Positions 1 through 57,052 of a DNA stretch of 57,052 bases are shown in pieces. Within the stretch, counting starts at the first letter, position 1. The number at the start of each line of letters is the position of its first letter. The translations under genes and the position numbers were made by a program. Location of the stretch: IMG/VR virus record IMGVR_UViG_3300045988_165774, positions 1-57,052 of that record; one strand, written 5' to 3'. The notes below the pieces were generated by a model. The model was not told the DNA's origin. It saw only the letters and a program-made list of their open reading frames with translations, and did no database searches. Origin of the DNA: a virus.

Positions 1-99
1 CTGTTTCTTTCAGCGTTTCGGTTATTAACCTTCTCCATTCCTCTTTGTTCATATTGTTTTATATTTCTAAATTATTCTTTTGTATTCTCAAAAAAAAAC
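1..99. repeat. Terminal direct repeat copy 1 (identical to 56954..57052); circular-closure overlap
   Basis: Read base by base, 1-99 equals the last 99 bases. The repeat contains the 5' end of the endolysin ORF (ATG at 57005 corresponds to position 52). Confidence 0.9.
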
Positions 100-111
100 T
101 TTGTAAATTTG
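79..111 (+). promoter_or_regulatory. Candidate Bacteroidota-type promoter (TTTG 79-82, N21, TAAATTTG 104-111)
   Basis: Matches the -33 TTTG / -7 TAnnTTTG consensus. It sits about 40 nt upstream of a hairpin plus T-tract. Confidence 0.3.
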
Positions 112-151
112 CAACATAAGATTGACTTGGGGTTGCTTGGGAAATATTTAT

Positions 152-178
152 AGAGGTCGCGAGGGCGGCCTCTTTTTT
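152..178 (+). terminator. GC-rich hairpin with T-tract (intrinsic-terminator-like)
   Basis: AGAGGTCGC-GAGG-GCGGCCTCT (one G-U pair) followed by TTTTT on the plus strand. There is no T-tract on the minus-strand side. Confidence 0.5.
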
Positions 179-467
179 ATTTGTTTTTGATTGCAGAGAT
201 AATAGCGTTTTTAATAAAAACATGCCAGGTTGAATCCATTATTGAGGCTTTGAATAATTCTGTCTCATTTTCATTCATATCCACAGCTTCCCCGTTGAAT
301 ATCTTTTTGGCAATTTCATGCATTTCAATTGTGTTTGTGCACACATACACGGCATTTCCGACAAGTTGATGAATGCCTTTATTTTGATTCTCTTCCAGCA
401 ATTGGATATAATTATTACCTAACAAATCAATTGCTGATACATCTTTTACGTCAAAACTATATTTCAT
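177..467 (-). CDS. Hypothetical protein (96 aa), last gene before the circle junction
   Basis: ORF track. Same strand as and closely spaced with the tail genes. No recognisable motif. Confidence 0.55.
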   Translation of the reverse strand: MKYSFDVKDVSAIDLLGNNYIQLLEENQNKGIHQLVGNAVYVCTNTIEMHEIAKKIFNGEAVDMNENETELFKASIMDSTWHVFIKNAIISAIKNK

Positions 468-471
468 TTTG

Positions 472-765
472 TTAGTAGTTAGTGAATGTTTCAGTAATCT
501 TTCTATAAAATTCCGTAATTAATGGAACAATCCCCTGAATAATACCCAAGTCAACATTTGATCCGTTAATCGAATTGAAATCCTCGGACTTAGGATTGTA
601 TTTAAGGGTTGCATTCATGAATTTCTTCCCGTCGTCCAAGTATCCGTTTGCTACTACGGAGATAACTTCCGGTGCTTGCTCTTTTTGATACTCTGCACTC
701 AGCGATACATTTATATTCTGTACCGTTGCCGTTGCTTTTGCTGAAATAAAATAGTTAATTTCCAT
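472..765 (-). CDS. Hypothetical protein (97 aa), downstream of the tail fiber gene
   Basis: ORF track. 4-nt gap to the next gene. No motif recognised. Confidence 0.55.
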   Translation of the reverse strand: MEINYFISAKATATVQNINVSLSAEYQKEQAPEVISVVANGYLDDGKKFMNATLKYNPKSEDFNSINGSNVDLGIIQGIVPLITEFYRKITETFTNY

Positions 766-777
766 GTTTTTTATAAT

Positions 778-3700
778 TTATCTGTAACTTAATTGTCCGG
801 TTGATCTATTTATACATAGGTAATAATTCGAAGCCCCTGAAATATTTGGTATGTTATTAAGATTTAAATATATTTGACCTCTAAAGATAGATGTATTATT
901 AACTGTCATTTTACCACCGAATAATACATCTCCAGAAACTACCTCTATCGCAAGAGGTGGATCAAATGGAGTACCGTAATATCTGTTCTCAGCTTGTATT
1001 CTTAAGGCAGTAACTTTTGAAGATGATCCATAATTATACGATGTTTCCTTGGCAATTATTTCCAATCCAGTTATATGACTTATAAAATCTCCTACTGCTG
1101 TTATTATTCCGGCTTGCATTCCACCTATTGAAGGGGTAAGTACACCAGCCCCTGATGCATATACAGAAAAACCATTTTTAGCATAACAAGAGCCTATTTT
1201 TGAACTCGCATTGAAATCAGATGATCTCAATCCATTATTGCTTAATTTCAGTCCGGCAATTTCTCCTTCTGTCGCTGTAATTTTTCCTGTAAACTGTCCG
1301 TTAACTGCAATAAGTTTTCCATCTGTTGTAATCTGAACATTCCCGTTTGCACTAATAGCTCCATTAAGATTAATCCTACTTGCATCAATTGTAACGCCTC
1401 CTCCGCCAACATTAATAGATTCAATAACTTCTTGCCCTAATGCATTTTTATTTGAAGAAAAAATTGTAACGAAATTACTTTGTGTTACAACACCAGATAT
1501 TTCTTGGGTACCATTTATAATTTTAGATACTGTAGAAGAAATTTGGTTGTAACTAACTTGTAAATTGCTAATATCTGATTTTATTAATTGATCATTTTCA
1601 TTATAGACATCTAGAGATACTTTATTTTCGATCAATCCTTTTGTTATATTTATTTCAGTATTAAGTTCTTCCTTTATCGTTTTTATTTCTGCTTGCTGCT
1701 CGGAGAAAGAAGGAGTCCAAACAGGGGCGGGAAGAAAGCCTTCGACTAGCATGACTTCGGTAAACCGGACCGAATTCCCAGCGGTATGCCCTGATTCTCC
1801 GGCGTAACAAAGTAAATACCCTTCCTGAGCTTCAAAGTCATTTTTGGTAATCAGAATACCACCATTTTTATCATAAAGATGATGATAAGTAGTCGTCAGG
1901 TAATTTTTAATAGCCTTATCATATAAAATAAAATCACACTTGCTAATATTACCGGATAAGACTTCTATATTTTGGGCATTCACATAATAAACTGTATTCG
2001 GCTTGATTACAGGCATATACAGAGCTTTATATGCATAAGTATTTGTCCCCCCTTCAACCGTAAACGGCCCTTTTGTACCATCCGCCAAATTAACGTTATT
2101 AGCTCCGATCTGGTCTTCTGCTGCTACTGGAAAGCCTTGCAGGGGTTTATTGCCTTCGATTAGGGAGATGTTGTAGATCAAAGATTGTATCGCATAAAAT
2201 CCGTGTGAACTAGATATTTTACTGATTGTTTTACCTGGATCAGTAACATAGTTTATACGAGCTTTTGTAGTCTGATTACCTTTCAGCGAAACATATTGGA
2301 TGCTACCATCTGTATATAAGAAAATAAAACGAATACCATCATTTTCACCATTAGCTGAAACCTTCCATTCTACGGAAAATACATACTGCGTGTTTGTTTT
2401 AAATTTAATTGCCCCTCCAAAAACATCTTTTAGATCTAAGCCTCCCGAAACATAATCTGTAAGTAATTTATGATTAACATTCAAATACACCCCGTCTTCA
2501 TCTTGTCCCCAAACCGCAATATCCTTGTTCTTCTCATTCCACTTCAACATCATTTTTTTGGATATAAGGTTCTGGGAACCGATCTGTAATCCATTTACTG
2601 CTTCCTGTCCGCCTTCTAGCCCTTGCTGTTTTGCTATTTCCTTTCTATCAGATTCAGGGACAGAATAAGTTGTCGCTTTGTTTCCATATTCAATTTGTAC
2701 ATCTTTTACAGAGATAATAAATTCGGAACCATCCGACATACCATTGTGATCAATCCTTAAATAAACTAGTGTCCCTTCTCCCCAGCCCGAAGGTGTAGTA
2801 AATTTAAATTCATTGTATGTCCAATCCGTGCCTGACTGATATGAACTAGTTAATAATGCATCAATTTCAGGATAAGAAGCAGGAAGAATATAAAAATCAA
2901 AATAATTTTGATGGCCTGTATGTTTTGCGTAAAAAGAAACAACAATTTCTTTATTCCCAGGTATTGTTATCATCGCACTACGGATATAACTTTCTCTCGT
3001 AGAGGCGTCCTTTATTGAAAACTCTGTATCTTTATGTTCCGTATATCCTGTCCACCCAGTTCCGGTTGTACTACCGATTAATATATTTACTCCTCCTACC
3101 TGTATCCCATCAACAACCTTTCCCGCTTCATCTATTGCAATCTGCCTCTGATCATTGATAGAGGGGGTCCACAATAGCGAAGTTTTATTGCCTAATACTA
3201 GTTTTACCCACTCTATTTCAGATTCAACAGATACACTATTAGGCATTGGATATATATTAATGAATTTATTATCAGCAACGACCGATGATTGTTCTAATTT
3301 CCATTTAAAGGTTCTTGTTGCAATATTATCTGCATTAAACATATTTCGGAATAATTCAGTTAATACAACCGAGCCGCCTGAATTATAGACACCGAAATAT
3401 GATTTATCAACCCCTAATTTCCCCTTAATGACAATTGTACATTCTTCCCCCTCTTTAGGTTTGTAGTCCCCTAAGTAAATGGTCGCTATTGGATAACCAG
3501 TATTCTTCCATCCCTTGTTACTATTGTCAAGAAGGTTGGTTTCTCCTACTTGGAGGTTGTCCAGGTTACTCTGCACGTCTCCGATGGACTCTTCCACCGT
3601 TTTGCCGGACATCAGTCTGAACACCCCTTTCATGTAAACGTTCTGACAATACAATCCGAATCCTGTCAACTGCCCGAAATCTTCATCCACTATGCCATTC

Positions 3701-5775
3701 AAATTACCCGTCCGCATCGGTTCTTTCCCTTCAAAAGAATAGGAGTTTATCCCAGCATAGAAAGCAATGTAAGGCGAATTGTTGTCATGCGCCGAAATCA
3801 TTATCGCGGATTGGCGGTTTATGTCTGTCCGGTTTCCTAATAATACTATTTCTTCATCAGCCTCCGGGATACCGCTATTCGCCTCACAATCCGTTTTTGA
3901 CAAGACAAAGTAATCCGCGCCTACCTCCGTGACAAGACGCCAATATCTCTTCATTTTCTGCCCGTCAAAAACTTGATGAAAAGCTTGGTCGCCCACTACG
4001 AAAGGATTTATTATCGTCCCGCTGTCAGTATTGAAAAAGCACTTGTACCCATTCTCTGTCTCCTCTACACTTCCCGTCTTTATAGCTGCCGGAGAGACAC
4101 AGAACTTCCCGCCGATTGCCTTTACCTGCTGTATCAGAAACTCAAACACGCTGAACTGACCCCTTACCGTCAGATTCTGAAACTCAGCATTCCCGTCTTT
4201 TATTCTGTGTCCGCTACCAAGCGCTCCGGAGGTGAAATTCTTGGATGAGAAATTGTCGGATTGGACTAATTCAGCCGCTTTCACAGAATTAAATTCAACG
4301 TCCGCGTCTTTATGTAACTTTTGATTGAACCACTTCGGATACCACGCATTGATAAGGTTATAGAAGAGCCTTTTTATATCATCTATATTGATAAGCTGCT
4401 TTAAGGTGAATTGTATCTGCTCTATTGTATTATTTACCTTAGTGTCGTAGGTATAAAGCATCTGGTCGCCCAATTCAACCCTTATATCATCGCTTGTTTC
4501 AGTAGTACCGATAATTCTTGTCGTGATATTCCGCCTGCCTATTTTTACGGTAATTCCATCACCGATATTCAGTGATATTCCTTTCTTCTTGATATAGTGT
4601 TTTTGAACTGATAGAGACGGGGCGTATTGCGGTTCACACTTTTTGTTCAGCTCATTTTGTGTTGCCTCCCTCAATTCCTGTGTTGCTTCATCTATGTAAG
4701 ATTGCGGCATATTGATGTTAAGGAGGACAAACACGTCTCCGACACGTGGCTGTCTGTTTGCATTCGGAAGATAATACCCGTCTTCTTCCTCTTTTACGAT
4801 AATTGAAAGCGTCTTGTCGGTATTGTTCCAGCTGTTTTCCACTATCTCAAAGTTCAACCCGGTCAAATCCCCCGTCTGAAACTTGACTACCGGGATTTCA
4901 TTCTCCGCATAGTATTCAGACAGATTGAAAGGAATATCAAGTTTTATCTTCCAACTTCCGGCTTCCTCTATGTTTTCCGGAACGGTCACGCCTAACACCG
5001 TCTTATTAATCAAGCGAGGGTAGATGTTTTCATTCACATACACCCCGGTAATCTTTCCGTACTTTTCTACGTTCTTTTCAATGACTTCATCACCCAAATT
5101 CAACCTTTTGGGGCTGTCCGGAGAATCATAGTCGGCCGGAAGATTCAGAGTGCCGCCTTTCCCTATCATTCGAGTGGTTACGGAAGCATTAGCGACCTTT
5201 GCGAGTTTCACGGAGTAGCTTCCTTTGTTTTTCCCATATTCAAACACATAGTCGGTTTCTTCTCCGATTCTCCTCTTGACGGTTATCACGGTTCCCGTAA
5301 TGTCCCACTCCATTTCGGCATTCTCGCATACCGTTTGGAGTGCTGCCATGCAATTACTATTGTCAAAGCTCAAATCAAGGATACTTCCGTTCTGAATGGT
5401 TCCAAGGGTAAATTCCGGATAGTCCTCGTTCAAGGAATCAATCAGCAATGTCATGAAGTCGCTGACCTCTCCATGGTAGGCAAATGTTGTCGCTCCTTCG
5501 TCCGTTATGATGGAATTGTTCAGCTTATATCCTTGAAAATAGAACGTAAGCGGATAGGTAAACACTCCGTTACTTTCCTCTATATCAATAGGCTCGAAAA
5601 TCTCGTACTTTTCATTCCCGACTAAAACATAGTCGCCTATCTTTAAGTCAAGATCACTATTTGACGAAATAGTGAACGAAACATATTTATTTCCGCTTAA
5701 TGACTTCGAGATGGTATCATCAACGACAAATTCGTAAATAACGGTATTATCTCTATATATGCTATATCCTTTCAT
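778..5775 (-). CDS. Giant tail protein (Tal / minor structural protein fused to a receptor-binding fiber), 1665 aa
   Basis: Largest ORF, directly after TMP and Dit. N-terminal part resembles siphovirus minor structural proteins. C-terminal part is long and beta-rich. Confidence 0.75.
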   Translation of the reverse strand: MKGYSIYRDNTVIYEFVVDDTISKSLSGNKYVSFTISSNSDLDLKIGDYVLVGNEKYEIFEPIDIEESNGVFTYPLTFYFQGYKLNNSIITDEGATTFAYHGEVSDFMTLLIDSLNEDYPEFTLGTIQNGSILDLSFDNSNCMAALQTVCENAEMEWDITGTVITVKRRIGEETDYVFEYGKNKGSYSVKLAKVANASVTTRMIGKGGTLNLPADYDSPDSPKRLNLGDEVIEKNVEKYGKITGVYVNENIYPRLINKTVLGVTVPENIEEAGSWKIKLDIPFNLSEYYAENEIPVVKFQTGDLTGLNFEIVENSWNNTDKTLSIIVKEEEDGYYLPNANRQPRVGDVFVLLNINMPQSYIDEATQELREATQNELNKKCEPQYAPSLSVQKHYIKKKGISLNIGDGITVKIGRRNITTRIIGTTETSDDIRVELGDQMLYTYDTKVNNTIEQIQFTLKQLINIDDIKRLFYNLINAWYPKWFNQKLHKDADVEFNSVKAAELVQSDNFSSKNFTSGALGSGHRIKDGNAEFQNLTVRGQFSVFEFLIQQVKAIGGKFCVSPAAIKTGSVEETENGYKCFFNTDSGTIINPFVVGDQAFHQVFDGQKMKRYWRLVTEVGADYFVLSKTDCEANSGIPEADEEIVLLGNRTDINRQSAIMISAHDNNSPYIAFYAGINSYSFEGKEPMRTGNLNGIVDEDFGQLTGFGLYCQNVYMKGVFRLMSGKTVEESIGDVQSNLDNLQVGETNLLDNSNKGWKNTGYPIATIYLGDYKPKEGEECTIVIKGKLGVDKSYFGVYNSGGSVVLTELFRNMFNADNIATRTFKWKLEQSSVVADNKFINIYPMPNSVSVESEIEWVKLVLGNKTSLLWTPSINDQRQIAIDEAGKVVDGIQVGGVNILIGSTTGTGWTGYTEHKDTEFSIKDASTRESYIRSAMITIPGNKEIVVSFYAKHTGHQNYFDFYILPASYPEIDALLTSSYQSGTDWTYNEFKFTTPSGWGEGTLVYLRIDHNGMSDGSEFIISVKDVQIEYGNKATTYSVPESDRKEIAKQQGLEGGQEAVNGLQIGSQNLISKKMMLKWNEKNKDIAVWGQDEDGVYLNVNHKLLTDYVSGGLDLKDVFGGAIKFKTNTQYVFSVEWKVSANGENDGIRFIFLYTDGSIQYVSLKGNQTTKARINYVTDPGKTISKISSSHGFYAIQSLIYNISLIEGNKPLQGFPVAAEDQIGANNVNLADGTKGPFTVEGGTNTYAYKALYMPVIKPNTVYYVNAQNIEVLSGNISKCDFILYDKAIKNYLTTTYHHLYDKNGGILITKNDFEAQEGYLLCYAGESGHTAGNSVRFTEVMLVEGFLPAPVWTPSFSEQQAEIKTIKEELNTEINITKGLIENKVSLDVYNENDQLIKSDISNLQVSYNQISSTVSKIINGTQEISGVVTQSNFVTIFSSNKNALGQEVIESINVGGGGVTIDASRINLNGAISANGNVQITTDGKLIAVNGQFTGKITATEGEIAGLKLSNNGLRSSDFNASSKIGSCYAKNGFSVYASGAGVLTPSIGGMQAGIITAVGDFISHITGLEIIAKETSYNYGSSSKVTALRIQAENRYYGTPFDPPLAIEVVSGDVLFGGKMTVNNTSIFRGQIYLNLNNIPNISGASNYYLCINRSTGQLSYR

Positions 5776-6571
5776 TCGATATTACGATTAATTTGCAACT
5801 GAAATCAGCGTATACTTTCCCGATAGAAAAAACGTTTTGTACAGAAAATCCATTCGTGCAAAAACATTTAATCTCTCTTTCTCTGTAATTGATAGTTCTT
5901 ATTCCGGCTTTCCCAAATAGGGCATACAATGATTTGATTCTCTCCTTGAATTGCTCTGTATTTTCAGCTATTATCATACCGGAAACGGTTATCTCCGTCT
6001 TCTCTTGCCCTCCTTTTGAATAAAGTGAATAAGACGGATTTTGGGTTGTGCTCAACGATTTTGGCGCACCGATTCCCTGATAGTTTAATATTTCTTTCAG
6101 ATATAATCCGAAAGAAGTCCATTTGTATCCGTCAATCTCCCCGTTTTCGGTGGGAGAGGGGAGTGTCCCAGATAAATTAACAAGAGGTTCTATGAATTTA
6201 ATCGTTATTTTGCAAGCCGATTTTGTAAAGGTTTCGATGGTCGTACTTTTGCATTTTACACTCCAGCTTCCCCATTTGCATGACAACGTAAATAACTCCG
6301 GCAACTCGTTCATGAAATCATTTATTAAAGGAAGAGAAGAGTCAGAATCAGACACGATATTTCCTGTTATTGAAATATCCCGGCTGTCAAAATCCATATC
6401 TTCACTCTCCACATAAGGCTCCACGCTGTTGTCTGTAACCCAATCGTAGTAAGTAGTCCCTTTTCTTTTCGGAAGATTGAAGCATCCAGAAATGGCAATA
6501 TTGCCATTTGATTTTGTTGGAATTATCCCGAATTGGGAAATAGGAGTATTATTAATATAATATTCTGCCAT
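5762..6571 (-). CDS. Distal tail protein (Dit)-like, 269 aa
   Basis: Lies between the tape measure and the giant tail protein and overlaps the downstream gene by 14 nt. The call is positional. Confidence 0.55.
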   Translation of the reverse strand: MAEYYINNTPISQFGIIPTKSNGNIAISGCFNLPKRKGTTYYDWVTDNSVEPYVESEDMDFDSRDISITGNIVSDSDSSLPLINDFMNELPELFTLSCKWGSWSVKCKSTTIETFTKSACKITIKFIEPLVNLSGTLPSPTENGEIDGYKWTSFGLYLKEILNYQGIGAPKSLSTTQNPSYSLYSKGGQEKTEITVSGMIIAENTEQFKERIKSLYALFGKAGIRTINYREREIKCFCTNGFSVQNVFSIGKVYADFSCKLIVISNERI

Positions 6572-6654
6572 GCCGTCCGGTGTTGGGTGGTATGTGTCAT
6601 CACATACTGATGCAAATATAATTATTATTTAGAATTATTCAAAATAAAAATCCG

Positions 6655-9600
6655 TCATCTTGCGTATCTTTTACTTGATTCACTTTCAATTGTTCGTAGT
6701 CTTCCGTCCATGTTTTTCAATGTGTTGTGCATATCAGACAAGACGGAAGTATTATTCGCCGTTTCTCCGGTATTCCTCGCTATCGTGTTCAGTATGGAGT
6801 TGCATGTGGCCATTGTAGACTTGTATGTTTCATGAAATATCGTTGTCTGCTGGCTGATAGCCTTTAATGTATCGTAGGAACCTCTCCATATTCCCATTGA
6901 TTCATTTGCAGTTTTCTCCGTAATTGTTTCGGATATGGTGCCGGTTTGGCGTTTTAATTCTTCCGGAGAACTTTCCCAATTAAAAGTTTTAGCCAAATTA
7001 TCCCGGTCTTTAATCATATCTTGGATTATATCTTGATAATCATCCCTCAATTTTTCTGCCTCTTTTGCAGTAATCTTATTTTCGCTTTCTGCTGCTTCTG
7101 TCCAACTTTTATACAGATTTTCTATTCTTCCCTTGTACTGACTTGCGATTAGACCGGCTATAATCGATTTTCGCAAATATCCTTCAAAGTCATCACACAT
7201 ATCTTCAAAGGAAGCATCCATATCCGAAAGTGAATCAATAAATCCATTATAAAAACTATCGAAGGATATGCCAGTTAGTGCTTCTTGCAATGTATTCGCA
7301 AGTTCCTTGGCTTCATCGTTGCAGTCAATGATTGCATCTAAATTTTCAGTTATTTCAGAAGGTATTTTACTCCACGCTTCGGGGAAATCTCTTCGTATAA
7401 TCTCTAACTGTTCCCCAGATAATTCATACATTTGTTGTACACTGGAAATATTTTGTCCTATAGACTTTGAAATATCATTCCATGATTTCTTAAGCCTTTC
7501 GTTGGCCCGGTAAGCATAACTATGTGAGCCTGCACTTGATCCTGCTTTACCTCCTACTTCCGCTAATCTTCTATAATTTTCTATTTGCTTTTCTAGCGCT
7601 TCGTTAGCTTCTTTCGCTGCCTCTACCGATGCAAATCCACCTCCAAATACAATTTTTTCCTTTGATTTATCAATGATTTTTTTGTATAGATCATTTATAG
7701 CCTCTAGTTGTTCTCTTAACGCCTTATATTGTGCTACTCCGTTATCTGATCCTAACCCGAATATACTGCCAATCGTTTTTGTAACGCCTGCTAATGTATG
7801 AATTACACCAGTTACAGCACTCATTGGCTTGGTTATATCAATTTCTGCTAATCCATCCACTACCTGTCCCAATCCGCTTAATGCTCCAGAAATAGATTCA
7901 GGGATTTCAATGCCTAAATTAGTAAGCATATTTACAAGATCATTCCCGGCAGAAATTACTTGCTGACCCTGTTGTCCTATTGCATTAACGGATTGTGTTA
8001 TTTTACTAAGGGATTCAGCTCTTTTCTTCTCAGCAGCGGAAAGATTTTTTACAGCTCTTTCTTTTGCCTCTGGATTGTCAGCTTTATCCATCTCTTTTTT
8101 TGCCTTTGTAACCTCCTCTACTGCTTTTCTGTAATCTCTATATCCGCTTACTAATTCTTCAAGGGGCTCTCTGTTTGTAATAGTTGCGTCAAGGTTTTCA
8201 AAGGCATCAACAACAGTTTTAAAATCTTCTTTACTAATAGAATCATCTACCGTAGAAAGGTATTCCTTTATTTTGTCCCGGAGTTTTTTTAAAGCATCAG
8301 TAGATAATTTGTCAAGATTACCGAATACAGATGACCAGTCGATTTCTTTTTGAAATTGTTCAAGGTCAAGTCCGGATAATTCGGTTTTCTTTTTTTCTTT
8401 TGCTACCCGGATGGATTCTTCAAGCCTGTTTCTTTCGCTTTCTTCTGTTGTTTTTGCAAGTTCTTCTTGTAGCTTTTCAATATCTTTATTATATTTTCTT
8501 TCTATATCAAGGCGTTGTTGCTGGTATGACTGATATTGTTTTAAAAGTTCGTTTAATTCATCGGTCTGTTTTTTGTACACATCAGATTCGTCTTGTTCTC
8601 TTTTTCGCTTTACAGTAGAATAAGACGTAGAAATTTGCACTGTTTGCTCAGTCGTGAGTGTTCCGCCTTGTTTTGCCGCCCAATCGTCAGCAAGTTTTTT
8701 AATTTCAGCAATCTTTTCCTGATAGTCTAACCGGATTTGTGCAAGTTCTTTTTCTGTACCTTCCTGCATAAGGTCGATTTGGGCTTGCTGGTTTTGCTTA
8801 CGGAGAAAGAGAAGTTCTTCATCAATTTGCTTGATTGTTTTGATTCTTTCTTCCTCTGCTTTTTGGGTAGCTTTAGAAGCTCCGGTTATAGTTTCTTTTT
8901 CTTTTGTAAGCTGGTCTATCTGTTTTTGATAGTCATTGAATTGTTTATTTGTTGTTGATGTTTCCTGAGCTTCTTTGAGGGTTTTTATTTGTTCTTCATA
9001 CCATTTTACGGTTTTTTCTACAGATTTTGCATGTGCTTCCGCTTCTTCTTTTGCCCGGCGTTCGGCGTCTTCCTGGGCTTTTATATCAGAATTTACTTTA
9101 TTCAATATAGAATGCTGTCCGGCCAACTTGTCTTGTAATTCTTGAAGTTGCTTATTGGCTCTGATTAATCTTTCACCACGCCCCTGTACGGCATTTTTAT
9201 TTAGAAAGTCAATTTGCTGCTTAATTGAATTAATACTTTTTTCTGTTTCTTTTATACTTTCTTCAGATTGTGCTTTTGATCGTTCTCTGGTCGCTTTTGC
9301 AAGTTGATTATTTAATTCTGTCAGATTTATCACCTTTAAAGCCTCCAAATTCATGTTATCAAAATAACCTGGATACATTTTTCTTAAACTATCTAATGCA
9401 AGTTGTCGCGCAGCAATGGATTGGTTCTCGTCCCTTGTAATAGTTATAAATGTAGCTGTATCATCTGCATTTTTTTTACTTTCTTCATTGAATTTCTTTA
9501 GAGCATCAGTTGCAGCATCTGTTTTCTTTGTGAACTGATATAAGGCTGTACCAACACCAATTAGGACTGTAGCCAATAAAACGTAAGGATTTGCCTTTGT

Positions 9601-10590
9601 AGCAAGATTGAAAGCAATCTGGGCATCTTTTGCCGTCCGGATCGCTTTAGCAAGGGAAATCCATGCAGAGATATTTTGAATCGTAACGGATACACGTTGC
9701 GCAGCAGCTACGGCTATCAATGAGGCTTTGTATGTTCCGTAGGTAGCAACAAGTACCTTTAATATACTTAATACTTTTTCGTAATTTTCAACAAGATATG
9801 AAGCTCCAGAAATTGCATCGGAAATAATACCTTCATTCGCCTGTCCGATTTCGTTAAACATCATATCTATCGCATCACCAAGATTTGATATTTGACCTAT
9901 GATTGTTTTTGATTGACCCTCCATCAAGGCATAGAATTTACCCCCCTCGTTTGTCATTCCCTCAAATACTTTTTTAATGTCATCAAACCCAATTTTTCCG
10001 GCCGTCACCATGTCATTTATTTCGCTTGTAGTCTTTCCATACATCTTGGAAAGCTCTTGAAGGACAGGTATACCAGACGACTGGAATTGTAACATATCTT
10101 TTGCATACAATCGACCTTGTACAGCCGTTGTTCCATATAGGTATGTTAAACGTTCAAGCGGCAATCCAAGACCGGCAGCTACATTTCCTAATCTTATAAG
10201 AGCATCGTTTATTTCATCAGGAGCAAATCCGTATGCAAGCAACTGCTTTGCACCGTCTGCTACTCTTTTTAAATCAAAAGGTGTTGTAGCGGCTGTTTCG
10301 ACTAATTGATTCATAAGGTTTAGGGCGGGTTCTTCTGCTCCTAAAAGAGTTTTAAATGCAACTTCCAATTGCTGAAACTCGCCACGCGTCATAGCTATTC
10401 TTTTTACTATGTCCATTCCAAGATATGCCGTAGCAGCTTGTTTCATTCGCATCCATGCCGTGCTGATAACATTTCCGGATTCATCGGTTATCACACCCAT
10501 CTTTGTTACTTCTTTCCGGTATTCTTCCGCCTTGCGCCTCATGTCGTTCAAATCAACATTGACACGTATATTCATTTGTCCGTCTGCCAT
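6655..10590 (-). CDS. Tail tape measure protein, 1311 aa
   Basis: N-terminal TMP-core-like segment (GLGLPLERLTYLYGTTAVQGRLYAKDMLQFQSSGIPV), hydrophobic mid-segments and very long coiled coils. Follows the G/GT chaperone genes. Confidence 0.9.
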   Translation of the reverse strand: MADGQMNIRVNVDLNDMRRKAEEYRKEVTKMGVITDESGNVISTAWMRMKQAATAYLGMDIVKRIAMTRGEFQQLEVAFKTLLGAEEPALNLMNQLVETAATTPFDLKRVADGAKQLLAYGFAPDEINDALIRLGNVAAGLGLPLERLTYLYGTTAVQGRLYAKDMLQFQSSGIPVLQELSKMYGKTTSEINDMVTAGKIGFDDIKKVFEGMTNEGGKFYALMEGQSKTIIGQISNLGDAIDMMFNEIGQANEGIISDAISGASYLVENYEKVLSILKVLVATYGTYKASLIAVAAAQRVSVTIQNISAWISLAKAIRTAKDAQIAFNLATKANPYVLLATVLIGVGTALYQFTKKTDAATDALKKFNEESKKNADDTATFITITRDENQSIAARQLALDSLRKMYPGYFDNMNLEALKVINLTELNNQLAKATRERSKAQSEESIKETEKSINSIKQQIDFLNKNAVQGRGERLIRANKQLQELQDKLAGQHSILNKVNSDIKAQEDAERRAKEEAEAHAKSVEKTVKWYEEQIKTLKEAQETSTTNKQFNDYQKQIDQLTKEKETITGASKATQKAEEERIKTIKQIDEELLFLRKQNQQAQIDLMQEGTEKELAQIRLDYQEKIAEIKKLADDWAAKQGGTLTTEQTVQISTSYSTVKRKREQDESDVYKKQTDELNELLKQYQSYQQQRLDIERKYNKDIEKLQEELAKTTEESERNRLEESIRVAKEKKKTELSGLDLEQFQKEIDWSSVFGNLDKLSTDALKKLRDKIKEYLSTVDDSISKEDFKTVVDAFENLDATITNREPLEELVSGYRDYRKAVEEVTKAKKEMDKADNPEAKERAVKNLSAAEKKRAESLSKITQSVNAIGQQGQQVISAGNDLVNMLTNLGIEIPESISGALSGLGQVVDGLAEIDITKPMSAVTGVIHTLAGVTKTIGSIFGLGSDNGVAQYKALREQLEAINDLYKKIIDKSKEKIVFGGGFASVEAAKEANEALEKQIENYRRLAEVGGKAGSSAGSHSYAYRANERLKKSWNDISKSIGQNISSVQQMYELSGEQLEIIRRDFPEAWSKIPSEITENLDAIIDCNDEAKELANTLQEALTGISFDSFYNGFIDSLSDMDASFEDMCDDFEGYLRKSIIAGLIASQYKGRIENLYKSWTEAAESENKITAKEAEKLRDDYQDIIQDMIKDRDNLAKTFNWESSPEELKRQTGTISETITEKTANESMGIWRGSYDTLKAISQQTTIFHETYKSTMATCNSILNTIARNTGETANNTSVLSDMHNTLKNMDGRLRTIESESSKRYAR

Positions 10591-10593
10591 AAT

Positions 10594-11174
10594 TTAAAAT
10601 ATTTGACTTGCGTGTACTTGTTTCGGTTTGTCTTTATCGGTGGAGTAGGAGGGTTGGCACTTTAATAACATTTGGATATTTAGCCAGCTTATTTCATGCA
10701 ACACTTCATGATAGCTTAACCCTAGGCCTTTCATGGCGCCGAATATTATTGCCCAAGGACTGTCGTTTTTGTCTTCTTCGTCAGATTCAAACCTTGAAGG
10801 AAAATTATATTGGTCAAAAAAAAAGGAGAGTTCAGGCGTTCCACATACAACTCCTGCAATTCGGTTATTGCCTTTTCATCGAGATTGTTACGGATAAACT
10901 TCTTGTTCTCTATCCTGTCCTCTTCATTTCTATATAATACGATAAGGGCGATGTTCAATTGCACTTCGAGATCGTCAAGGTGGTCTAACATTACCGTCAG
11001 CACGTCCTTCCCTTGGTCTTCCTCCGAAATGCCTTTTAGCTCTGCTATCTCCGCCGATATATCAATAATCTGACCGAGTGTGAGCGGTTTTACTTTCAGT
11101 TCCTCGCCTCCAATATGTATTACCGTGTCCTTTTCATTTATTTCTTTTGCTACTTGTTGCTCTAATGTTTCCAT
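10594..11174 (-). CDS. Tail assembly chaperone GT-like product made by a -1 programmed frameshift
   Basis: Manual translation shows the -1 frame is open from the T9 run for 73 codons (DQYNFPSRFESDEEDKNDSPWAIIFGAMKGLGLSYHEVLHEISWLNIQMLL...). It stops at 10594-10596, 3 nt before the TMP ATG. Confidence 0.7.
10746..11174 (-). CDS. Tail assembly chaperone (G-like), 142 aa
   Basis: Lies between the major tail protein and the TMP. Contains a T9 slippery run near its 3' end. Confidence 0.75.
   Translation of the reverse strand: METLEQQVAKEINEKDTVIHIGGEELKVKPLTLGQIIDISAEIAELKGISEEDQGKDVLTVMLDHLDDLEVQLNIALIVLYRNEEDRIENKKFIRNNLDEKAITELQELYVERLNSPFFLTNIIFLQGLNLTKKTKTTVLGQ
10816..10824 (-). promoter_or_regulatory. 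Slippery sequence for -1 ribosomal frameshift (CC-UUUUUUUUU-G on the mRNA)
   Basis: Nine consecutive A on the plus strand, giving nine U in the chaperone mRNA. Read as CCU UUU UUU UUG in the zero frame. Confidence 0.65.
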
Positions 11175-11217
11175 GTCTATAAAATTAGAGGGGGATTTAT
11201 TTCCCCCTCATTAGTAA

Positions 11218-11796
11218 TTAGGCGGAAACCACCTGTTTTCTTCTCGAACCCGGAATCTGCTTGTTGTCTTTATTGAAATTCGCCATGATGGTACAGGTCA
11301 ATTCGAGGTTAGACAACCCGGATTTTCCCACAACACCGGTTTCTTTTACAACGACTTCAACTTTTGCCCACTGCCGGATAATACCGGGATATTTATCGGC
11401 TGGCATGGTTTCCAATTCCACAGCCTGCGGAGGTAACATGAAAGAAACCGGCTCAACTTCCCAGTCTTTGTTCGGGTCACTTTCTCCTGTCGGCTTTTGC
11501 CACCCAAGGAAATATTTAAATGCCTCTTCCGACATATCATTCGTAGACACCGTAAATGAGCGTGTGCCTTTTCGCGTCTGTATGCTCATAGCAATGTCTT
11601 CCACCTCTTCCCATTCAACATCCAATTTTTCCGGATCTTCCTGATTCATGTTGAATGAATCGGGAACAATCATTTTCATGTCGTATAACGATGCTAATGC
11701 CTCGGAAAAGTCCGGAAAAGAACCGGCATTTTCTCCGGTTATAACTGCCGGCATAAACTTTAGGCTTTTAATGCCATATACAACTCTATCTGCCAT
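11218..11796 (-). CDS. Major tail protein, 192 aa
   Basis: Immediately upstream of the chaperone genes. Size is typical. The call is positional. Confidence 0.6.
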   Translation of the reverse strand: MADRVVYGIKSLKFMPAVITGENAGSFPDFSEALASLYDMKMIVPDSFNMNQEDPEKLDVEWEEVEDIAMSIQTRKGTRSFTVSTNDMSEEAFKYFLGWQKPTGESDPNKDWEVEPVSFMLPPQAVELETMPADKYPGIIRQWAKVEVVVKETGVVGKSGLSNLELTCTIMANFNKDNKQIPGSRRKQVVSA

Positions 11797-11798
11797 AA

Positions 11799-12191
11799 TT
11801 ATAGATTTAAATAAGTTACTTTTACTCTTAAATTTCTGAAATGCGTACCGTTGTCTTCCTTGTAATCCTTGCTTGACACAATGGAAAACTGGAATCCACT
11901 GTAATTCGTGTAATACTGACCTGTTGCGTCTTTATCTCTTCGGAATATCGGCCTTATCTCGTTGTAAGCACTATCAAGCCGTCTGGAGTTCTTTATGCCT
12001 TGTACATCGGGGATATGGATATTGACGTTTACGATAGAAGAATTGAACAATCTTTCTTCGCCAAATTCAAGCGGGAGGATTTCGATGTATTCTCCCCTAT
12101 AATTAGGGTCGCGTGTATCTTCCTTGAAAACTCTTAAATTAGAGTTTTTCAGAAGATTATATACTTCCGTTTCCAACTCGCTCTTTTTCAT
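11799..12191 (-). CDS. Tail terminator / tail completion-like protein, 130 aa
   Basis: Lies between the neck proteins and the major tail protein. 4-nt overlap with the upstream gene. Confidence 0.45.
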   Translation of the reverse strand: MKKSELETEVYNLLKNSNLRVFKEDTRDPNYRGEYIEILPLEFGEERLFNSSIVNVNIHIPDVQGIKNSRRLDSAYNEIRPIFRRDKDATGQYYTNYSGFQFSIVSSKDYKEDNGTHFRNLRVKVTYLNL

Positions 12192-12667
12192 TTCTTGAAT
12201 CCTGCTTGTTTTAATATCCTGTCGATAACGTCATTTATCTGGCTTACTAAATACAATTCGGTTTCAGTCAAGACATTATATCCCTTTGCTTCGACATACT
12301 CTGCGTAATTCATTCCGGCAACGATGATAAGTGTGTATCCTGAGCCGGAAGACTTTCCAAGCTCTTCCGCGTATTTTTTCCCCTCACTTATACCTTCTCC
12401 ATTGTTTCCCTCCGGACCTGAAATAGATTCAAATCCTCCTACATCAATAATATCACCGTCTTTTGCCAGCACATAACCGATTGAACTGCGCAAATTACCT
12501 GTCCGGTCTGTGAAATTTCCGTATGATTTCGCATGAGCTACAGCCTTTCCCCCGACAACGGTTTTCAATGTGAATTTTATTGCCTCTTCCACACGGCCAA
12601 TTGATTCATCAAGTATGCCAAGAACTTGATTAAACTCGTTTTTACTATATGATAATCCGCTTTTCAT
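12188..12667 (-). CDS. HK97 gp10-like head-tail joining protein, 159 aa
   Basis: Segments TGNLRSSIGY and MNYAEYVEAKGY resemble the HK97 gp10 family. Located in the neck module. Confidence 0.55.
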   Translation of the reverse strand: MKSGLSYSKNEFNQVLGILDESIGRVEEAIKFTLKTVVGGKAVAHAKSYGNFTDRTGNLRSSIGYVLAKDGDIIDVGGFESISGPEGNNGEGISEGKKYAEELGKSSGSGYTLIIVAGMNYAEYVEAKGYNVLTETELYLVSQINDVIDRILKQAGFKK

Positions 12668-13032
12668 GTCTTTATCACGTAGTTAAATTTTGTCGATCGG
12701 CTATCGATTACTGTAGCCTCCACTCCGTTCACGGTCTTATCTTTCTTTGTCAATCTTATTGTTGCCCCTTTTTTAGGCAGCTTTCCAGCATCAAAAGATT
12801 TAGGCAAGTAGACATTGAAAGAATAGATGTAAGTCCCGCTAAGCGAATATGAGTTGTTCTCCTCAATGCGGCAATCGGACAAAAATTCAAACCCTCCACC
12901 GCCTTCTTCTCCTCCACTGTCTCCACCTCCGAATATCGGGTCTCCGTTTCCGTCATAGTCAATCGAACCAGATGTTCCTCCTCCTGCGCTTGACGTTGAT
13001 AACTCTATTTTGTCCGGATAATTGTACATCAA
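12664..13032 (-). CDS. Head closure / head-tail adaptor-like protein, 122 aa
   Basis: Located in the neck module. Gly-rich N-terminus. 4-nt overlaps on both sides. Confidence 0.4.
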   Translation of the reverse strand: MMYNYPDKIELSTSSAGGGTSGSIDYDGNGDPIFGGGDSGGEEGGGGFEFLSDCRIEENNSYSLSGTYIYSFNVYLPKSFDAGKLPKKGATIRLTKKDKTVNGVEATVIDSRSTKFNYVIKT

Positions 13033-13337
13033 TAATACGCTGAATAGTCCTTAATCGTGTTATCTTCCTTTGTCATGTCCGGTTCTCCGAGTTCAGACGC
13101 TAACAAGGAATACCATAACAAAACACTCTCCATGTTCCATGATGTGGATGCTCCCCCCTCGCTCATATTCGCTACCGGAATGATTTGTGAAAACTCCTTG
13201 TACATCGCCATTTTGGCAATCTTGGGGTCTACATCTTCATCCGGCGTAATATTCTGATTCAACATTATCACATCAATCTCTTCCGGAGATATATAGAACT
13301 TGGATAATGTAGCAGTTATGTATTCCTTGTAGGTCAT
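13029..13337 (-). CDS. Head-tail connector (gp6-like) protein, 102 aa
   Basis: Small acidic protein just downstream of the capsid genes. The call is positional. Confidence 0.4.
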   Translation of the reverse strand: MTYKEYITATLSKFYISPEEIDVIMLNQNITPDEDVDPKIAKMAMYKEFSQIIPVANMSEGGASTSWNMESVLLWYSLLASELGEPDMTKEDNTIKDYSAYY

Positions 13338-13349
13338 ATTACATCAATT

Positions 13350-13556
13350 TTAAGCATCCTTGGTTTTTCTTCCCTTCCCGGTTGTATCCTCTTTCTCTTC
13401 TTCGGTTGTATCCTCTTTCTTATTAAAAGGCTCAACCAAACCAAGTGCAATAAGTTCATTCCCACGCTCTTCATTGAGCGTAATGACATCCCCGGCTTTA
13501 TATAACCGGGAATAGTCATATTTGTCTCTGAAATCCGATAAAATCTTTACTTTCAT
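13350..13556 (-). CDS. Small hypothetical protein (68 aa) with an internal tandem repeat
   Basis: ORF track. An 18-nt exact repeat with 24-nt period (13379-13396 and 13403-13420) encodes KEDTT twice. Confidence 0.5.
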   Translation of the reverse strand: MKVKILSDFRDKYDYSRLYKAGDVITLNEERGNELIALGLVEPFNKKEDTTEEEKEDTTGKGRKTKDA

Positions 13557-14641
13557 GCCTGTACGGTTGTGGTGTCCATAGTATAAATTCTATCAACGTT
13601 CGCGATTACAGGAACGACACGAGCCTGTGAAGTGGTGTATTCGCGGAGAGAAGGACGATTTTCCCGGAATTTGGAAACGAGCAAATACTGGTCTACCGTC
13701 TGATAGTTTACTCCCTGTACAGGGTGATTCATTTCTGCGAGACGCGACCACACCAAGGAGCCTAACTGACGATCACAAACAAATACAATCATCCCTTTCT
13801 TCCATGGTGTATTGTTTGTCTGTGTCCCGTTTTTCTCCGTCTTGATAGTCCTGTCAACTTTAGTAACAGTGAAATTAAACTTACTTGACATTACCCTGTT
13901 TGCCTGGGTGTTGTCAAGTACAGGGATATTGGTACCGACGAAACCCTGCAAAAATGCGAACTGCTGGCGTACCTGGTCGGATGCGTTGAAGTTGTCAAAC
14001 CATGCTTGGTCAGCATAAGCTCCGATGATAACATTGCCGTCTTGTTCAGCTTTTTTAAGAACTTTCCGGATATCATCAATCGGCTTTGAAGTTGATGTGT
14101 TTCCTTCCCAAACGACTTTGACGCCGAATTTATTTGCGGTAAGGTATCCGTAATCCACACGTACACCGGTGCCTACATTGTCTGTATCTGCCAATGCCAC
14201 ACCGGTAGACAGGCCTTGCAAGAACATCAATTCGATACGCTCCCAGATACCGGCAATCACGCGCGGAGTGTCCTCGAAGATTTTGGCGATGATGGTTTTT
14301 TCATCAAATCCCTGTGCGAGTAACGTATCAATGTCCGTCATCTGCTTTTCGTTAAGGAACAATTCCATGCCCATCTTTGGAAGTTCTCCGCTTGCTTTCT
14401 CCAACGAATCACGCTTTTTCAACGGAAGCGGTGAATCCATTGCAACCACATCGGCGGCAACCCGCGTATATTGTCCCGTAAGGGATGCCCAACGGCCATC
14501 TACTGAATAATCCGTTTTAAGCAACTGCTTGAACATATAAGACAGCTGCGTCTGATTCTTGTCGTTCAGTTTTTCCACAATAGCCAAAATCAGCTTCGGG
14601 AAGTTTTTCTGAATCAAATCAAAGTAAAGTGATTTTTCCAT
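13553..14641 (-). CDS. Major capsid protein, 362 aa
   Basis: Size and position after the scaffold and a small decoration-like gene. No other capsid-sized ORF in the head module. Confidence 0.7.
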   Translation of the reverse strand: MEKSLYFDLIQKNFPKLILAIVEKLNDKNQTQLSYMFKQLLKTDYSVDGRWASLTGQYTRVAADVVAMDSPLPLKKRDSLEKASGELPKMGMELFLNEKQMTDIDTLLAQGFDEKTIIAKIFEDTPRVIAGIWERIELMFLQGLSTGVALADTDNVGTGVRVDYGYLTANKFGVKVVWEGNTSTSKPIDDIRKVLKKAEQDGNVIIGAYADQAWFDNFNASDQVRQQFAFLQGFVGTNIPVLDNTQANRVMSSKFNFTVTKVDRTIKTEKNGTQTNNTPWKKGMIVFVCDRQLGSLVWSRLAEMNHPVQGVNYQTVDQYLLVSKFRENRPSLREYTTSQARVVPVIANVDRIYTMDTTTVQA

Positions 14642-14644
14642 GTC

Positions 14645-15043
14645 TTAGTCCTCCTGATAATCGATTAACGGTAATGCGGTCTTCAATGCGGTGATAAGAT
14701 CGGCACTCATGGTGTATGGTGCTGCTTTTGGGTTGATGGTGCCTCGCGTCATGATAGCGGCAAACGGTTTGCTTGCCGGGATGGTTGCTACGAGAACCCC
14801 ACAATACTTCGACGTTGATTCACCGTCAAGTGGGGTATATGCTGCCTCGCTGACAGGCAGAGGCTGAATCTTGCCGTCTGACGTTTCAATAAGAATGTGT
14901 CCGGCTTTTACAAATTTCTCCGTGTATCCTGTCAAGTCAAGCGAGCGACCGCCACGGATGCCGTCAAAGTAATTCACGATAACGATATTGTCGTTACCGG
15001 TAATGACTCCTTGTGGCTCATTCACTAAATTTACTACTGTCAT
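14645..15043 (-). CDS. Head decoration-like protein, 132 aa
   Basis: Lies between the scaffold and capsid genes, as lambda D does. The call is positional. Confidence 0.4.
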   Translation of the reverse strand: MTVVNLVNEPQGVITGNDNIVIVNYFDGIRGGRSLDLTGYTEKFVKAGHILIETSDGKIQPLPVSEAAYTPLDGESTSKYCGVLVATIPASKPFAAIMTRGTINPKAAPYTMSADLITALKTALPLIDYQED

Positions 15044-15055
15044 TTCCTTCTGATT

Positions 15056-15664
15056 TTAGATTAATAAACTATCCGCAATTTCCTTGGCTTGCTCTTGAGT
15101 GATTTCGCCTTTGTTTTGCGGAAAACCACCTCTTTCCGGAATGCCTTTGTCTACCATGTGCTGTTTATAGGCGGTTAGATGTGACGTAATCCCAGCGTTA
15201 TCAAGTTCTGCCGGCACGTTGAGATACTTCAAGTCTGATTCGTCGATACCCAGCCTTTTGGCTTCGGAAGAGATAAAAGTGTTCCGGTCGGTATCTGCCT
15301 TGTCTTTTTCGTAAGATTGGATTTTCTCTTGAAAAGGCTTGACCGCTTCGGCAACTGCCGCCGCAACCATGGCTTTAATGTCGTCCGGTTTGGGTTCATC
15401 TTTCTTGCCAAGATCGCCCTTCTTGTCCTGTTTGGCTTTCAGTTCGTCGTACTGCTTTTGAAGTTCGGATTTCTCCGTCCTTACCTTGTCTACATCGCCC
15501 TGGAATGCTTTCAGCAAGGGTTCAACCCCTGCGATTGCTGCCTCGATTTGTGATTCTTCTGTGACGGTTTTAGATAAGTAATCAGCCACCCCGTCAAAAG
15601 CTTTTTCGCCAAACCCTAAGTTGGAATACTTAGTTTTCAGTTGAGATAAGATTTTTGTTTTCAT
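15056..15664 (-). CDS. Scaffolding protein, 202 aa (start moved to the ATG at 15664)
   Basis: Lys/Glu/Ala-rich coiled coil (MKTKILSQLKTKYSNLGF...), upstream of the capsid gene. The longer track ORF begins at a non-ATG codon. Confidence 0.55.
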   Translation of the reverse strand: MKTKILSQLKTKYSNLGFGEKAFDGVADYLSKTVTEESQIEAAIAGVEPLLKAFQGDVDKVRTEKSELQKQYDELKAKQDKKGDLGKKDEPKPDDIKAMVAAAVAEAVKPFQEKIQSYEKDKADTDRNTFISSEAKRLGIDESDLKYLNVPAELDNAGITSHLTAYKQHMVDKGIPERGGFPQNKGEITQEQAKEIADSLLI

Positions 15665-15827
15665 TCGTGATGAATAAAAAAAGGCAAACGTCCGATAGTA
15701 TAAATACAACTATCAGGCGCTTGCCTTTTCTGTTAGCAATTCCGTTATTTTAATTGGTAGTGTACATCATCATACACCTGATAGTATTGCAAATGTACAC
15801 ATTATTTTTATTTAATCCAAATAAAAA

Positions 15828-16943
15828 TTACAAATCTTTGAACACCTTTGGATAAATGAAATACTTTTCCGCATATTTAGGATTATTTGTGACGTAGTAG
15901 GGCAGGGCACTCCATCCCGATATTTGTTTTTTATGAGTTTGTGACCACTTGATGAACTTATCTGGTATGTCGGTTATCATCTTTGGTTTTACCGTTGTCG
16001 GTTCTTTGCCGTCTAATATCGCTTGCGTCATAGCGGCAATGTCTTCTTGTGTAGCGAATATCGGCGTCATGATACATCGGCAATGCGGATGCCATCCGTA
16101 CCATACGAAATCTTTTGGGTACCTGCCTTGTGCATAGTCGCATATATCAATAAATGGCTCCGGCTTTCCTGTTTTCGGGTTCTTTAGCGTGTGGTTGTTC
16201 GATAATCTGATTTGAAAGCCTACAATTACCGGATTGTTTTGATAACTTTCCCATTCAGCCATCCGGTAAGAATTGTTTATTTCTGTTGCTGCAAGTCTTC
16301 TTGCGTTCATATAGGAAGACCGATATACGCCTTGCCCGGGGTGATATTGCTTCGCCGCTTTGCTTAGCTTCAATTCTCCGGTTTCCTTGTCTCTTACGCG
16401 GCGGAATAGCTTTTTCGGTTCTTGTAGATATTCCCTTAAATCTTTGCTTAATTTTTGCGCCGATTCTCCGTTTGACACGGCAAGTTGTACGGATTCTTCA
16501 ATTTGTGCCTTTATCCCGTCTTTCCATACTCTTGTGGATATGTCAAATTTATCTTTATTGAATTTAAAGGCATCCATCGCCTTATTCCGGTGCTTAAACA
16601 ATCCGGATTTCCGCAAATTATCGGCTAATTCTGTAGAAATCTTGCTTAATACAAGCGTTTCCGTGACTTTTTCACCAATTCTCCATGCCGTTTCTTGGGC
16701 CGATGTGACAATAGAGTATATTTCATCGATAAGTTTGTCTATTTTCCCGTCGATGCCTTTTATTCCGTTAATATCAGAGAAAGATTTCAACTTTTTACCG
16801 GATAGATACGATTTAATACCCGGAATATTTGCTATCTCGCTTGAAAATTCGGAATACAAACGCTTCAAGCGGGATGCCGTTTGGGCGTCTAATTCGAGCA
16901 ACAGGTTATATAACTGCTCGAGTGTTAAATCGTCTGTCTTCAT
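15828..16943 (-). CDS. Head morphogenesis protein (SPP1 gp7 / Mu F-like), 371 aa
   Basis: Follows the portal gene. C-terminal WHPHCRCIMTP motif is typical of this family. Confidence 0.7.
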   Translation of the reverse strand: MKTDDLTLEQLYNLLLELDAQTASRLKRLYSEFSSEIANIPGIKSYLSGKKLKSFSDINGIKGIDGKIDKLIDEIYSIVTSAQETAWRIGEKVTETLVLSKISTELADNLRKSGLFKHRNKAMDAFKFNKDKFDISTRVWKDGIKAQIEESVQLAVSNGESAQKLSKDLREYLQEPKKLFRRVRDKETGELKLSKAAKQYHPGQGVYRSSYMNARRLAATEINNSYRMAEWESYQNNPVIVGFQIRLSNNHTLKNPKTGKPEPFIDICDYAQGRYPKDFVWYGWHPHCRCIMTPIFATQEDIAAMTQAILDGKEPTTVKPKMITDIPDKFIKWSQTHKKQISGWSALPYYVTNNPKYAEKYFIYPKVFKDL

Positions 16944-17045
16944 CTTTTCTTTCTTCTTTCTCTTCTCTTTGTTTTGCCATCTGGATAGTCTTCAAGATAC
17001 GAATTTCTGAACACGGAAAGGATATGAAGCCAAAACCGGTATAAA

Positions 17046-18527
17046 TTACTCCTCTTCTTCTTCATTTTTTTGGGTCCGTTGAAATTCTCCTAACAAAGAG
17101 CCTTGTGTTTCTATCTGTTGCTCGCGTCTTTCCTTTAATTCTGTCAGGATCTTGTCAAGCTCGACGCTCGGGTCGTTGATATAGTCAATCAACGTAAGTG
17201 CGGTTTCCCGGCTTATCAGCTCGGAGCTGTAAAGATTAATAATGTCTGCTATCTTTTCGCTTACGTCGTCCTGGAATGGTTCGGCAAGCTGGCATGAAAC
17301 CGAAAGATTTTCAACTACTGACTTTAAAGATACGTCAAGCACATTCCCGATAATCGCCTTTATAATGCTTGCTTCTCGCTCATGTGCAATGTAGTATATC
17401 TCCATATTCTTCGCCCTCTTCATGTAGCCTAATGCCATAGCCCTTTTTAACGCCCTGCCTGTCGGTGCGCCTGCTGCTACAAGTGCGTCAAATGATAAGT
17501 CCGGCGTCATAGATAGCATATAGATACACTTTTCGAGGTCTTTAATCTCTTCTCTTTTCAAATCGACAGCCGTATCTACGGAAAGATAGTCAAATTTGCT
17601 GTCTTTGCTCGGTACGCCGACCACTTTACCGCCTCCTGCTTTTTCAGTGTCCGGCAATCCTGCCGTGTCTTTTTTGCTCTTTAAAGATTCGGCAACGTCA
17701 GCAGACATAACTAGTATCGGGTCGGCAACATAATCGTTTACATCGGAAACACGCGAACGGAGAGCCTCAATTCTATCTATTAAAGGCTGAATGCCGTACC
17801 AAGCCTTGTTTTGTGTGACATATATAACAGGGATTTTCCCTATATCGTTTTTTTCTGCTACAACTTCCCAAGCTCCATTTGTTTTTTTGCATCGGTAAAT
17901 AATAGTCGGGTAGTATATATCGAAGTGGTAAACCGTTTTTACCCCCTCCAACAGGTAATATCCATGCCCGAAAGAAAGCATGTTGTCGTATTGGTCGAAG
18001 AGCGGCCTTAATTCATCCCCTTTGCTTTTTGCGAGGACTTTAACACCAACCTTTTTCTCTCCAGCATCATTTTTGTAAACATAGTACAATTTTGCCGCCT
18101 CTGTTTCCGCGCCGGCTAATCTCTTAAACTCCCTCTGTGTGGTGTTCCATCGCGTGTTTTTCAGTACATCGGAATAAACTTGGAAAGCTCTATCCGCTCC
18201 GTCTGAATCCTGCTGCCATGTCGGAGGGTTCCCATACATGAATGTCAGTTCTATTTCATTGATGATTTGCTGATAGGGAGCTGATAGTTTTGCGAGGACT
18301 TTAGGAGGTCTCCCGATTCTAATTTTGTCTTGTTTACGCATAATCTTATGCGTATCCGGATTGTACTCTAAAATAGCCTCGTTTACCTCTTCGTCCCTGT
18401 TTTGTAACAAAGAAATGACCTTTGAAATGTCCCTATCCCGGATCAATTCTTCAACAGTCCGATTAATCCCGATAGCATTCTGAATAGTGTTTGATGCCGA
18501 ATTGAAAAAAGTAGATAAGAAATTCAT
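17046..18527 (-). CDS. Portal protein, 493 aa
   Basis: Size and position directly after the large terminase. Acidic C-terminus. Confidence 0.8.
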   Translation of the reverse strand: MNFLSTFFNSASNTIQNAIGINRTVEELIRDRDISKVISLLQNRDEEVNEAILEYNPDTHKIMRKQDKIRIGRPPKVLAKLSAPYQQIINEIELTFMYGNPPTWQQDSDGADRAFQVYSDVLKNTRWNTTQREFKRLAGAETEAAKLYYVYKNDAGEKKVGVKVLAKSKGDELRPLFDQYDNMLSFGHGYYLLEGVKTVYHFDIYYPTIIYRCKKTNGAWEVVAEKNDIGKIPVIYVTQNKAWYGIQPLIDRIEALRSRVSDVNDYVADPILVMSADVAESLKSKKDTAGLPDTEKAGGGKVVGVPSKDSKFDYLSVDTAVDLKREEIKDLEKCIYMLSMTPDLSFDALVAAGAPTGRALKRAMALGYMKRAKNMEIYYIAHEREASIIKAIIGNVLDVSLKSVVENLSVSCQLAEPFQDDVSEKIADIINLYSSELISRETALTLIDYINDPSVELDKILTELKERREQQIETQGSLLGEFQRTQKNEEEEE

Positions 18528-18592
18528 GGCTTGCCGTTCTGTTTTGGGTGCCTTGTAACATCACAAGACAATGCAAATATAGTGATTTTCAG

Positions 18593-19816
18593 TTATAATA
18601 TATCAATATCAAACTCATCTTTGTCGTAAAATACTTTCCGGTCGTAAATATGTCCTAATATTTCAGCAAGCACCCAATATCTTACTGCGTCAATGGCATG
18701 GTTGAACTTGTCAATCGGTTCATTTAGCCATTTTCCAGCCTTGTCTTGCAAGTAGGTATAATTATTAAACTCCTTTATTACATTCGAACTTCTGCGAGTA
18801 ATACATATCTCGTATTCTTGCATTTTTTGAATGCCGGCCATCACACTACCTTTGAACTTCTCAACAGGATAGATGTTTATTCCAGCATTATATATTTCTT
18901 GAATCAGTCGAGGGTCTGCACTTTCGGAAATAACTCTCATCTTCGGCACACCTTTGAACTCTTCTATTATGTCGTCGGCTAACATGTGCGTCTTATAGCA
19001 TATTTCATCTATGTATAGCTTATTGTCAAGCAAACCAACATTCACTATAGCTGTAGGGTCATGAGTATATCCAAAGTCGTTAGCGTATCCGCGCTTCTTG
19101 CAATAATCCGGTATTGAATCAACTAACGTGTATTTAGGGAAAACAAGCCCCTCTACTTGGCATTGCAATCCAAGCCCATAAACCCGCCATAGGGATTCAT
19201 TTTTATATTTCAAACTCTCTATTTCGTCAACGATTGTTTGCTCAAGAAATGGGTTGTCCTTGTATGTAGTTATAAAATGATAGGTGCGCGGGTCTCTATT
19301 GATTTCACAAAGCCAGTGATCATCGGAAAAAGACGGGTTATAATCAATAACGGCAAACTTTGTCGTTCTCATTTTAAGCTGCTGCCATTCAATAAATGAT
19401 ATTTCGTTAGCCTCATTCACGAATAATATATCGCGCTTACGTCCTCTTATCTTCTGCTCATCATCGGTAGAGAAAAAATCAATCCATGAACCGTTTGGGA
19501 ATGTATAGATGAAGTCTGTTTTGTTCATACATCCTCTCTCATTATATATTCCCATGTTCCGCATTATCTCCTTGAAATCAACAAATACGGTAGCCTTTAA
19601 TGCCGGAAGTGTCTTTCTGACGATAGATAATCTTAAACCGGGATTCTGTAATAAATAGGTGATAAGTCTTATAAGGATGTTGTATGTCTTACTCGAACGG
19701 CTGGAGCCTTGCGCCGATATCGTGGTATATTTGCGCTTTTTTTGTCCGTCTACAATATTAAACTGATTAATAGCATTATCAACAATGGAGAATATTTTAG
19801 TAGTTTGTATCTTCAT
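18593..19816 (-). CDS. terL: Terminase large subunit (PBSX/Terminase_3-like), 407 aa
   Basis: Walker A-like QGSSRSSKT, Walker B-like DILFVNEA, C-terminal nuclease segments DFGYTHDPTA and NHAIDAVRY. Confidence 0.9.
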   Translation of the reverse strand: MKIQTTKIFSIVDNAINQFNIVDGQKKRKYTTISAQGSSRSSKTYNILIRLITYLLQNPGLRLSIVRKTLPALKATVFVDFKEIMRNMGIYNERGCMNKTDFIYTFPNGSWIDFFSTDDEQKIRGRKRDILFVNEANEISFIEWQQLKMRTTKFAVIDYNPSFSDDHWLCEINRDPRTYHFITTYKDNPFLEQTIVDEIESLKYKNESLWRVYGLGLQCQVEGLVFPKYTLVDSIPDYCKKRGYANDFGYTHDPTAIVNVGLLDNKLYIDEICYKTHMLADDIIEEFKGVPKMRVISESADPRLIQEIYNAGINIYPVEKFKGSVMAGIQKMQEYEICITRRSSNVIKEFNNYTYLQDKAGKWLNEPIDKFNHAIDAVRYWVLAEILGHIYDRKVFYDKDEFDIDIL

Positions 19817-20381
19817 GTTCTACATCCTCCCTTTTGTCAATAATCTCGATGTCGATTTTTGGGATTAAGTCTTTCCCGTCCTTGCCGGTTATCTCTTGTT
19901 TTACAGGAGCATCAAAGCCAAGCATCCTACTAATGCTATCAAGGCTTTTTTGCTTGTCATACAATTTCACTTTTACATATTCCTCTTCTACCGGACCATC
20001 CCCGATATACCTCTTTATTGTTTTTGTAGATATTTCCTGTATGCAAGCTTTTACGGAATCGGGTAGTTGTTCGAAGTCTTTCAAACTAATCCATCCGTCA
20101 CGTAATTGTCCTGCGTTTGAAAATGCAATACGCTCATGTTCTTTCAATATCCGGAGTGCAGATATTCCTGCCGTTTCAGCAAGATTATTCTGCATTTCTG
20201 AAATTCTGTTTTTAATGTTAGGTTTTCTTAGGTTTTCAAACCCAATCACGGATGCCGTATCTTGGCTATACCCTGCACGAATAGCGGCCTGTGTTGCATT
20301 GTAGTCAATGCAATACTCATAACAGAATTTTTCCTGCTTTGCAGTTAATTTTTCACATTTAGGTTTTTTGGGAGATTTCAT
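19797..20381 (-). CDS. terS: Terminase small subunit (Terminase_2-like), 194 aa
   Basis: N-terminal LTAKQEKFCYEYCIDYNATQAAIRAGYS motif. Overlaps terL by 20 nt. Confidence 0.85.
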   Translation of the reverse strand: MKSPKKPKCEKLTAKQEKFCYEYCIDYNATQAAIRAGYSQDTASVIGFENLRKPNIKNRISEMQNNLAETAGISALRILKEHERIAFSNAGQLRDGWISLKDFEQLPDSVKACIQEISTKTIKRYIGDGPVEEEYVKVKLYDKQKSLDSISRMLGFDAPVKQEITGKDGKDLIPKIDIEIIDKREDVEHEDTNY

Positions 20382-20424
20382 GCCCGCCGTTCAGATTAAT
20401 GTGTGTTGTTACATAACAACAAGA

Positions 20425-20456
20425 CAAAAATAGCGATTATTTATAATAAATCCAAA
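20425..20456 (-). promoter_or_regulatory. Candidate late-operon promoter (minus strand TTTG-N20-TATTTTTG)
   Basis: The reverse complement of 20425-20432 is TATTTTTG, and TTTG lies at 20453-20456 on the reverse complement. Upstream of terS. Confidence 0.45.
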
Positions 20457-20490
20457 TAACGCATTTCATGAAAATACTTTGAAAAAAGTA

Positions 20491-20520
20491 TTGTATTTTT
20501 CAAAATAGGTATTACATTTG
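20491..20520 (+). promoter_or_regulatory. Candidate promoter (TTG-N19-TACATTTG) for the 20563-21982 operon
   Basis: -7 box TACATTTG at 20513-20520. Divergent from the late promoter. Confidence 0.5.
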
Positions 20521-20562
20521 TATTGCAATAAATGAACAAGTAATAATTAAAAAATAAAGATC

Positions 20563-20781
20563 ATGAAAACAAAAGACTTACTTATCCAAAATGAGTATAA
20601 CCCAGAAAACTATGAAAATATTATTTCTGTTATTGAACAAGCTGCAGCACACTTTGGAGTAAAAATAGATATAATCGGTACATCGTGGGGAATAGTTGCC
20701 GGCGATTACGAAGGCGCTTTAATGGACATTGAAACCAGGGCTATACAACAGCTTAGGGAGGAATATCCGGAAGTATTTTAA
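20563..20781 (+). CDS. Hypothetical protein, 72 aa
   Basis: ORF track. First gene of a four-gene plus-strand operon. Confidence 0.55.
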   Translation: MKTKDLLIQNEYNPENYENIISVIEQAAAHFGVKIDIIGTSWGIVAGDYEGALMDIETRAIQQLREEYPEVF

Positions 20782-20840
20782 AGTTCTAATTCTACCATGG
20801 TTTTCTTAAGAAAAACCAACCGATTATAAATTTGAATAAT

Positions 20841-21377
20841 ATGGACTTCGACGCACAAATAGCACGGGAAATAATAGACAAATACAATTTGTCTGAAAAA
20901 ACTCTACGAGTATGGAAAAGTAGAGGTCACATTCCTGAGCAATATTCGAGAGAAGAATATAAAAAGGTAAATCCTATTTCAGAGAGCGCAGATAAAATAA
21001 TACAGGAGCGGATAATATCCGTTTTAAATATGCCGGAAATAAACAGAAGAACAGTTATAAAACTGGCAAACTGCGACATAACCCGAGTAAATGGGGTATG
21101 TGCCCATAAAAATACATTTACAAAAGAAGAGATGTTCTCTTTAGAAAAAGAAATAAAAAGATTGCGTCTCGATATATTAAAATACACAGAAAATTTTTCT
21201 GAAAGTTTTTTAAAGTTAGTAGGCGATAAAAGATTAAAATTATTTGTTGTGCTTAAAGACAGAAGTCTTGCAAAAAGACTATCTTACATAAGTAAGACAA
21301 ATAATCTTGCGAAATATGAATATGAGCAAGCTGTAGATTACTATATAAAAGTTGCAATACAGTTAAACATAAACTAA
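20841..21377 (+). CDS. Hypothetical protein with an HTH-like N-terminus, 178 aa (ATG at 20841)
   Basis: N-terminal YNLSEKTLRVWKSRGHIPEQ resembles a helix-turn-helix. The track start at 20832 is TTG. Confidence 0.5.
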   Translation: MDFDAQIAREIIDKYNLSEKTLRVWKSRGHIPEQYSREEYKKVNPISESADKIIQERIISVLNMPEINRRTVIKLANCDITRVNGVCAHKNTFTKEEMFSLEKEIKRLRLDILKYTENFSESFLKLVGDKRLKLFVVLKDRSLAKRLSYISKTNNLAKYEYEQAVDYYIKVAIQLNIN

Positions 21378-21595
21378 TGCAGACAGGAAAGAAAAAAGGT
21401 GGAGCGCGTCCAGGGGCTGGTCGTAAAAAAGGTAAATCCAAAAAATATATAACGTTAACGATAGATATAGATCTAGCAGAACAAATTAATAACATAAAAA
21501 ACAAAAGCCAATTTATAAACTCCGCTATCCGCGAAAAATTGGAAAAATGGGGAGAGGGAAATTTAGGATGTGTGTTTAATAATGAAAAAAAATAA
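21377..21595 (+). CDS. Ribbon-helix-helix (CopG/Arc-like) DNA-binding protein with a basic Gly/Arg/Lys N-terminus, 72 aa
   Basis: KKYITLTIDIDLAEQINNIKNKSQFINSAIREKLEKW fits a beta-strand plus two helices. Start overlaps the previous stop (TAATG). Confidence 0.55.
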   Translation: MQTGKKKGGARPGAGRKKGKSKKYITLTIDIDLAEQINNIKNKSQFINSAIREKLEKWGEGNLGCVFNNEKK

Positions 21596-21604
21596 AATCT
21601 AACT

Positions 21605-21982
21605 ATGTACACAAAAGAACTCAGAATAGGGAACATATTAAACGGAGAAAACGGTCCAGTAATAGTTTGCGCTTTAAATGACTATAATCGTGTTGCTGTA
21701 AAATATCCGAATAATGCCCCTCTATTTGCACAAGAGGCGAAAGAAATATCAATTGAACCTATTCCGCTTACCGAAGATATTTTGTTAAAGTGTGGATTTG
21801 AAGCACATTATCTGGGAATAAAAACATATTATAATCCATTACTTGAATTAGACCATGAGTTCAAATTGATGGGAGTTGATCGCAGTATAAAAGTAATTTA
21901 TTTGCATCAATTGCAAAATATATTTTTTGCATTAACCGGAGAAGAATTAAATATAAATTATTATTTGTTTGGGATAATATAA
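21605..21982 (+). CDS. Hypothetical protein, 125 aa
   Basis: ORF track. Last gene before a strong terminator. Confidence 0.55.
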   Translation: MYTKELRIGNILNGENGPVIVCALNDYNRVAVKYPNNAPLFAQEAKEISIEPIPLTEDILLKCGFEAHYLGIKTYYNPLLELDHEFKLMGVDRSIKVIYLHQLQNIFFALTGEELNINYYLFGII

Positions 21983-22010
21983 AAGTTGGCAAGGCAGAAA
22001 TAATATGTAA

Positions 22011-22043
22011 TAGCGAGGATTATCCTCGCTATTCTATTTTTTT
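22011..22043 (+). terminator. Intrinsic terminator
   Basis: TAGCGAGG-ATTAT-CCTCGCTA hairpin followed by TTCTATTTTTTT. Confidence 0.75.
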
Positions 22044-22168
22044 CGATTGTAAGCAAAAACTCCCAAAAACTTTAAAATTGAAAATTTGTGTCTTTAAAAA
22101 TGCGGGTTTTTACAGATTGGTGTAAGCAAAAATACGTATTTTGGTTATAAATTGTAAGTTTTGGGTAT

Positions 22169-23422
22169 TTATTCCCCGATATTATAAATTACATAGTCTA
22201 TTACCTTCCTATTTGCTTCGTCTACTTGTGTGTAGTCATATTCACGGTATTTCTCAATCATTAATCCAGTAACTGAATGCATTAATCCTTTGTCTATTGT
22301 GGAATCCGGTATTCTTAATTGTCCTGCAATTGTTGCCCATGAATGTCTGGCATAGGTAAAACTAAAATGAGGGATTTTATCTTTTTCATTTTTAATATTC
22401 CTATTCATTTCTTCTATGTCCGATTTTATCCTGTCATCGATAAAGTGTGTTAGCTGTTTGTGGTTTTTGTATTTAGTTTTAATCATTCTTATTTTATTTG
22501 GATCAGCATACTTTTTAATTATTTCTAATATTTCAGGTTGCAATTTTAACTTTAGACGTACCTCTCTTGCTGTACGTGCTGTTTTTAGACGACTAATATC
22601 TATATAATTTTCAAAGTAAGGTAAATAGAAAATATCCTTCATATTCATTCCACATAGAAAGAAGGATAAAAAGAAGAAATCACGTCCAATCCCAGGGCGT
22701 TGATAGAATTTTCGTAAGACTTCTATGTCAAGTTTTCTTATCTTTGCTTTATAATCCGATGGAATTGAAATGGCATCAAATGGGTAAAGATCCCGGCTTA
22801 TTACCTTTTGTCCAATTGCCACCTTAAAAACTCTTCGGATACAACGGAGATATTTTGTAAACGACACTTCTTTCTTATTTGTTCCTTTAAGAAAGAATTT
22901 TTTTAATTCTATAAGAGTATAGCTATCTATGTTCTGAAAGTAAATTTTATCAGTTTTAAAGAACTTTATTAATAAATTTTTGGTCCATCTGAATGTATCT
23001 GCGTACGCCTTTCTTTTCATTTCTTCAGTAACCTCTTCGGATTCAAGGTCAAATATAATTTTATCAATGGTTCTTATAAAATCTGTTGATTGTTCGACTG
23101 GTTTCCCTAAATTCAATCTTATTCTGTCATAAGACATGAAAATTTGCTTTAAGGTCATGACTGACATATCCTTAACGGATTCTCCCAATTCTTTATAATA
23201 ATCCTGATATCTGCCTTTTTGAGCAAATAAATCTGAGTTCCATTTCGCTGCCTCTGGAAATTCTTTCTTTATAATTCCATTCCCCTGATCAAAAAAACTG
23301 GGCTCAATATAGTAGTTAGTCGGAATAAAAGTAGGATTTTCCCCCTTTTTCTTAATCTTAATTTTAATGTTTCCTTTTCCTGTCTTTCCTGAAACATCCC
23401 TTAGCACGACACTTAATTCCAT
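22169..23422 (-). CDS. int: Tyrosine recombinase / phage integrase, 417 aa
   Basis: C-terminal catalytic segments ARHSWAT, GLMHS and KYREYDY. Adjacent to a tRNA-fragment attP. Confidence 0.9.
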   Translation of the reverse strand: MELSVVLRDVSGKTGKGNIKIKIKKKGENPTFIPTNYYIEPSFFDQGNGIIKKEFPEAAKWNSDLFAQKGRYQDYYKELGESVKDMSVMTLKQIFMSYDRIRLNLGKPVEQSTDFIRTIDKIIFDLESEEVTEEMKRKAYADTFRWTKNLLIKFFKTDKIYFQNIDSYTLIELKKFFLKGTNKKEVSFTKYLRCIRRVFKVAIGQKVISRDLYPFDAISIPSDYKAKIRKLDIEVLRKFYQRPGIGRDFFFLSFFLCGMNMKDIFYLPYFENYIDISRLKTARTAREVRLKLKLQPEILEIIKKYADPNKIRMIKTKYKNHKQLTHFIDDRIKSDIEEMNRNIKNEKDKIPHFSFTYARHSWATIAGQLRIPDSTIDKGLMHSVTGLMIEKYREYDYTQVDEANRKVIDYVIYNIGE

Positions 23423-23603
23423 GATTTTTATATTTTTTTAACTATAAAATGAGCTAAAAATAGCTCTAAAACTCAATTTTGAACGTCATTTTTTATGAAT
23501 TGTTTCAAAAACACTGAAAAATTTCTACTAGATTTCTACTGGAATAACCCCTTTTTTAGCACAAAAGTGTGTTTTTTGTTACTTTTTACTTCGGATGTAA
23601 GGA

Positions 23604-23637
23604 ACAAAAAAAGGAGTTAGATTATATCTAACTCCTT
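23604..23637 (-). terminator. Intrinsic terminator just 3' of the tRNA-Leu fragment
   Basis: AAGGAGTTAGAT-ATA-ATCTAACTCCTT hairpin followed by TTTTTTT on the minus strand. Confidence 0.7.
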
Positions 23638-23649
23638 AATTTTCAATTT

Positions 23650-23709
23650 GTACCCAGGGCGGGAATCGAACCCGCACGTCTGTTGAGGACACTGGATTTT
23701 GAGTCCAGT
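23650..23709 (-). tRNA. 3' portion of tRNA-Leu(CAA), from the anticodon arm to the discriminator; attP core, not a complete gene
   Basis: The reverse complement reads CTGGA-CTCAAAA-TCCAG, a long variable arm, GCGGG-TTCGATT-CCCGC and CCTGGGT-A. No D arm or 5' acceptor strand lies upstream. Confidence 0.8.
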
Positions 23710-23878
23710 TTTGTGATCTTCTTTTATAAATTGAAAATTAAGGAGTTGGATATATTTTTAGTAGAAATTTCTACTGGTTTTCTACTGGTTTAACATTTCC
23801 GTCTAAGCCACTACCTGATTCTATTGTTATATTTTCTTTTTCGGTCATTTTGCCTGATTTTTGGCTTATATTTAAGTA

Positions 23879-24946
23879 TTAGTCATTCAAATAGTTTTTT
23901 GCACTTTCAATAATTTCTTTTGAATAATTATATAACTCTTCAAGAGACGTAATTAGGTATTTTGTTCCTTTTTTATTTTCATCAAATACTTCAAGATATT
24001 TATTCGATCGATTAAAATGTAAACGACAGATAGGTTTTCTATTGTTATCATCTAGTAATATGCCAAAATAAGAGATGGTATCTCTATATATAACTCTATT
24101 TAAATCAACAATCCCATGTAAAATTGATTTTACAATATAGAATCCTTGCAATTCTTCTTCTGTAGTTACAATTAAATCTTCTCGGCTTTCTTCTTGTATT
24201 TGTTGTTCCTGATCTTGAGATTTAATTTCATCAGTTTGTGATTTTATTACCGATTTAAGTTTGTCGCTTATGTAATCACTGTTATACTGTTGAAAAGCTC
24301 TTCTTAACATATCTCTAAATTGTTCAACAATTGGTTTCGTGAGCATTGACGGATATACTTGTTTTGCAAAGTATTTTACAAATTCATCAGAAGGATCAGC
24401 TATTTCTTTAACGATTAGATTTCTTAATTCTGTAGTATATTTTAACTCACTTGCAGTATTTAGAATAGATTCAATATCAAAGTAACTTTTATGAAATTCT
24501 TTTAACTTTTCAACTTGAACCTCTTTTAAGTCTTCTATGTTAATCTCAAAAAATGGTTTGTCATCCATTTTATTTGGCTCTACTAGGTCAGCATAGAACT
24601 TATAAATTATGCCGTTTGTGAGTATACCAAATTTAGCTTTAGATACATGATAGTACCTTAGAAGCTGCCCACTATGTAAATTTAAATCTTGCTTCCAGTG
24701 TTTGCATTCGATTAATATAATTGGATCTCCATCTTTACAAATTGTATAATCAATTTTTTCACCTTTCTTTGTTCCTATATCACAAACACATTCTGGTATC
24801 ACTTCTGTTGGATCGAAAATATCATATCCAAGAGATTGTATGAATGGAAGTATAATAGCTGTTTTTGTGGCTTCTTCTGTTGCAATACTTTCTTTTAACT
24901 TGGATGCACGCTCTCCAAGTATTTTAATTTGATCTTTAAAATCCAT
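23879..24946 (-). CDS. HsdR N-terminal-domain-like PD-(D/E)xK nuclease-fold protein, 355 aa
   Basis: N-terminus (EEATKTAIILPFIQSLGYD ... DYTICKDGDPIILIECKHW ... FGILTNGIIYKFY) resembles the type I restriction HsdR_N family. AT-rich gene beside attP. Confidence 0.55.
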   Translation of the reverse strand: MDFKDQIKILGERASKLKESIATEEATKTAIILPFIQSLGYDIFDPTEVIPECVCDIGTKKGEKIDYTICKDGDPIILIECKHWKQDLNLHSGQLLRYYHVSKAKFGILTNGIIYKFYADLVEPNKMDDKPFFEINIEDLKEVQVEKLKEFHKSYFDIESILNTASELKYTTELRNLIVKEIADPSDEFVKYFAKQVYPSMLTKPIVEQFRDMLRRAFQQYNSDYISDKLKSVIKSQTDEIKSQDQEQQIQEESREDLIVTTEEELQGFYIVKSILHGIVDLNRVIYRDTISYFGILLDDNNRKPICRLHFNRSNKYLEVFDENKKGTKYLITSLEELYNYSKEIIESAKNYLND

Positions 24947-24979
24947 GTATTATAATTTTAAATTAGCACACGACTTTTT

Positions 24980-25309
24980 TCAATTTTGTTTTCTCTGATG
25001 GCAAAACTCTATAACCTTAGATATTTTCTTATCATCTCCACCTTCCATGTGATCGAATATTTTTTTGAGAAATCCATTTTGATCATTTATTATATCTAAT
25101 TGTCGATTTATTGCCTGATTATTTAGGCGAGTACTTTCAGCACTATTTTTTTCTTGATCCTTAATAATACTTAACTGCGCGTTCATTGTATCAGTTAGCA
25201 TTTTTACAACTTCGGTGAAGTCACTCATAATATCTTTTATTAATATTAATACTTTTTCATCAGTATTAGTTATACGTTCTTCACTAAAATTTGTTTCTTT
25301 TTTACTCAT
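24980..25309 (-). CDS. Hypothetical coiled-coil protein, 109 aa (ATG at 25309)
   Basis: ORF track frame, start moved to the ATG. 1-nt gap to the upstream small ORF (TAA C ATG). Confidence 0.5.
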   Translation of the reverse strand: MSKKETNFSEERITNTDEKVLILIKDIMSDFTEVVKMLTDTMNAQLSIIKDQEKNSAESTRLNNQAINRQLDIINDQNGFLKKIFDHMEGGDDKKISKVIEFCHQRKQN

Positions 25310-25310
25310 G

Positions 25311-25439
25311 TTAACCAACCTTTTTTTGTCCAGGAATATTATTTTCAGAAATAAGATCATCTATTTTCTTGCACAACGTTTGAAGATATTTTCCTTGATT
25401 ATCAAGTGATTTTTGTAAAGATTCAATCTTATTAAACAT
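25311..25439 (-). CDS. Small ORF, 42 aa (below the track cutoff)
   Basis: Manual translation gives MFNKIESLQKSLDNQGKYLQTLCKKIDDLISENNIPGQKKVG. First gene of the minus-strand cargo operon. Confidence 0.35.
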   Translation of the reverse strand: MFNKIESLQKSLDNQGKYLQTLCKKIDDLISENNIPGQKKVG

Positions 25440-25456
25440 TTTTTAGCACTATATGT

Positions 25457-25487
25457 TTTGAATTAATTAAATATCACCATATCTTTG
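25457..25487 (+). promoter_or_regulatory. Candidate early promoter (TTTG-N19-TATCTTTG)
   Basis: Exact -33/-7 consensus spacing, 68 nt upstream of the first early ORF. Confidence 0.55.
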
Positions 25488-25540
25488 CCTTGTGATTAGA
25501 TGAAAACACTAATCCATGAGCATAAAAAATAAATAATATA

Positions 25541-25570
25541 CAAACATAATAAAAATGGATGAAATAGCAA
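25541..25570 (-). promoter_or_regulatory. Candidate divergent promoter for the cargo operon (minus strand TTG-N19-TATGTTTG)
   Basis: The reverse complement of 25541-25548 is TATGTTTG. A TTG lies 19 nt upstream on the minus strand. Confidence 0.3.
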
Positions 25571-25761
25571 TTAATAAACCAAAAACTTTAAAAAGCCAGA
25601 TTTTAGATATGCAGGCTGGAATGTGTCTTTTTGTCCCATTCCGGGAATATACAGAGATGCACGTAAGAAAAATAGTAAGGTTTCTTAATCGGGATGGATA
25701 TTCTTATAAAGCAACGAGTGCGGGTGTTATAGACGGGATAAATGTAATAAGATTAAAATAA
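25555..25761 (+). CDS. Hypothetical early protein, 68 aa
   Basis: ORF track. First early gene. Confidence 0.55.
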   Translation: MDEIAINKPKTLKSQILDMQAGMCLFVPFREYTEMHVRKIVRFLNRDGYSYKATSAGVIDGINVIRLK

Positions 25762-26034
25762 ATGAACCTGATCCTCCGAAATACCGATCGTATCGAAATG
25801 TCGATGGCTGAATTTATTGATTTCACCAAGAGCGTTGTCAAGGAAGCCGTTGCCGAAACTTACGGGGAATATATTAGCCGGAATGAAGCAATTAGGCATT
25901 TGGGCAGTCGGAAAAAACTGGAGCAAGCAATCAAAATGAAGTTGATTAATCCTGATAAGGGAAATGGGAATCAGAAATGGCGGGTAAAAACCCGGGAAGT
26001 CATTGAAGCATATAAAATAATTGATAAACTATGA
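25762..26034 (+). CDS. Possible excisionase/HTH-like small protein, 90 aa
   Basis: ISRNEAIRHLGSRKKLEQAIKMKLINP...KWRV resembles MerR/Xis-type HTH proteins. This is a weak call. Confidence 0.4.
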   Translation: MNLILRNTDRIEMSMAEFIDFTKSVVKEAVAETYGEYISRNEAIRHLGSRKKLEQAIKMKLINPDKGNGNQKWRVKTREVIEAYKIIDKL

Positions 26035-26219
26035 GAACTTTTTCAATATTAGCCGTTCTTCTTGCCCTTGGAATATTAGGATGCAGTATTTACGGAGGGC
26101 AGTACCATAGTCTTCCTTTCGCAATAATGTCCGGTATTTTGGGTTGGGCGATGTGGCCGGAGAAGAAGCAGGTAAAACCATACCGAAGTTATAGAAGTTG
26201 GGACACTAAAGATACGTAA
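26031..26219 (+). CDS. Small membrane protein, 62 aa
   Basis: Two hydrophobic helices (FSILAVLLALGILGCSIY and LPFAIMSGILGWAMW). Confidence 0.5.
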   Translation: MRTFSILAVLLALGILGCSIYGGQYHSLPFAIMSGILGWAMWPEKKQVKPYRSYRSWDTKDT

Positions 26220-26220
26220 T

Positions 26221-26386
26221 GGCGGAGGAATTTAGCAAGGTTTGGTCCGGCTTAAACAAAGTAAACCTAACACCGCCCCGGGTGGAAGTAAGGGGCAGAT
26301 GCGACACTGTAAAGCCGTGAGTTCTTTGGTCCGGTGACATTCTTTTCTTTACACCACAATATCTCCATTCACACCGGACCTTTTTT
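26221..26386 (+). ncRNA. Structured non-coding segment ending in an intrinsic terminator
   Basis: Helices GGCGG/CCGCC (26221-25/26273-77) and AGGTTT/AAACCT (26238-43/26263-68). Terminator GGTCCGGTG (26328-36)/CACCGGACC (26372-80) plus T6. No credible ORF. Confidence 0.45.
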
Positions 26387-26465
26387 AAGTGACATATAAA
26401 GTACATTGTAGCCCTAGTCCTGTCGGGAGATAGCACGAAAGGCAAAATTTTAAAAGGGAAAAGTT

Positions 26466-26654
26466 ATGAACGACAATGCAAATGTAAATGTAAGTGACAA
26501 AAAGGATAAAGAAATTGAAGATCTTAAAAAGCATCTTAGTGCAGCAAATGCATCTTGGACAAAATATTTTAAGGAATGTGAAACCCTTAAACAGGAACTA
26601 TTAAGGTACAAAGAGCTGGTAAAAGTACAGAGTGCCATTATAAACAACAATTAA
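26466..26654 (+). CDS. Hypothetical coiled-coil protein, 62 aa
   Basis: ORF track. ATG start and heptad-like sequence. Confidence 0.5.
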   Translation: MNDNANVNVSDKKDKEIEDLKKHLSAANASWTKYFKECETLKQELLRYKELVKVQSAIINNN

Positions 26655-26710
26655 CCGTCCGGGGCAGTCCGCTGTAACTGTAGCAATATCTTGGACTACC
26701 CCGGCAACCC

Positions 26711-26783
26711 GCCTACTTAGCTCAGTTGGTAGAGCATCGGTTTTGTACTCCGAAGGTCATCCGTTCGAACCGGACAGTAGGCT
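26711..26783 (+). tRNA. tRNA-Thr (anticodon TGT), 73 nt, CCA not encoded
   Basis: Hand fold: GCCTACT / TA / GCTC-AGTTGGTA-GAGC / A / TCGGT-TTTGTAC-TCCGA / AGGTC / ATCCG-TTCGAAC-CGGAC / AGTAGGC / T. Mismatches at 31-39 (U-U) and 49-65 (A-C). Confidence 0.75.
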
Positions 26784-26885
26784 CAAAAGTAAGGCCGTTT
26801 AGTTTGATGACGTGACGGCCTTACAAAAAACTCCAAGCTCTTTGACATGTTGACAGACAATAAAAAACACGCAGTTTGTCGCTGC

Positions 26886-27006
26886 GGGCTGGTGAACTAC
26901 CGGGCAATACTCCGGTAGTGGCGAAAGTCGCGTGTCAAAGGCGCATTAAGCCAGCAACGGGTTGTACTGGAGTACTTAGAAAGAGGTTCGATTCCTCTTA
27001 CCCGTC
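26886..27006 (+). ncRNA. Structured recT leader ending in a tRNA-like acceptor/T-arm minihelix
   Basis: Hairpin CTACCGG-N8-CCGGTAG (26897-26918) and closing helix GCTGG/CCAGC (26888-92/26951-55). Then ACGGGT (26957-62), GTAC-TGGA-GTAC, AGAGG-TTCGATT-CCTCT and ACCCGT (27000-05). Confidence 0.45.
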
Positions 27007-27031
27007 ACATTTCAAACAACAAAACAAAAGT

Positions 27032-27991
27032 ATGGAAAATAATTCAGAAACAAAAAAGCTGACGATCACGGAGCTTAAATCCATGTCTCCGTTTCAGATT
27101 TTAGAGGATACGAGAGTAAGAGAGCGATTCGTTACACTCTACAATAACATCCACAACTCTGAGCAGGGCGAATTATTCTTTGAAAAAGAAAAATACAACC
27201 TACAGAGAATCATACAAGCCTCCCCAAACCTAGCAAAATGTACAGGTTTCTCCACATATGGAGTACTCCTTGACATCGCAAGCATGGGACTTACCCTTGA
27301 AAACGCATCCCGGCCCCTTATTTACATCATCCCCGGTTCCGTGAATGTAGGAACAAAAGAAAAACAAACATGGGAACAACGGATGTCCATTGAAATTTCT
27401 CCATATGGAGAGCTCGATTTAAGAATCCAAGCTGGACAGCTATTATATGCCGACCGTCCTGTAATCGTATTCGAGGGGGATGAATTTAAGCCCAAGGTAA
27501 CCGAAACCGGACAGAAAGTGGTAGTCTATTCGGCAGCCATTCCACGGCAAAGCAAAACAATCATCGGAGCTTTTATCAAGCTGACCCGCCCCGATCGTTC
27601 CTTTGACTTCTTTTGGATGCTTCCAGAAGACATCGACCGTCTGAAAGGATATTCCTTAAAGAAAAATCAACGGAAAGACAAAGACGGGAATGTATATGGA
27701 GACGCCAATGCCCTCTACCATTCAAATGAAGGTCAAATCGACACCGGATTCCTTGAAGCGAAAGTAATCAAGCACGCTTTCAAGACATTTCCGAAATTAA
27801 GGTTAGGACAATTCTCCGCTTTACAGCAAGACGAACAAGTCCAGGCCTCCGACTATGGGTTGGATGAGCCAGTATACAACCAAGTCCCGCAAAAAGAAAC
27901 CGAAGAAGAAGCCGAAGAGACAGATGTACAGGAAATCGCCAAGCAACAGGGCGGTGTAAACATAGTAGAAAACCCAGAAGAACCCTTTTAA
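27032..27991 (+). CDS. recT: RecT-family single-strand annealing protein, 319 aa (ATG at 27032)
   Basis: GLTLENASRPLIYIIPGS ... MSIEISPYGELDLRIQAGQL matches the RecT core pattern. The track ORF's TTG-started N-terminal extension covers structured RNA. Confidence 0.7.
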   Translation: MENNSETKKLTITELKSMSPFQILEDTRVRERFVTLYNNIHNSEQGELFFEKEKYNLQRIIQASPNLAKCTGFSTYGVLLDIASMGLTLENASRPLIYIIPGSVNVGTKEKQTWEQRMSIEISPYGELDLRIQAGQLLYADRPVIVFEGDEFKPKVTETGQKVVVYSAAIPRQSKTIIGAFIKLTRPDRSFDFFWMLPEDIDRLKGYSLKKNQRKDKDGNVYGDANALYHSNEGQIDTGFLEAKVIKHAFKTFPKLRLGQFSALQQDEQVQASDYGLDEPVYNQVPQKETEEEAEETDVQEIAKQQGGVNIVENPEEPF

Positions 27992-27993
27992 TC

Positions 27994-29163
27994 ATGGAAA
28001 CAACAGCACTCTCAACAACACAGGAAGCATTATTACAGGCAAAAGACATCATTGCGCAAAACATTGCAAGTAATGAAAAAGCAAAAGAAGTCGCAAAAAT
28101 CCTGCTCGCTAAAATAGAAAACACCCCTATCTCAGACACTCCGGAAGTCCGGTTCCTAGACGAAGAGTGTAAAACATTCCTCGGAAAGATAAGCAAGACC
28201 ATTTCGGCCATGACCGACCGCCGGAAACCAATCACACAGGCATTCGACCAAATCCGGAAACATTTCACCGAACTGGAAAACGAACTGAAAACAGGGGAAG
28301 AAATACAGGCAATACAAAATTTCAGAAACGCATTTGCCCGGCATATCGCGGAAATCGCCGCAAAAGAGGAAGAGTCTCGGCGTATCAAGGCTGCCACAGA
28401 ACAGGAGCGCATCGAAATGCGTGCTTATTTCAAACAAGCCTTTACCAACGACCTGGTAAACACATTAAGCCTTGCATACGATTCGCTTAAAGAAATATTC
28501 AACTCCATCACGCTGCAAAACTGCGAGCTAAAAAAAGATGAATTGAAAAACTTCTCATCCGAATACAAACCGGCCACTTTCTCATATCCATACAGGAATT
28601 ACATTACAAAAGAAGAAGAGATCGCAATCTATGAAGAAATAGCTTCTTCCAAATCTGCCAAAAATGAACTGGAATACAATGAAAAAATCACCGAAAAAAT
28701 CCGGTACTACCTTGATCGCGTTGATTCAAAGAAACAAGAATTGTTAGAGATCGCGCAAGCAAATGCCGCGGAAAAAGAACGGCTTGCGAAAGAAGCGGAA
28801 GAAAGGGCAAAACGGGAAGCGGAAGAAAAAAGACAAGAACTGTTGAACTTCACACAGAAACAACAGACATCCATCGAGGCAGAGAAAACTGAAGCATCCC
28901 TCAATACCCTATTCGACCAAAATTATTCTGCCCCTGCGGCGAATGTAAAGAAAACGCTTTCCATCGAAGTAAGCAATCCTGCCGGATACGGACAGATATT
29001 CATGTTCTGGTTCGAGCGTGAAGGAAAGAATCTCCCGAACGAAAAGATTGAAAAGAAATCCATCGCACAGATGAAGAAATTCTGCGAGGATATCGCAAAC
29101 AAGGATGGAGAAATCATCACGTCAAACTTTATTACTTACAAAGAAGTTGTTACGGCAAAATGA
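27994..29163 (+). CDS. Hypothetical coiled-coil protein of the recombination module, 389 aa
   Basis: ORF track. Lies between recT and the nuclease gene. Glu/Lys-rich. Confidence 0.6.
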   Translation: METTALSTTQEALLQAKDIIAQNIASNEKAKEVAKILLAKIENTPISDTPEVRFLDEECKTFLGKISKTISAMTDRRKPITQAFDQIRKHFTELENELKTGEEIQAIQNFRNAFARHIAEIAAKEEESRRIKAATEQERIEMRAYFKQAFTNDLVNTLSLAYDSLKEIFNSITLQNCELKKDELKNFSSEYKPATFSYPYRNYITKEEEIAIYEEIASSKSAKNELEYNEKITEKIRYYLDRVDSKKQELLEIAQANAAEKERLAKEAEERAKREAEEKRQELLNFTQKQQTSIEAEKTEASLNTLFDQNYSAPAANVKKTLSIEVSNPAGYGQIFMFWFEREGKNLPNEKIEKKSIAQMKKFCEDIANKDGEIITSNFITYKEVVTAK

Positions 29164-29807
29164 AAGACCCATACTATGACAGGTCGGAAATATCCAACTC
29201 CGACCTATCTGAATTAAAAAGACAGCTCTACGGAGGAATGGAAATCGACCCCGTTCATGCAAAATTTGGGAACCTAATCGATCACATGATTACAGAACCG
29301 GAAAAAGTCAACTATTTCAAACTGACTTGTGCCGGTGAACAATTGACAGAAGGTGATTTCAAAAAAGCAGAAGAAATGAAAAAGGCATTCATGCGCGATG
29401 AGTTTGCCAGCCGGATACTTCCACTATCAGACACACAGAAAGTCATGATTAATCCCTGTCAGAAATTCGACTACGACATCCCTTTTACACTGCCCGTCCG
29501 ATGCAAATGGGACTTGTGGATGCCGTCAATGGGATGGGGAGGCGATATAAAAAGCACCTCCGCGACGACACAGGAACAATTTGAATCCGCTGTAAGGCAA
29601 TTCGACTACGACAGGCAAAGATTCTTCTACATGAATATAGCAGGCTCCGAGAAAGACGTCTTAATCGGAATTTCCAAAGAAAACTTCCGCGTCTTCAAGG
29701 TATTCATAAAAAGAGGAGATGAATTATGGGAATCCGGCCAGCACAAGTGTATGGAACTCGCATTTAAATACTGGACTATGTTCGGAGACTTAAAAAATAC
29801 AGCATGA
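29160..29807 (+). CDS. PD-(D/E)xK-type recombination exonuclease-like protein, 215 aa
   Basis: CKWDLWMP...GGDIKSTS resembles a D...(D/E)xK nuclease core. Partner position next to recT. Confidence 0.5.
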   Translation: MKDPYYDRSEISNSDLSELKRQLYGGMEIDPVHAKFGNLIDHMITEPEKVNYFKLTCAGEQLTEGDFKKAEEMKKAFMRDEFASRILPLSDTQKVMINPCQKFDYDIPFTLPVRCKWDLWMPSMGWGGDIKSTSATTQEQFESAVRQFDYDRQRFFYMNIAGSEKDVLIGISKENFRVFKVFIKRGDELWESGQHKCMELAFKYWTMFGDLKNTA

Positions 29808-30199
29808 CAATCACACCCATAGAAGATTTAGAAAAAGAGGTGGACGATATAGAAGCTTATCTATCCACCTTACCGCCAGAGGATGCTAATTTAGCCATAG
29901 AGAGAGGGAACGAGCTTTCGGTATATATCGCCCGCACCGGGAAGATGCTTGCGGATGCAAGGTTTTATCAGGACAAGGCACTATCAGAAAGCATCGTTTA
30001 CAACCTCGGAAAACAAGCTGGTTGCCCTGCATCGGTTCTAAAGCAACTTGTAGAAGCATCCTGTCAGCGTGAAAATCTATTGGTAAACACAATCGAACGC
30101 CTAAACCGTGCTGCCACCCATCAGTTAGATTGGCTCCGGACGGTAGTAAGCATGGCAAAAGAAGAAATGAGAAACTCAAACGGAATTAGCCAAAAATGA
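29804..30199 (+). CDS. Hypothetical protein, 131 aa
   Basis: ORF track. 4-nt overlaps with its neighbours. Confidence 0.55.
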   Translation: MTITPIEDLEKEVDDIEAYLSTLPPEDANLAIERGNELSVYIARTGKMLADARFYQDKALSESIVYNLGKQAGCPASVLKQLVEASCQRENLLVNTIERLNRAATHQLDWLRTVVSMAKEEMRNSNGISQK

Positions 30200-30363
30200 A
30201 AACAATCTCCAATAAAACCGCCGAAGATATTATCCGATGGCTATCAGACTTAAAATCCCGTTTACCTCCCGATTCCATCCAATCGAGAGAGAAGATAAGG
30301 AAAATAGATAAAGCAATTAAAATATTAGAAAATGGAGAAATTCTTAGGACAAGACATCCCTGA
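30196..30363 (+). CDS. Small ORF, 55 aa (below the track cutoff)
   Basis: ATGA start/stop overlap with the upstream gene. Translation MKTISNKTAEDIIRWLSDLKSRLPPDSIQSREKIRKIDKAIKILENGEILRTRHP. Confidence 0.4.
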   Translation: MKTISNKTAEDIIRWLSDLKSRLPPDSIQSREKIRKIDKAIKILENGEILRTRHP

Positions 30364-30763
30364 AAACGAGCGTTGGCAATTCTTACAAGACAACGCCGAT
30401 GCAGTAGAAGAAATCGGATATACTCACCGTTTTTCACCCGAAGAATTGGCACAAAAGAAAGAACTTCTCGCGGAAGCATCAATCAAAATCAATGACATCG
30501 AGGAAGAAAAGAAAGAGGTATTAAGCGACTTTAAAGACCGGCTCAAACCTTTAACGGAAGAGAAAGCCGAACTGCTTGAAAACATCAAGACAGGGTCGAA
30601 ATTCATCCCAAGTGAAAAGTGTGTAAAAATCCTCTATCATGAAGAAAAAATGGCTGGATATTACAACCAACTTGGAGAGCTGGTTTATTCACGCCCTATA
30701 ATGCCGCAGGAAATGCAGAAAACAGTATTTAGTATTAACCGAAAAACAGGAACAGATGACTGA
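30332..30763 (+). CDS. Hypothetical protein, 143 aa
   Basis: ORF track. Coiled-coil middle. Confidence 0.55.
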   Translation: MEKFLGQDIPENERWQFLQDNADAVEEIGYTHRFSPEELAQKKELLAEASIKINDIEEEKKEVLSDFKDRLKPLTEEKAELLENIKTGSKFIPSEKCVKILYHEEKMAGYYNQLGELVYSRPIMPQEMQKTVFSINRKTGTDD

Positions 30764-31502
30764 ACAAAACGGAAACAGAATTAACGTAGTTGTACCTAAA
30801 GACTACAACGGCACACCTATTGAAATTGTATTACGTAAAGGTATAGCGGCTGAACAACTTCCAACAAGGGAACCTATACCAGTAAAAATTTTAGGTACAA
30901 TAGATAGTCCATTAAAATGGATTGAAAAACGTGTCGAATTGATCGACCAAAAACATGCGAATATTACCGTAAATCGTGATTGCATGCAAATCTCACTTAT
31001 TGACAAGGAGAATGATTATTACAGAAACGAAGTTTCCGGTGTATTGCAACCATCAAAAGAAATGATGGAGTTTGGTATCAACACCGATAAAAAATGGGAC
31101 CCCATTAAATTATCCCAATTCTTCAAAATGCACCGTGCCTTCTTTAAGGATAAGGCACAAAATATGTCTCTCGTATCTACACTAAAGAATTTTAAGGCAA
31201 AAGTAAATCAAGACATTGAAAGGAGCAAAGAAGAGAATGGAAGCAAAACGGATAACTACTCGCAAGTCGTTGATTCCAATCTGCCGAAGTCGTTCAAGTT
31301 GAACATCCCTCTTTTCAAAGGATTCGCTTGTGAAGAAATTGAAGTTGAGATTTACGCAGATGTGGATGGCCGGGATGTTTCACTATCGCTTGTTTCTGCC
31401 GGTGCAAATGAAGCAATCGAAGAATACAAAAACAGAGTGATTGACGAACAATTGAATTTGATTCGTGAAATCGCCCCCGATATCGTGATTATTGAAATCT
31501 AA
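30756..31502 (+). CDS. Hypothetical protein, 248 aa
   Basis: ORF track. 8-nt overlap with the upstream gene. Confidence 0.6.
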   Translation: MTEQNGNRINVVVPKDYNGTPIEIVLRKGIAAEQLPTREPIPVKILGTIDSPLKWIEKRVELIDQKHANITVNRDCMQISLIDKENDYYRNEVSGVLQPSKEMMEFGINTDKKWDPIKLSQFFKMHRAFFKDKAQNMSLVSTLKNFKAKVNQDIERSKEENGSKTDNYSQVVDSNLPKSFKLNIPLFKGFACEEIEVEIYADVDGRDVSLSLVSAGANEAIEEYKNRVIDEQLNLIREIAPDIVIIEI

Positions 31503-31527
31503 AATTTGCCCGGTTTTTCGGGCAAAC

Positions 31528-31727
31528 GGACAGGTGGCGGAATTGGTAGACGCTAAAGTTAATTCCTTATAGAGTGGTTGAAAGAAGGTTATCGTAAAAT
31601 GAACTGAACTAGCCGAAGGAAATGTAACGGGTAATGCTGAATGTCACCGCGACGTGATTATAATAAAATATCAAGTGCAAGTCTTGAAAAAACTCCACTC
31701 ATGCAGGTTCGAATCCTGCCCTGTCCA
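31528..31727 (+). ncRNA. tRNA-like gene with canonical acceptor, D and T arms but about 110 extra nt in place of a normal anticodon/variable region
   Basis: 5' GGACAGG-TG-GCGG-AATTGGTAG-ACGC (31528-53). 3' GCAGG-TTCGAAT-CCTGC-CCTGTCC-A (31703-27). Internal hairpin TCAAG-TGCAAGT-CTTGA (31671-87). Long-range GAGTGG/CCACTC (31572-77/31695-700). Confidence 0.55.
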
Positions 31728-31741
31728 CAAAAATCAACATT

Positions 31742-32200
31742 ATGGCATACATAAAACGCAAACCCAAGAAACAACCCCTATTCGACAACAAGGTAGTTGT
31801 AAAGAAAAGACCCGACTTAAAAGCCAAATTAGACCGCATATTTTCCGAATATATCCGACTTCGGGATGCAAACCCGCAGGGATATACAGTTTGTATTTCA
31901 TGCGGAAAGATAGTCCCTTGGAAAGAATCGGATTGTGGTCATTTCATCAACCGGAGCCACATGGCCACCCGATTCAACGAAAAGAACTGCAATAGCCAAT
32001 GCCGGAGCTGCAACCGCTTCGACGAGGGGAACAACATCGGATACATGCGCGGATTAATCAAGAAATACGGACAAGCAGTTATCGAGGAGCTTGAAATCCT
32101 CAAACACCAACACTCCCACCTGTCCGACTTTGATTATAAAGTTTTAATCGACCTATACACACAAAAAGTAAAGCAACTCCATGAGGATAAAGGAATCTAA
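31742..32200 (+). CDS. ninG: NinG/Rap-like recombination endonuclease, 152 aa
   Basis: FSEYIRLRDA ... CISCG ... CGHFINRSHMATRFNEKNCNSQCRSCNRFDEGN matches the lambda NinG pattern. Confidence 0.75.
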   Translation: MAYIKRKPKKQPLFDNKVVVKKRPDLKAKLDRIFSEYIRLRDANPQGYTVCISCGKIVPWKESDCGHFINRSHMATRFNEKNCNSQCRSCNRFDEGNNIGYMRGLIKKYGQAVIEELEILKHQHSHLSDFDYKVLIDLYTQKVKQLHEDKGI

Positions 32201-33845
32201 CGACAGCTTCGAGATTACGTTTGAATACAACCGCAATCTCACGTGGGCGATAAAAAAACTGATGGGAGTGTGCCCGGGTGCCGAATATGATCCAAAACAC
32301 AAATCATTTTTCTTCCCAAAGATATATGCTCCGCAAGTCTATATGTTCGGACAAAAGTACGGCTTCGTATTTACCAAGGAGCATGCAAAAGCGGATTGGA
32401 AAATACCGGAACTTCCGGAACTGAAACAGGATATTCCCTTGAAAATGGAATTATACCCCTATCAGAAACAGGGTGTCGCCTACAACATCATCCACAAACG
32501 TACAATCATCGGTGATAAGATGGGGCTTGGGAAAACCTGTCAGGCAATTGCCTCCGTGCTTGCCTTGAATGCTTTCCCCTGTTTGGTTATTTGCCCATCT
32601 TCTTTGAAAATAAACTGGCAAAGAGAGTGGCACATGTGGACTGACAAAAAGGCTTGTATATTGAACAACTCAAACATAAATACATGGCATCTCTTCGCCG
32701 CCGGGAAATCGCTTTTTGGAGAAAGCATAAAAAACGACATATTCATCTGCAACTACGAAAGCCTTAAAAAATACTTTGTACAGGACATTGTTGCAAAACC
32801 CGGACAGGCTTTCAAACTGAAAGATGTGATTTTTACTCCAAACATCAACCTGTTTAAATCTGTCATAATTGACGAGGCCCACCGGATAAAAGACCCTTCA
32901 TCCCAACAAAGCAAGTTTACCAAGGGATTAACGTCCGGAAAGGAAGTAATATTCGCTATTTCCGGAACCCCAGTAGTGAACAAGGCAAAAGACCTTGCCT
33001 CCATGCTTGCCATCATCAACCAGGTGGACAAATTCGGGGGTTATACAAAGTTTGTTGCTGAATACGGATTCAACGACAATATGGAAGAATTGAACTACAA
33101 ACTCAACACAACCTGTTTTTACAGCCGGAACAAAAAAGAAGTATTGAAAGATTTGCCAGACAAGATACGTACCACAGTACTTTGCGAAATAGACAACCAA
33201 AACGAATACAATTCGGCACTTTCAGATCTTGCCGACTATCTGAAAAAATATAAGTCGGCAACGGATGCACAAGTTGCCCGTTCCATGCGTGGTGAAGTAA
33301 TGGTAAGAATCGGAGTTCTTAAAAATATTTCCGCACGCGGGAAGCTGAACGCAGTGAAAGACTACATAACGGATGTTTTAGAATCCGGCGAAAAATTAGT
33401 TGTATTCATTCATCAGAAAGAAGTAGCTGGATATCTGTTACAAGCATTCCCGGAAGCTGTGACGATAACCGGAGATGATGACATGACAACAAGGCAACGA
33501 AACATTGATGCTTTTCAAAATGATTCTGAAACTACGTTAATCATTTGTTCCATCAAAGCCGCCGGCGTAGGATTGACACTCACAGCATCCTCTAATGTCG
33601 CATTTGTTGAGTTGCCATGGACAGCGGCCGATACAGATCAAGCAGAAGACCGCTGTCACCGGATTGGAGCCAAGTCTACCGTAAACTGTATCTATTTTCT
33701 CGGTAAAAACACTATCGACGAAGATATATACAAACTAATCCAAGACAAGCGCGAAGTATCTAACATTATAACTGGCGGAACCAACGAAGCCATCGAACGG
33801 GAATCAGAGTTTGACTTATTAATAAAGAACATAAATATCAAATGA
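32181..33845 (+). CDS. SNF2-family DNA helicase/translocase, 554 aa
   Basis: Motifs GDKMGLGKT, IIDEAHRIKD, SGTPVVNK, AGGVGLTLT and QAEDRCHRIG. Confidence 0.9.
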   Translation: MRIKESNDSFEITFEYNRNLTWAIKKLMGVCPGAEYDPKHKSFFFPKIYAPQVYMFGQKYGFVFTKEHAKADWKIPELPELKQDIPLKMELYPYQKQGVAYNIIHKRTIIGDKMGLGKTCQAIASVLALNAFPCLVICPSSLKINWQREWHMWTDKKACILNNSNINTWHLFAAGKSLFGESIKNDIFICNYESLKKYFVQDIVAKPGQAFKLKDVIFTPNINLFKSVIIDEAHRIKDPSSQQSKFTKGLTSGKEVIFAISGTPVVNKAKDLASMLAIINQVDKFGGYTKFVAEYGFNDNMEELNYKLNTTCFYSRNKKEVLKDLPDKIRTTVLCEIDNQNEYNSALSDLADYLKKYKSATDAQVARSMRGEVMVRIGVLKNISARGKLNAVKDYITDVLESGEKLVVFIHQKEVAGYLLQAFPEAVTITGDDDMTTRQRNIDAFQNDSETTLIICSIKAAGVGLTLTASSNVAFVELPWTAADTDQAEDRCHRIGAKSTVNCIYFLGKNTIDEDIYKLIQDKREVSNIITGGTNEAIERESEFDLLIKNINIK

Positions 33846-33904
33846 ACTATTGATAAGCTAATACTATCGGTTTTTAAATGAAATTTTTATAGAACTATAT
33901 TAAA

Positions 33905-34297
33905 ATGATAGAACTACAAGCCATAGGTAACATCGGCAAGGATGCCGAGCAGAAAACAATAGGGGGCAAGGCATACGCCTCATTTTCAATCGGTGTAACA
34001 GAAAAAACATCAGATGGGAAAGATAGGACAACATGGCTCCGGGTAATGAAATACGACAGCGAAGGTAAGTTGACCGCATACCTTACAAAGGGGAAAAAGG
34101 TTTGGGTACGTGGCAATCCCTACTTTTCTGCTTATGTCAGTAAAAACACAGGTGAAGCCATCCCGGACATAACTATCTGGGCTGATAAACTCGTGTTCTG
34201 TTCTTCCGGAGAAAAGCAGAACCAGCAAACAGAAAGACAATCCGAAGTAAATAATTCCCCGTCACAGGCAGACGATGACGACAGTCTGCCATTCTAA
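33905..34297 (+). CDS. ssb: Single-stranded DNA-binding protein, 130 aa
   Basis: OB-fold-like N-terminus (GNIGKDAEQKT...WLRV) and acidic tail DDDDSLPF. Confidence 0.85.
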   Translation: MIELQAIGNIGKDAEQKTIGGKAYASFSIGVTEKTSDGKDRTTWLRVMKYDSEGKLTAYLTKGKKVWVRGNPYFSAYVSKNTGEAIPDITIWADKLVFCSSGEKQNQQTERQSEVNNSPSQADDDDSLPF

Positions 34298-34299
34298 CC

Positions 34300-34734
34300 A
34301 TGAAAATCAAACTCCTTAACACTTCCGTTGGTCTGAAACCACTCTTCGATGAAGATTTCGAGGAAAAGAAAAAGTTGAAAATCGGAGAGGTTTACGAGGC
34401 CACTATCAAGCGGCCTCGAAACCTTTCCTTTCACCGAAAATATTTCGGACTCATTAACCTTGCCTGGGAATATCAGAATGAGATAGCGGTAGAGCATTTC
34501 AAGCACAGCATCGAACTATTCAGAAAAACGGTAGAAATGGCAGCCGGATGGTGTGAGCCGATATACTCGATTGCCCGGAAAGAGTGGATTGAAGTTCCGA
34601 AGTCTATTGCTTTCGATAAAATGGACGAAGACGAATTTCAAAACCTATACGAACGTGTAAAGGACGTATTATTTAAATACTTCCTCAAAAACATTTCAGT
34701 TGAAGAATTTGAAAAGAACCTTATTAATTTTTGA
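34300..34734 (+). CDS. Hypothetical protein (DUF1367-like), 144 aa
   Basis: RPRNLSFHRKYFGLINLAWEYQ segment recalled from the DUF1367 phage family. Confidence 0.5.
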   Translation: MKIKLLNTSVGLKPLFDEDFEEKKKLKIGEVYEATIKRPRNLSFHRKYFGLINLAWEYQNEIAVEHFKHSIELFRKTVEMAAGWCEPIYSIARKEWIEVPKSIAFDKMDEDEFQNLYERVKDVLFKYFLKNISVEEFEKNLINF

Positions 34735-35036
34735 TGAACTCATACATGACCAGCTCCGGCGAATATGTTCTTAAATCGGTCATAGACCGCCGGATTAGAG
34801 CAGCCAAAGAAAAGAAGATAGCCCAGATGATTGAAAAATATGGCTATCTTTTCTGTGAGGAATGTCATAGAAATGAGGCTGCAGGTATTCCACTTGATTG
34901 TTCACACGATATTCCAGTAAGTGAATGTCAAAAAAGAGGCCAATCGGAATTAGCCTGGGATGTAAATAACATTACAATCAGGTGCCGGGAATGCCACCAC
35001 AAACATGATCATCAATCACAATTTAGTTTTCCATGA
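34731..35036 (+). CDS. HNH-type zinc-finger nuclease-like protein, 101 aa
   Basis: CEECH ... CSHDIP ... NNITIRCRECHHKHD. Confidence 0.55.
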   Translation: MMNSYMTSSGEYVLKSVIDRRIRAAKEKKIAQMIEKYGYLFCEECHRNEAAGIPLDCSHDIPVSECQKRGQSELAWDVNNITIRCRECHHKHDHQSQFSFP

Positions 35037-35215
35037 AAATCCCATCTACCCTTTCTGCTCAAATCCTTTCCTTTCTATTTAAGGATAAAGCCGGACTAAT
35101 CAGGCATCTCAAAGAGATACAAGATAGCCCGGTTTCTTTTTCGGATGTAAAAGGGAGGGAAAGACAAAGGAAGGCGGGGATACTGGTTAAGAAACTTGAA
35201 AAATTGAAACATTAA
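35033..35215 (+). CDS. Hypothetical protein, 60 aa
   Basis: ORF track. 4-nt overlap with the upstream gene. Confidence 0.45.
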   Translation: MKIPSTLSAQILSFLFKDKAGLIRHLKEIQDSPVSFSDVKGRERQRKAGILVKKLEKLKH

Positions 35216-35219
35216 AATT

Positions 35220-35696
35220 ATGACAGCAACCTATTTTGAATCCACAGTAAAATACGAAAAAGTAAATGAGGATGGCAAAGCAAAGAAAGTGACTGAATTA
35301 TACCTCATAGATGCAATGAGCTTTTCGGAAACAGAAGAAAGGAGTTGCAGGCAGTTATCCGAAATAGTTCAGGGGGATTACCTCATTCAATCCCTGAAAC
35401 GGTCAAAAATAACAGAATACATTGAATCAAATGACGAAAACGATGACCGACTCTACAAAGCAACAGTTAAAATAACCGATAGCGATAACTTCGGCAAAGA
35501 GAAAGAATCCTCAATTCATTATCTAGTTGCCGCATCAAACATCAACCGGGCATTGGATAACCTCGAAAAATCACTGTCAACATTTGTAATACCCTATGAG
35601 ATAGTAAAAATCGAAGATACGAAGTTTGTAGAAGTGATCCCCTACATACCGGACGACAAAGAACGCATACCGGACAATTTAAAACCACAACAATAA
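35220..35696 (+). CDS. Hypothetical protein, 158 aa
   Basis: ORF track. No motif recognised with confidence. Confidence 0.55.
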   Translation: MTATYFESTVKYEKVNEDGKAKKVTELYLIDAMSFSETEERSCRQLSEIVQGDYLIQSLKRSKITEYIESNDENDDRLYKATVKITDSDNFGKEKESSIHYLVAASNINRALDNLEKSLSTFVIPYEIVKIEDTKFVEVIPYIPDDKERIPDNLKPQQ

Positions 35697-35714
35697 CACT
35701 AAAACTATAATATC

Positions 35715-36104
35715 ATGGAAAAAATCACAGACAAAATTAAATCCTTCGAGGATGCTTGCAAGCATCTCAGACTTAACCCTAACGACCTGCCGGTTGTAGA
35801 TATGCTTCCGGAGAAAGATAGGAAATCAATCATAGCATTCTACAAACTGACAATTATCATCAGAGCATTGAATGAAGGTTGGGAGCCCGATTGGTCAAAT
35901 TGGGATGAATGGAAGTATTACAACTTGTTTTACGTCGAAAAAGGAGGAGACCAGCGTTCCTCCGGTTTTCGTTACGGCACTACAGACTTCGCGAGTACGC
36001 GCATGCACACCGGCTCTCGGCTTTGCTTTAAGAATATAGAATTAGCCAAATACGCCACAGAACAATTCAAAGAACTATATCGTGAATATTTACTCATTCT
36101 TTAA
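35715..36104 (+). CDS. Hypothetical protein, 129 aa (paralog A of a tandem pair)
   Basis: Shares SSGFRY...TGSRLC...(K/E)(E/D)LY(R/N)(E/D)Y with the next gene. Confidence 0.6.
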   Translation: MEKITDKIKSFEDACKHLRLNPNDLPVVDMLPEKDRKSIIAFYKLTIIIRALNEGWEPDWSNWDEWKYYNLFYVEKGGDQRSSGFRYGTTDFASTRMHTGSRLCFKNIELAKYATEQFKELYREYLLIL

Positions 36105-36114
36105 AAGAAAAAAC

Positions 36115-36591
36115 ATGAAGAAGACATTAGAGATAACGGAAGAACAAGCAAAGAAACTCTACTTTGAAGCATCCGAAAACTTCAAAGAAGTACTTGAATC
36201 GAACTTCGGGAAGACAACATTTCTGAAAAACTTTCAAGACGCAGTAAAGACATACTATGATGCTTGTGAAATCATAGGAGAAAAGCCGATTGACGAACAG
36301 CATTTAATGGACTGTGGACTCGGAAAGTCGGAAATCGCATTCATGAAATTGAAAACAATCTTCAAAGCTGCAAATAAAATGAACAACGATTGGAAAGCAG
36401 ATTACTCCAATTCAAGCCAGTATAAATATTATCCGTATTTTGTTTGGCGTTCCTCCGGTTTTCGTTACTGCGATGCGAGCTACGCGCATACGTACGCGTA
36501 CACCGGCTCTCGGCTTTGCTGCGGTACATCTGATGATGCAGAATACATCGGAAAAAAATTTGAAGATTTATATAACGATTATTTTGGATAA
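36115..36591 (+). CDS. Hypothetical protein, 158 aa (paralog B; ATG at 36115)
   Basis: Same C-terminal motif set as 35715..36104. The track start at 36082 is non-ATG and overlaps the previous gene. Confidence 0.6.
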   Translation: MKKTLEITEEQAKKLYFEASENFKEVLESNFGKTTFLKNFQDAVKTYYDACEIIGEKPIDEQHLMDCGLGKSEIAFMKLKTIFKAANKMNNDWKADYSNSSQYKYYPYFVWRSSGFRYCDASYAHTYAYTGSRLCCGTSDDAEYIGKKFEDLYNDYFG

Positions 36592-36671
36592 TGGAAAATA
36601 ATGATGATGGAAGCCTGGGATTTCTGAATATTCAGCCCGATGAAGACAGGAAATAAAATCTTACATTAAAT

Positions 36672-36702
36672 TTTGCAATTATGGATAATAGCCGTATATT
36701 TG
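36672..36702 (+). promoter_or_regulatory. Promoter of cassette 1 (TTTG-N19-TATATTTG)
   Basis: Exact consensus boxes at 36672-75 and 36695-702. Confidence 0.6.
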
Positions 36703-36712
36703 TGGTGTTCAA

Positions 36713-36888
36713 CTGCCAAGACGAACAACATAAATTACGTTAGAAGGGTGTTTTTATGCCCTATTATTTCTTGAATTTTCAAGTAAAATATAGGCCGTCG
36801 AAATTCCTTCGTTGCATAGCCCTTCATCGTAAGTGTTATGTTCGTCTTGGCAGATAACGGGAAAGTCGGCGGCTTTCTTATTTTTATC
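36713..36888 (+). promoter_or_regulatory. Structured leader RNA of cassette 1 (long-range helix plus terminator-like helix)
   Basis: 36713-27 pairs with 36839-53 (15 bp). 36794-801 pairs with 36866-73 and is followed by a T-rich tract. The 12-mer TGCCAAGACGAA is repeated at the start codon (36911-22). Confidence 0.6.
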
Positions 36889-36909
36889 AACTTATAATTC
36901 ATCAACGTA

Positions 36910-37206
36910 ATGCCAAGACGAAGTGAATCTGTAAGTAATGTGAATCATAGTACCATTACAGCACGTCCACCCCGACGAAATGAGGGTCAATTACTTTCTC
37001 AGATAAAAGAGTTGCAAGCACAACTAAATCAAGTAAGACAAAAATTTGAAATCGAAAAGAGCTGCAAGAATAAAGCCTATTACTTTATTCTCAGTTCCGG
37101 AAACTTTCAAAAATTCGCGGAGTTTCATAAAAAGCATAGGGCAAATCTCGACTATCACGGGGCTTGCCTCGCGCAGCTTTATCTTGATTCATTTACTACA
37201 AAATAA
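36910..37206 (+). CDS. Small basic/coiled-coil protein with a conserved Cys/His C-terminal domain, 98 aa (family member 1)
   Basis: RPPRRNEG motif, heptad region, then CKNKAYYFILSSGNFQKFAEFHKKHRANLDYHGACLAQLYLDSFTTK. Paralogs at 44614 and 54062. Confidence 0.7.
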   Translation: MPRRSESVSNVNHSTITARPPRRNEGQLLSQIKELQAQLNQVRQKFEIEKSCKNKAYYFILSSGNFQKFAEFHKKHRANLDYHGACLAQLYLDSFTTK

Positions 37207-37213
37207 CCCTACC

Positions 37214-37939
37214 ATGAAAGAATTAGTTTTAAATTCTAATGGTCAACCTGTGACCAATAGTGTACTTGTTGCCGAAAAATTTGGCAAACAACACAAAAAC
37301 GTAATTGCCTCAATAAGAGCAATTATTGAACAAGCTGAAAATTCAGCCCGTCAAATGTTTGTTGAAAGTCAGTATGTTGACAACAAAGGCGAATCACGAC
37401 CAATGTTTATAATGAATCGTGACGGCTTTACCCTTTTAGCAATGGGATTCACCGGAAAGGAAGCATTGCAATTTAAGCTTGAATTTATCAATGCTTTCAA
37501 TAAAATGGAAAAACAGTTAAAGGAACAAAGCAATCTTTCCCCGGCTGAAATGCTTCTCAAACAATGTCAGATCATGGTAGAACATGAAAAGAGATTGTCA
37601 ACCGTTGAGCAGAAAGTTAATGAGGTATTAGCTATTCGGGAAGAAGCGCAGAAAGACATGTTATCACTCCCTCTTTCTACTGATGCTGTTCCTGAATTAA
37701 GCATGAGAGATAAAGTCCGTGCTTTGGTAAACAAATATTCCATGCACTTCAATGTTCCTCAAAAGAATGTGTGGGACCATATTTACCAAACCCTTTATTA
37801 CAATTATCATATTGCACTGCGTTCCTACGCCAGAAAGAAAAATGAGAGTCTTATTGATGTAGCTGAACGTGTAGGCGCATTGGATAAAATGTACGCAATT
37901 ATTTCAAACCTATCAAGGCAAAACGGATTAGTAGCATAA
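37214..37939 (+). CDS. Rha-family phage regulatory protein, 241 aa (ATG at 37214)
   Basis: N-terminus VTNSVLVAEKFGKQHKNVIASIRAII matches the Phage_pRha pattern. The longer track ORF (37046) overlaps the previous gene out of frame. Confidence 0.75.
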   Translation: MKELVLNSNGQPVTNSVLVAEKFGKQHKNVIASIRAIIEQAENSARQMFVESQYVDNKGESRPMFIMNRDGFTLLAMGFTGKEALQFKLEFINAFNKMEKQLKEQSNLSPAEMLLKQCQIMVEHEKRLSTVEQKVNEVLAIREEAQKDMLSLPLSTDAVPELSMRDKVRALVNKYSMHFNVPQKNVWDHIYQTLYYNYHIALRSYARKKNESLIDVAERVGALDKMYAIISNLSRQNGLVA

Positions 37940-37963
37940 ATTCCTCTTTAATAAAGAATCAGC

Positions 37964-38146
37964 ATGAAAAATAACTACACAGAAGAACAAAAAGAAAAGG
38001 TATGCGATTTAGTTTATAAATGGATGGTTGAGAATAATTGTCATTCGGCAGAACATGCATCGCAGGATGACGATTGTACGATCAATGCCATCGACTTAGT
38101 ATGTGAATTAGCTGAAATAGTTGGAATACCTTACGATGAAGATTAA
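37964..38146 (+). CDS. Hypothetical protein, 60 aa
   Basis: ORF track. Confidence 0.45.
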   Translation: MKNNYTEEQKEKVCDLVYKWMVENNCHSAEHASQDDDCTINAIDLVCELAEIVGIPYDED

Positions 38147-38149
38147 CCT

Positions 38150-38644
38150 ATGCCCCGCACCCCGAAACCCAAACAACCAAAACCGATCATTTCCCGTCTG
38201 TCAACAAACTATTCCGACTGCCGGAAATGTATCTACTACCAACCGTGGAAATTCGGATTGGTTGATTGCCCGTTTTCGGTGGTGCCGCATGAAAACTGCG
38301 TGGACAGAAAAATTGAATGTGTAAATTATAAAAAAAACATGATTGAAAATACTATTAAAAAAATTGAGCAATGGGTTGTCGACAGAAACCTGCATACCCA
38401 GGATCCAAAAGTACAGATGTGTAAAACAGTTGAAGAACTCGGAGAACTGGCCCAGGCAATAAACAAAGGCGATAGGGAAAAACAGACAGACAGCATCGGG
38501 GATACGGTTGTCACTCTCATCTGTATATCAAAACAACTGGGTATTGATTTCAGTGAATGCGTTGAATATGCATACAACGAAATCAAAGACCGGAAGGGTA
38601 AACTTATCAACGGGATATTTGTAAAAGAGGCGGATTTTGTATAA
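38150..38644 (+). CDS. MazG-like nucleotide pyrophosphohydrolase with a Cys-rich N-terminal extension, 164 aa
   Basis: EELGELAQAINKGDREKQTDSIGDTVVTLICI and NEIKDRKGK are MazG-type. The first 63 aa carry 5 Cys. An alternative start is M64 at 38339. Confidence 0.65.
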   Translation: MPRTPKPKQPKPIISRLSTNYSDCRKCIYYQPWKFGLVDCPFSVVPHENCVDRKIECVNYKKNMIENTIKKIEQWVVDRNLHTQDPKVQMCKTVEELGELAQAINKGDREKQTDSIGDTVVTLICISKQLGIDFSECVEYAYNEIKDRKGKLINGIFVKEADFV

Positions 38645-38663
38645 AAAATTAAATAAAAAAATC

Positions 38664-38948
38664 ATGATAGCACTAATTATCACATCCTTATCAGGAGACT
38701 ACTCCGGTATTGCTAAAGAAGTAGAAAAACAACTCCAAAACCAAGACAAAAAGCAAGAATCCGATGAAGTTGTAAGTATCCATCAGTTCGACATGCTTTC
38801 CCGGTCCTATGATGCAAAATTTGACGAATGCGAAAAACTCAAAGCCCGAAATCAGGAATTGGAAAAGTCAAACATTAAACTCATGGAAACGGTTAACAAG
38901 TACCAGTACTTTATCGAGTGCCAACGAAACGAAATAGATAAACTATGA
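38664..38948 (+). CDS. Hypothetical protein, 94 aa (ATG at 38664)
   Basis: Hydrophobic N-terminus then coiled coil. The track start is TTG at 38637. Confidence 0.5.
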   Translation: MIALIITSLSGDYSGIAKEVEKQLQNQDKKQESDEVVSIHQFDMLSRSYDAKFDECEKLKARNQELEKSNIKLMETVNKYQYFIECQRNEIDKL

Positions 38949-38958
38949 ATTTTTAAAC

Positions 38959-39207
38959 ATGAAAGCAGAAGATTTAATAACCAGAAATACTTTATCCAAT
39001 ATTATTTTGGATAAAAATCAACATGTAGTGTCTATTCCAATTGCAATTACTGCTATAAACATGGCTAGGTCCGAAGAACGTAAGAAAGCTATTAAGGCAT
39101 TCAAAATTGCAACAGATGGTTATTTGAACTGTGGAGGGACTAATCGTAAATCAGAGGTATTAGCACTATTTAAAGATATGCTAGGGTGTTCTAATATTAA
39201 AATTTGA
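38959..39207 (+). CDS. Hypothetical protein, 82 aa
   Basis: ORF track. Confidence 0.5.
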   Translation: MKAEDLITRNTLSNIILDKNQHVVSIPIAITAINMARSEERKKAIKAFKIATDGYLNCGGTNRKSEVLALFKDMLGCSNIKI

Positions 39208-39210
39208 AAC

Positions 39211-39495
39211 ATGGAATACGACGAATTACTCAAAGACCCGCGCTGGCAACGTAAACGGTTAGAAGCAATGCAAGCGGACAAATTCACATGCCAGATGTGT
39301 TTTCGTTCAGACAAGCCTTTAAACGTCCATCACAAAAAGTATATCCAAGGCGCTGCTCCATGGGAATACGATACAAGTGATTTAATCACCCTTTGTGAAA
39401 AGTGCCATGCAAAATATCATCGGGATGTTACTAAAACTAAAATAATGGCTAATATGCTTATAAACATTTCTGAACTATTAAAATCAGCAATATGA
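39211..39495 (+). CDS. HNH-like zinc-binding protein, 94 aa
   Basis: CQMC ... VHHKKY ... LCEKCHAKYH. Confidence 0.55.
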   Translation: MEYDELLKDPRWQRKRLEAMQADKFTCQMCFRSDKPLNVHHKKYIQGAAPWEYDTSDLITLCEKCHAKYHRDVTKTKIMANMLINISELLKSAI

Positions 39496-39496
39496 T

Positions 39497-40255
39497 ATGG
39501 CGAGACAATTAAAAGAAGGATTGAAATATTTTTCTTTTGATGTTGATTTTTTTGATGATGAGAAAATAGGTGCAATTTCTGGAGAGTTTGGGATAAAAGG
39601 AGAAATTACAGCAATAAAGCTGCTATGTGCGGTATACCGGAATGGATACTTCGCTGTGTGGAATGAGCCGTTAAAAATGAAACTTTTAAAATCCCTTCCA
39701 GGAATAAACTCTGAATTACTGGACCAGATCGTGAATCGCTTAGTTAGGTGGGGGTTCTTTGACAGCTCCTGCTTCAGCTCGGTAAAGATTCTGACTAGTG
39801 AAGGTATTCAGAAGCGATATTTTGAAGCCATTAAAAGAAGAAAGCCCAAGGAAGAATATCCTTATTTACTTATTAATGTAGACAATAATGCAATAAATGT
39901 ATGCAAAAATGACAAAAATGTATACAAAAGTACACAAAGGAAAGGAAAGAAAATAAATAATCCCCCTATAATCCCCCTTTTGGATTTTTCGTCGGAAGGA
40001 ATAATCCCGATTGAAAATTTGAAGGAAAGAATATTTTCCGAAGAAACGGCATGGATTGAGACCATAGCAATGAAGCAACAGCTTAAACCCGATGAAATAA
40101 TTAAGTGGGTGAACGATTTTTTTGACGAACTCGAGTGTATAGGTGAAAACATGAAAAGCCTAAAAGATTTCAAATCCCACTTTTTCAGGTGGCTTAAAAT
40201 CCAACTAAAAAACAGAAAGGAGGAAAAAGATGACGGAAGACTTGAAAGTTGGTAG
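39497..40255 (+). CDS. Replication initiation / helicase-loading protein (DnaD-like, Lin1244-type N-terminal domain), 252 aa
   Basis: LKYFSFDVDFFDDEKIGAISGEFGIKGEITAIKLLCAVYRNGYF pattern. Directly upstream of dnaB. Confidence 0.6.
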   Translation: MARQLKEGLKYFSFDVDFFDDEKIGAISGEFGIKGEITAIKLLCAVYRNGYFAVWNEPLKMKLLKSLPGINSELLDQIVNRLVRWGFFDSSCFSSVKILTSEGIQKRYFEAIKRRKPKEEYPYLLINVDNNAINVCKNDKNVYKSTQRKGKKINNPPIIPLLDFSSEGIIPIENLKERIFSEETAWIETIAMKQQLKPDEIIKWVNDFFDELECIGENMKSLKDFKSHFFRWLKIQLKNRKEEKDDGRLESW

Positions 40256-41594
40256 ATCAAAATCGACAATTACAGAAAAGGCTGTTTTAGGGGCGATGTT
40301 AGTGTCCCCTGATATAATTACCGATGTCGTATCGAAATTAAGCGCAGACTCTTTCTTTGATGTCAAAAACAGGATAATTTTTGAAGCCATTCTAAAACTG
40401 AATGACGATAACACGCCTGTAGACCTGATTTCCGTTGCCGAACAACTGAAACAATCCGGTAAAATCGAAGAAGCAGGAAATTACAGCTATCTGGCAGAAC
40501 TTACCAACCAGTCAGGATTAGGAATTGCGCGGATAGAATACTACTGCAAAATACTCTTACAATTACAGGTCGAACGCCTGTTGATAGACATGAGTATGGA
40601 AATTATCCGTATGTCTGACGGAACAAACGACGTATCAGATACGATTTCATTTGCTGACAGGCAACTACAACGCATCAATGATGTACTTTCCTGCAACAAC
40701 AGAATGGAGCACATTTCAACGGCAATAGAGAAAGCAGCCGATGAATCAATTATCCGGACAAACAATCGAAGGCAGGGCAAAATGACCGGTGTAACATCCG
40801 GATTAAAAGAACTCGACACGATGACCTCCGGATTCAGGGGTGGAGAATTAATAATCCTTGCCGCCCGTCCGGCGATGGGCAAGACGGCAATGTTGTTGTA
40901 TTTCGCAAAAAGTGCTGCAAGACAGGGTATTCCAGTCTGTATATACTCCCTCGAAATGGACAGCATTAGTCTTGCCGACAGGCTAATCCTTTCAGAGACG
41001 GACATCGAAGCGGACAGATACCGGAACGGATACATATCCAACGAAGAGTTCAACCAAATCGCATCGGCAAAGAAAAGACTTTCCGAACTGCCGATATACG
41101 TTGACGACAACCCGATAGTATCCATGCGCTACATCCGTGCACACTCTAAGAGAATGTCAAAGCAGGGAAAATGCGGATTGATACTCGTAGATTACTTACA
41201 ACTCGCTGATATGGGCGAAAAGGGGAAAAACCGGGAACAGGAAGTTGCACAGGCGAGCAGACAGGCAAAGATAATCGCGAAAGAGCTTAATGTGCCTTTT
41301 ATCCTTTTATCCCAGCTTAACAGAGCTTGTGAAGAACGGGCGGATAAAAAGCCACAGCTATCCGACCTTCGTGAATCAGGAGCCATCGAGCAAGATGCAG
41401 ATAAGGTTATATTCGTTTATCGTCCGGAATATTACAAGCTGAAAGATCCTCATAACAACCCGATAACCGGAGAAGGTGCGCTCATAATGGCTAAACAGCG
41501 CAACGGAGCCGTAGGTGACGTGAAATTCAGGTATAATGAAAGTCTCACGAAGATATTCGACCACAACACAAACGAATCCGGAAGACCATTTTAA
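40230..41594 (+). CDS. dnaB: Replicative DNA helicase DnaB, 454 aa
   Basis: GFRGGELIILAARPAMGKTA (Walker A), LILVDYLQL (Walker B), LSQLNR, LRESGAIEQDAD. Confidence 0.95.
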   Translation: MTEDLKVGRSKSTITEKAVLGAMLVSPDIITDVVSKLSADSFFDVKNRIIFEAILKLNDDNTPVDLISVAEQLKQSGKIEEAGNYSYLAELTNQSGLGIARIEYYCKILLQLQVERLLIDMSMEIIRMSDGTNDVSDTISFADRQLQRINDVLSCNNRMEHISTAIEKAADESIIRTNNRRQGKMTGVTSGLKELDTMTSGFRGGELIILAARPAMGKTAMLLYFAKSAARQGIPVCIYSLEMDSISLADRLILSETDIEADRYRNGYISNEEFNQIASAKKRLSELPIYVDDNPIVSMRYIRAHSKRMSKQGKCGLILVDYLQLADMGEKGKNREQEVAQASRQAKIIAKELNVPFILLSQLNRACEERADKKPQLSDLRESGAIEQDADKVIFVYRPEYYKLKDPHNNPITGEGALIMAKQRNGAVGDVKFRYNESLTKIFDHNTNESGRPF

Positions 41595-41612
41595 TAAAAA
41601 ATCACTGAAACA

Positions 41613-42146
41613 ATGAAAACATACGTAATAACACTATCAAAACAGTTTCTTTCCGGACATAAAGAGGCTGGGAAACCGACAAATTTTAGAGATAAATTCT
41701 TGCTCGGAATAGGCTGCCCGGACTGTAAAACCCAACAAGACTTATCAGGTGAAAACATATCGCCTTGCAATAGTTGCATAAGAGCGTGTATGTACCCTAA
41801 AATACATACAATGCGGTCGAATTATTCACTTTGGGAGAAACGGATTTCAGAGGTTGAACGCGGTGAAGCCTGCTTATCAATCCGAGAATGGACAGGAAAT
41901 CCATACCACAGCAAGCAGATTCAAATTGCCCGACTGACAAAGGACGACGGCGTTGGTATACAAAAATTGGAATTTCTTGATGGAAAAATCGGACTCCCTC
42001 GCATCGGAATTGTGTATCAGAGAAAAACAGAGCTCGCTTCAAATGACGGACTGATAATATGGGATTGGGAAGACTGGTTTAGAAATTACGACCTTTCAAA
42101 ATCTATGGCAATTATTCACTTCACAAAATTCCGATACGAACAATGA
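41613..42146 (+). CDS. Hypothetical protein (possibly ASCH-like), 177 aa
   Basis: ORF track. KIHTMRSNYSLWEKR segment is weakly ASCH-like. Confidence 0.5.
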   Translation: MKTYVITLSKQFLSGHKEAGKPTNFRDKFLLGIGCPDCKTQQDLSGENISPCNSCIRACMYPKIHTMRSNYSLWEKRISEVERGEACLSIREWTGNPYHSKQIQIARLTKDDGVGIQKLEFLDGKIGLPRIGIVYQRKTELASNDGLIIWDWEDWFRNYDLSKSMAIIHFTKFRYEQ

Positions 42147-42421
42147 AATGCCATTACATATACACCGATGATGGTCAAAAGGTGCTCATTCCCGGTTGTA
42201 TTGGTACGGCGGCAATGGGTATCGAGCACTGCACCTGTCGTTCTGAAAATACTCCTGCGTGTTTTGAGAGAGAACGATACAACAAAACCGTCAATGCTCT
42301 ACGAGCGGAAATAAAGGAGTTGGAACGCGAAAACGCCTGTCTCAATAGGATGATCAAGAAAATTTACCGAAAAAATGAAAATCGTACAAGAAGAACCACA
42401 GAAACTAAAAACCGACTATGA
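42143..42421 (+). CDS. Hypothetical Cys-containing protein, 92 aa
   Basis: ORF track. 4-nt overlap with the upstream gene. Confidence 0.5.
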   Translation: MKCHYIYTDDGQKVLIPGCIGTAAMGIEHCTCRSENTPACFERERYNKTVNALRAEIKELERENACLNRMIKKIYRKNENRTRRTTETKNRL

Positions 42422-42701
42422 GATAGTCGCTCCTGTCAAACAAGAATACAAAAAAGTCGGAAGTATAAACCTCAAGAGGGGTATGACACTATACGAATTT
42501 GACTTTAAGACGCTTGTTTTGAAACCTGTTCAGATAGACCGCAGGCAAGCCATGGTAGACATTAATGGGAGGCCAGTCAAGAACGCAAGAGCAACATACA
42601 ATCCGAATGCTCTCTATATTCAGGCACTGAATATGAAAAATGCCGAGAAAAAAGTAATAAAATTCTTGAAAAAACACCAACTCATAAAAAATGAAAAATG
42701 A
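42375..42701 (+). CDS. Hypothetical protein, 108 aa
   Basis: ORF track. Overlaps the previous ORF by 47 nt, so the start is uncertain. Confidence 0.45.
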   Translation: MKIVQEEPQKLKTDYEIVAPVKQEYKKVGSINLKRGMTLYEFDFKTLVLKPVQIDRRQAMVDINGRPVKNARATYNPNALYIQALNMKNAEKKVIKFLKKHQLIKNEK

Positions 42702-42880
42702 AACGATATGAGAGAAAAATAGAAAAGTTTGCAAAGCGTTTTGTTGATGCTCCATGTAGCTGGAATTGTCGGAATTGTACATCACAACAAATTGGCTGCC
42801 GATTTTGGAATGATAAAGAATCATTCAAAGCAGGAGTTTTATTTGAAAAGGATAGAATGGGAAAAGCAAAGAAAATATGA
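42698..42880 (+). CDS. Hypothetical Cys-rich protein, 60 aa
   Basis: ORF track. 4-nt overlaps on both sides. Confidence 0.45.
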   Translation: MKRYERKIEKFAKRFVDAPCSWNCRNCTSQQIGCRFWNDKESFKAGVLFEKDRMGKAKKI

Positions 42881-43260
42881 AAACAAGTAAAAGCCAGGCA
42901 AACATACTAAGCAACTTATCTTTCGTCTTGGTGGATATAATTGAAAGTTGCTTTATCGAGGCTAATGAAAAGCTAAAAAGTAAGAATTGCGAATTTAAAC
43001 ACGAAGCTAAACGCGAGTTCAACCTCCTTCTTTCCCATTGCCGGAACCTGAAAAGATATGTCCGGAATTGCAGCGAAGAAACTCAGGAGTTTTTCGGTAA
43101 GGATTCGGATATGCTGTATCAGGCCTTAAAGCTTATAATTGACAGGTGTGGTACCGATGATGTAAAGCTTTTTAAGTTCTTCAATTACATTAAGACATTC
43201 CCGTCTCAGCTTGATATGGATATTGATGACACGGTGTTCAACGGAGTGTGTAAAAAATAG
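42877..43260 (+). CDS. Hypothetical protein, 127 aa
   Basis: ORF track. Confidence 0.55.
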   Translation: MKTSKSQANILSNLSFVLVDIIESCFIEANEKLKSKNCEFKHEAKREFNLLLSHCRNLKRYVRNCSEETQEFFGKDSDMLYQALKLIIDRCGTDDVKLFKFFNYIKTFPSQLDMDIDDTVFNGVCKK

Positions 43261-43284
43261 ATTTAAAAATTATTGGTGTGTGCT

Positions 43285-43476
43285 ATGGACAAATATGGAT
43301 CGATAGATCAGAACTGGTATTCTTCCGAAAACCAGAAACATGAAAGGGAGAAAGCGACAGAAGCTTTGAAACAAATGAAAGAACTAGAAAAACAATATGA
43401 AAAATCCCGTACTGTGATTATTGAAAGAACACAGTACAAAGGAGTCAGGAAACGGTATTTAAAAACAAAATCATGA
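43285..43476 (+). CDS. Hypothetical protein, 63 aa (ATG at 43285)
   Basis: ORF track frame. The TTG start at 43273 is replaced by the ATG. Confidence 0.45.
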   Translation: MDKYGSIDQNWYSSENQKHEREKATEALKQMKELEKQYEKSRTVIIERTQYKGVRKRYLKTKS

Positions 43477-43889
43477 ATAGAGAAATATTATTCAGAGGGA
43501 AGCCTATTGATAAAAAATTCGGTGAATGGGTTGAAGGATTTTATATGGAGGATTTGGATAATGACCGGGTAAAATCGTTTATTTTTAATACCCCTTTACA
43601 GATAGAAGTAGATCCGGAAACTATAGGACAATTCATCGGAATATATGACAACGCCAGACGCAAAGCTTTCACTGGAGATTTTTTTAAAGATAACTTTGGA
43701 ACAATCCTGACGATATTCCAGACACCGGGAGGATTTGCTACAGAATGTAATCCTCTTGCTTTTGGTCATGGATATCAGGGCGGCACAAATCCTTCAATGC
43801 CTCTGTCGGATCAACAAACTGCATCTTGGTTTGAAGGTAATTGCAAGATTATAGGCAATATCCACGACAATCCGTCACTACTCAAATAA
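43473..43889 (+). CDS. YopX-family protein, 138 aa
   Basis: REILFRGK ... IGQFIG ... CKIIGNIHDNPSLL is the typical YopX pattern. Confidence 0.8.
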   Translation: MNREILFRGKPIDKKFGEWVEGFYMEDLDNDRVKSFIFNTPLQIEVDPETIGQFIGIYDNARRKAFTGDFFKDNFGTILTIFQTPGGFATECNPLAFGHGYQGGTNPSMPLSDQQTASWFEGNCKIIGNIHDNPSLLK

Positions 43890-44380
43890 TGGCTATCACA
43901 TACCCATCACATTAGTAATGTCTTGATATTCTGTTGTTTTGGGTAATGAGTATCATTCCTGATTATCAATTTATCACATAAAAATGGACGCCATCAAATG
44001 ATGACGTCCGCGCCAACTCCACCACAACAGACACCACAAAAAAAACGTGTCTGCTTTATCTATTCTTACCGAGGTAGACCAATACCCTTACAGAAATAAA
44101 CTCGCAGACACGTATATACGTAGTCCAACGAGCTTAGTATCTGTATTTTTTATTTTGGTCTTTTCGGTAAGTACTAAACTCAGCTACAACAATTACAAAA
44201 CAATATGCGCAACTCTTTGCGTGTGGCAAATATAAGAAATTATTCCTGAATTTAAATTAATAGAATAATGGATAAAGAACTACTAAACAAAATCCTGCCT
44301 TATTGCGGACATGGCCTGAAAGTGATATATGAAGATTATTTGTGTTGAATCGTTAAAAAATAATCCCTATGCAGAATGAT

Positions 44381-44411
44381 TTTGATTTGTCGGAAAAATG
44401 CCGTATGTTTG
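44381..44411 (+). promoter_or_regulatory. Promoter of cassette 2 (TTTG-N19-TATGTTTG)
   Basis: Boxes at 44381-84 and 44404-11. Confidence 0.6.
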
Positions 44412-44422
44412 CTTTCGATTCA

Positions 44423-44592
44423 GACCAAGAATCTTTTAGTGTAATTGAAAGTGCAGCATTTTTTTATGCTGTTATGTGATGTATCTTATCTAAGAAAATA
44501 AGCTACTCAAATCCCTGCGGATTGCTGTGCTTTACTGTACACAATTGATTCTTGGTCGAATTAGGGAGGCGAGTAGCTTTCTTTATTTTATT
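44423..44592 (+). promoter_or_regulatory. Structured leader RNA of cassette 2
   Basis: GACCAAGAATC 44423-33 pairs with GATTCTTGGTC 44547-57. AGCTACTC 44501-08 pairs with GAGTAGCT 44571-78 and is followed by a T-rich tract. The 11-mer recurs at 44616-26 over the start region. Confidence 0.6.
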
Positions 44593-44613
44593 AATTTCAA
44601 ATTTCATACGCGA

Positions 44614-44961
44614 ATGACCAAGAATCGTGAAAATTTGAAAGCTGCTATCAGTGTAGCATCTATTCAACGTCCACCCCGACGAAACGAGGGTAAACTACTG
44701 CAATTAGAGCGTGAAATCAAGACGCTCAAATCCGAAAACCAGGAATTAAAAACGGAACTGGCTGAACAGAAAAGGCAGAACATTCTGGAAAAGCAGAAGA
44801 AAGAGGAAGAAAAACGGTGTAAGAATCGAGCCTATTACTTTATCCTAAGCGATGGTGCTTTCCAAAGGTTTGCCGAGTTCCATAAAACACACCGGGCAAA
44901 TCTCGACTATCATGGGGCTTGTCTGGCGCAGCTTTATCTTGATTCATTTACTACAAAATAA
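44614..44961 (+). CDS. Small basic/coiled-coil Cys/His protein, 115 aa (family member 2; ATG at 44614)
   Basis: RPPRRNEG, coiled coil, then CKNRAYYFILSDGAFQRFAEFHKTHRANLDYHGACLAQLYLDSFTTK. The GTG-started track extension covers the leader. Confidence 0.7.
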   Translation: MTKNRENLKAAISVASIQRPPRRNEGKLLQLEREIKTLKSENQELKTELAEQKRQNILEKQKKEEEKRCKNRAYYFILSDGAFQRFAEFHKTHRANLDYHGACLAQLYLDSFTTK

Positions 44962-44967
44962 CTTACC

Positions 44968-45738
44968 ATGAAAGAATTAGTTTTATTTGACAAAACTCAA
45001 AATAGTATTTTGGGTAATGTCAGATCGGACGGCGACATGCTTAGTCTGACAGATTTATGGAAAGCGGCTAATAGCCCAAATAAAAAAGACCCATCTACAT
45101 GGCAACGCCGTGAATCAACAATTGAACTTATTGATACAGTGTGCAATTTTTTAAATACCCTCAAAATGGGGGTTTTGAAATCTAAGCGAGGGAAATCAGA
45201 TGGAGGGACATGGGCGCATAAAAATTTAGCACTTGCTTATGCAAAATGGTTGGATCCCAAACTCCATATTCTAATAAACGAGGTTTTCTTCCAGCGTATC
45301 GAAGAAGAAAAAAATCCCGACCTTATAGCAGATCGGTACATTAAAGCCTACAAAAAGAGAGGTAAGGATGAAAAATGGATTCAAGAACGTTTTGAAGGGA
45401 AAGTAGTACGTAATACATTTACTTCTACTCTTGCAAAACATGGTGTAAAACATGATGGTTTCCGGCAATGTACGAATGCGATTTACTCCCCTTTATTTGG
45501 CGGTAAAACTGATGTAATCAGACAAAAGAAAAACTTACCGGAGAAAGCTAATATCCGTGATAATCTTTCCCGGCTTGAACTTATGTCAGTGAAATTTGCT
45601 GAAGAATTGGCTTCGGAAAATATTAAGAACAATAATCTACAAGGCAACAATGAATGTGCAAAAGCAAGTTTTATTGCTTCAAACGCGGTAAAAGATTGTG
45701 TTTTAAAAAGCAGACAGAAAATAAATCAAACAATATAA
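44968..45738 (+). CDS. KilA-N domain DNA-binding protein, 256 aa
   Basis: LSLTDLWKAANSP ... GGTWAHKNLALAYAKWLDPKLHILINEVF. Confidence 0.7.
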   Translation: MKELVLFDKTQNSILGNVRSDGDMLSLTDLWKAANSPNKKDPSTWQRRESTIELIDTVCNFLNTLKMGVLKSKRGKSDGGTWAHKNLALAYAKWLDPKLHILINEVFFQRIEEEKNPDLIADRYIKAYKKRGKDEKWIQERFEGKVVRNTFTSTLAKHGVKHDGFRQCTNAIYSPLFGGKTDVIRQKKNLPEKANIRDNLSRLELMSVKFAEELASENIKNNNLQGNNECAKASFIASNAVKDCVLKSRQKINQTI

Positions 45739-45740
45739 AT

Positions 45741-45899
45741 ATGGGTAAAATTTCAATTACATACAATGGGGAAAGTATCCTGATTGAATCAGGGAAAAAG
45801 AAGTTAACAATAACAGCAGAACAAGCATATTATTTAAAGGAAATGTTATCTGATATTGATAGTAAATATAATCTAAGACCACAAATCCAAAACAAATAG
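45741..45899 (+). CDS. Small hypothetical protein, 52 aa (ATG at 45741)
   Basis: In-frame ATG of track ORF 45654..45899, just after the stop of the previous gene. Confidence 0.4.
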   Translation: MGKISITYNGESILIESGKKKLTITAEQAYYLKEMLSDIDSKYNLRPQIQNK

Positions 45900-45974
45900 A
45901 ATATAATAGCAATTCAATAACTCAAACTAGAGGGGTGTAATGCCCCTCCCTAAAATTAATAAGTTCAAACAACC

Positions 45975-46238
45975 ATGATCCCCAACAAAACCAGTAAAGA
46001 CTACAAGCGGCTCAAGGAGCTGCTTGATAAAGGAGAAAAAATAACTGTATTTTTCTTGCATAAATCAGGGTATGGAACTGAGCAGAAAATACGCAAAACA
46101 GCAGAAAAGAAATATAACGAAATAGCACACTGTGACGGATATTTTATAGGCCCAATGACCATATTCCCTTTCAGTCAAAAACCTTTTGAATACTACTGTG
46201 AAAAATACAATGTTGAATTCATAGAGCCAAATTTATGA
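45975..46238 (+). CDS. Hypothetical protein, 87 aa
   Basis: ORF track. Confidence 0.5.
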   Translation: MIPNKTSKDYKRLKELLDKGEKITVFFLHKSGYGTEQKIRKTAEKKYNEIAHCDGYFIGPMTIFPFSQKPFEYYCEKYNVEFIEPNL

Positions 46239-46262
46239 AAGACCAATCTTTATTTCATAGAC

Positions 46263-46691
46263 ATGAAAATTTATATAATTCTAATCCACGAGATCCCTTT
46301 TGTTCATGATATTATGGACAAAGTGGACCTTACAGAAAGAGGGAGTAAAGTGTATGTCAAATTCAGGACGATTAAAATGGAATCACATGATGAAAGTGAA
46401 GATAATTTCAAGAAAATAGTAGAACATATATGTTTTAAGCAGCATAAAGAACTTCAAAATCCGGATGGGATAGGTAAACCTGTATTTGTATATGCTGTCT
46501 CAAACAAATCTCATCGTATTGTTTATTTCAGGAAAGGCATAAATCAGATCTCAGACGGTGAAAAGATATATATGTTTGATGATGTGATTTCTCATTTCTT
46601 ATCTGTTCAGACAGATAACATGAGAAGAGTTATGAATGTCGGGAATGAAATTAATGGAAAATTTTGTCCGATAAAATGCTATAAATACTAA
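46263..46691 (+). CDS. Hypothetical protein, 142 aa
   Basis: ORF track. Confidence 0.5.
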   Translation: MKIYIILIHEIPFVHDIMDKVDLTERGSKVYVKFRTIKMESHDESEDNFKKIVEHICFKQHKELQNPDGIGKPVFVYAVSNKSHRIVYFRKGINQISDGEKIYMFDDVISHFLSVQTDNMRRVMNVGNEINGKFCPIKCYKY

Positions 46692-46700
46692 TACTTAAAG

Positions 46701-46847
46701 ATGAGAAAAATGACTAGTATAAATCTATGTAGATGCCCTTATCGTGGATCTTGCCACTACGAAGCAGTGAATTTTATATCCGCATCTAGTTGTTACTATA
46801 TTGATCGATGGAGGCTGTTTTGGTATGACTATAGTTTAAATATTTAA
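46701..46847 (+). CDS. Small Cys-rich ORF, 48 aa (below the track cutoff)
   Basis: Manual translation gives MRKMTSINLCRCPYRGSCHYEAVNFISASSCYYIDRWRLFWYDYSLNI. Confidence 0.3.
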   Translation: MRKMTSINLCRCPYRGSCHYEAVNFISASSCYYIDRWRLFWYDYSLNI

Positions 46848-46857
46848 ATAAAAAGCT

Positions 46858-47196
46858 ATGACACAGGAAGAAAAAGATATCTTATTAAAAGATTTAAGTA
46901 CAAGACTTCCATATGGAGTTAAGGTTCAACTTAGTACAAACGAGGTTGGTATACTGCATCAGGTAGCAAAAAGAACTTGTACTGTATTTATAAAAAACAG
47001 GATTACTCCTCCTGATTTTTTCGATGTACGTATAAATGATATTAAGCCGTATTTATTCCCATTGTCTTCTTTGACGGAAGAGCAGAAAGAGAAACTTGCA
47101 GATATGGAAATAGTATCTGAAGAATTTCTCGGTGTAAAGGCAGTTGGTTTATGGCAACAGATCGCAGTGGAGGAAGACATGTTGGTACACAAATAG
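46858..47196 (+). CDS. Hypothetical protein, 112 aa
   Basis: ORF track. A short N-terminal look-alike fragment lies at 44268-44348. Confidence 0.5.
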   Translation: MTQEEKDILLKDLSTRLPYGVKVQLSTNEVGILHQVAKRTCTVFIKNRITPPDFFDVRINDIKPYLFPLSSLTEEQKEKLADMEIVSEEFLGVKAVGLWQQIAVEEDMLVHK

Positions 47197-47398
47197 AACC
47201 TCTATACTGTCATAAAGCCGCAGTAGAAGAACTTATAGAACATTTTGGTGGTGACATTAATGTCGGGAGCAAATAAAATAATCCTTTAATAGAAACATTT
47301 TCGAATATGAGAAAAGCAAAAATAATAAAAGGAGACCTATGTCATATCCTGTGTGATGATGAAGTATATGTACATGAGTGAATTTATTGAGGAATTAA

Positions 47399-47656
47399 AT
47401 GAATAACCTTATTTATCTGCCTAAATTTCATGCTGGGCAAAAGGCATATCTACATTATGGTGTTGGTTCATGTTTCCTTGTAAAAATACTAGATATATAC
47501 AGATATAATGAAGAGTGGTACTATGATGTTGATGCATCATCTTATAGCCGAGGTATGAAATTAGGATACGTGAGTGAGAAATATCTTACGAAAAAAAGTT
47601 ATCAAAAACCTGATTGTAGATACTCAACAAAAACGATTCAAAAACTAAATGAATAA
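47399..47656 (+). CDS. Hypothetical protein, 85 aa
   Basis: ORF track. Confidence 0.5.
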   Translation: MNNLIYLPKFHAGQKAYLHYGVGSCFLVKILDIYRYNEEWYYDVDASSYSRGMKLGYVSEKYLTKKSYQKPDCRYSTKTIQKLNE

Positions 47657-47658
47657 AT

Positions 47659-47997
47659 ATGAAAGCACTTGAAATTTATAAACCTCCATTCCGGATATCA
47701 GAACCATACATATTCTCATCTAATGGTGTTATGGCATTTATGATCCTTACAAGAAACAATGAACTTATCAGGAATATTTGTGATACACTAAGCAATGAAG
47801 ATACACATCTGAATTTGGGAAATATAACGTATGCAAACGATGTGTTCATACAAAAAGATAACGAAAACATATTATTATTGCGTGGATGGGGACATTTAAC
47901 CGGAGGAGGAGCTTTGAACTTACCAGATAAAGAAGCTATCCAGATACAAAATGAATTTCGGGACTGGGTTATTAGCAAATTAAAGGGAAAGAAGTAG
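47659..47997 (+). CDS. Hypothetical protein, 112 aa
   Basis: ORF track. Last plus-strand gene of the early region. Confidence 0.5.
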   Translation: MKALEIYKPPFRISEPYIFSSNGVMAFMILTRNNELIRNICDTLSNEDTHLNLGNITYANDVFIQKDNENILLLRGWGHLTGGGALNLPDKEAIQIQNEFRDWVISKLKGKK

Positions 47998-48015
47998 CGA
48001 GGTTAGTCCTCGCTA
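47995..48015. terminator. Hairpin between convergent genes (bidirectional terminator-like)
   Basis: TAGCGAGG-TTAGT-CCTCGCTA. The same stem sequence is used by the terminator at 22011-22031. Confidence 0.5.
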
Positions 48016-48786
48016 TTACTTAGTTTGTTTCCTTCTAGGTGGTATTTTGGGAGACTTCATTCCGTCAATATGTTCAAATAGAGAGTTATCTACATGAGCC
48101 ATCATAGGATCCAAGATAAAATCAATGCCTTCCCTTCTCGCTAATTTAGATGCTGGAACAAAATCAGCATCACCAGATATAAGTACAATTCTATCAACAA
48201 AATGCTTTAATGATAAAGAAGCAATATCTACCCCTATCTTCATATCTATACTTTTTTGCCTTAATTCGTAATAAACATCACTTTCTTGTAAGTCCTCTAT
48301 TTTCAATGAACCAGATAATAATTCCTTTATTTTATTTGGTCTTATTTGCCAATTGCCAGAATCCTTAAGATATCCTAGTCTAAGTGCAACTTTTCTTTTT
48401 TGTTTTAAGGCTTCAAATATTTTATTCCTAAATATAGCTTCAGGACTTCTCTCAAAAACAATACATTTTTTAGAAATAGGATTATGAACTCTTTTTGAAA
48501 AAGGTACACAGTCGTAGAAAAATATACGATAAAGATAATTTTCTTTCCCAACATGTGAATGAGCTAATGTATAAATGTCATCAGCAACTTCCTCAGGAGT
48601 TTTGTTTTTTCCCTTATTATATAAATAATTATATCTTTTAATAAAAAATCCTCCGTCTATTAGAACAGCTATTTTGACTGGTGCACTAAAATTAGATTCT
48701 GGCTTATTGTTTGATTTCATATCATTATAAAAAACAAAGGCTCTTGGGTCGGCATGCTCATTATTAAACCAAAATTGGTAGAACAT
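48016..48786 (-). CDS. NYN/LabA-like (PIN-fold) RNase domain protein, 256 aa
   Basis: KIAVLIDGGFF ... RIVLISGDADFVPASKLARREGIDF pattern. Isolated AT-rich minus-strand gene. Confidence 0.65.
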   Translation of the reverse strand: MFYQFWFNNEHADPRAFVFYNDMKSNNKPESNFSAPVKIAVLIDGGFFIKRYNYLYNKGKNKTPEEVADDIYTLAHSHVGKENYLYRIFFYDCVPFSKRVHNPISKKCIVFERSPEAIFRNKIFEALKQKRKVALRLGYLKDSGNWQIRPNKIKELLSGSLKIEDLQESDVYYELRQKSIDMKIGVDIASLSLKHFVDRIVLISGDADFVPASKLARREGIDFILDPMMAHVDNSLFEHIDGMKSPKIPPRRKQTK

Positions 48787-48912
48787 ACGAAGCCAAGAGC
48801 ATAATTATGCCACAAATATAGATTCTGGAAATATGATTTACAAACAAAAAATCCAGAAAATCATTTTATAATGGCATTTTTAACATATACGCATCAACAT
48901 TGCATAAAGTTA

Positions 48913-48940
48913 CAAAAAAGAGGGGACACAACTCCCCTCT
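48913..48940 (-). terminator. Intrinsic terminator of the 49692->48982 operon
   Basis: Minus strand AGAGGGGA-GTTGTG-TCCCCTCT followed by TTTTTT. Confidence 0.7.
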
Positions 48941-48981
48941 CACACCTTCCGATATGTTCACGACTAAATATTTACGCGGCC

Positions 48982-49077
48982 TTACAGGCATCTTAAAGCA
49001 AACAGGGCTATTTCGCTGATATAGCTGCTTGCTGCGTTGTCGGCTAAGTTTACAAGTATGTCAAACTTTTCGGTCAT
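48982..49077 (-). CDS. Small ORF, 31 aa (below the track cutoff)
   Basis: Manual translation gives MTEKFDILVNLADNAASSYISEIALFALRCL. 7 nt after the upstream stop. Confidence 0.25.
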   Translation of the reverse strand: MTEKFDILVNLADNAASSYISEIALFALRCL

Positions 49078-49084
49078 GATGTGT

Positions 49085-49249
49085 TTAATTCTTTTCGTTT
49101 GCTAGGATCTTTTTTATCTTTTCATCATTAAATCCGAACATTGCTGCAAATTTCTTAAATGCATCCCGTTGTCCGGCAGGAATTAAAGCATACAGACTAT
49201 TTATTGGTGTATTGCTTTTCAATGCTTTTTTCAGCTGTTTATTCTTCAT
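49085..49249 (-). CDS. Small hypothetical protein, 54 aa (ATG at 49249)
   Basis: ATGA start/stop overlap with the upstream gene. The track ORF's GTG extension is rejected. Confidence 0.45.
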   Translation of the reverse strand: MKNKQLKKALKSNTPINSLYALIPAGQRDAFKKFAAMFGFNDEKIKKILANEKN

Positions 49250-49680
49250 TTTAATAATTCTTTTTTCTTTTTCTTGCAACAATGGCACTCACAAAGGAAG
49301 TTCTTTGCTATGTCCCATGTCGCTTCCACAATGTCCTGTCCTAAGTATTGTATTTCTTCTCCGTATGGCGTAATATCAAAAGCCTGACAAATATGTGTAG
49401 CAAGATGCCCGCACTCATGCCGCCAAGATTTCTCAAACTCCTTTGCAGAGGATGTAATGGCAATGACCATTACTGTTTTTCTATCCCGGAAGTTGGAATA
49501 TGTGACGCCGGTATTCATTTTGTCGGAACTCATATTGTCATAGGCTGTACGAAGCATATCTCCGTCACATCCGATGGAATACATATTGTCTATTATCTCG
49601 TCAATATAGTATGAGTCAATGGCATAATATACGGAAACATTCCAACGATACTTAGACAATATAAATTTCTGTCTTATCAT
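49246..49680 (-). CDS. HExxH zinc-metallopeptidase-like protein (possibly ImmA/IrrE-like), 144 aa from the ATG at 49680
   Basis: WRHECGHLATH motif. The track start at 49692 is TTG. Confidence 0.45.
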   Translation of the reverse strand: MIRQKFILSKYRWNVSVYYAIDSYYIDEIIDNMYSIGCDGDMLRTAYDNMSSDKMNTGVTYSNFRDRKTVMVIAITSSAKEFEKSWRHECGHLATHICQAFDITPYGEEIQYLGQDIVEATWDIAKNFLCECHCCKKKKKELLK

Positions 49681-49703
49681 TTTAATAACCAATCAAATTA
49701 TCG

Positions 49704-49790
49704 TATATTTGTATTCGGAAACGGATAGTTGGGGAGTAGCTACCCCGATGAAAGGCGAAGCTAAGACGCTTTCCGTTTCTTTATATTCTT
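49704..49790 (+). promoter_or_regulatory. -7 box TATATTTG plus structured leader ending in a T-rich tract, upstream of the AP2 gene
   Basis: TATATTTG at 49704-11. Helix GGAAACGGA 49717-25 / TCCGTTTCT 49772-80 encloses two small hairpins and is followed by TTATATTCTT. Confidence 0.4.
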
Positions 49791-49813
49791 AGCACAGCTT
49801 AATTCTTAGCAAA

Positions 49814-50968
49814 ATGAACCCTTCAAACAAACTCACAACAGAACAGTTTATTTCCAAAGCAAAATCTATTCATGGTGATAAATTTGATTACTCAAAGACC
49901 AAGTATGTCAATGGTGAAACAAAAGTTTGCATAATTTGTCCTACTCATGGCGAATCGTGGATATTTCCTAATCAACATCTTATAGGATTTGGTTGCCGAA
50001 GATGTGGGTATGAAAACCGAAAAAAGTCTAAATGCAAACCAACAGAAGTTTTTATAAAGTCCGCAAAGAAAGTTCATGGAGATTTATATGATTACTCTAT
50101 GACTATTTATAGAGGGCAAAAGAAACCTATAACTTTTATTTGTCCCAAACATGGAACTATAACAATGAATGCTGGGAATCACCTACACGGTCATGGTTGC
50201 CCAAAATGTGGAATAGAGAAACGATCTAATTCTCTATTGTCCACAACAGAGTCTTTTATTGAACGGGCTACGAAAGTCCATAACGGGAAATACGATTATT
50301 CCAAGGCAGTATATCAAGGTATTAGTACTAAGACCTGCATAACCTGTCCTAAACACGGTGAGTTTTGGCAAACACCTAACAGCCACTTAAATGGAGCAGA
50401 ATGTCCTAAATGCGGATATTTAAAGACAAAGAGCAATGTGTGTGGATCAGGCATAAACGACATTGATCACTATGCTACTTCTATATGCTATAGGAAGTGG
50501 AAGTCGATATTGGAACGTACTTCTCCAACATATAAACATAAGGCATACGATAAAGTCTATATTTGCGATGAATGGCGTATATTTTCAAACTTTAAGGAGT
50601 GGTTTGATAAAAACTACATTGAGGGAGGTGCTATTGACAAAGATTTATTGTCACCTCCAGATAATAAGATTTACTCACCACGTACTTGTTGCTTCTTGCC
50701 TCGTATTATCAACAACGCCATAAAGAAATCCCCAACAAATAATAAAACCGGCATAAGAACGACATCGAATGGGCGTTATCGTGTTATCCTATCTGCTAAT
50801 TCTAAACAATCCCTTGTTGGATATTTCAATTCTTTAGAAGAAGCTCGACTTGCCTACAAGCTGGCTAAAAAACAATACATCAAAGAACTCTCTGAAAAGT
50901 ATTTCAGAGAGGGCAAGATAACCGAGAGGGTATATAATGCCCTAATGAAATACGAGATTGTGGATTAA
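49814..50968 (+). CDS. Zinc-ribbon-repeat protein with a C-terminal AP2-like DNA-binding domain (homing-endonuclease-associated architecture), 384 aa
   Basis: Four repeats of F..KA..VHG.KYDYS...Y......CP.HG......HL.G.GCP.CG. C-terminus TGIRTTSNGRYRVILSANSKQSLVGYFNSLEEARLAYKLA is AP2-like. Confidence 0.55.
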   Translation: MNPSNKLTTEQFISKAKSIHGDKFDYSKTKYVNGETKVCIICPTHGESWIFPNQHLIGFGCRRCGYENRKKSKCKPTEVFIKSAKKVHGDLYDYSMTIYRGQKKPITFICPKHGTITMNAGNHLHGHGCPKCGIEKRSNSLLSTTESFIERATKVHNGKYDYSKAVYQGISTKTCITCPKHGEFWQTPNSHLNGAECPKCGYLKTKSNVCGSGINDIDHYATSICYRKWKSILERTSPTYKHKAYDKVYICDEWRIFSNFKEWFDKNYIEGGAIDKDLLSPPDNKIYSPRTCCFLPRIINNAIKKSPTNNKTGIRTTSNGRYRVILSANSKQSLVGYFNSLEEARLAYKLAKKQYIKELSEKYFREGKITERVYNALMKYEIVD

Positions 50969-51384
50969 GTTATTTCTTCCCAATCCACCGGTTCACCTTT
51001 TGCGTCACAATCAACGAGCCATTTTCTAAACCAATTCCCACCAGGGTTGTCAGGGTCATCAATGGCACTTTTAACAAACAATGCCATATTTGCATCGTCG
51101 GGCACTCCTGATTTCAAGTAATCAGCCCGGCACATATTAAGAACGTACACAAAATCGTACCCTTTGTTGTGCTCGAGTTTAATCCCATACTTGGTTAGAA
51201 ACTCCTCAGCTTGTGATTTGGAATAAGGTTCTATGGCTTCTTTCTTACCGGTAGCCGCATTGATACGCCGCATTTCCTTAACTGCGCATTCACAAGCCTT
51301 ACGGCTGAACGACCAGCCCCAATTCCGCAGATAGGCTTTCATTTCACGCGGCTTGTCATCATACAAATCCAAAGGTTCTTTCAT
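50965..51384 (-). CDS. Hypothetical protein, 139 aa
   Basis: ORF track. Last gene of the minus-strand block. Confidence 0.55.
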   Translation of the reverse strand: MKEPLDLYDDKPREMKAYLRNWGWSFSRKACECAVKEMRRINAATGKKEAIEPYSKSQAEEFLTKYGIKLEHNKGYDFVYVLNMCRADYLKSGVPDDANMALFVKSAIDDPDNPGGNWFRKWLVDCDAKGEPVDWEEIT

Positions 51385-51432
51385 ATCTTTTACTTTTAAA
51401 AGGAGCGGAGTATATCCGCCCCTTAACTACAC

Positions 51433-51714
51433 TTAACGATAACGGGAGTATCTTCCGGTACCTCTTACACCGCGTCTTTGGTTCATTCCACCGGGATAAC
51501 CTCCACGGTTTCCGTATCCACCACGGCCATACCCGCCGCGTTCACCCATTTCATCATCGTCGTAATCATCTTCGTCGTATTCGCGTTGCCCCATGCTTTC
51601 CCCTTCAGAAAGTTCCTCCAGGCATTGCATCAGTTTGCCACCATAGCGAAGCATCTTTTCTGCATAGTCGGACATCTTCTCGACTTTGTTTTCAGATATT
51701 TCTACCATATACAT
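51433..51714 (-). CDS. Hypothetical protein with an acidic middle and an RGG/Gly-Tyr-rich tail, 93 aa
   Basis: ...EYDEDDYDDDEMGERGGYGRGGYGNRGGYPGG... Confidence 0.5.
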   Translation of the reverse strand: MYMVEISENKVEKMSDYAEKMLRYGGKLMQCLEELSEGESMGQREYDEDDYDDDEMGERGGYGRGGYGNRGGYPGGMNQRRGVRGTGRYSRYR

Positions 51715-51717
51715 AGC

Positions 51718-52251
51718 TTATTGTTTTTTAGAATTGTTACTACCAGATGCCTTTTCGGAAGACTTAAAGAAATCAGCCATCATTGCTTTCAGTTCACTCA
51801 ACTCTTGTCTTAGGGCTTTATTCTCTGCATCCTGACGTTGGCGCTCTGCAAATTCCGGATTAAGAATTTGAAGCATCTTGTCGCAAGACTCCAGAACTGA
51901 ATGGTGATGGTCTACGCTGCCTAATATCTCCGATGAACGGTTTCTCATTGCAGCAACTTCCGCGTTCATAGATTCCCGTGAACCGGATATCACCATATTC
52001 CCACCACCGGGAAAGTTCGCATCAGCAATGTCTGACATTGCCGGTATTTTCTGGAAAGTGACAGTCTGCTCCCCGACCTTGATTGTTATGTCGACCACCA
52101 TTCTCGGAGGTTGTCCATAAGGAAGAGGTTGTTGCATAAACTCCGGTACGGGATTGGAAACCCCGGTTACGGAACCGACTTCAATATATGGAGTGCCGTC
52201 CTTATGAAGGACAAAGAACTCGCTGTTTATTCTTAAATTCTGAAAAGGCAT
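51718..52251 (-). CDS. Hypothetical protein, 177 aa
   Basis: ORF track. C-terminal coiled coil. Confidence 0.55.
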   Translation of the reverse strand: MPFQNLRINSEFFVLHKDGTPYIEVGSVTGVSNPVPEFMQQPLPYGQPPRMVVDITIKVGEQTVTFQKIPAMSDIADANFPGGGNMVISGSRESMNAEVAAMRNRSSEILGSVDHHHSVLESCDKMLQILNPEFAERQRQDAENKALRQELSELKAMMADFFKSSEKASGSNNSKKQ

Positions 52252-52299
52252 AATTAATTAACTCTTTAATGGACGGGATTTCTCCCGTCCTTAGTTGTT

Positions 52300-52641
52300 T
52301 TAAACCACTCCGGTCATAATCTGCAACGTGTTGGTTGCACGGTCAAACCAGAACTCATACACACCAGTACCGGGAATGTCTGCCACAGTCAGCGTTCCCC
52401 CGTTATATTTAGTGATCGCCTGGGTAGCCCCATTGGTCTCGAACAGAATGGGAAGTGTGCCGGTTGTCCCGGTAGGTATCGTCTGGGCAATGTTAATGTA
52501 TATCGTCCCTCTGTACCATGCGTTCACAAAAGCATGATTGGGGAAGGAAAACACCACATTAGCAGTATTGACCGTTACGCCCGAGGTCGATATAGCCGCA
52601 GAGCCCCTACGGTTTACGAATTGAAAAGGATATACTGCCAT
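52300..52641 (-). CDS. Hypothetical beta-rich protein, 113 aa (ATG at 52641)
   Basis: A strong GAAAGGAGG Shine-Dalgarno-like sequence lies 5-13 nt upstream of this ATG. The track start at 52659 is TTG. Confidence 0.55.
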   Translation of the reverse strand: MAVYPFQFVNRRGSAAISTSGVTVNTANVVFSFPNHAFVNAWYRGTIYINIAQTIPTGTTGTLPILFETNGATQAITKYNGGTLTVADIPGTGVYEFWFDRATNTLQIMTGVV

Positions 52642-52659
52642 AATAGCCTCCTTTCTCAA

Positions 52660-53688
52660 TTAACCCCAAAAGCCATTACCGGCAGCATAAGGATTAAAAC
52701 CACCATACAAGCCGTATTGGTATGCCACACAGTTGGGAACTGCCGCAATAGGACTGTAAGGCACAGTCACAGTTTCCGGCTGCTTGCATTCAATCTTGGC
52801 AAGGCGTGCGCTTAAATCTGTCAAAGCGGCTCCAAGAGGTGCGGTAGCCTGGCCTACAATTTGAGAAGTCATAGCTGAACTCTTGTAAGTGCTGTTTTCT
52901 TCACGGAGCTTGTCAATTTTGTTCTGCATCTCACGCATTTCGGCAGCACGTTGGCCGGCAATAATCTGCTGTGTGCTTTCCTTGATGGAATTTTGCAAGT
53001 CACAGGTCTGACGTTGTGTCTCATAGGCCACGGATGCAAATCCTCTTTCCTGCCCGGTTGCAACACCATTAATTGCATTTTGCAGGGTGTTTGTCTGCTG
53101 ACAGATAGCCAGACGGTTCTCACAGCAGCATGATGCAATCTGTTGTGCAATCTGACAGTTACCGGATTGAATAGCGTTAATAATCTGCATAGAACTCTGC
53201 CCTACCTGATTTCCCACCTGTTGAATCTGTGACATTACACCATTGATAGCCTGCTGAACCTGACCGATTGAACAGTTCAGATTTGTTGCCAGATTGTTGA
53301 TAGCCTGACCGTTCCCTTGAATGGCACTCATTAGTAACTCCCTCCCTGTGTCGTTGTTAATCAGATTGGGGATTCCTGCTGCTCCATTGCCACCGCCAAA
53401 GCCACCATTTCCCCATCCGTTGTTACCCCAACCCATGAGGAAGAACAAGAAAATAACCCAAATAAACCATCCGCCTTCTCCACCGAATCCGTTATTATTA
53501 CGGCCTTGCATAGCTACAAGTAGGTTCGGATCGATCCCTTTTTGCTGAAGCAAAGGAGCCAACATGGCTAACATTCCACTTCCGCCTCCGTTCCCGCTTT
53601 CCGGGAAAACAAAAGTTTTTGATTCGCTCATTTTTATCGAATTTTGAATTACCCCGGCACCATTGCCGGATATCCCAAAATTCGACAT
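52660..53688 (-). CDS. Gly/Asn/Gln-rich protein with one TM helix and a Cys-containing coiled coil, 342 aa
   Basis: GGWFIWVIFLFFLMGWG hydrophobic segment flanked by GNGG repeats. QIASCCCENRLAICQQ. No family recognised. Confidence 0.6.
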   Translation of the reverse strand: MSNFGISGNGAGVIQNSIKMSESKTFVFPESGNGGGSGMLAMLAPLLQQKGIDPNLLVAMQGRNNNGFGGEGGWFIWVIFLFFLMGWGNNGWGNGGFGGGNGAAGIPNLINNDTGRELLMSAIQGNGQAINNLATNLNCSIGQVQQAINGVMSQIQQVGNQVGQSSMQIINAIQSGNCQIAQQIASCCCENRLAICQQTNTLQNAINGVATGQERGFASVAYETQRQTCDLQNSIKESTQQIIAGQRAAEMREMQNKIDKLREENSTYKSSAMTSQIVGQATAPLGAALTDLSARLAKIECKQPETVTVPYSPIAAVPNCVAYQYGLYGGFNPYAAGNGFWG

Positions 53689-53786
53689 AAATAGCTGCTT
53701 TATAAAAAGTTACATTCCTATACAATAGAAGTTTAAGGACTTAAAACAGAATAAATTTCCAATAAAAAAGAAAGTTTTATTTAGAT

Positions 53787-53819
53787 GTTGTGAATATCAA
53801 AAAATATTTCATACATTTG
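53787..53819 (+). promoter_or_regulatory. Promoter of cassette 3 (GTTG-N21-TACATTTG)
   Basis: -7 box at 53812-19. The -33 element is only TTG and the spacing is 21 nt. Confidence 0.45.
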
Positions 53820-53823
53820 TCTT

Positions 53824-54036
53824 GCTTAATCTTCTAATGACTGGCGGAGTAAGAGTACCCGCTGTATGGCGGTTTTTTTTATGCCTTATTGATTTGTATT
53901 TTCCATACTTTGTATTTTGTTGTTTGGAAAGGAAAATATTTGTCTAACGGCGTATACCCCCGTAAATCTGTTGTAATGGCAGATTTTAGCCAGTCATGAG
54001 GTGATTAAGCAGCGGGAAAGGTACGCCGTTTTTCTG
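53824..54036 (+). promoter_or_regulatory. Structured leader RNA of cassette 3
   Basis: GCTTAATC 53824-31 plus ATGACTGGC 53837-45 pair with GCCAGTCAT 53989-97 plus GATTAAGC 54003-10. AACGGCGTA 53946-54 pairs with TACGCCGTT 54022-30 and is followed by TTTT. Small hairpin CCGCT-GTAT-GGCGG plus T8 at 53859-80. Confidence 0.55.
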
Positions 54037-54061
54037 TACCTAAGTGCTTAATAAATATATC

Positions 54062-54349
54062 ATGACAAACACAAATCAAACCACCAACCATGGGAAAGGC
54101 ACAGACAATGTGCGTCACACTCACGAAACGGGCGAAATCTTATCACTAAAGCAGCAGCTTGAAACCTACAAAAGGCTGTTTGAAATCGAAAAGAATTGTA
54201 AGAATCAGGCTTATTTCTTCATTCTTTCATGCGGACATTTTGAGGAATACCGCGGATATTGCAAAACGCATCCTACAAATGTAGATTATCATTCTGCGTG
54301 TGTGGATGTTTTCAGACTTCAACATTTAAAAAGAGAAAACCATGAATGA
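54062..54349 (+). CDS. Small coiled-coil Cys/His protein, 95 aa (family member 3; ATG at 54062)
   Basis: CKNQAYFFILSCGHFEEYRGYCKTHPTNVDYHSACVDVF aligns with the C-terminal domain of the 36910 and 44614 proteins. Confidence 0.65.
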   Translation: MTNTNQTTNHGKGTDNVRHTHETGEILSLKQQLETYKRLFEIEKNCKNQAYFFILSCGHFEEYRGYCKTHPTNVDYHSACVDVFRLQHLKRENHE

Positions 54350-54962
54350 GTTGATTAAGATTGTGGAGAATGACGGTAAGAAAGCCGTTTCTGCACGGGA
54401 GCTTTACGAAAAATTAGGGTTTGCGCCTCAGCATTGGGCTAATTGGTATAAAAAGAATATTACTAATAATTCTTTTGCTGTTGAAAATGAAGATTATGCA
54501 CAACTCCCACTAAGTGGGAGAACAATTGATTTTGCCCTCTCTATCGACTTTGCTAAACGCCTTTCCATGATGGCACGTACCGAAACCGGTGAACAAATAC
54601 GTAATTATTTTATCGAAATAGAAAAACGTGCAACCAAACCATTAAGTCAGCTTGACATTTTAGCTCAGTCAATCCAAATCCTGCAAGCACAGGAAAAACG
54701 TATTTCAGAGATAGATGATCGAGTTAAAGTTATTGAGGCAAAACAGACTACACACCAAAACTGGTTTACCATTGCCGGATATGGAACACTTCTTAAAATA
54801 CAGGTCGGAATAAAACTGGCAGCAAGTTTGGGAAGGAAGGCATGTAATCTTTGCAGACAACTTGGCATTGAACCGGAGGAAATACCAGATCCGCGATTCG
54901 GGAAAGTCAAAACCTATCCCGAAAATGTTTTAAAGCAGGTATTTGATATGCCAATTAACTAA
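54342..54962 (+). CDS. AntA/AntB-type phage antirepressor-like DNA-binding protein, 206 aa
   Basis: VSARELYEKLGFAPQHWANWYKKNI ... FAVENEDYA ... DFALSIDFAKRLSMM pattern. Confidence 0.7.
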   Translation: MNELIKIVENDGKKAVSARELYEKLGFAPQHWANWYKKNITNNSFAVENEDYAQLPLSGRTIDFALSIDFAKRLSMMARTETGEQIRNYFIEIEKRATKPLSQLDILAQSIQILQAQEKRISEIDDRVKVIEAKQTTHQNWFTIAGYGTLLKIQVGIKLAASLGRKACNLCRQLGIEPEEIPDPRFGKVKTYPENVLKQVFDMPIN

Positions 54963-54965
54963 AAT

Positions 54966-55027
54966 AAGGGCATCGGAGTAACTGCAAGCTCTCACATTAG
55001 GCAGTCATTCCTTTGCCCTTTCCTTTT
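54966..55027 (+). terminator. Terminator-like long hairpin after cassette 3
   Basis: AAGGGCA 54966-72 / TGCCCTT 55014-20 with inner ACTGC/GCAGT, followed by TCCTTTT. Confidence 0.45.
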
Positions 55028-55083
55028 AACTGCATTGACTTGTGATTTGGCCGTCCCAGTCTTTGCAAAAAACATTCAAAGAT

Positions 55084-55458
55084 ATGAAAACAATACAATT
55101 AACAAAACAAAGTAGCGAAAATGAAGTTAAAGATTATTTCAAGGCTGTTCTAAAGTTAGCAAAATCAAAAGAAGAATTTCCGGTAAACTTGGAAGATGTT
55201 TGGCCATTGGTTTACACAAAGAAATCCGACGCAGTTGAGGCATTAAGAAGAGATTTTATTGAGAAGGAAGATTTCGTATCGCTCCGGCAAAATCCGCAAC
55301 CTGATTCTCAATGGATTAACCCAAATCCTAAAATAGACTATTTTATTTCAGTATCATGTCTTGAATATATATTCACTCTTCTTTTTCGCGGTGATTTAGT
55401 ATGTCAGCAATTGTCTTGTGACACAGCCCGGTCTGTTCCTTTATTTTATCATATATGA
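55084..55458 (+). CDS. Hypothetical protein, 124 aa (ATG at 55084); 3' end overlaps a convergent ORF
   Basis: N-terminal two thirds look protein-like (EEFPVNLEDVWPLVYTKKSDAVEALRRDF). The last roughly 30 aa are antisense to 55373..55576. Confidence 0.4.
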   Translation: MKTIQLTKQSSENEVKDYFKAVLKLAKSKEEFPVNLEDVWPLVYTKKSDAVEALRRDFIEKEDFVSLRQNPQPDSQWINPNPKIDYFISVSCLEYIFTLLFRGDLVCQQLSCDTARSVPLFYHI

Positions 55459-55576
55459 AAGAGCGTGGGAGCAAATGGAAAAAATCTGAATATTTTTCTG
55501 AATTTTTTAATTCTTCATATATGCTGATAACTTGTTTGTTACGCACCATCGTACTCGGCCTTTGTAATTTTTTCAT
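55373..55576 (-). CDS. Hypothetical small protein, 67 aa
   Basis: ORF track. Downstream of the lysis cassette on the same strand. Confidence 0.45.
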   Translation of the reverse strand: MKKLQRPSTMVRNKQVISIYEELKNSEKYSDFFHLLPRSFIYDKIKEQTGLCHKTIADILNHREKEE

Positions 55577-55692
55577 AAATTTTTCTCAAAAAAGTGCAAC
55601 CAATAAAAATCCTGTCCGTAAAACTCCCCGAAAGAAGTCTTACAGACAGGATGTAGTGGTGGTACGCTATATTTTTGAAGTGGGGCTTCTTT

Positions 55693-56070
55693 TTATATTT
55701 TGCCCCGGATAAACCGGATAATCTTTAATACAGACGGTATACTGAATGCTGCCAGTAAAATGATAAGCCACCACATTATACCGGGTACTTTGTTTTTTAC
55801 AACTTCAACCGGATAGGGGACCGCGATGCTATCTGTTTGGCTTATATTTACCGTATCATGCATAAGCCTATCACGATACACAATATGATATTTGTCTCTG
55901 AAAACTGTATCGCCTTTAACAAGAACAAATACACTGTCGCGTACATAGATACTATCCCGCTTTATCTTGTCAATGTATTCTTTCTCTGTCTTTACTGTCT
56001 CTACCGGCACGTACTGAATACTCCGGCAGGAGAATATAGAAAGGGCTATCAGTATAATTATTATCCTCAT
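55693..56070 (-). CDS. Unimolecular spanin-like lipoprotein, 125 aa
   Basis: N-terminal signal with a Cys (LIALSIFSC) plus a C-terminal TM helix (IMWWLIILLAAFSIPSVL). 4-nt overlap with the holin gene. Confidence 0.5.
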   Translation of the reverse strand: MRIIIILIALSIFSCRSIQYVPVETVKTEKEYIDKIKRDSIYVRDSVFVLVKGDTVFRDKYHIVYRDRLMHDTVNISQTDSIAVPYPVEVVKNKVPGIMWWLIILLAAFSIPSVLKIIRFIRGKI

Positions 56071-56501
56071 TTTTCTGTTTTTTCTTCTATGTCAATAATA
56101 TCAGACTTCCGCCTGAAAAATTTAAAAATATCGACCTTTACATGCCGACCGTGAGCTTCAAAGTAATTCCCATAACAGGAATTTATCTCAAACCCGTATA
56201 TGACCAACAGGACAATAGAAGGAAGCAGCGGAATGTCAAAAGGTTCTCCAAATGTCTTCCCTATAGCTCCGGCAAGAAGAATCCAGCATAAGTAATCTAC
56301 CATTTTGTTGATAGTCCTTCTCCCAGCCCGTGAAAACCGGATTCTTTCACCCCTTTTCTTGGATGCCGCTATCCCAAACCTCAGGTCTACGATAATTAAT
56401 ATCAGTGCAAGCAACATGAACCATTTTAAAGGTTCGATAAAATCCATAAAACCACTCATGAATACTGATACCATTGCCGAAATTGTGTTTCTTTCACTCA
56501 T
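56067..56501 (-). CDS. Holin, 144 aa
   Basis: Three to four hydrophobic helices and a basic loop (AASKKRGERIRFSRAGRR). Lies between the endolysin and the spanin. Confidence 0.65.
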   Translation of the reverse strand: MSERNTISAMVSVFMSGFMDFIEPLKWFMLLALILIIVDLRFGIAASKKRGERIRFSRAGRRTINKMVDYLCWILLAGAIGKTFGEPFDIPLLPSIVLLVIYGFEINSCYGNYFEAHGRHVKVDIFKFFRRKSDIIDIEEKTEK

Positions 56502-56546
56502 AATCTTAATTTAAATGTGGTACTTCTATCCCCTCCCGAAACATTG

Positions 56547-57005
56547 TTATAAACAATATTTTTTATAGTTCTCGACAAACTCCTTTACGGTCCCTCTGCC
56601 TAATGGCGTATTGTAATATTGTTTCCAGTATTCACCCATCGCCCAAACATCCTTATTCGAAGGTAATGCCTCCTTTACACGCAAATAATGTATGCGGGTC
56701 ATACAGATCATCAGCTTTTTGTTATCTACAAGCATTTCAGGTTCCAAAGTTACAACACTGGATGCTTTCATTACTTTCCCCATTAGTTCCGGTTTATGCC
56801 GGAGAAAATTAACCACAATATCATTGAAGGTTGCCGGCTCCATCTGCCCATATCCTAAAGCCGGACCACCGCCAATTTGCCGGGTGTACTTAAAATTGCT
56901 TTCCTGAGCAAACGTCCCCATGATAAGATCTCTTGCATTGTCAGAGTACAAGCCTGTTTCTTTCAGCGTTTCGGTTATTAACCTTCTCCATTCCTCTTTG
57001 TTCAT
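56547..57005 (-). CDS. Endolysin, lytic transglycosylase-like, 152 aa
   Basis: GTFAQESNFKYTRQIGGGPALGYGQME contains the catalytic Glu-Ser context of SLT-type enzymes. First gene of the lysis cassette. Confidence 0.6.
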   Translation of the reverse strand: MNKEEWRRLITETLKETGLYSDNARDLIMGTFAQESNFKYTRQIGGGPALGYGQMEPATFNDIVVNFLRHKPELMGKVMKASSVVTLEPEMLVDNKKLMICMTRIHYLRVKEALPSNKDVWAMGEYWKQYYNTPLGRGTVKEFVENYKKYCL

Positions 57006-57052
57006 ATTGTTTTATATTTCTAAATTATTCTTTTGTATTCTCAAAAAAAAAC
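56954..57052. repeat. Terminal direct repeat copy 2 (identical to 1..99)
   Basis: See copy 1. Confidence 0.9.

Follow-up and report, generated by a model that had tools for sequence, protein, structure and literature searches.

A leader RNA of about 200 nt precedes a small open reading frame (ORF) and an antirepressor-type gene at three places in the genome of a temperate gut Bacteroidales phage, and the three copies have three different pairing sequences. The question raised by the locus is what such a leader does. The window, that is the whole 57-kb stretch of DNA analysed, contains exactly three leaders when searched with nhmmer. The first of them had been described in an earlier note made from the letters alone, and every coordinate given there is correct, including the promoter, the 15/15 complementarity between the elements E1 and M and the exact 12-nt repeat over the start codon. 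Our data suggest that the leader is best read as a C4-like antisense switch, either convergent with C4 or very distantly related to it. The features of cassette 1 are as follows.

36672-36702, + strand: predicted Bacteroidota-type promoter (TTTG 36672-75, N19, TATATTTG 36695-702)
~36707, + strand: predicted transcript start
36706-36727, + strand: putative 5′ hairpin P1 (TGTTC 36706-10 / GAACA 36723-27), with E1 in its loop and 3′ strand
36713-27, + strand: decoy element E1, CTGCCAAGACGAACA, complementary at 15/15 positions to TGTTCGTCTTGGCAG
36745-36762, + strand: hairpin P2, with a nearly invariant U-rich loop (UUUUUAU)
36770-36783, + strand: hairpin P3, found in most clusters and weakly supported
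36792-36875, + strand: C4-like domain, closed by H2a and H2b and enclosing P4 and the M hairpin
36792-801 / 36866-75, + strand: helix H2a (10 bp), core GCCGTCGA 36794-801 / TCGGCGGC 36866-73, then TTTCTTATTTTTATC
36804-07 / 36860-63, + strand: helix H2b, continuing the closing stem of the domain
36814-41, + strand: hairpin P4, the first hairpin inside the H2 domain
36839-36853, + strand: antisense element M, TGTTCGTCTTGGCAG, 15 bp with E1 and 12 bp with the start-codon region
36859-79, + strand: compact terminator-like hairpin T, flagged by a terminator scan and sharing its 3′ strand with H2
36874-88, + strand: U-rich tract after H2 and T
36890-36936, + strand: translation-start hairpin P5 (36890-901 / 36924-36), whose loop holds ATG 36910 and E3
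36911-22, + strand: target element E3, TGCCAAGACGAA, an exact repeat from E1 at ATG 36910
36910-37206, + strand: small ORF of 98 aa, a conserved family, codons 1-4 within E3
37214-37939, + strand: Rha-domain antirepressor-type gene, starting 7 nt past the small ORF

The same architecture had been placed at 44.4 kb and 53.8 kb, and nhmmer finds the leaders there, at 44381-44627 and 53812-54066. In cassette 3 the pairing is bipartite and M:E3 is weak (7 + 7 bp, -10 kcal/mol).

44381-45738, + strand: cassette 2, leader 44381-44627
44381-411, + strand: cassette 2 promoter
44423-33, + strand: cassette 2 E1, GACCAAGAATC
44500-08 / 44571-79 and 44512-16 / 44563-67, + strand: cassette 2 H2a and H2b
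44546-58 and 44615-27, + strand: cassette 2 M and E3 (ATG 44614)
44614-44961 and 44968-45738, + strand: cassette 2 small ORF and KilA-N gene
53812-54962, + strand: cassette 3, leader 53812-54066
53812-19, + strand: cassette 3 -7 box
53824-31 plus 53837-45, + strand: cassette 3 E1
53946-55 / 54021-30, + strand: cassette 3 H2a
53989-97 plus 54003-10, + strand: cassette 3 M
54046-52 plus 54060-66, + strand: cassette 3 E3 (ATG 54062)
54062-54349 and 54342-54962, + strand: cassette 3 small ORF and AntA gene, with an 8-nt overlap

The leader is kept in 154 of 166 related public loci, which reduce to 58 distinct sequences and 32 sequence clusters; there are relatives within bacterial contigs 100-340 kb in length. 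In all 58 distinct leaders the TAnnTTTG box and the ATG occupy aligned columns, and beyond these the conserved sequence is limited to the hairpin loops and a pairing core, CCAA/UUGG. Deposited phages gave no match by blastn with the leader or by tblastn with the small ORF, and distant homologues of the small ORF (Chryseobacterium, Cytophagales, termite gut) are not preceded by a three-element leader. Second nhmmer matches in related loci (L043-L045) that appeared to be orphan leaders were rejected, as they consist only of the shared promoter, placed before a different gene.

E1, M and E3 show a three-way complementarity in which M can pair with either of the other two. Among 27 cluster representatives, 98.0% of E1:M and 99.3% of M:E3 positions are paired (31-47% in slid controls), with changes on both sides at 8 of 11 pairs in either helix. 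M:E3 is 100% paired at ten consecutive positions (29 clusters), and the target helix begins at the U of the AUG in 29 of the 32 clusters. The E1:M register is conserved only over an 11-bp core. Whole-leader alignments made with plain MAFFT or hmmalign misalign M and the interior hairpins, and column-based pair counts from them were rejected; for this reason anchor-based mini-alignments and own-versus-foreign helix tests were used. A leader's M forms a longer helix with its own partner than with a foreign one (E1:M 12.4 versus 8.1 bp, M:E3 11.6 versus 7.4 bp). The recurrence of the leader together with compensatory change is far beyond chance. Homologous leaders in 32 clusters keep the pairings with compensatory changes.

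Several observations place this selection on RNA. The departures from Watson-Crick pairing inside the two helices are G:U rather than A:C on the + strand (18:2 and 23:0), and the helices are longer on the + than on the - strand (E1:M p = 0.03, M:E3 p = 0.002, H2 p = 0.002). As the departures are G:U-compatible on the + strand only, selection acts at the RNA level, and the proposal of a selected three-element RNA structure is borne out by covariation in 27-32 independent sequence clusters and by the + strand bias. The reading frame of CCAAGA differs between cassettes 1 and 2, which means that its conservation is at the nucleic-acid level. The small proteins of L065 and L071 differ only in codons 3-5, yet their pairing sequences (words) differ. 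Each word is confined to its own cassette: the 12-mer TGCCAAGACGAA occurs three times in the 57-kb window (two sense, one antisense), always inside the cassette 1 leader, a scan of the phage genome found no extra trans targets, and nhmmer and word searches of the window found no orphan targets or orphan antisense domains.

The second helix noted earlier, 36794-801 / 36866-73, extends to 10 bp, co-varies and crosses the first helix. All 32 clusters have an H2 of 9 bp or more. RNAalifold on a plain, unfitted MAFFT alignment recovers eight H2 pairs, all eight with double (compensatory) changes; anchoring H2 on fitted helix ends gave inconsistent columns, and that approach was dropped. The domain enclosed by H2 is about 85 nt long and contains two hairpins; M occupies the apical loop of the second one, and a U-rich tract follows the domain. 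Predicted folds of the isolated domains have the closing stem and two hairpins in 27 of 30 representatives, and the centre of M (UGGC or UUGGUC) forms the apical loop of the second hairpin in 24 of 30. The helix had been called terminator-like. It is indeed followed by a U-rich tract, and a T-rich tract lies 3′ of H2 in all 32 clusters, but the compact terminator-like hairpin is T, at 36859-79, which overlaps the 3′ strand of H2; the helix itself fits better as the stem that closes a C4-like domain of two hairpins. H2 and T both end at the same U tract and compete for one 3′ strand. A GGGAG-like segment can take an upstream partner (H2b) or a downstream one (T), and both pairings co-vary in the L029 and L047 types. 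In the models H2 and E1:M (H1) cross, and would either alternate as two states or form a pseudoknot.

P5 is present in 31 of 32 clusters with a mean of 8.8 bp, and its stems co-vary (ATTTCGTT/AACGAAAT, AATTTCAA/TTGAAATT, AATACTT/AAGTATT). The P2 stem co-varies as well, with 7.2 bp in the own helix and 5.3 bp with a foreign partner. Compensatory variants of the P1 stem are found in relatives (GTGCTC/GAGCAC, TCATACTT/AAGTATGA); its own pairing exceeds the foreign one only moderately (5.6 versus 4.4 bp) and is the better in 21 of 32 clusters, and the 5′ strand may partly precede the transcript start. Minimum free energy (MFE) folds of the whole leader form an extended, nearly continuous duplex of 25-35 bp between the 5′ and 3′ parts. 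E1:M is present in these folds in 32/32 clusters, and the E1:M duplex is stabler than M:E3, also in 32/32 (-25.9 versus -19.2 kcal/mol).

The cassettes of this temperate phage are linked to antirepressor-type genes. The earlier note had named a Rha regulator in cassette 1, and the gene matches Pfam Phage_pRha (3.9e-29) and a PHROG anti-repressor family (1.3e-46). Fifteen of 20 downstream genes tested encode KilA-N, Bro-N, Rha or AntA domains, with or without ANT(KilAC); the other five are four NUMOD4-HNH endonucleases and one gene with no Pfam match. The next gene starts between -35 and +17 nt from the stop of the small ORF. The product of the small ORF is 78-115 aa long and has no assigned Pfam or PHROG family. 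Its description as a Cys/His protein was an over-reading, as invariance is limited to a single His and a single Cys, and many relatives have Ala or Tyr in place of the first Cys. An AlphaFold model computed from a three-sequence input is all-helical, with low confidence (pLDDT 60).

The leader was compared with the Rfam entries C4 (RF01695) and c4-a1b1 (RF03163; clan CL00128) and with IsrK. No C4, c4-a1b1 or IsrK match was found in the whole window at the gathering score or in six diverse related loci at E ≤ 1. The earlier note recognised no named class, and no Rfam family accounts for the leader even at E ≤ 10, where each of the three leaders gave chance-level matches, none of them C4, c4-a1b1 or IsrK. 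The positive control, P1, scored 68.8 bits for C4 and 51 bits for c4-a1b1. A riboswitch was rejected, as no Rfam riboswitch matches, the downstream genes are antirepressor-type regulators and conservation is found only in hairpin loops and the pairing core. With no match to C4, c4-a1b1 or IsrK, the resemblance described below may be convergent. The topology is that of Rfam C4, a long interrupted closing stem around two hairpins. In the P1 record the order is a1, b1, c4, a2, b2, icd and ant1, with icd and ant1 overlapping. The immI region of P1/P7 thus resembles the leader in having a promoter, an upstream copy of the target (a1b1 in P1/P7, E1 here), an antisense domain of about 80-90 nt, and the target (a2b2 or E3) at the start of a small ORF that is closely abutted by the antirepressor gene. 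The small ORF icd encodes 73 aa, as compared to 78-115 aa here, and the bipartite pairing of cassette 3 resembles the a/b arrangement of P1.

C4 is processed by RNase P. A CCA-like tail lies 3′ of the domain in C4, whereas a U tract is found here. C4 targets the Shine-Dalgarno region through two pairings of 7-8 nt; here the target is the AUG plus codons 2-4, and most leaders use one pairing of 11-15 nt. There are three orthogonal copies per genome, unlike immI of P1/P7. The pairing words of P1/P7 vary between related phages, and here alleles vary behind an identical promoter; P1 and P7 are heteroimmune and their pairing sequences differ (PMC12197685). The C4 family is recorded as proteobacterial (PMC2864571), whereas the host phylum here is Bacteroidota. 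In P4 the CI RNA (seqB) pairs with seqA, which precedes it in the leader transcript, and with seqC, which follows it (PMC4825925, PMC3632133); our leader likewise has one antisense element with complementary sites on either side of it in its own transcript. The output in P4 is premature termination of the replication operon, with CI produced by processing of the primary transcript, whereas the downstream site here is a start codon. In Gifsy-1, IsrK controls orf45, to which anrP is translationally coupled, and some transcripts read through the leader terminator (PMC4825925). There too a 5′ element with alternative pairings sets access to the start of a small ORF, with the antirepressor-like anrP downstream; however, short IsrK activates in trans and the inhibitory pairing is at the 3′ part of orf45, whereas E1 is predicted to be a cis activator that holds M. 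The Bacteroides small RNAs GibS, FopS, MasB and BatR are repressors that pair beside the start codon, in keeping with Bacteroidota translation without Shine-Dalgarno pairing (PMC11697453). They are separate genes acting on unlinked mRNAs, whereas here antisense and decoy are built into the target's own leader. As the layout is common to P1/P7, P4 and Gifsy-1, the leader is an analogue of a known kind and not a wholly new class.

We consider it probable that in each cassette an antirepressor-type operon is controlled by antisense pairing on the same strand, in a manner similar to C4, P4 CI and IsrK. The Bacteroidota promoter would make the leader of about 200 nt, the 3′ half of which would fold as the H2-closed domain of about 85 nt, displaying M in a hairpin loop with the U-rich tract after it. 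M would pair with the AUG and the first three to four codons of the small ORF, held in the P5 loop, and would block 30S binding in a host without Shine-Dalgarno pairing. The antirepressor-type gene would be silenced as well through translational coupling to the small ORF, a coupling to which the spacing of the two genes points. E1, at the very 5′ end, would act as a stronger version of the target and compete for M. With E1:M formed the start site would be open; with E1 removed, occupied or out-competed, M would close it. In every cluster the intact leader is predicted to have M tied up by E1, and repression would thus need a step that frees M. The RNA may switch through control of termination or of translation. 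Transcription may terminate at the U tract, and the H2 domain may be released as a small RNA that would act in trans on E3 and on the E1 of new transcripts for shut-off. The three different words would keep the three cassettes independent.

An alternative is a co-transcriptional attenuator or riboregulator that acts only in cis, in which the choice between E1:M and H2 or T would determine whether transcription ends at the U tract and whether the start codon is exposed, with no trans RNA. Its trigger would be a factor reading the conserved loops (the small ORF product, a host RNA-binding protein, a ligand, temperature or ribosome load), and the near-invariant P2 loop could be the binding site. 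Selection on both crossing helices, the presence of a terminator-like hairpin and a conserved U tract, the alternative partners of the GGGAG-like segment and the restriction of every word to its own cassette all suit such a device. We nevertheless regard it as rather unlikely. In every cluster the H1 state is the more stable one by about 13 kcal/mol, which makes a simple equilibrium switch unlikely, and no conserved multi-helix junction or pocket of the ligand-aptamer type is evident; the different word alleles that begin at the transcript start in near-identical phages, and the antisense in a C4-like displayed loop, are left unexplained.

It is improbable that the leader is an element of mRNA processing or stability, in which the E1:M duplex is a site of RNase III-type cleavage or a 5′-protecting helix and the complementarity of M to the start codon is of secondary importance. 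The nearly continuous duplex of the MFE folds and the predicted pairing of the 5′ end are as such an element would have them, but M:E3 is kept more strictly than E1:M, which would not be expected if only E1:M mattered, the limited conserved register of E1:M does not fit, and H2 and P5 are left without a role. Sites acting as DNA, either operator half-sites for a cassette protein or recombination sites that allow a segment to be inverted or deleted, are the least credible explanation and very improbable. The repeats are exact in cassette 1 (two direct, one inverted) and DNA-binding domains are encoded downstream. DNA sites, however, would not account for inter-copy departures that are G:U-compatible on one strand only, for H2 and P5 co-varying independently of the repeats, or for different words in front of small proteins as alike as those of L065 and L071. 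Conversely, the L076 and L150 leaders have the same specificity positions (4% aligned difference) and precede different DNA-binding domains, Bro-N+ANT and KilA-N, respectively. The 154 full-length leaders are all collinear and none is inverted, the promoter lies outside the repeats, and there is no adjacent recombinase gene, the only integrase of the phage being encoded 13 kb away. DNA inversion, operator sites and chance were all rejected as readings.

With a same-strand antisense module as the preferred reading, the leader resembles the C4 antisense control of the P1 antirepressor and seems to be its Bacteroidota counterpart, so far undescribed. Control of an antirepressor decides whether a prophage stays silent, and lysis-lysogeny control in the abundant temperate phages of gut Bacteroidales is little known; the leader offers a testable handle on prophage induction in gut bacteria. 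If the reading is true, the same-strand antisense design of P1/P7, P4 and Gifsy-1 extends to a phylum with a different promoter grammar and without Shine-Dalgarno pairing, where the start codon itself has become the target. The leader shares its fold and layout with C4 systems but has no detectable sequence relation to them, pointing to either convergence or deep homology. The leader represents a new, well-supported RNA family (32 clusters) fit for deposition in Rfam, and its natural words, at least 12 of them mutually non-pairing, are possible orthogonal translational switches for Bacteroides engineering.

A bolder reading, which we put forward only tentatively, is that the leaders form an independently evolved, programmable RNA immunity code. 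The C4-like RNA of about 85 nt, freed from every leader, would act in trans on the start codon and the 5′ decoy of new transcripts with the matching word only, giving a self-timed pulse of antirepressor followed by bistable shut-off; in the same tentative vein, the three orthogonal words would be three independent switches, and allelic words would set heteroimmunity between otherwise identical phages. If this holds, the leaders would be the first case of RNA-based immunity reported from Bacteroidota phages, and would supply naturally occurring orthogonal riboregulators for translation without Shine-Dalgarno sequences. In close relatives the word positions are conserved and not hypervariable (1.3% differ versus 10.5% elsewhere), and diversifying selection on the variable positions is unsupported there; positive selection is not claimed. 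Among relatives at 70-80% identity, 45% of word positions differ versus 24% for the rest. Between phages with 99-100% identity in flanks and promoter, the sequences diverge abruptly from the transcript start (68% identity over 36710-36809), and in the converse case an identical leader and small ORF are found inside unrelated flanks.

The leader of cassette 1 is built around a middle antisense element (M) that can pair with either of two others, a 5′ decoy element (E1, forming helix H1) or a target element at the start codon (E3). All coordinates in the earlier note were exact when re-checked on the sequence.

Elements of the cassette 1 leader
36672–75, promoter motif TTTG
36695–702, promoter motif TATATTTG
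36713–27, E1, CTGCCAAGACGAACA
36794–801 / 36866–73, second helix (H2), then a T-rich tract
36839–53, M, TGTTCGTCTTGGCAG
36911–22, E3, TGCCAAGACGAA, across the ATG at 36910

E1 is complementary to M at 15/15 positions, as claimed, and the 12-mer TGCCAAGACGAA occurs in the 57-kb window only at the three cassette 1 sites. The reported recurrence of the architecture at cassettes 2 (44381–44627) and 3 (53812–54066) is real, with the same plan in other sequences; a search of the window with a leader profile gives these three copies and no others. The small ORFs of the three cassettes are mutually homologous, belong to no Pfam or PHROG family and are followed by Rha (cassette 1), KilA-N (cassette 2) and AntA (cassette 3) genes. 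There is no cross-pairing between cassettes of one genome: pairings to a foreign E3 do not exceed 8 bp, and those to the own E3 average 10.9 bp. The promoter pattern TTTG-N17–21-TAnnTTTG has 15 matches in the window (2.4 expected). In locus L044 (344–408), the same promoter sequence, TTTGAAATTACGGATAATAGTTGTATGTTTG, directly drives another gene without a leader.

Relatives of the small ORF were collected from 80 viral, 6 genomic (Butyricimonas, Tannerella, a Bacteroidales MAG, Chryseobacterium and Cytophagales) and 80 metagenomic loci. A full-length leader was located by nhmmer in 154 of these, which amount to 58 distinct sequences and, at a 92% identity cut-off, 32 clusters; all 58 distinct leaders share an aligned TAnnTTTG box and an aligned ATG. 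No match to the leader was found in deposited phage genomes, and no family among the Rfam models. One short metagenomic contig (L140, 1170–1230) retains the hairpin at the start site, together with ATGCCAAGAACA from the small ORF; unrelated sequence stands where the leader would be, and M and E1 are both absent. This locus is a target without a cis antisense and may be a recombinant or a trans-regulated gene.

Each leader has the same pairing sequence, or word, in E1, M and E3, and the leaders use 12 or more different words in all (for example, CCAAGACGAA, GGCAAAGCGA, ACCAAGAAUC, CCAAAGAC, CCAACGAAA, CCAAACUC and GACUAUCA). In mini-alignments built without gaps around the constant CCAA/UUGG core, 98.0% of E1:M and 99.3% of M:E3 positions are paired, with changes on both sides in 8/11 pairs for either helix. 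Slid controls pair at 31–47%, and none of 500 shuffles scores as high for covariation as the real alignments. E1 forms 12.4 bp with its own M and 8.1 bp with a foreign M; the values for E3 are 11.6 and 7.4 bp. The two-sided changes, the controls and the own-versus-foreign helices bear out the earlier claim of a covarying three-element RNA and speak against a chance origin of the pairings, which we disfavour. In 29/32 clusters, the first nucleotide of the target helix is the U of the AUG.

Where the two helices depart from Watson–Crick pairing, G:U prevails over A:C (18:2 and 23:0), and the fitted helices are longer on the plus than on the minus strand; the selected molecule is therefore the plus-strand RNA. 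The reading frame of CCAAGA differs between cassettes 1 and 2, small proteins differing only in codons 3–5 have different words, and one word can stand ahead of genes with different domains (Bro-N+ANT versus KilA-N). The constraint thus acts on nucleic acid and not on protein. The same three observations oppose the repeats being protein-binding DNA sites, an explanation to which we give hardly any weight.

H2, the second helix of the earlier note, has at least 9 bp in 32/32 clusters, in about 12 different sequences. RNAalifold on a plain MAFFT alignment recovers it with 8 pairs, all with double changes, and its inner extension CUCCC/GGGAG covaries too. In 27/30 representatives, the isolated C4-like domain closed by H2 (about 85–95 nt) folds into two hairpins, and in 24/30 the central bases of M (UGGC or UUGGUC) make up the apical loop of the second. 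A T-rich tract lies 3′ of H2 in 32/32 clusters, and a compact hairpin (T, 36859–79), flagged as terminator-like, shares its 3′ strand with H2. The start codon and E3 lie in the ~20-nt loop of a covarying hairpin (P5) in 31/32 clusters. A 5′-terminal hairpin (P1), holding E1 in its loop and 3′ strand, has moderate support. The loop of hairpin P2, UUUUUAU (36750–36757 in the window, and the corresponding aligned position of every leader), most often with a G after it, is near-invariant across clusters, as is the segment AAAGAUAUAAGG upstream of H2; their conservation suggests recognition by a protein or nuclease.

In 32/32 clusters, the whole-leader minimum free energy structure includes E1:M, extended to a long 5′/3′ duplex, and lacks H2, with the H1 state about 13 kcal/mol lower in energy. 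The E1:M duplex (−25.9 kcal/mol) is stronger than M:E3 (−19.2 kcal/mol) in 32/32 clusters. As H1 and H2 cross and both are under selection, they either alternate or form a pseudoknot, two options between which nested folding does not discriminate.

Relative to the small-ORF stop, the next gene begins at −35 to +17 nt. It encodes a KilA-N, Bro-N, Rha or AntA protein, with or without ANT(KilAC), in 15/20 downstream genes tested and a NUMOD4-HNH endonuclease in 4/20 (four clusters); 1/20 had no Pfam match. The endonuclease genes occupy the slot of the antirepressor-type gene in other clusters.

NUMOD4-HNH homing endonuclease genes directly after the small ORF
L063, 1668–2225
L064, 1665–2222
L139, 1747–2388
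L145, 1668–2270

The window and locus L004 are 99–100% identical in flanks and promoter up to 36709, 68% in 36710–36809, about 50% in the antirepressor gene and again 98–100% beyond 38210. In L001, the leader and small ORF are 99–100% identical to those of the window and the flanks are unrelated; only the N-terminal domain of its Rha gene is swapped, the C-terminal half being identical. Comparison with L004, L002 and L001 marks 36710–38210 as a mosaic hot spot: the flanks are 99–100% identical, and what lies between them (leader, small ORF, antirepressor) has been exchanged. These comparisons show the cassette to be an exchangeable allele.

The GenBank record of phage P1 lists a1, b1, c4, a2, b2, icd and ant1 on one transcript; a1 and b1 are putative target sites of the antisense RNA C4 (77 nt), and a2 and b2 are target sites at which translation of icd and ant is repressed. 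The 73-aa icd is overlapped by ant1. The Rfam C4 model is a closing stem around two hairpins, with c4-a1b1 a separate family. C4 sets P1/P7 heteroimmunity, the complementary sequences being probably in loops (PMC12197685). In P4, the pairing partners of CI RNA are seqA on the upstream and seqC on the downstream side (PMC4825925, PMC3632133). In Gifsy-1, IsrK controls the orf45 start site, the antirepressor-like anrP is coupled to orf45, and some transcripts read through the leader terminator (PMC4825925). The leader matches P1/P7 C4, P4 CI and Gifsy-1 IsrK in layout and fold but fails the homology test. By this analogy, it may work like them, and we regard it as a new variant in Bacteroidota, which arose by convergence or has diverged beyond detection. 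The C4 families are recorded from Proteobacteria (PMC2864571), and characterised sRNAs of Bacteroides exert repression by base-pairing beside the start codon (PMC11697453).

We propose that M:E3 would block initiation of the small ORF and, via coupling, of the antirepressor-type gene. E1 would be a cis decoy (anti-antisense) keeping new full-length transcripts translatable. Termination at the U-tract and/or 5′ processing would yield M-bearing RNAs without free E1, which would close E3 in cis or trans and could also sequester E1 of transcripts still being made, so that a pulse would be followed by shut-off. Distinct words would insulate the three cassettes from each other and may set heteroimmunity. 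The freeing of M from E1 and the trans action of any RNA are the weakest steps. The main alternative, an attenuator that acts only in cis and responds to some further factor, involves no trans-acting RNA and seems unlikely to us; a processing or stability element is disfavoured as quite improbable.

Bases 1–99 are an exact direct repeat of 56954–57052 (99 nt, both window ends), and the window is a complete, circularly permuted/closed phage genome of about 56,953 bp.

Other genes of the window
22169–23422, minus strand, tyrosine integrase (Arm-DNA-bind_5 and Phage_int_SAM_5 domains)
26711–26784, plus strand, tRNA-Thr(UGU) gene, 3.3 kb from the integrase
35715–36104 and 36082–36591, two adjoining paralogous genes of phrog_11581 (function unknown), just upstream of cassette 1
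38150–41594, same strand as and 3′ of cassette 1, MazG-like gene, then replisome organiser, then DnaB-like helicase
39497–40255, same strand as cassette 1, replisome organiser
40230–41594, same strand as cassette 1, DnaB-like helicase
48016–48786, minus strand, NYN-domain (PIN-like ribonuclease) protein, between cassettes 2 and 3
49814–50968, HNH endonuclease

The integrase marks the phage as temperate, and the tRNA gene may have a connection with the attachment site. Given the MazG-like, replisome organiser and helicase genes 3′ of cassette 1, its leader may gate a replication operon; similarly, immI of phage P1 is followed by kilA and repL. The NYN-domain protein as a candidate processor of the leaders is pure speculation. 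The phrog_11581 paralogues have in common a 74-nt segment, 80% identical (35954–36027 versus 36447–36520).

Follow-up and report, generated by a model that had tools for sequence, protein, structure and literature searches.

Leader-encoded antisense 'immunity' RNAs, of which c4, CI, CB and IsrK are the examples, are to our knowledge confined to phages of the Proteobacteria and, so far as we are aware, make up a single Rfam clan, save for the separately filed isrK. The specificity boxes of such a system have diverged between the heteroimmune phages P1 and P7, and the changes compensate one another. A programmed succession of folds also controls a small open reading frame (ORF) in the hok/sok mRNAs, where the tac, fbi and ucb/dcb elements covary and one element has two alternative partners. 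The annotation of the P1 record AF234172 reads a1, b1 - c4 - a2, b2 - icd - ant1. In the P4 model of seqA, CI and seqC, as far as its summary in PMC4825925 goes, transcription terminates prematurely and the downstream genes are silenced, and the Gifsy-1 IsrK-orf45-anrP locus combines read-through of a terminator with coupling (PMC4825925).

We report the analysis of an Odoribacter prophage sequence of 57,052 nucleotides, positions 1 to 57,052 of the IMG/VR record IMGVR_UViG_3300045988_165774 and referred to throughout as the window, which carries three cassettes with related leaders. Judged from its sequence the phage is temperate; an integrase gene lies at 22169-23422 and no repressor gene is recognisable in the window. 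We propose that the leader RNA, of about 170-175 nt, probably controls the operon behind it as a riboregulator of the antisense type, with a logic like that of c4 and CI. Such a system would be an analogous, Bacteroidales version of leader-encoded antisense control, and an apparently undescribed one, as a search of the literature returned no description of it. The preliminary description of the locus proposed no mechanism; its closest precedents are the P1 c4, P4 CI and IsrK systems. The appearance of a similar logic in temperate gut Bacteroidales phages, without detectable homology, points to convergent invention or else to extreme divergence.

Layout of the leader cassettes

All of the features described here lie on the + strand, and the coordinates previously assigned to the elements of cassette 2 (44381-45738) all agree with the sequence. 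The predicted promoter (44381-44411) is of the Bacteroidetes type, following the established consensus for Bacteroides promoters, and has the composition that the preliminary description gave it: TTTG at 44381-84 (-33), a 19-nt spacer and TATGTTTG at 44404-11 (-7). Transcription would start at about 44416-18. The 5' arm of the leader (44417-44458) pairs in the MFE fold with 44523-44562, forming a helix termed P1, and includes the 5' copy of a specificity element, X, with the sequence GACCAAGAATC (44423-44433). A TAnnTTTG box directly upstream of this copy is found in 49 of 50 related leaders, most of which have TTTG followed by a spacer of about 19 nt. In an alternative fold the 5' arm forms a small stem-loop of its own, GATTC (44417-21) with GAATC (44429-33) about the loop AGACCAA.

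Downstream of the X copy lies a hairpin with a U-rich loop, GCAGCAT-UUUUUU-AUGCUGU (44453-44472), and a small hairpin, CTTAT...ATAAG (44485-44502), stands just 5' of a further helix, PT; the counterpart of the latter hairpin in relatives is a conserved TATATC-GCAAA-GATATA hairpin. The 5' strands of PT (AGCTACTC, 44501-08) and of its companion PT2 (TCCCT, 44512-16) span 44501-44516, and the region 44563-44592 holds the 3' strands of PT2 (AGGGA, 44563-67) and PT (GAGTAGCT, 44571-78) and then the U-tract TTCTTTATTTTATT (44579-92). Between the two sets of strands lies the 3' arm of P1 (44523-44562), defined by the MFE fold and by duplex analysis, with the antisense element anti-X, GATTCTTGGTC, inside it at 44547-44557. 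Anti-X has two complements, the 5' copy and the start of the small ORF (about AUG+1 to +12), and the sequence allows an additional pairing of GTGTA (44439-43) with TACAC (44538-42). An alternative fold contains a local terminator-like hairpin at 44563-83, which a terminator scan flagged together with TATTTTATTA; the same scan flagged 36859-79 in cassette 1.

The stem-loop around the translation initiation region (TIR) of cassette 2 (44595-44640, from a fold of -25..+45) pairs TTTCAAATTT (44595-604) with AAATTTGAAA (44631-40) and holds in its loop the AUG at 44614 and the third X copy at 44616-26, the identical 11-mer already reported over codons 1-4. In nearly all of 33 classes AUG and X lie in such a loop, 0.7-0.9 unpaired in the fold of -25..+45. 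X dictates codons 1-4 of the small ORF (115 aa, 44614-44961), and 6 nt past its stop begins a gene with a KilA-N domain (44968-45738).

Cassette 1 (36672-37939) has a predicted promoter (TTTG, 36672-75; TATATTTG, 36695-702), a 5' X of its own (CTGCCAAGACGAAC, 36713-26), the U-loop hairpin (36745-62), PT strands at 36794-807 and 36860-73, the anti element at 36840-53, a U-tract (36874-87) and a TIR copy (36911-22). Its small ORF (36910-37206) is followed after 7 nt by a Rha gene (37214-37939). Cassette 3 (53812-54962) is a divergent form of the shared architecture, with a predicted -7 box (53812-19), a 5' arm bearing a two-block X (53823-45), a terminator-like hairpin with U8 (53859-80), PT strands at 53947-58 and 54020-29, the anti element at 53989-54011, TIR blocks at 54045-66 and a small ORF (54062-54349) that overlaps an AntA gene (54342-54962) by 8 nt. 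The motif of a T-run plus ATGC pointed out at 44459-70 coincides with the U-loop hairpin, has a covarying stem and is indeed common to 36750-60 and 53873-85. A covariance model of the PT domain, R1, built from the main leader class, recovered cassettes 1 (74 bits) and 2 in the window and no further leader copies; of cassette 3 it recovered the U-loop hairpin (17 bits) and not the leader. The idea of three cassettes with one architecture thus holds, compensatory changes included, but cassette 3 is too divergent for R1.

The genes behind the leader are as first described: a paralog of the protein encoded at 36910 (64% identity), and a KilA-N protein (Pfam, 2e-18) that PHROG calls 'transcriptional regulator' and whose C-terminal half matches PADLOC PDC-S13 (4e-25). 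A conserved small protein followed by a partner of varying family (KilA-N, Rha and AntA in the window) is also the wider pattern. The partner genes in 21 classes are KilA-N in 7, ANT in 6, Rha in 4, AntA in 2 and Bro-N in 1; in 5 of the 21 the small ORF is followed by a gene for an HNH/NUMOD4 endonuclease rather than by one of antirepressor type. The small proteins belong to a Bacteroidales phage family of 409 clusters (E<=1e-3), all hypothetical and none with a functional name, with one Pfam domain match (PF25966, on two clusters); the three from the window have no match in Pfam, PHROG or PADLOC. In cassettes 1 and 2 these proteins end identically at the C terminus, though X differs. The AF2 model (pLDDT 77) is essentially one long helix, without a Foldseek match or a PDB sequence match. 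'Cys/His protein', the name first given to it, was an overstatement: His100 and Cys103 are the only near-invariant residues of the pair of types, Cys69 is Ala in many homologues, and this conservation does not support a zinc-binding protein. A retron was also considered and rejected, there being no reverse transcriptase gene behind the leaders, as was a tRNA-like element, the sole tRNA of the window lying at 26711-83. A blastn search of 44300-46000 against GenBank phages returned no match.

Covariation of X and the alternative helices

The 11-mer GACCAAGAATC has three exact matches in the window, two sense (44423-33 and 44616-26) and one antisense (reverse complement, 44547-57), against 0.05 expected, and none of 100 shuffles reached three. 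Exact triples of X, its reverse complement and X again, at about -190, -65 and +2, are found in almost every one of 43 distinct leaders from IMG/VR. About 25 variants of X are present among 59 distinct leaders overall, from Bacteroidales phages; the three copies change together, and the 5' copy is present in nearly all leaders. Relatives with the repeat and with compensatory changes amount to dozens of loci, in Odoribacter, Butyricimonas, Tannerella, Paraprevotella and metagenomes, and between different cassettes of one genome X always differs. The three-part arrangement is real and far beyond chance.

As the whole-leader MAFFT alignment (A4) misaligns the antisense region, the pairing of X was tested on extracted boxes together with alignment-free duplex and permutation tests. 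Complementarity of anti-X to the TIR at +2..+10 holds in 23 of 23 classes despite variation at +3, +5 and +7..+11, with the U of AUG facing G in 20 of the 23, and exact 10-mer complementarity is found in 15 of 21 classes, compared with 1 in 4200 shuffles; for the count over 23 classes, as for the counts that follow, boxes were taken by best ungapped match, which biases toward pairing, and controls of position consistency, permutation and sliding reduce this bias but do not abolish it. On boxes taken in this way, the anti:TIR helix is 99.7% paired (29 sequences) with double changes at 7 of 11 pairs; its covariation scores 0.71, where shuffles give 0.18 (0 of 500 attain the observed value), and the core between the 5' copy and anti-X is about 100% paired with double changes at 12 of 16 pairs.

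The three window leaders fold far better than shuffled sequences (z = -6.4, -7.7 and -5.0). The helix that had been drawn between the 5' and middle elements is present and covaries, but its extent was understated: P1 averages 34 bp across 42 leaders and takes up the first ~45 nt of the predicted transcript. In cassette 2 the duplex energy is -42 kcal/mol, and across leaders the two arms pair with a mean of -40.5 kcal/mol when cognate, against -20.5 kcal/mol when not. P1 contains 126 G-U pairs and 16 A-C mismatches, a G-U richness that indicates pairing as RNA, from the + strand. Anti-X is buried in the predicted fold of the full-length leader, with P(unpaired) of 0.05.

PT is 98.8% paired with double-sided compensatory changes at 8 of 8 pairs, and G-U wobbles occur here as well; RNAalifold finds PT and PT2 de novo with 9 of 10 pairs compensatory. 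The 'enclosing helix' followed by a U-run, as it was first presented, is therefore there, though it is not nested and crosses P1, either as an alternative conformer or in a strained pseudoknot; given this crossing and the position of PT next to the U-tract, P1 and PT are most likely alternative conformers. The U-loop hairpin, with a conserved TTTTTATG and a covarying stem (alignments A4 and A6), has its 5' half absorbed into the long helix in the P1 conformer (MFE fold). When the 5' arm is removed, the MFE structure in all classes examined is PT/PT2 plus an anti-X hairpin, a predicted domain of about 90 nt with the UUGG core of anti-X in the hairpin loop, and P(unpaired) of anti-X rises from 0.05 to 0.51. 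The P1 conformer (state 1) is predicted to be about 20 kcal/mol more stable than the PT/PT2 conformer (state 2), and since state 1 buries anti-X, this element would meet the start codon only if the 5' arm were removed or occupied. By its sequence the 3' end of the leader has the make-up of an intrinsic (Rho-independent) terminator, a G+C-containing stem and then a U-tract, and UUUCUU stands directly 3' of the covarying PT strand in aligned leaders.

A candidate riboregulator and competing explanations

The duplexes of anti-X with the TIR have energies of -24.9, -19.0 and -18.3 kcal/mol for the three cognate combinations in the window and -6.8 to -13.4 kcal/mol for the non-cognate ones, values by which the three cassettes are, in the model, mutually orthogonal. 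The net cofold of an RNA lacking its 5' arm with a free 5' arm is -14 to -27 kcal/mol when cognate and -2 to -8 kcal/mol when not. On the TIR the same RNA shows a modest net gain of -5 to -10 kcal/mol, which non-cognate values overlap because pairing of the U-tract with A-rich sequence adds noise. The net binding of the full-length leader to its own TIR is 0.0 kcal/mol for cassette 2, -2.2 for cassette 1 and -5.1 for cassette 3.

In the antisense mechanism that we favour, the leader of each cassette would be transcribed from its own predicted promoter and would control the small ORF and the KilA-N, Rha or AntA regulator. Anti-X would be hidden in state 1 by pairing with the extreme 5' arm in the ~34-bp helix. 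Were the 5' arm occupied, cleaved off or absent, the leader would adopt state 2, a domain of about 90 nt closed by PT/PT2 directly before the U-tract, whose anti-X, displayed in the UUGG loop, could enter a kissing interaction with the loop around the start codon or with the 5' stem-loop that another cognate transcript carries. Pairing of anti-X with the AUG of the small ORF and the three codons after it, over 11-12 bp, would block initiation. Translation initiation in the Bacteroidetes is not reliant on Shine-Dalgarno pairing, and a leader system that takes the start codon itself as its target would fit such a phylum. The leader-derived RNA, which would be released by termination or processing, with read-through giving the mRNA, may thus silence the small ORF and, via translational coupling, the putative antirepressor gene behind it; we infer repression and not activation. 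The specificity box would diversify among phages and among the two or three cassettes of each phage, so that the channels stay orthogonal.

Some of these features could also be explained without any RNA acting in trans. A cis-only attenuator and translational switch, in which P1 zips up co-transcriptionally and sets termination at PT or at the local terminator hairpin, and in which decay or cleavage of the 5' end later frees anti-X to shut the start codon in cis, would give a timed, self-limiting pulse of expression. In its favour, the stem is long and imperfect, the stem-loop at the 5' end is weak and a terminator-like hairpin follows the stem directly, much as in the zipper attenuator of PMC13401043; anti-X and both of its partners share one transcript, and the strong predicted preference for state 1 would make read-through mRNAs with a free TIR the default. 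Such a switch leaves the diversification of X into about 25 variants unexplained, as it does the difference between cassettes of one genome and their orthogonality, a pattern expected if RNAs meet in trans, and some trigger would still be needed to free anti-X; we consider it possible but unlikely. Less likely again is a folding pathway like that of hok and type I toxin-antitoxin systems, with a small protein toxic like Icd and with successive conformers, programmed by the 5' arm, anti-X and TIR elements, in which the mRNA would stay translationally silent up to its processing. Three-way covariation that couples alternative pairings is the signature that Gultyaev, Franch and Gerdes reportedly described for hok mRNAs in 1997. 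The small ORF falls into no recognisable family, and icd, its positional equivalent in P1, encodes an inhibitor of cell division. The cassettes nevertheless lack an overlapping antisense gene, the modelled protein is a long helix of soluble character without transmembrane or toxin-like features, the small protein has no PADLOC match, and its consistent pairing with regulator genes suggests control of an operon.

At the level of DNA, the repeats might be three operators, a direct pair and an inverted copy, recognised by one sequence-specific DNA-binding protein and covarying because each has to fit it: three 11-14-bp copies do surround the promoter and gene start, and related phages differ in specificity as the operators of heteroimmune phages do. 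We disfavour this strongly and find it very improbable, as the copies differ by strand-specific G-U wobbles (126 G-U against 16 A-C, and G opposite the U of AUG in 20 of 23 classes), the complementarity is no short box but runs for ~34 bp with bulges, the copies are surrounded by hairpins and by PT, a covarying helix in its own right, and the C-terminal ends that the small proteins share between cassettes 1 and 2, whose X differs, leave no candidate protein with a specificity that tracks X. A chance repeat or a recent functionless duplication scar, the latter being the objection that the preliminary description raised against itself, is refuted: to set against the AT-richness of the sequence, which alone speaks for it, there are three matches where 0.05 are expected, and dozens of loci in relatives keep the architecture through compensatory changes.

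Returning to the antisense mechanism, a bolder form of it, which we offer as speculation and doubt more than we believe, would make the leaders RNA-only, self-propagating bistable switches whose repressed state is inherited without a protein repressor. A leader in state 2 would capture the nascent 5' stem-loop of a cognate transcript and prevent formation of the long helix; the nascent RNA would then also take state 2, terminate and expose its own anti-X. A single temperate Bacteroidales phage would, on this bistable reading, have three orthogonal channels, each gating a different antirepressor-type regulator (Rha, KilA-N or AntA), and nature would have supplied a library of ~25 orthogonal riboregulators for Shine-Dalgarno-independent initiation. 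With or without bistability, the leaders offer a concrete and testable way into the poorly understood prophages of the Bacteroidales, into their control over genes of antirepressor type and so over induction in the gut, and mutually orthogonal RNA specificity boxes are possible genetic tools in Bacteroides.

Comparison with c4, CI, IsrK and other leader RNAs

The Rfam families C4 (RF01695; P1, P7, N15 and the CI-like RNA of P4) and c4-a1b1 (RF03163), both of clan CL00128, and isrK (RF01394) were compared with the window. A cmscan of the whole window at the gathering threshold found a tRNA as its only hit, and at E<=10 the three leaders matched no family, C4 and c4-a1b1 included, with isrK appearing only as noise (10 bits, E 9.4, 53792-53879); P1, the positive control, scored 68.8 bits for C4, 51 bits for c4-a1b1 and 35 bits for isrK. 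The small protein resembles P1 Icd with a BLASTP E of 0.023 over 42 residues and an hhalign probability of 0.4%, so that homology is unsupported.

The likeness to the zipper-type attenuator of pLS20 (PMC13401043) lies in the long imperfect stem, the weak 5' stem-loop and the adjoining intrinsic terminator. That system belongs to Gram-positive conjugation operons and is not known to have either a repeat of the 5' element that covers the next start codon or a diversifying box. In the zipper, further extension of the stem sequesters the 5' half of the terminator. With the predicted start at ~44417, P1 of cassette 2 ends at 44562 and adjoins the hairpin at 44563-83 without overlap while excluding PT/PT2; the fully zipped helix need not disrupt the local terminator hairpin. 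From hok/sok the cassettes differ in having no overlapping antisense gene and in having regulators as partners.

IsrK is likewise a leader small RNA with its own Rho-independent terminator, partial read-through of which yields the mRNA, and it too has alternative long-range pairings with the initiation region of a small ORF coupled to an antirepressor-like gene (PMC4825925); it is an activator in trans, whereas here the effect would be repression. With P4, as far as the same summary describes it, the leaders share one antisense box complementary to an upstream and a downstream site on the same transcript and a regulator derived from the leader of the operon that it controls. P4 immunity, by that summary, controls replication genes through a CI processed from the leader; in the present cassettes control by termination is a prediction, and the Rfam comparison shows no homology to CI.

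The arrangement is closest to immI of P1: a promoter, an upstream copy of the target, the antisense element, the target once more where translation of a small ORF begins and then an abutting antirepressor or antirepressor-type gene, the small ORF and its partner being 6 nt (cassette 2) or 7 nt (cassette 1) apart or overlapping by 8 nt (cassette 3), as compared with the abutment of icd and ant. Anti-X is, as in c4, an antisense segment complementary to the TIR of the first downstream ORF, and the upstream target copy represented elsewhere by a1, b1 or seqA has a putative functional counterpart in the 5' X, without a match to the c4-a1b1 or isrK model. Both c4 (77 nt) and the domain predicted here (~90 nt) are closed by a stem of their own ends, and the specificity boxes of the leaders vary with compensatory changes as those of P1 and P7 do. 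The target of c4, however, is the Shine-Dalgarno region and that of anti-X the AUG and codons 2-4; the upstream copy in P1 consists of two short boxes and here is embedded in an intramolecular helix of ~34 bp; the 3' end lies here at a U-tract, and no signal is evident for processing of the RNase P type, which sets the 5' end of mature C4 RNA as it is freed from a longer leader; and the leaders occur as three orthogonal copies in one genome, in a phage whose host phylum is the Bacteroidota.

Three cassettes in a temperate phage genome

The window, which encodes a terminase, portal, holin and lysozyme, represents the genome of a temperate, siphovirus-like phage, in which a tyrosine integrase with Arm-DNA-bind_5 and Phage_int_SAM_5 domains (22169-23422, minus strand) and a tRNA gene (26711-26783, plus strand) sit between the structural (minus strand) and early (plus strand) gene blocks; no CI-like repressor is recognisable anywhere in the window. 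The three cassettes, each comprising a leader, a small ORF and a partner gene, are located in the plus-strand replication/recombination block. All coordinates given for cassette 2 (44381-45738) in the preliminary description were correct on re-checking against the sequence, and the check also confirmed the promoter-like TTTG-N19-TATGTTTG (44381-411), the GTGTA/TACAC helix extension, the AGCTACTC/GAGTAGCT helix with a U-rich run behind it and the T-run/ATGC motif. The specificity element of this cassette, X, is the 11-mer GACCAAGAATC, which is matched exactly on the plus strand at 44423-33 (the 5' copy) and at the start of the small ORF (44616-26), and on the minus strand at 44547-57, where its exact reverse complement forms the antisense element; these are its only three occurrences in the 57-kb window, with 0.05 expected by chance.

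The proposed sharing of leader architecture was borne out by equivalents with other sequences at ~36672-36922 (cassette 1) and ~53812-54066 (cassette 3), and each of the three leaders has a far more stable predicted fold than its shuffled versions (z = -6.4, -7.7 and -5.0). So was the claim that the small protein is kept while the paired gene varies: behind each leader lies a homologous small ORF, the products of the other two being 64% and 38% identical to that of cassette 2, and next to it comes a gene of KilA-N, Rha or AntA type. R1, a covariance model of the main leader class, scores 79 bits on cassette 2 and 74 bits on cassette 1 and detects solely the U-loop hairpin of cassette 3, a longer, diverged version of the same architecture whose target is split into two blocks. 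A weak R1 match at 24847-24898 (plus strand; 18.8 bits, E 0.32) spans just a T-run and a hairpin of the U-loop type (AGCTGTTTTTGTGGCT), and probably reflects a terminator unrelated to the leaders. In the cassette 2 KilA-N protein (44968-45738), the C-terminal half (residues 105-243) is similar to two candidate defence families in PADLOC, PDC-S13 (4e-25) and PDC-S22 (3e-12).

Relatives and the coordinated variation of X

With the small protein as search handle, related loci were recovered from IMG/VR (80), species-representative genomes (5; Butyricimonas, Tannerella, a Bacteroidales MAG and Chryseobacterium) and metagenomes (80). The cassette 2 protein is annotated solely as a hypothetical protein of Odoribacter splanchnicus, none of the 409 clusters of its family bears a functional name, and no structural match to it was found. 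Almost all of the 59 distinct leaders, among which there are ~25 variants of X, have the three-part arrangement, with the 5' copy ~180-196 nt and the reverse complement ~58-70 nt before the ATG and the third copy beginning within the start codon, at its second or third base; those lacking an exact triple have two-block or one-indel forms, or a misassigned ATG. The only relative without a leader is the Chryseobacterium homologue (L085:2998-3650), where the small-protein domain heads a longer, 216-aa fusion protein. Another locus (L121:1180-1824) encodes a 214-aa fusion in which a KilA-N N-terminal part precedes the small protein's conserved C-terminal domain (NAKNKAYYFIISSGNF...), which hints that small protein and partner may act together.

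By class, the gene behind the small ORF is KilA-N in 7/21, ANT/KilAC in 6/21, Rha in 4/21, AntA in 2/21 and Bro-N in 1/21, and an HNH/NUMOD4 homing-endonuclease gene lies there in 5/21 (L137, L140, L067, L145, L146); at these last loci inspection of the next gene on found no antirepressor similarity. As the partner varies, the constant unit is the leader plus the small ORF.

The antisense element is complementary to ORF positions +2 to +10 in 23/23 sequence classes, although positions +3, +5 and +7 to +11 vary across them, and the U of the AUG stands opposite G, as a wobble, in 20/23. An exact 10-nt complement occurs in 15/21 classes versus 1/4200 shuffles of the same regions. When boxes were extracted for the antisense element and the translation initiation region (TIR) of the small ORF, 99.7% of 319 cells were paired, with both-sided changes in 7/11 pairs and a covariation score of 0.71 versus 0.18 when shuffled (reached in 0/500 shuffles); sliding the partner reduced pairing to 29-45%. 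The pairing of the 5' copy with the antisense core covaries likewise. Such boxes, picked by best ungapped match, are biased towards pairing; the constant positions, the permutation tests and alignment-free duplex energies argue against an artefact of this selection, the energies being -22.4 (cognate) versus -14.4 kcal/mol (non-cognate) for antisense and TIR, and -40.5 versus -20.5 kcal/mol for antisense and 5' region.

Predicted alternative folds of the leader

The 5' copy of X is just the centre of a far longer pairing, in which the first ~45 nt past the TAnnTTTG promoter box, the 5' arm, pair with the region ending at the antisense element (mean 34 bp, range 23-37; -28 to -49 kcal/mol). Across leaders this long helix has 126 G-U pairs versus 16 A-C single mismatches, which indicates selection at the RNA level on the plus strand and opposes a reading of these elements as a DNA operator. 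The box lies directly upstream of the 5' copy in 49/50 leaders, placing X at most ~10 nt from the predicted 5' end.

The previously described enclosing helix, PT (44501-08/44571-78), stood up well, being 98.8% paired with double-sided changes at 8/8 pairs; from an alignment without the 5' arm, RNAalifold predicts it de novo together with an inner TCCC/GGGA helix, PT2 (9/10 pairs compensatory). Since only one strand of PT, the 5' one, falls within the long helix, the other being outside it and directly before the U-tract, the two helices cross, and because the long helix is 34 bp with short linkers we infer that they are alternative conformers, not a pseudoknot. The minimum-energy state of the full-length RNA has the long helix and a local terminator-like hairpin (44563-83, flagged by a terminator scan), with the antisense element scarcely accessible (P(unpaired) = 0.05). 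With the first 45 nt removed, the predicted fold in every class examined is a two-hairpin domain that PT/PT2 closes, and the loop of one hairpin carries the conserved antisense core UUGG (P(unpaired) rising to 0.51). In nearly all of 33 classes an A/U-rich stem-loop is predicted to present the AUG and X in its loop of 13-20 nt, and the 5' copy can itself fold into a small stem-loop whose loop contains CCAA. Antisense RNA systems typically have such loop-loop geometry.

Several further features concern the 5' arm. One leader (L122:659-904) has neither the promoter nor any of the arm, the sequence upstream being unrelated, and still has the U-loop hairpin and PT domain as well as the antisense element, TIR copy and small ORF. 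Another leader (L029:2289-2318; IMGVR_UViG_3300045988_177419), otherwise identical to that of L019, has an exact inversion (AATTGGCAAAGC to GCTTTGCCAATT) of the 12-nt loop of the 5' stem-loop, the one with the 5' copy of X, and the inverted loop is flanked by 9-bp inverted repeats (GTGGTGCTC/GAGCACCAC); the predicted effect is to unmask the antisense element (P unpaired 0.6 versus 0.0), and the change could represent either a 'switch-locked' variant that occurs naturally or a template-switch mutation at a quasi-palindrome. In cassette 3 the equivalent of the U-loop hairpin (53859-53880) resembles a canonical terminator stem, CCGC-TGTA-TGGCGG, with U8 behind it, so that the 5' arm, with its sense mimic of the start region, could come free as a separate RNA of ~55 nt, reminiscent of IsrK/SeqA RNA. 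Short ORFs cross the promoter and 5' arm of cassettes 2 (36 codons, 44369-44479) and 1 (20 codons, 36682-36744), with no conservation in other leader classes; their translation on upstream read-through transcripts would hold the arm unpaired.

Proposed antisense control and comparison with known systems

The best-supported reading is antisense-type control by the leader RNA: its antisense element would pair at the small ORF start and repress initiation there, the neighbouring regulator gene would thereby be silenced too, and the 5' arm would both mask the antisense element within the molecule and offer it a second target. In phages with two or three cassettes X is always different. Within the window, antisense-TIR duplexes have energies of -24.9, -19.0 and -18.3 kcal/mol when cognate versus -6.8 to -13.4 kcal/mol when not. 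With unfolding costs counted, RNA lacking the 5' arm binds free 5' arm at -14 to -27 (cognate) versus -2 to -8 kcal/mol (non-cognate) and the TIR at a modest -5 to -10, where non-cognate values are noisy; the full-length leader has no net binding to its own TIR in cassette 2, and values of -2.2 and -5.1 in cassettes 1 and 3. Diversification of X with coordinated change at three sites, together with orthogonality within a genome, is what would be expected of determinants able to act in trans, for which the trans-acting specificity determinants of the heteroimmune phages P1 and P7 offer a parallel. The main rival is a zipper-type attenuator and timer acting only in cis (compare PMC13401043).

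The cassettes share the architecture of P1 immI, recorded as a1, b1 - c4 - a2, b2 - icd - ant1, of P4 immunity (seqA - CI - seqC) and of Gifsy-1 IsrK-orf45-anrP, for the last of which a terminated leader sRNA and a read-through mRNA have been demonstrated, as have alternative pairings and translational coupling (PMC4825925). The Rfam models C4, c4-a1b1 and isrK, which score 68.8, 51 and 35 bits on P1 as positive control, find nothing in the three cassettes, and the small protein has no detectable relationship to Icd; the leaders therefore appear to work like c4/CI/IsrK systems without being demonstrable members of those families. Neither this RNA nor the small protein family was found described in the searchable literature. 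Leader-encoded antisense control of a small-ORF/antirepressor operon is already known; new here would be its occurrence in another phylum, the lack of homology, the start codon as target and the multiple orthogonal copies per genome.

Follow-up and report, generated by a model that had tools for sequence, protein, structure and literature searches.

The closest described systems to the leader considered here are the enterobacterial IsrK, CI and c4 RNAs. IsrK belongs to the IsrK-orf45-anrP arrangement of Gifsy-1, and the CI RNA of P4 acts together with seqA and seqC (PMC4825925). In the isrK locus of Gifsy-1 (Salmonella; PMC4825925), a promoter is followed by a short 5' RNA, a small ORF and an antirepressor gene that overlaps the small-ORF stop. 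The 5' RNA has its own Rho-independent terminator, which is partly read through, and one of its segments is complementary to sequence located further downstream on that transcript, while alternative structures govern access to the start site of the small ORF. In the immunity region of P4, ordered seqA - CI RNA (seqB) - seqC, a leader segment is complementary to one upstream and one downstream site, the pairing decides premature termination, and the regulator is made from the very leader that it controls (PMC4825925). In P1 and P7, c4 is associated with icd and ant (PMC12197685, PMC8201110), and c4 and c4-a1b1 motifs have been described as well (PMC2864571). Their immI region is ordered a1b1 - c4 (a', b') - a2b2 - icd - ant, with bipartite complementary boxes occurring three times per transcript, namely upstream, within the structured RNA and at a small ORF, where they cover the ribosome binding site. 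The antirepressor gene follows this small ORF and depends on it for expression, and differences in the boxes give heteroimmunity. The details of this a1/b1-a'/b'-a2/b2 arrangement reportedly go back to Citron and Schuster (1990).

A comparable layout was found in the third of three cassettes (C3) of a phage sequence from IMG/VR (record IMGVR_UViG_3300045988_165774), whose whole stretch of 57,052 nt is referred to as the window. The features are collected in Table 1. Boxes of the c4/IsrK type are present as M (53823-45), A (53989-54011) and S (54045-66), family-wide and in sequence-specific form. A small ORF followed by an antirepressor-type gene is also present, since the stop of the 95-aa ORF overlaps the AntA start, and coupling of the two is predicted. 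These genes, with their ATGAATGA overlap, are the counterparts of the small ORF and the antirepressor gene of Gifsy-1, and M plus the T1 hairpin is the predicted counterpart of the 5' RNA with its terminator. As in P1/P7, the boxes of C3 have a bipartite a/b arrangement, and related cassettes differ in their boxes.

Regarding the differences, C3 and Gifsy-1 show no sequence or Rfam relationship, and their host phylum and promoter type differ. IsrK is inactive in its default fold, whereas the start is predicted to be free in that of C3; C3 has, unlike Gifsy-1, a separate anti-start segment inside the terminator domain; and trans action, which is hypothetical for C3, is proven for IsrK. The c4 RNA is a 77-nt RNA processed by RNase P, whereas C3 lacks an evident processing signal. 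P1 has one such operon with Rho-dependent termination, in contrast to the three orthogonal ones of the C3 phage and the built-in, intrinsic-terminator-like hairpins of C3. P4 has no homology to C3 and controls replication genes instead of an antirepressor-like gene; moreover, pairing with seqA and seqC promotes termination in P4, whereas M:A pairing in cis is predicted to prevent it in C3.

Table 1. Features of the C3 leader, its operon and the two other cassettes of the window.
Feature	Position	Strand	Description	Basis or relation
C3 promoter and 5' leader	53812-54066	+	precedes a two-gene operon	95-aa ORF and overlapping AntA-type gene
-7 promoter box	53812-53819	+	TACATTTG (TAnnTTTG)	sequence reading
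M, 5'-terminal start-region mimic	53823-53845	+	a1 TGCTTAATC (53823-31), b1 ATGACTGGC (53837-45)	pairs with A
T1, terminator-like	53859-53880	+	CCGCU-GUAU-GGCGG + U8	consensus scan
3' arm of the P2 hairpin	53881-53885	+	AUGCC	family comparison
Lineage-specific inserted hairpin	53891-53945	+	UUUGUAUUUUCC...GGAAAAUAUUUG	folding prediction
X, H3 5' arm	53946-53954	+	AACGGCGUA	inverted repeat, covariation
Inner stem, 5' strand	53959-53963	+	CCCGU	pairs with GCGGG 54012-16, lengthens H3
P4 hairpin	53964-53986	+	AAAUCUG / CAGAUUU, loop UUGUAAUGG (family loop motif U-N-UAAUG)	covariation
A, anti-start segment	53989-54011	+	b' GCCAGUCAU (53989-97), a' GAUUAAGCA (54003-11)	complementary to M and S
Inner stem, 3' strand	54012-54016	+	GCGGG	pairs with CCCGU 53959-63
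H5 hairpin	54019-54041	+	AGGUAC (54019-24) / GUACCU (54036-41), U tract in loop	covariation
X', H3 3' arm, with U-rich tract (T2)	54022-54035	+	UACGCCGUU (54022-30); U run ends 54033, then CU	second terminator-like site
S, translation start region	54045-54066	+	a2 UGCUUAAU (54045-52), b2 UCAUGAC (54060-66, AUG 54062)	complementary to A
Small ORF, 95 aa	54062-54349	+	motif CKNxAYFFIL...H...DYHxAC	paralogous to the small ORFs of cassettes 1 and 2
AntA-type antirepressor-like gene	54342-54962	+	start overlaps small-ORF stop (ATGAATGA)	PF08346, E = 3e-15; phrog_5817, phrog_373 anti-repressor
Cassette 1 leader	36695-36909	+	box 36695-702, M core 36714-25, A core 36841-52, S 36911-22	
Cassette 1 genes			small ORF 36910-37206, then Rha-domain gene (ATG 37214)	
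Cassette 2 leader	44404-44613	+	box 44404-11, M core 44423-33, A core 44547-57, S 44616-26	
Cassette 2 genes			small ORF 44614-44961, then KilA-N gene 44968-45738	

The source is a temperate gut phage of the Bacteroides/Bacteroidota type, which encodes an integrase and an NYN-domain (RNase-like) protein. Outside the cassette its genome shows only distant similarity to Bacteroides phages; INPHARED gave no match to the C3 leader or the small protein, and the genome-contig scan for cultured relatives gave no match either. A triple-repeat scan returned exactly three plus-strand cassettes in the window. They precede Rha, KilA-N and AntA genes, with gaps of 6-7 nt between the small ORF and the Rha or KilA-N gene in cassettes 1 and 2 (C1, C2), and specificity matrices showed the three to be mutually orthogonal. 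The small protein had no match in Pfam, PHROG, NCBIfam or PDB, and the AlphaFold model covering the three paralogues (pLDDT 60.6) was too low in confidence for a fold search. The preliminary description of this DNA had attributed to C3 the topology of the other two cassettes with a different sequence, and this agrees with the triple-repeat scan and with the lack of any nhmmer or covariance-model crossing between C3 and C1/C2. Homology of the sequences was rejected: the nhmmer profile of subfamilies I and II finds C1 and C2 and misses C3 (E = 7), and the covariance model R1 matches C3 only.

Primary-sigma promoters of Bacteroides carry a -7 box TAnnTTTG and a -33 TTTG about 19-21 bp upstream. 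C3 matches this consensus at -7, whereas at -33 only GTTG is found (53787-90). A single -7 box occurs at chance frequency, with 61 in the 57-kb window. Nevertheless, a box lies at most 15 nt 5' of M in all the cassette types gathered via the small protein, and before M in 58 of the 84 unique leaders of the wider family among the matches listed. This recurrence bears out the structured 5' leader proposed beforehand, with a predicted transcript directly 3' of a Bacteroides-type -7 box; all the elements of that proposal were found in place when the sequence was re-read. Transcription would start at about 53823-26, the first base of M. The RNA from 53820 to 54070 has a minimum free energy of -72.4 kcal/mol (z = -3.9), and none of 200 shuffles was equally stable. 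Promoter-upstream DNA, leader and ORF recombine independently among contigs, in line with the autonomous module that had been suggested. The predicted inserted hairpin (53891-53945) is present in C3 and in the related leader L022 only and absent from L009, L060 and L013. Two further candidates were discarded. L036 and L034 have ATA in place of the ATG at 53881 (MPY-stop), and the peptides show no relationship, so there is no upstream ORF or leader peptide at this position. The complementarity between 53889-906 and 54062-79, over the start codon, is absent in L022 and is therefore probably due to chance.

A long-range bipartite helix links the 5' end of the leader to a segment shortly before the start site. 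GCTTAATC (53824-31) and ATGACTGGC (53837-45) are complementary to GCCAGTCAT (53989-97) and GATTAAGC (54003-10), and a repeat search returned M and A as one inverted repeat (53823-45 / 53989-54011) of 23 nt, 87% complementary, with its arms 143 nt apart, which is the third longest within 300 nt in the window. The duplex amounts to -31.6 to -31.9 kcal/mol. A, which sits within the H3 domain, has no equally good partner among 2457 other windows of the phage genome. Between M and A, sequence conservation is almost absent and the length ranges from about 75 to 143 nt across subfamilies; in subfamilies I and II the M:A helix itself reaches 35-45 nt and -41 to -49 kcal/mol. The earlier claim that this bipartite long-range helix is functional is supported by L022 (79% identical), where M:A is kept through four double changes, and by the preference for cognate pairing, which was best in 12/12 rows of a specificity matrix of 12 leader types (-33.8 vs -15.3 kcal/mol) and exceeded non-cognate pairing in 53/66 family comparisons among the matches listed. 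M:A is the core of a conserved leader RNA and not a chance repeat.

A segment of about 143 bp that is bounded by inverted repeats of about 23 nt and lies beside a promoter also resembles the invertons of Bacteroides, and covariation of the arms is likewise expected of inverted repeats in DNA. In M:A, the excess of G-U pairs (24) over A-C mismatches (14) is modest and not decisive, which suits a DNA-level element with recombination or protein-binding sites, such as an inverton or operators. However, the inner segment has one orientation in copies from many samples (0/101 inverted), the promoter box lies outside the repeats and not between them, and no recombinase gene is adjacent; on these grounds the inverton was rejected. 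Furthermore, a third, direct copy overlaps the start codon, the arms are imperfect, bulged and up to 45 nt long, and H3, H5 and P4 covary with G-U and no A-C pairs and adjoin U runs on the coding strand only. A DNA-level element is thus largely refuted and extremely improbable.

A second helix, H3, is formed by AACGGCGTA (53946-54) and TACGCCGTT (54022-30), which pair at 9/9 positions and are followed by a T run to 54033. It had been taken to enclose the long-range pairing. Instead, its 5' arm lies within the M:A loop and its 3' arm outside, so that the two helices cross, compete and are mutually exclusive. The importance given to a helix followed by TTTT does stand, as 6 of 7 H3 pairs show double changes and the observed covariation score was reached by 0/500 shuffles. 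H3 has G-U pairs and zero A-C pairs, and its U run has at least 5 residues in all subfamily III leaders. It would be an unusual terminator, with a 9-bp stem enclosing 67 partly structured nt. The inner stem changes from C-G to U-A in L060/L124; it is invariant in the larger alignment, where the search pattern had fixed it. All five P4 pairs (5/5) are changed on both sides. H5 covaries in 6 leader types and is stronger in cognate than in non-cognate combinations in the family (-8.9 vs -5.5 kcal/mol, p = 4e-17, among the matches listed). H3, H5 and P4 are each specific to their own sequence. H5 overlaps X' and therefore excludes H3, and it can form in read-through RNA only. Pair counting with the covariance model R1, on alignments fitted to that model and with the inner stem set by the search pattern, gave 92-95% of cells paired and 233 cells changed on both sides, against 28-57% paired in slid-partner controls; the score was reached by 0/500 shuffles. 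For an RNA ending at 54035, the M:A conformer (-67.0 kcal/mol) is favoured over the H3 conformer (-57.4 kcal/mol) by 9.6 kcal/mol, and blocking M in silico moved the minimum-energy structure to H3 or A:S in 12/12 leader types.

In common with attenuators, the leader has a G+C-rich hairpin with an adjoining U run and an exclusive alternative helix formed by upstream sequence (H3 vs M:A; T1), with termination predicted. No defined attenuator sensor (leader peptide, aptamer core, tRNA or protein site) was found; the upstream ORFs would have 3 to 33 aa and are unrelated, and a conserved core is lacking between M and A. Classical attenuators and riboswitch platforms likewise place exclusive helices around a U run in the 5' leader, and have a long P1-like helix whose 3' strand doubles as anti-sequestor of the start site. 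In contrast to them, C3 has no conserved ligand-binding core, its antiterminator recruits the 5'-terminal bases of the transcript, pairing takes place between hypervariable, copy-specific sequences, and the alternative hairpins H5 and P2 follow the U runs. Since H5 and P2 need the U runs to be already transcribed, they cannot themselves block termination.

T1 is the sole plus-strand terminator-like site in the leader itself by consensus scan, and its stem has 5 bp only. Predicted termination at T1 would give an RNA of about 55 nt carrying M. The hairpin is kept in L022 (CCGCC-GAU-GGCGG, U7), the length of its U run is polymorphic (T8/T7/T6), and a T1-like hairpin with a U run is present in 20/66 family leaders among the matches listed. 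It had been suggested that GGCGG at 53843-47, well before the ATG at 54062, pre-empts T1. This pairing is lost in L022, and in the 20 members with T1-like hairpins the cognate and non-cognate values (-8.4 vs -7.0 kcal/mol) gave no signal, so the suggestion was abandoned. The conserved partner of the T1 3' arm is the downstream AUGCC-type arm of P2, a hairpin found in 41/66 leaders among the matches listed, which re-pairs the T1 3' arm and leaves the U run in a loop. P2 is weak in C3, where pairing is limited to GGC (53868-70) with GCC (53883-85).

The third segment, S, connects the leader with translation. TGCTTAAT (53823-30) recurs exactly at 54045-52, and GTCATGA (53993-99) is complementary to TCATGAC (54060-66). 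Start-codon mimicry had been described as weak in C3, an assessment that overlooked the second box at 54045-52 and does not hold for the family, where A:S covers the first ATG in 55/60 leaders and cognate pairing exceeds non-cognate pairing (-20.1 vs -13.6 kcal/mol, p = 5e-22), both among the matches listed. The beginning of the ORF (8-12 nt) recurs in about 12 sequence-distinct cassette types, as a direct repeat near -190 and as reverse complement near -67, and in the matrix of 12 leader types the cognate A x S combination was best in 9/12 rows (-21.1 vs -12.5 kcal/mol). The A:S duplex of C3 alone is marginal (-18.1 kcal/mol), being matched by 103/2457 random genome windows (4%), and A:S is counted as supported because the relatives covary. 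M, A and S co-vary three ways across them, and in L022 a1, a' and a2 are altered together. Taken as RNA, the C3 leader appears to be a conserved multi-state structure that can mask or expose the start codon of the operon.

M:A could also be a processing or stability stem, either an RNase III-type substrate or a protective 5' structure, that defines the mature 5' end and does not switch. The length of M:A in subfamilies I and II is sufficient for RNase III, the duplex starts at the predicted 5' end of the transcript, and the phage has the NYN-domain protein already mentioned. However, the complementarity of A to the start-codon region, the conserved, mutually exclusive H3 and H5 around the U run and the recurrent T1-like terminators after M are left unexplained by such a stem, which is regarded as improbable.

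The family was counted by a degenerate-pattern search of IMG/VR, which gave at least 115 loci with at least 70 distinct sequences. Among the matches listed, 80/84 unique loci have an upstream M with M:A of -20 kcal/mol or below, the distance from the U run to the first ATG is 28-35 nt, and the genes 3' of the leaders encode Bro-N (22/91), KilA-N, AntA, Rha and KilAC domains. Many members have the leader directly before a Bro or KilA gene, and in L022 the small ORF is swapped for an unrelated one while the leader is retained. The comparison with homologs, which the preliminary description had proposed, found M:A, H3, H5 and P4 kept by covariation in relatives. In Rfam, the whole window (cmscan, gathering thresholds) and twelve family loci matched tRNA only; the region 53700-54150, searched with E up to 10, gave nothing beyond noise, namely RsaOG (E = 3.2) and int-alpA (E = 9.5); and the C3 leader had no covariance-model match to RF01695 (C4 antisense RNA) even at E = 10. 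Judged by its relatives, the C3 leader is a member of a large undescribed RNA family that is absent from Rfam.

Considering these data together, it seems somewhat probable that the leader is an RNA switch of the three related segments, with M:A, as anti-terminator and anti-sequestor, in the ON state and termination at H3 or masking by A:S as the OFF state. A would pair either with M, the 5' end of its own transcript, or with S, the translation start region. In the ON state, M:A would form and, because it crosses H3, H3 could not close; the polymerase would pass the U tract at 54029-35, H5 would form and S would be free, and the small ORF would be translated with the AntA gene, whose coupling is predicted. 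If M were absent or occupied, H3 would close around A and end the transcript, and in read-through RNAs A would pair with S and hide the AUG. T1, directly after M, could release a short RNA made of M and the terminator hairpin. We infer that H3 and T1 terminate transcription.

M:A always wins thermodynamically in cis; therefore, a reading in cis only predicts a constitutive ON state, and an extra input must be assumed. Because the layout is like those of P4, P1/P7 and Gifsy-1, the most likely input would be RNA made from the same leader and acting in trans, either a short M RNA or an H3-domain RNA exposing A. In that case the cassette would lock antirepressor expression by RNA in a sequence-specific way. 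A purely cis-acting attenuator or translational switch would use the same helices, with a protein setting M:A and no trans RNA; the candidate deciders are the small Cys/His protein, the Ant-like protein, a host RNA-binding protein on the U-loop hairpin, Rho, or the kinetics of transcription and translation. All the structural evidence fits this alternative equally well. No additional trans targets of A stand out elsewhere in the phage genome, and neither the M nor the A sequence of C3 occurs on its own in IMG/VR, as the same 8 contigs carry both; thus, nothing yet demands trans action. Moreover, P2, with its U-rich loop and A-U closing pairs (41/66 leaders among the matches listed), could be a protein site. 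On the other hand, with hardly any conserved sequence and a length of about 75 to 143 nt, the segment between M and A does not resemble a ligand aptamer and would give a common protein little to recognise. The replaced ORF in L022 and the leaders lying directly before Bro or KilA genes mean that autoregulation by the small protein cannot be general. In addition, the diverse specificities and the three orthogonal cassettes are more easily explained by selection on specificity in trans, and a purely cis-acting switch is considered unlikely. A tentative proposal, itself on the doubtful side, is that these leaders serve as sequence-programmable RNA immunity locks that act in trans and arose independently of the enterobacterial c4/CI/IsrK RNAs. 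If true, the small RNA of each cassette (M with T1, or the H3 domain that exposes A) would set termination and masking versus expression for all cognate copies in the cell, and this control would extend to antirepressor-type genes on superinfecting phages. Heteroimmunity among gut Bacteroidota phages would then be encoded in the hypervariable M/A/S sequences, and this phage would control its Rha, KilA-N and AntA genes through three separate, orthogonal channels.

To our knowledge, almost nothing is known about the decision between lysogeny and lytic growth in the temperate phages of the dominant gut Bacteroidota. Antirepressor-like genes of the Bro, KilA, Ant and Rha types are the usual triggers of prophage induction, and it is specifically before such genes that this conserved RNA is found, in at least 70 distinct IMG/VR sequences. 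The logic of the leader parallels that of P1, P4 and Gifsy-1 without sequence relationship, which suggests that RNA control of antirepressors evolved more than once. The family also provides a ready set of naturally orthogonal RNA switches for Bacteroides and a marker for antirepressor modules in metagenomic phages.

The window is a temperate phage that carries a tyrosine integrase and resembles Bacteroides and Phocaeicola temperate phages only distantly; no close cultured relative was found. A scan for a k-mer followed by its reverse complement and by the k-mer again returned exactly three plus-strand leader cassettes (C1, C2 and C3, at ~36.7, 44.4 and 53.8 kb), against ~0.65 expected per shuffled genome. 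In all three, a TAnnTTTG box is followed by a leader of ~200-240 nt, then by a small paralogous protein with the motif CKNxAYFFIL...H...DYHxAC and by an antirepressor-like gene, which overlaps the small ORF or is separated from it by 6-7 nt. This gene encodes a Rha-domain protein in C1 (PF09669), a KilA-N protein in C2 (PF04383) and an AntA protein in C3 (PF08346). The cassettes are mutually orthogonal in pairing specificity and, as the preliminary description of C3 had stated, C3 shares architecture but no detectable sequence with C1 and C2: no link to them was obtained with an nhmmer profile or with R1, a covariance model built on the H3 domain.

The phage also encodes a tRNA-Thr(UGU). A protein with an NYN domain (PIN-like RNase; PF01936, E = 5e-10) is a candidate enzyme for processing RNA, and the regulation of this phage appears to be RNA-based. 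In several related contigs (L036 and L051 upstream flanks), the cassette promoter lies directly 3' of a sequence that resembles a tRNA gene's 3' terminus (GGTTCGATTCC...). The nested long inverted repeats in the intergenic region adjoining the integrase gene could be attP or a regulatory structure. After the AntA gene and a terminator-like hairpin, a 124-aa ORF, for which no family match was found, closes the small plus-strand island between two minus-strand blocks.

Coordinates of the C3 leader elements and of other features of the phage
Feature	Position	Strand	Basis or remark
-7 box TACATTTG	53812-19	+	sequence read
Bipartite helix, 5' arm, GCTTAATC	53824-31	+	sequence read
Bipartite helix, 5' arm, ATGACTGGC	53837-45	+	sequence read
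Bipartite helix, 3' arm, GCCAGTCAT	53989-97	+	sequence read
Bipartite helix, 3' arm, GATTAAGC	54003-10	+	sequence read
T1 hairpin CCGCT-GTAT-GGCGG + T8	53859-80	+	sequence read
H3 arm AACGGCGTA	53946-54	+	sequence read
H3 arm TACGCCGTT, then T run	54022-30	+	sequence read
Terminator-like hairpin	55000-17
124-aa ORF	55084-55458	+
NYN-domain protein	48016-48786	-
Tyrosine integrase	22169-23422	-
Nested inverted repeats	23508-23781		intergenic
Outer pair, 23-nt arms	23508-30 and 23759-81
Inner pair, 30-nt arms	23623-52 and 23725-54		93%
tRNA-Thr(UGU)	26711-26784

Reading of 53400-55200 located every C3 element that had been listed, each at its given coordinates. The bipartite helix is a single inverted repeat (23 nt, 87%, arms 143 nt apart), third in length among such repeats of the window. 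It joins a 5'-terminal segment (M, 53823-45, with a1 and b1) to an anti-start segment (A, 53989-54011, with b' and a') at -31.6 kcal/mol, and 0/2457 other genome windows pair with A as well. The RNA from 53820 to 54070 folds at -72.4 kcal/mol (z = -3.9; 0/200 shuffles as good). H3, which had been taken for an enclosing helix, crosses the bipartite helix instead. Furthermore, the complementarity of A extends beyond M to the region where translation starts (S, 54045-66, with a2 and b2), and TGCTTAAT of M is repeated exactly at 54045-52. Start-codon mimicry had been judged weak in this copy; GTCATGA pairs with TCATGAC (54060-66), including the ATG, which is more than had been noted. The C3 A:S duplex by itself is only marginally above chance in the genome-window comparison. 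An 18-nt, 83% complementarity of the leader interior to the first six codons of the small ORF (53889-53906/54062-54079, UUGAUUUGU with ACAAAUCAA) is absent in the related contig L022 and is probably due to chance.

Protein-guided scans of IMG/VR and metagenomes with the small protein gave ~130 loci. Near-identical C3 copies show zero substitutions from 53812 to 54070, and their remaining differences are all upstream of the promoter, at 53700-53780; T-run length varies, the U run after T1 (53873-53880) being T8 in the window and shorter (T7 or T6) in contigs that are otherwise identical. The L022 leader (2739-3008) is 79% identical to C3. Its bipartite helix is preserved through four double changes, three of them in b1/b' and one in a1/a', with matching changes (T to C, A to G, T to C) in the start-site a2 box. 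The AntA gene of L022 is 81% identical, and the small ORF before it is unrelated to that of C3 (an 89-aa protein beginning MTNINH). Since a C3-type leader precedes an unrelated small ORF, leader and cargo ORF are exchangeable. Promoter-upstream DNA, leader and ORF are swapped independently between contigs: L060 and L009 are 98.7% identical upstream, yet they have different leaders and unrelated ORFs.

The start of the ORF (first 8-12 nt) recurs twice in the leader of ~12 cassette types of distinct sequence: as a direct repeat ~190 nt upstream, right after the box (M), and as its reverse complement ~67 nt upstream (A). Cognate A x M pairing was the best in 12/12 rows (mean -33.8 kcal/mol, non-cognate -15.3) and cognate A x S pairing in 9/12 (-21.1 and -12.5). 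A DNA inverton as the reason for these repeats is excluded: 0/101 copies are inverted, the promoter position contradicts it, a third copy lies over the ATG, and the G-U-containing helices are found on the coding strand only.

Some relatives depart from this arrangement. In L108 (~1211-1440), a C1-like cassette, a 9-nt deletion takes out the H3 5' arm (GTCGTCGAA), and it is either a natural H3-less variant or a defective copy. L076 (~590-870, subfamily II), on a short contig of 1316 nt, presents A, H3 and S, but neither M nor a -7 box could be recognised where expected. A 215-aa fusion protein of L050 (1180-1824) carries the small-protein domain (AKNKAYYFII...DYHGAC) at its C-terminus and, judged by eye, an Ant/KilA-like N-terminus; upstream of it, at ~685-910, there is a cassette whose code is TGCCAAGAACAA.

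Within the C3 subfamily (L022, L013, L078, L009, L060/L124), three additional helices covary: H3, with a conserved ACGG...CCGU base and a variable distal part; the hairpin P4, with the loop U-N-UAAUG; and H5, in which part of the H3 3' arm pairs with a stretch beyond the U run and so loops the run out. With alignments fitted to the model, R1 on the H3 domain gave 92% of cells paired and 12/17 pairs with double changes in the first alignment (0/500 shuffles reach the score). A degenerate pattern (CCCCGT-N30-55-CARCGGG-N6-16-CCGTTTTT), which fixes part of the inner stem, matched at least 115 further IMG/VR loci, and no Rfam match was found for the family loci. Among the matches listed, R1 was detected at E < 0.001 in 92 places in 100 loci (70 distinct sequences). 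H3 and P4 covary in this wider family too, with 95% of cells paired and 233 changed on both sides in the model-fitted alignments (0/500 shuffles reach the score; slid-partner controls, 28-50% paired). The preliminary description had suggested comparison with homologues, and in the relatives M:A and H3 are indeed kept by covariation.

The upstream M, the box, M:A, A:S, H5 and the ATG spacing lie outside the search pattern and therefore validate the architecture independently. A segment pairing with A at <= -20 kcal/mol was present upstream in 80/84 unique loci (median -34.8), with a TAnnTTTG box <=15 nt before it in 58/84. Cognate means were more negative than non-cognate ones for M:A (-33.4 and -19.8 kcal/mol; cognate best of 26 in 53/66), A:S (-20.1 and -13.6, p = 5e-22) and H5 (-8.9 and -5.5, p = 4e-17). 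The A:S duplex covers the ATG of the first ORF in 55/60 leaders, and the first ATG lies 28-35 nt downstream of the U run. The leader is followed, immediately or with a small ORF in between, by antirepressor-like genes: Bro-N (22/91 first ORFs), KilA-N, AntA, Rha and KilA-N+KilAC. Two H3-domain RNAs in tandem were observed in L150 (7090-7184 and 7330-7423) and likewise in L162, L152 and L228, ~240-540 nt apart.

Concerning the early hairpin T1, it is kept in L022, and a U run lies between M and H3 in 54/66 large-family leaders. A T1-like hairpin ending at that run (-6 to -13 kcal/mol) occurs in 20/66; the alternative hairpin P2, in which the T1 3' arm pairs with a downstream AUGCC-type arm and the U run is the loop, is possible in 41/66, and both pairings in 18/66. 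The proposed competition of GGCGG (53843-47) with T1 was not borne out, as this segment is not kept in L022 and gives no family-level signal. A leader peptide at AUGCC was excluded because the ATG is not conserved.

Three states follow from energetics and topology. For a transcript that stops at the U tract, the predicted energy is -67.0 kcal/mol with M:A formed and -57.4 with H3 formed. Since M:A beats H3 and M is predicted to be essentially unstructured in the nascent RNA, the default would be the ON state, in which M:A forms, transcription reads through, H5 folds and the start site is free. When M was blocked in silico, 12/12 leader types went to H3 or to the ATG-burying A:S helix; in the OFF state, M would be unavailable and H3, a putative terminator, or A:S would form. 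M:A could also be explained as a processing stem, but this would leave A:S, H3/H5 and T1 unexplained. A cis switch is well supported. A cis-only mode, governed by kinetics or a protein, would fit the structures, but it lacks a conserved sensor. The small protein of the cassettes is excluded as a general factor, since its ORF can be replaced or missing. We favour a role of the leader as an RNA-operated lock on antirepressor expression because its layout matches systems with a trans-acting leader RNA and box-based heteroimmunity; the trans component of such a lock is plausible, though less likely than not.

C3 presents a promoter, a short 5' segment that bears a putative terminator, a structured domain with antisense boxes, the small-ORF start site and an overlapping antirepressor gene. 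This layout is shared with Gifsy-1 isrK-orf45-anrP, P4 seqA-CI-seqC and P1/P7 a1b1-c4-a2b2-icd-ant, where a leader-derived RNA acts in trans and box differences lead to heteroimmunity (PMC4825925, PMC12197685, PMC8201110, PMC2864571). All these results are computational; they confirm and considerably extend the original observation, whose interpretation was partly right. With no counterpart in Rfam and no cultured representative, the leader represents a new RNA family, located in a new phylum, and its logic would be of a known kind, the tripartite-complementarity leader control of antirepressor operons.
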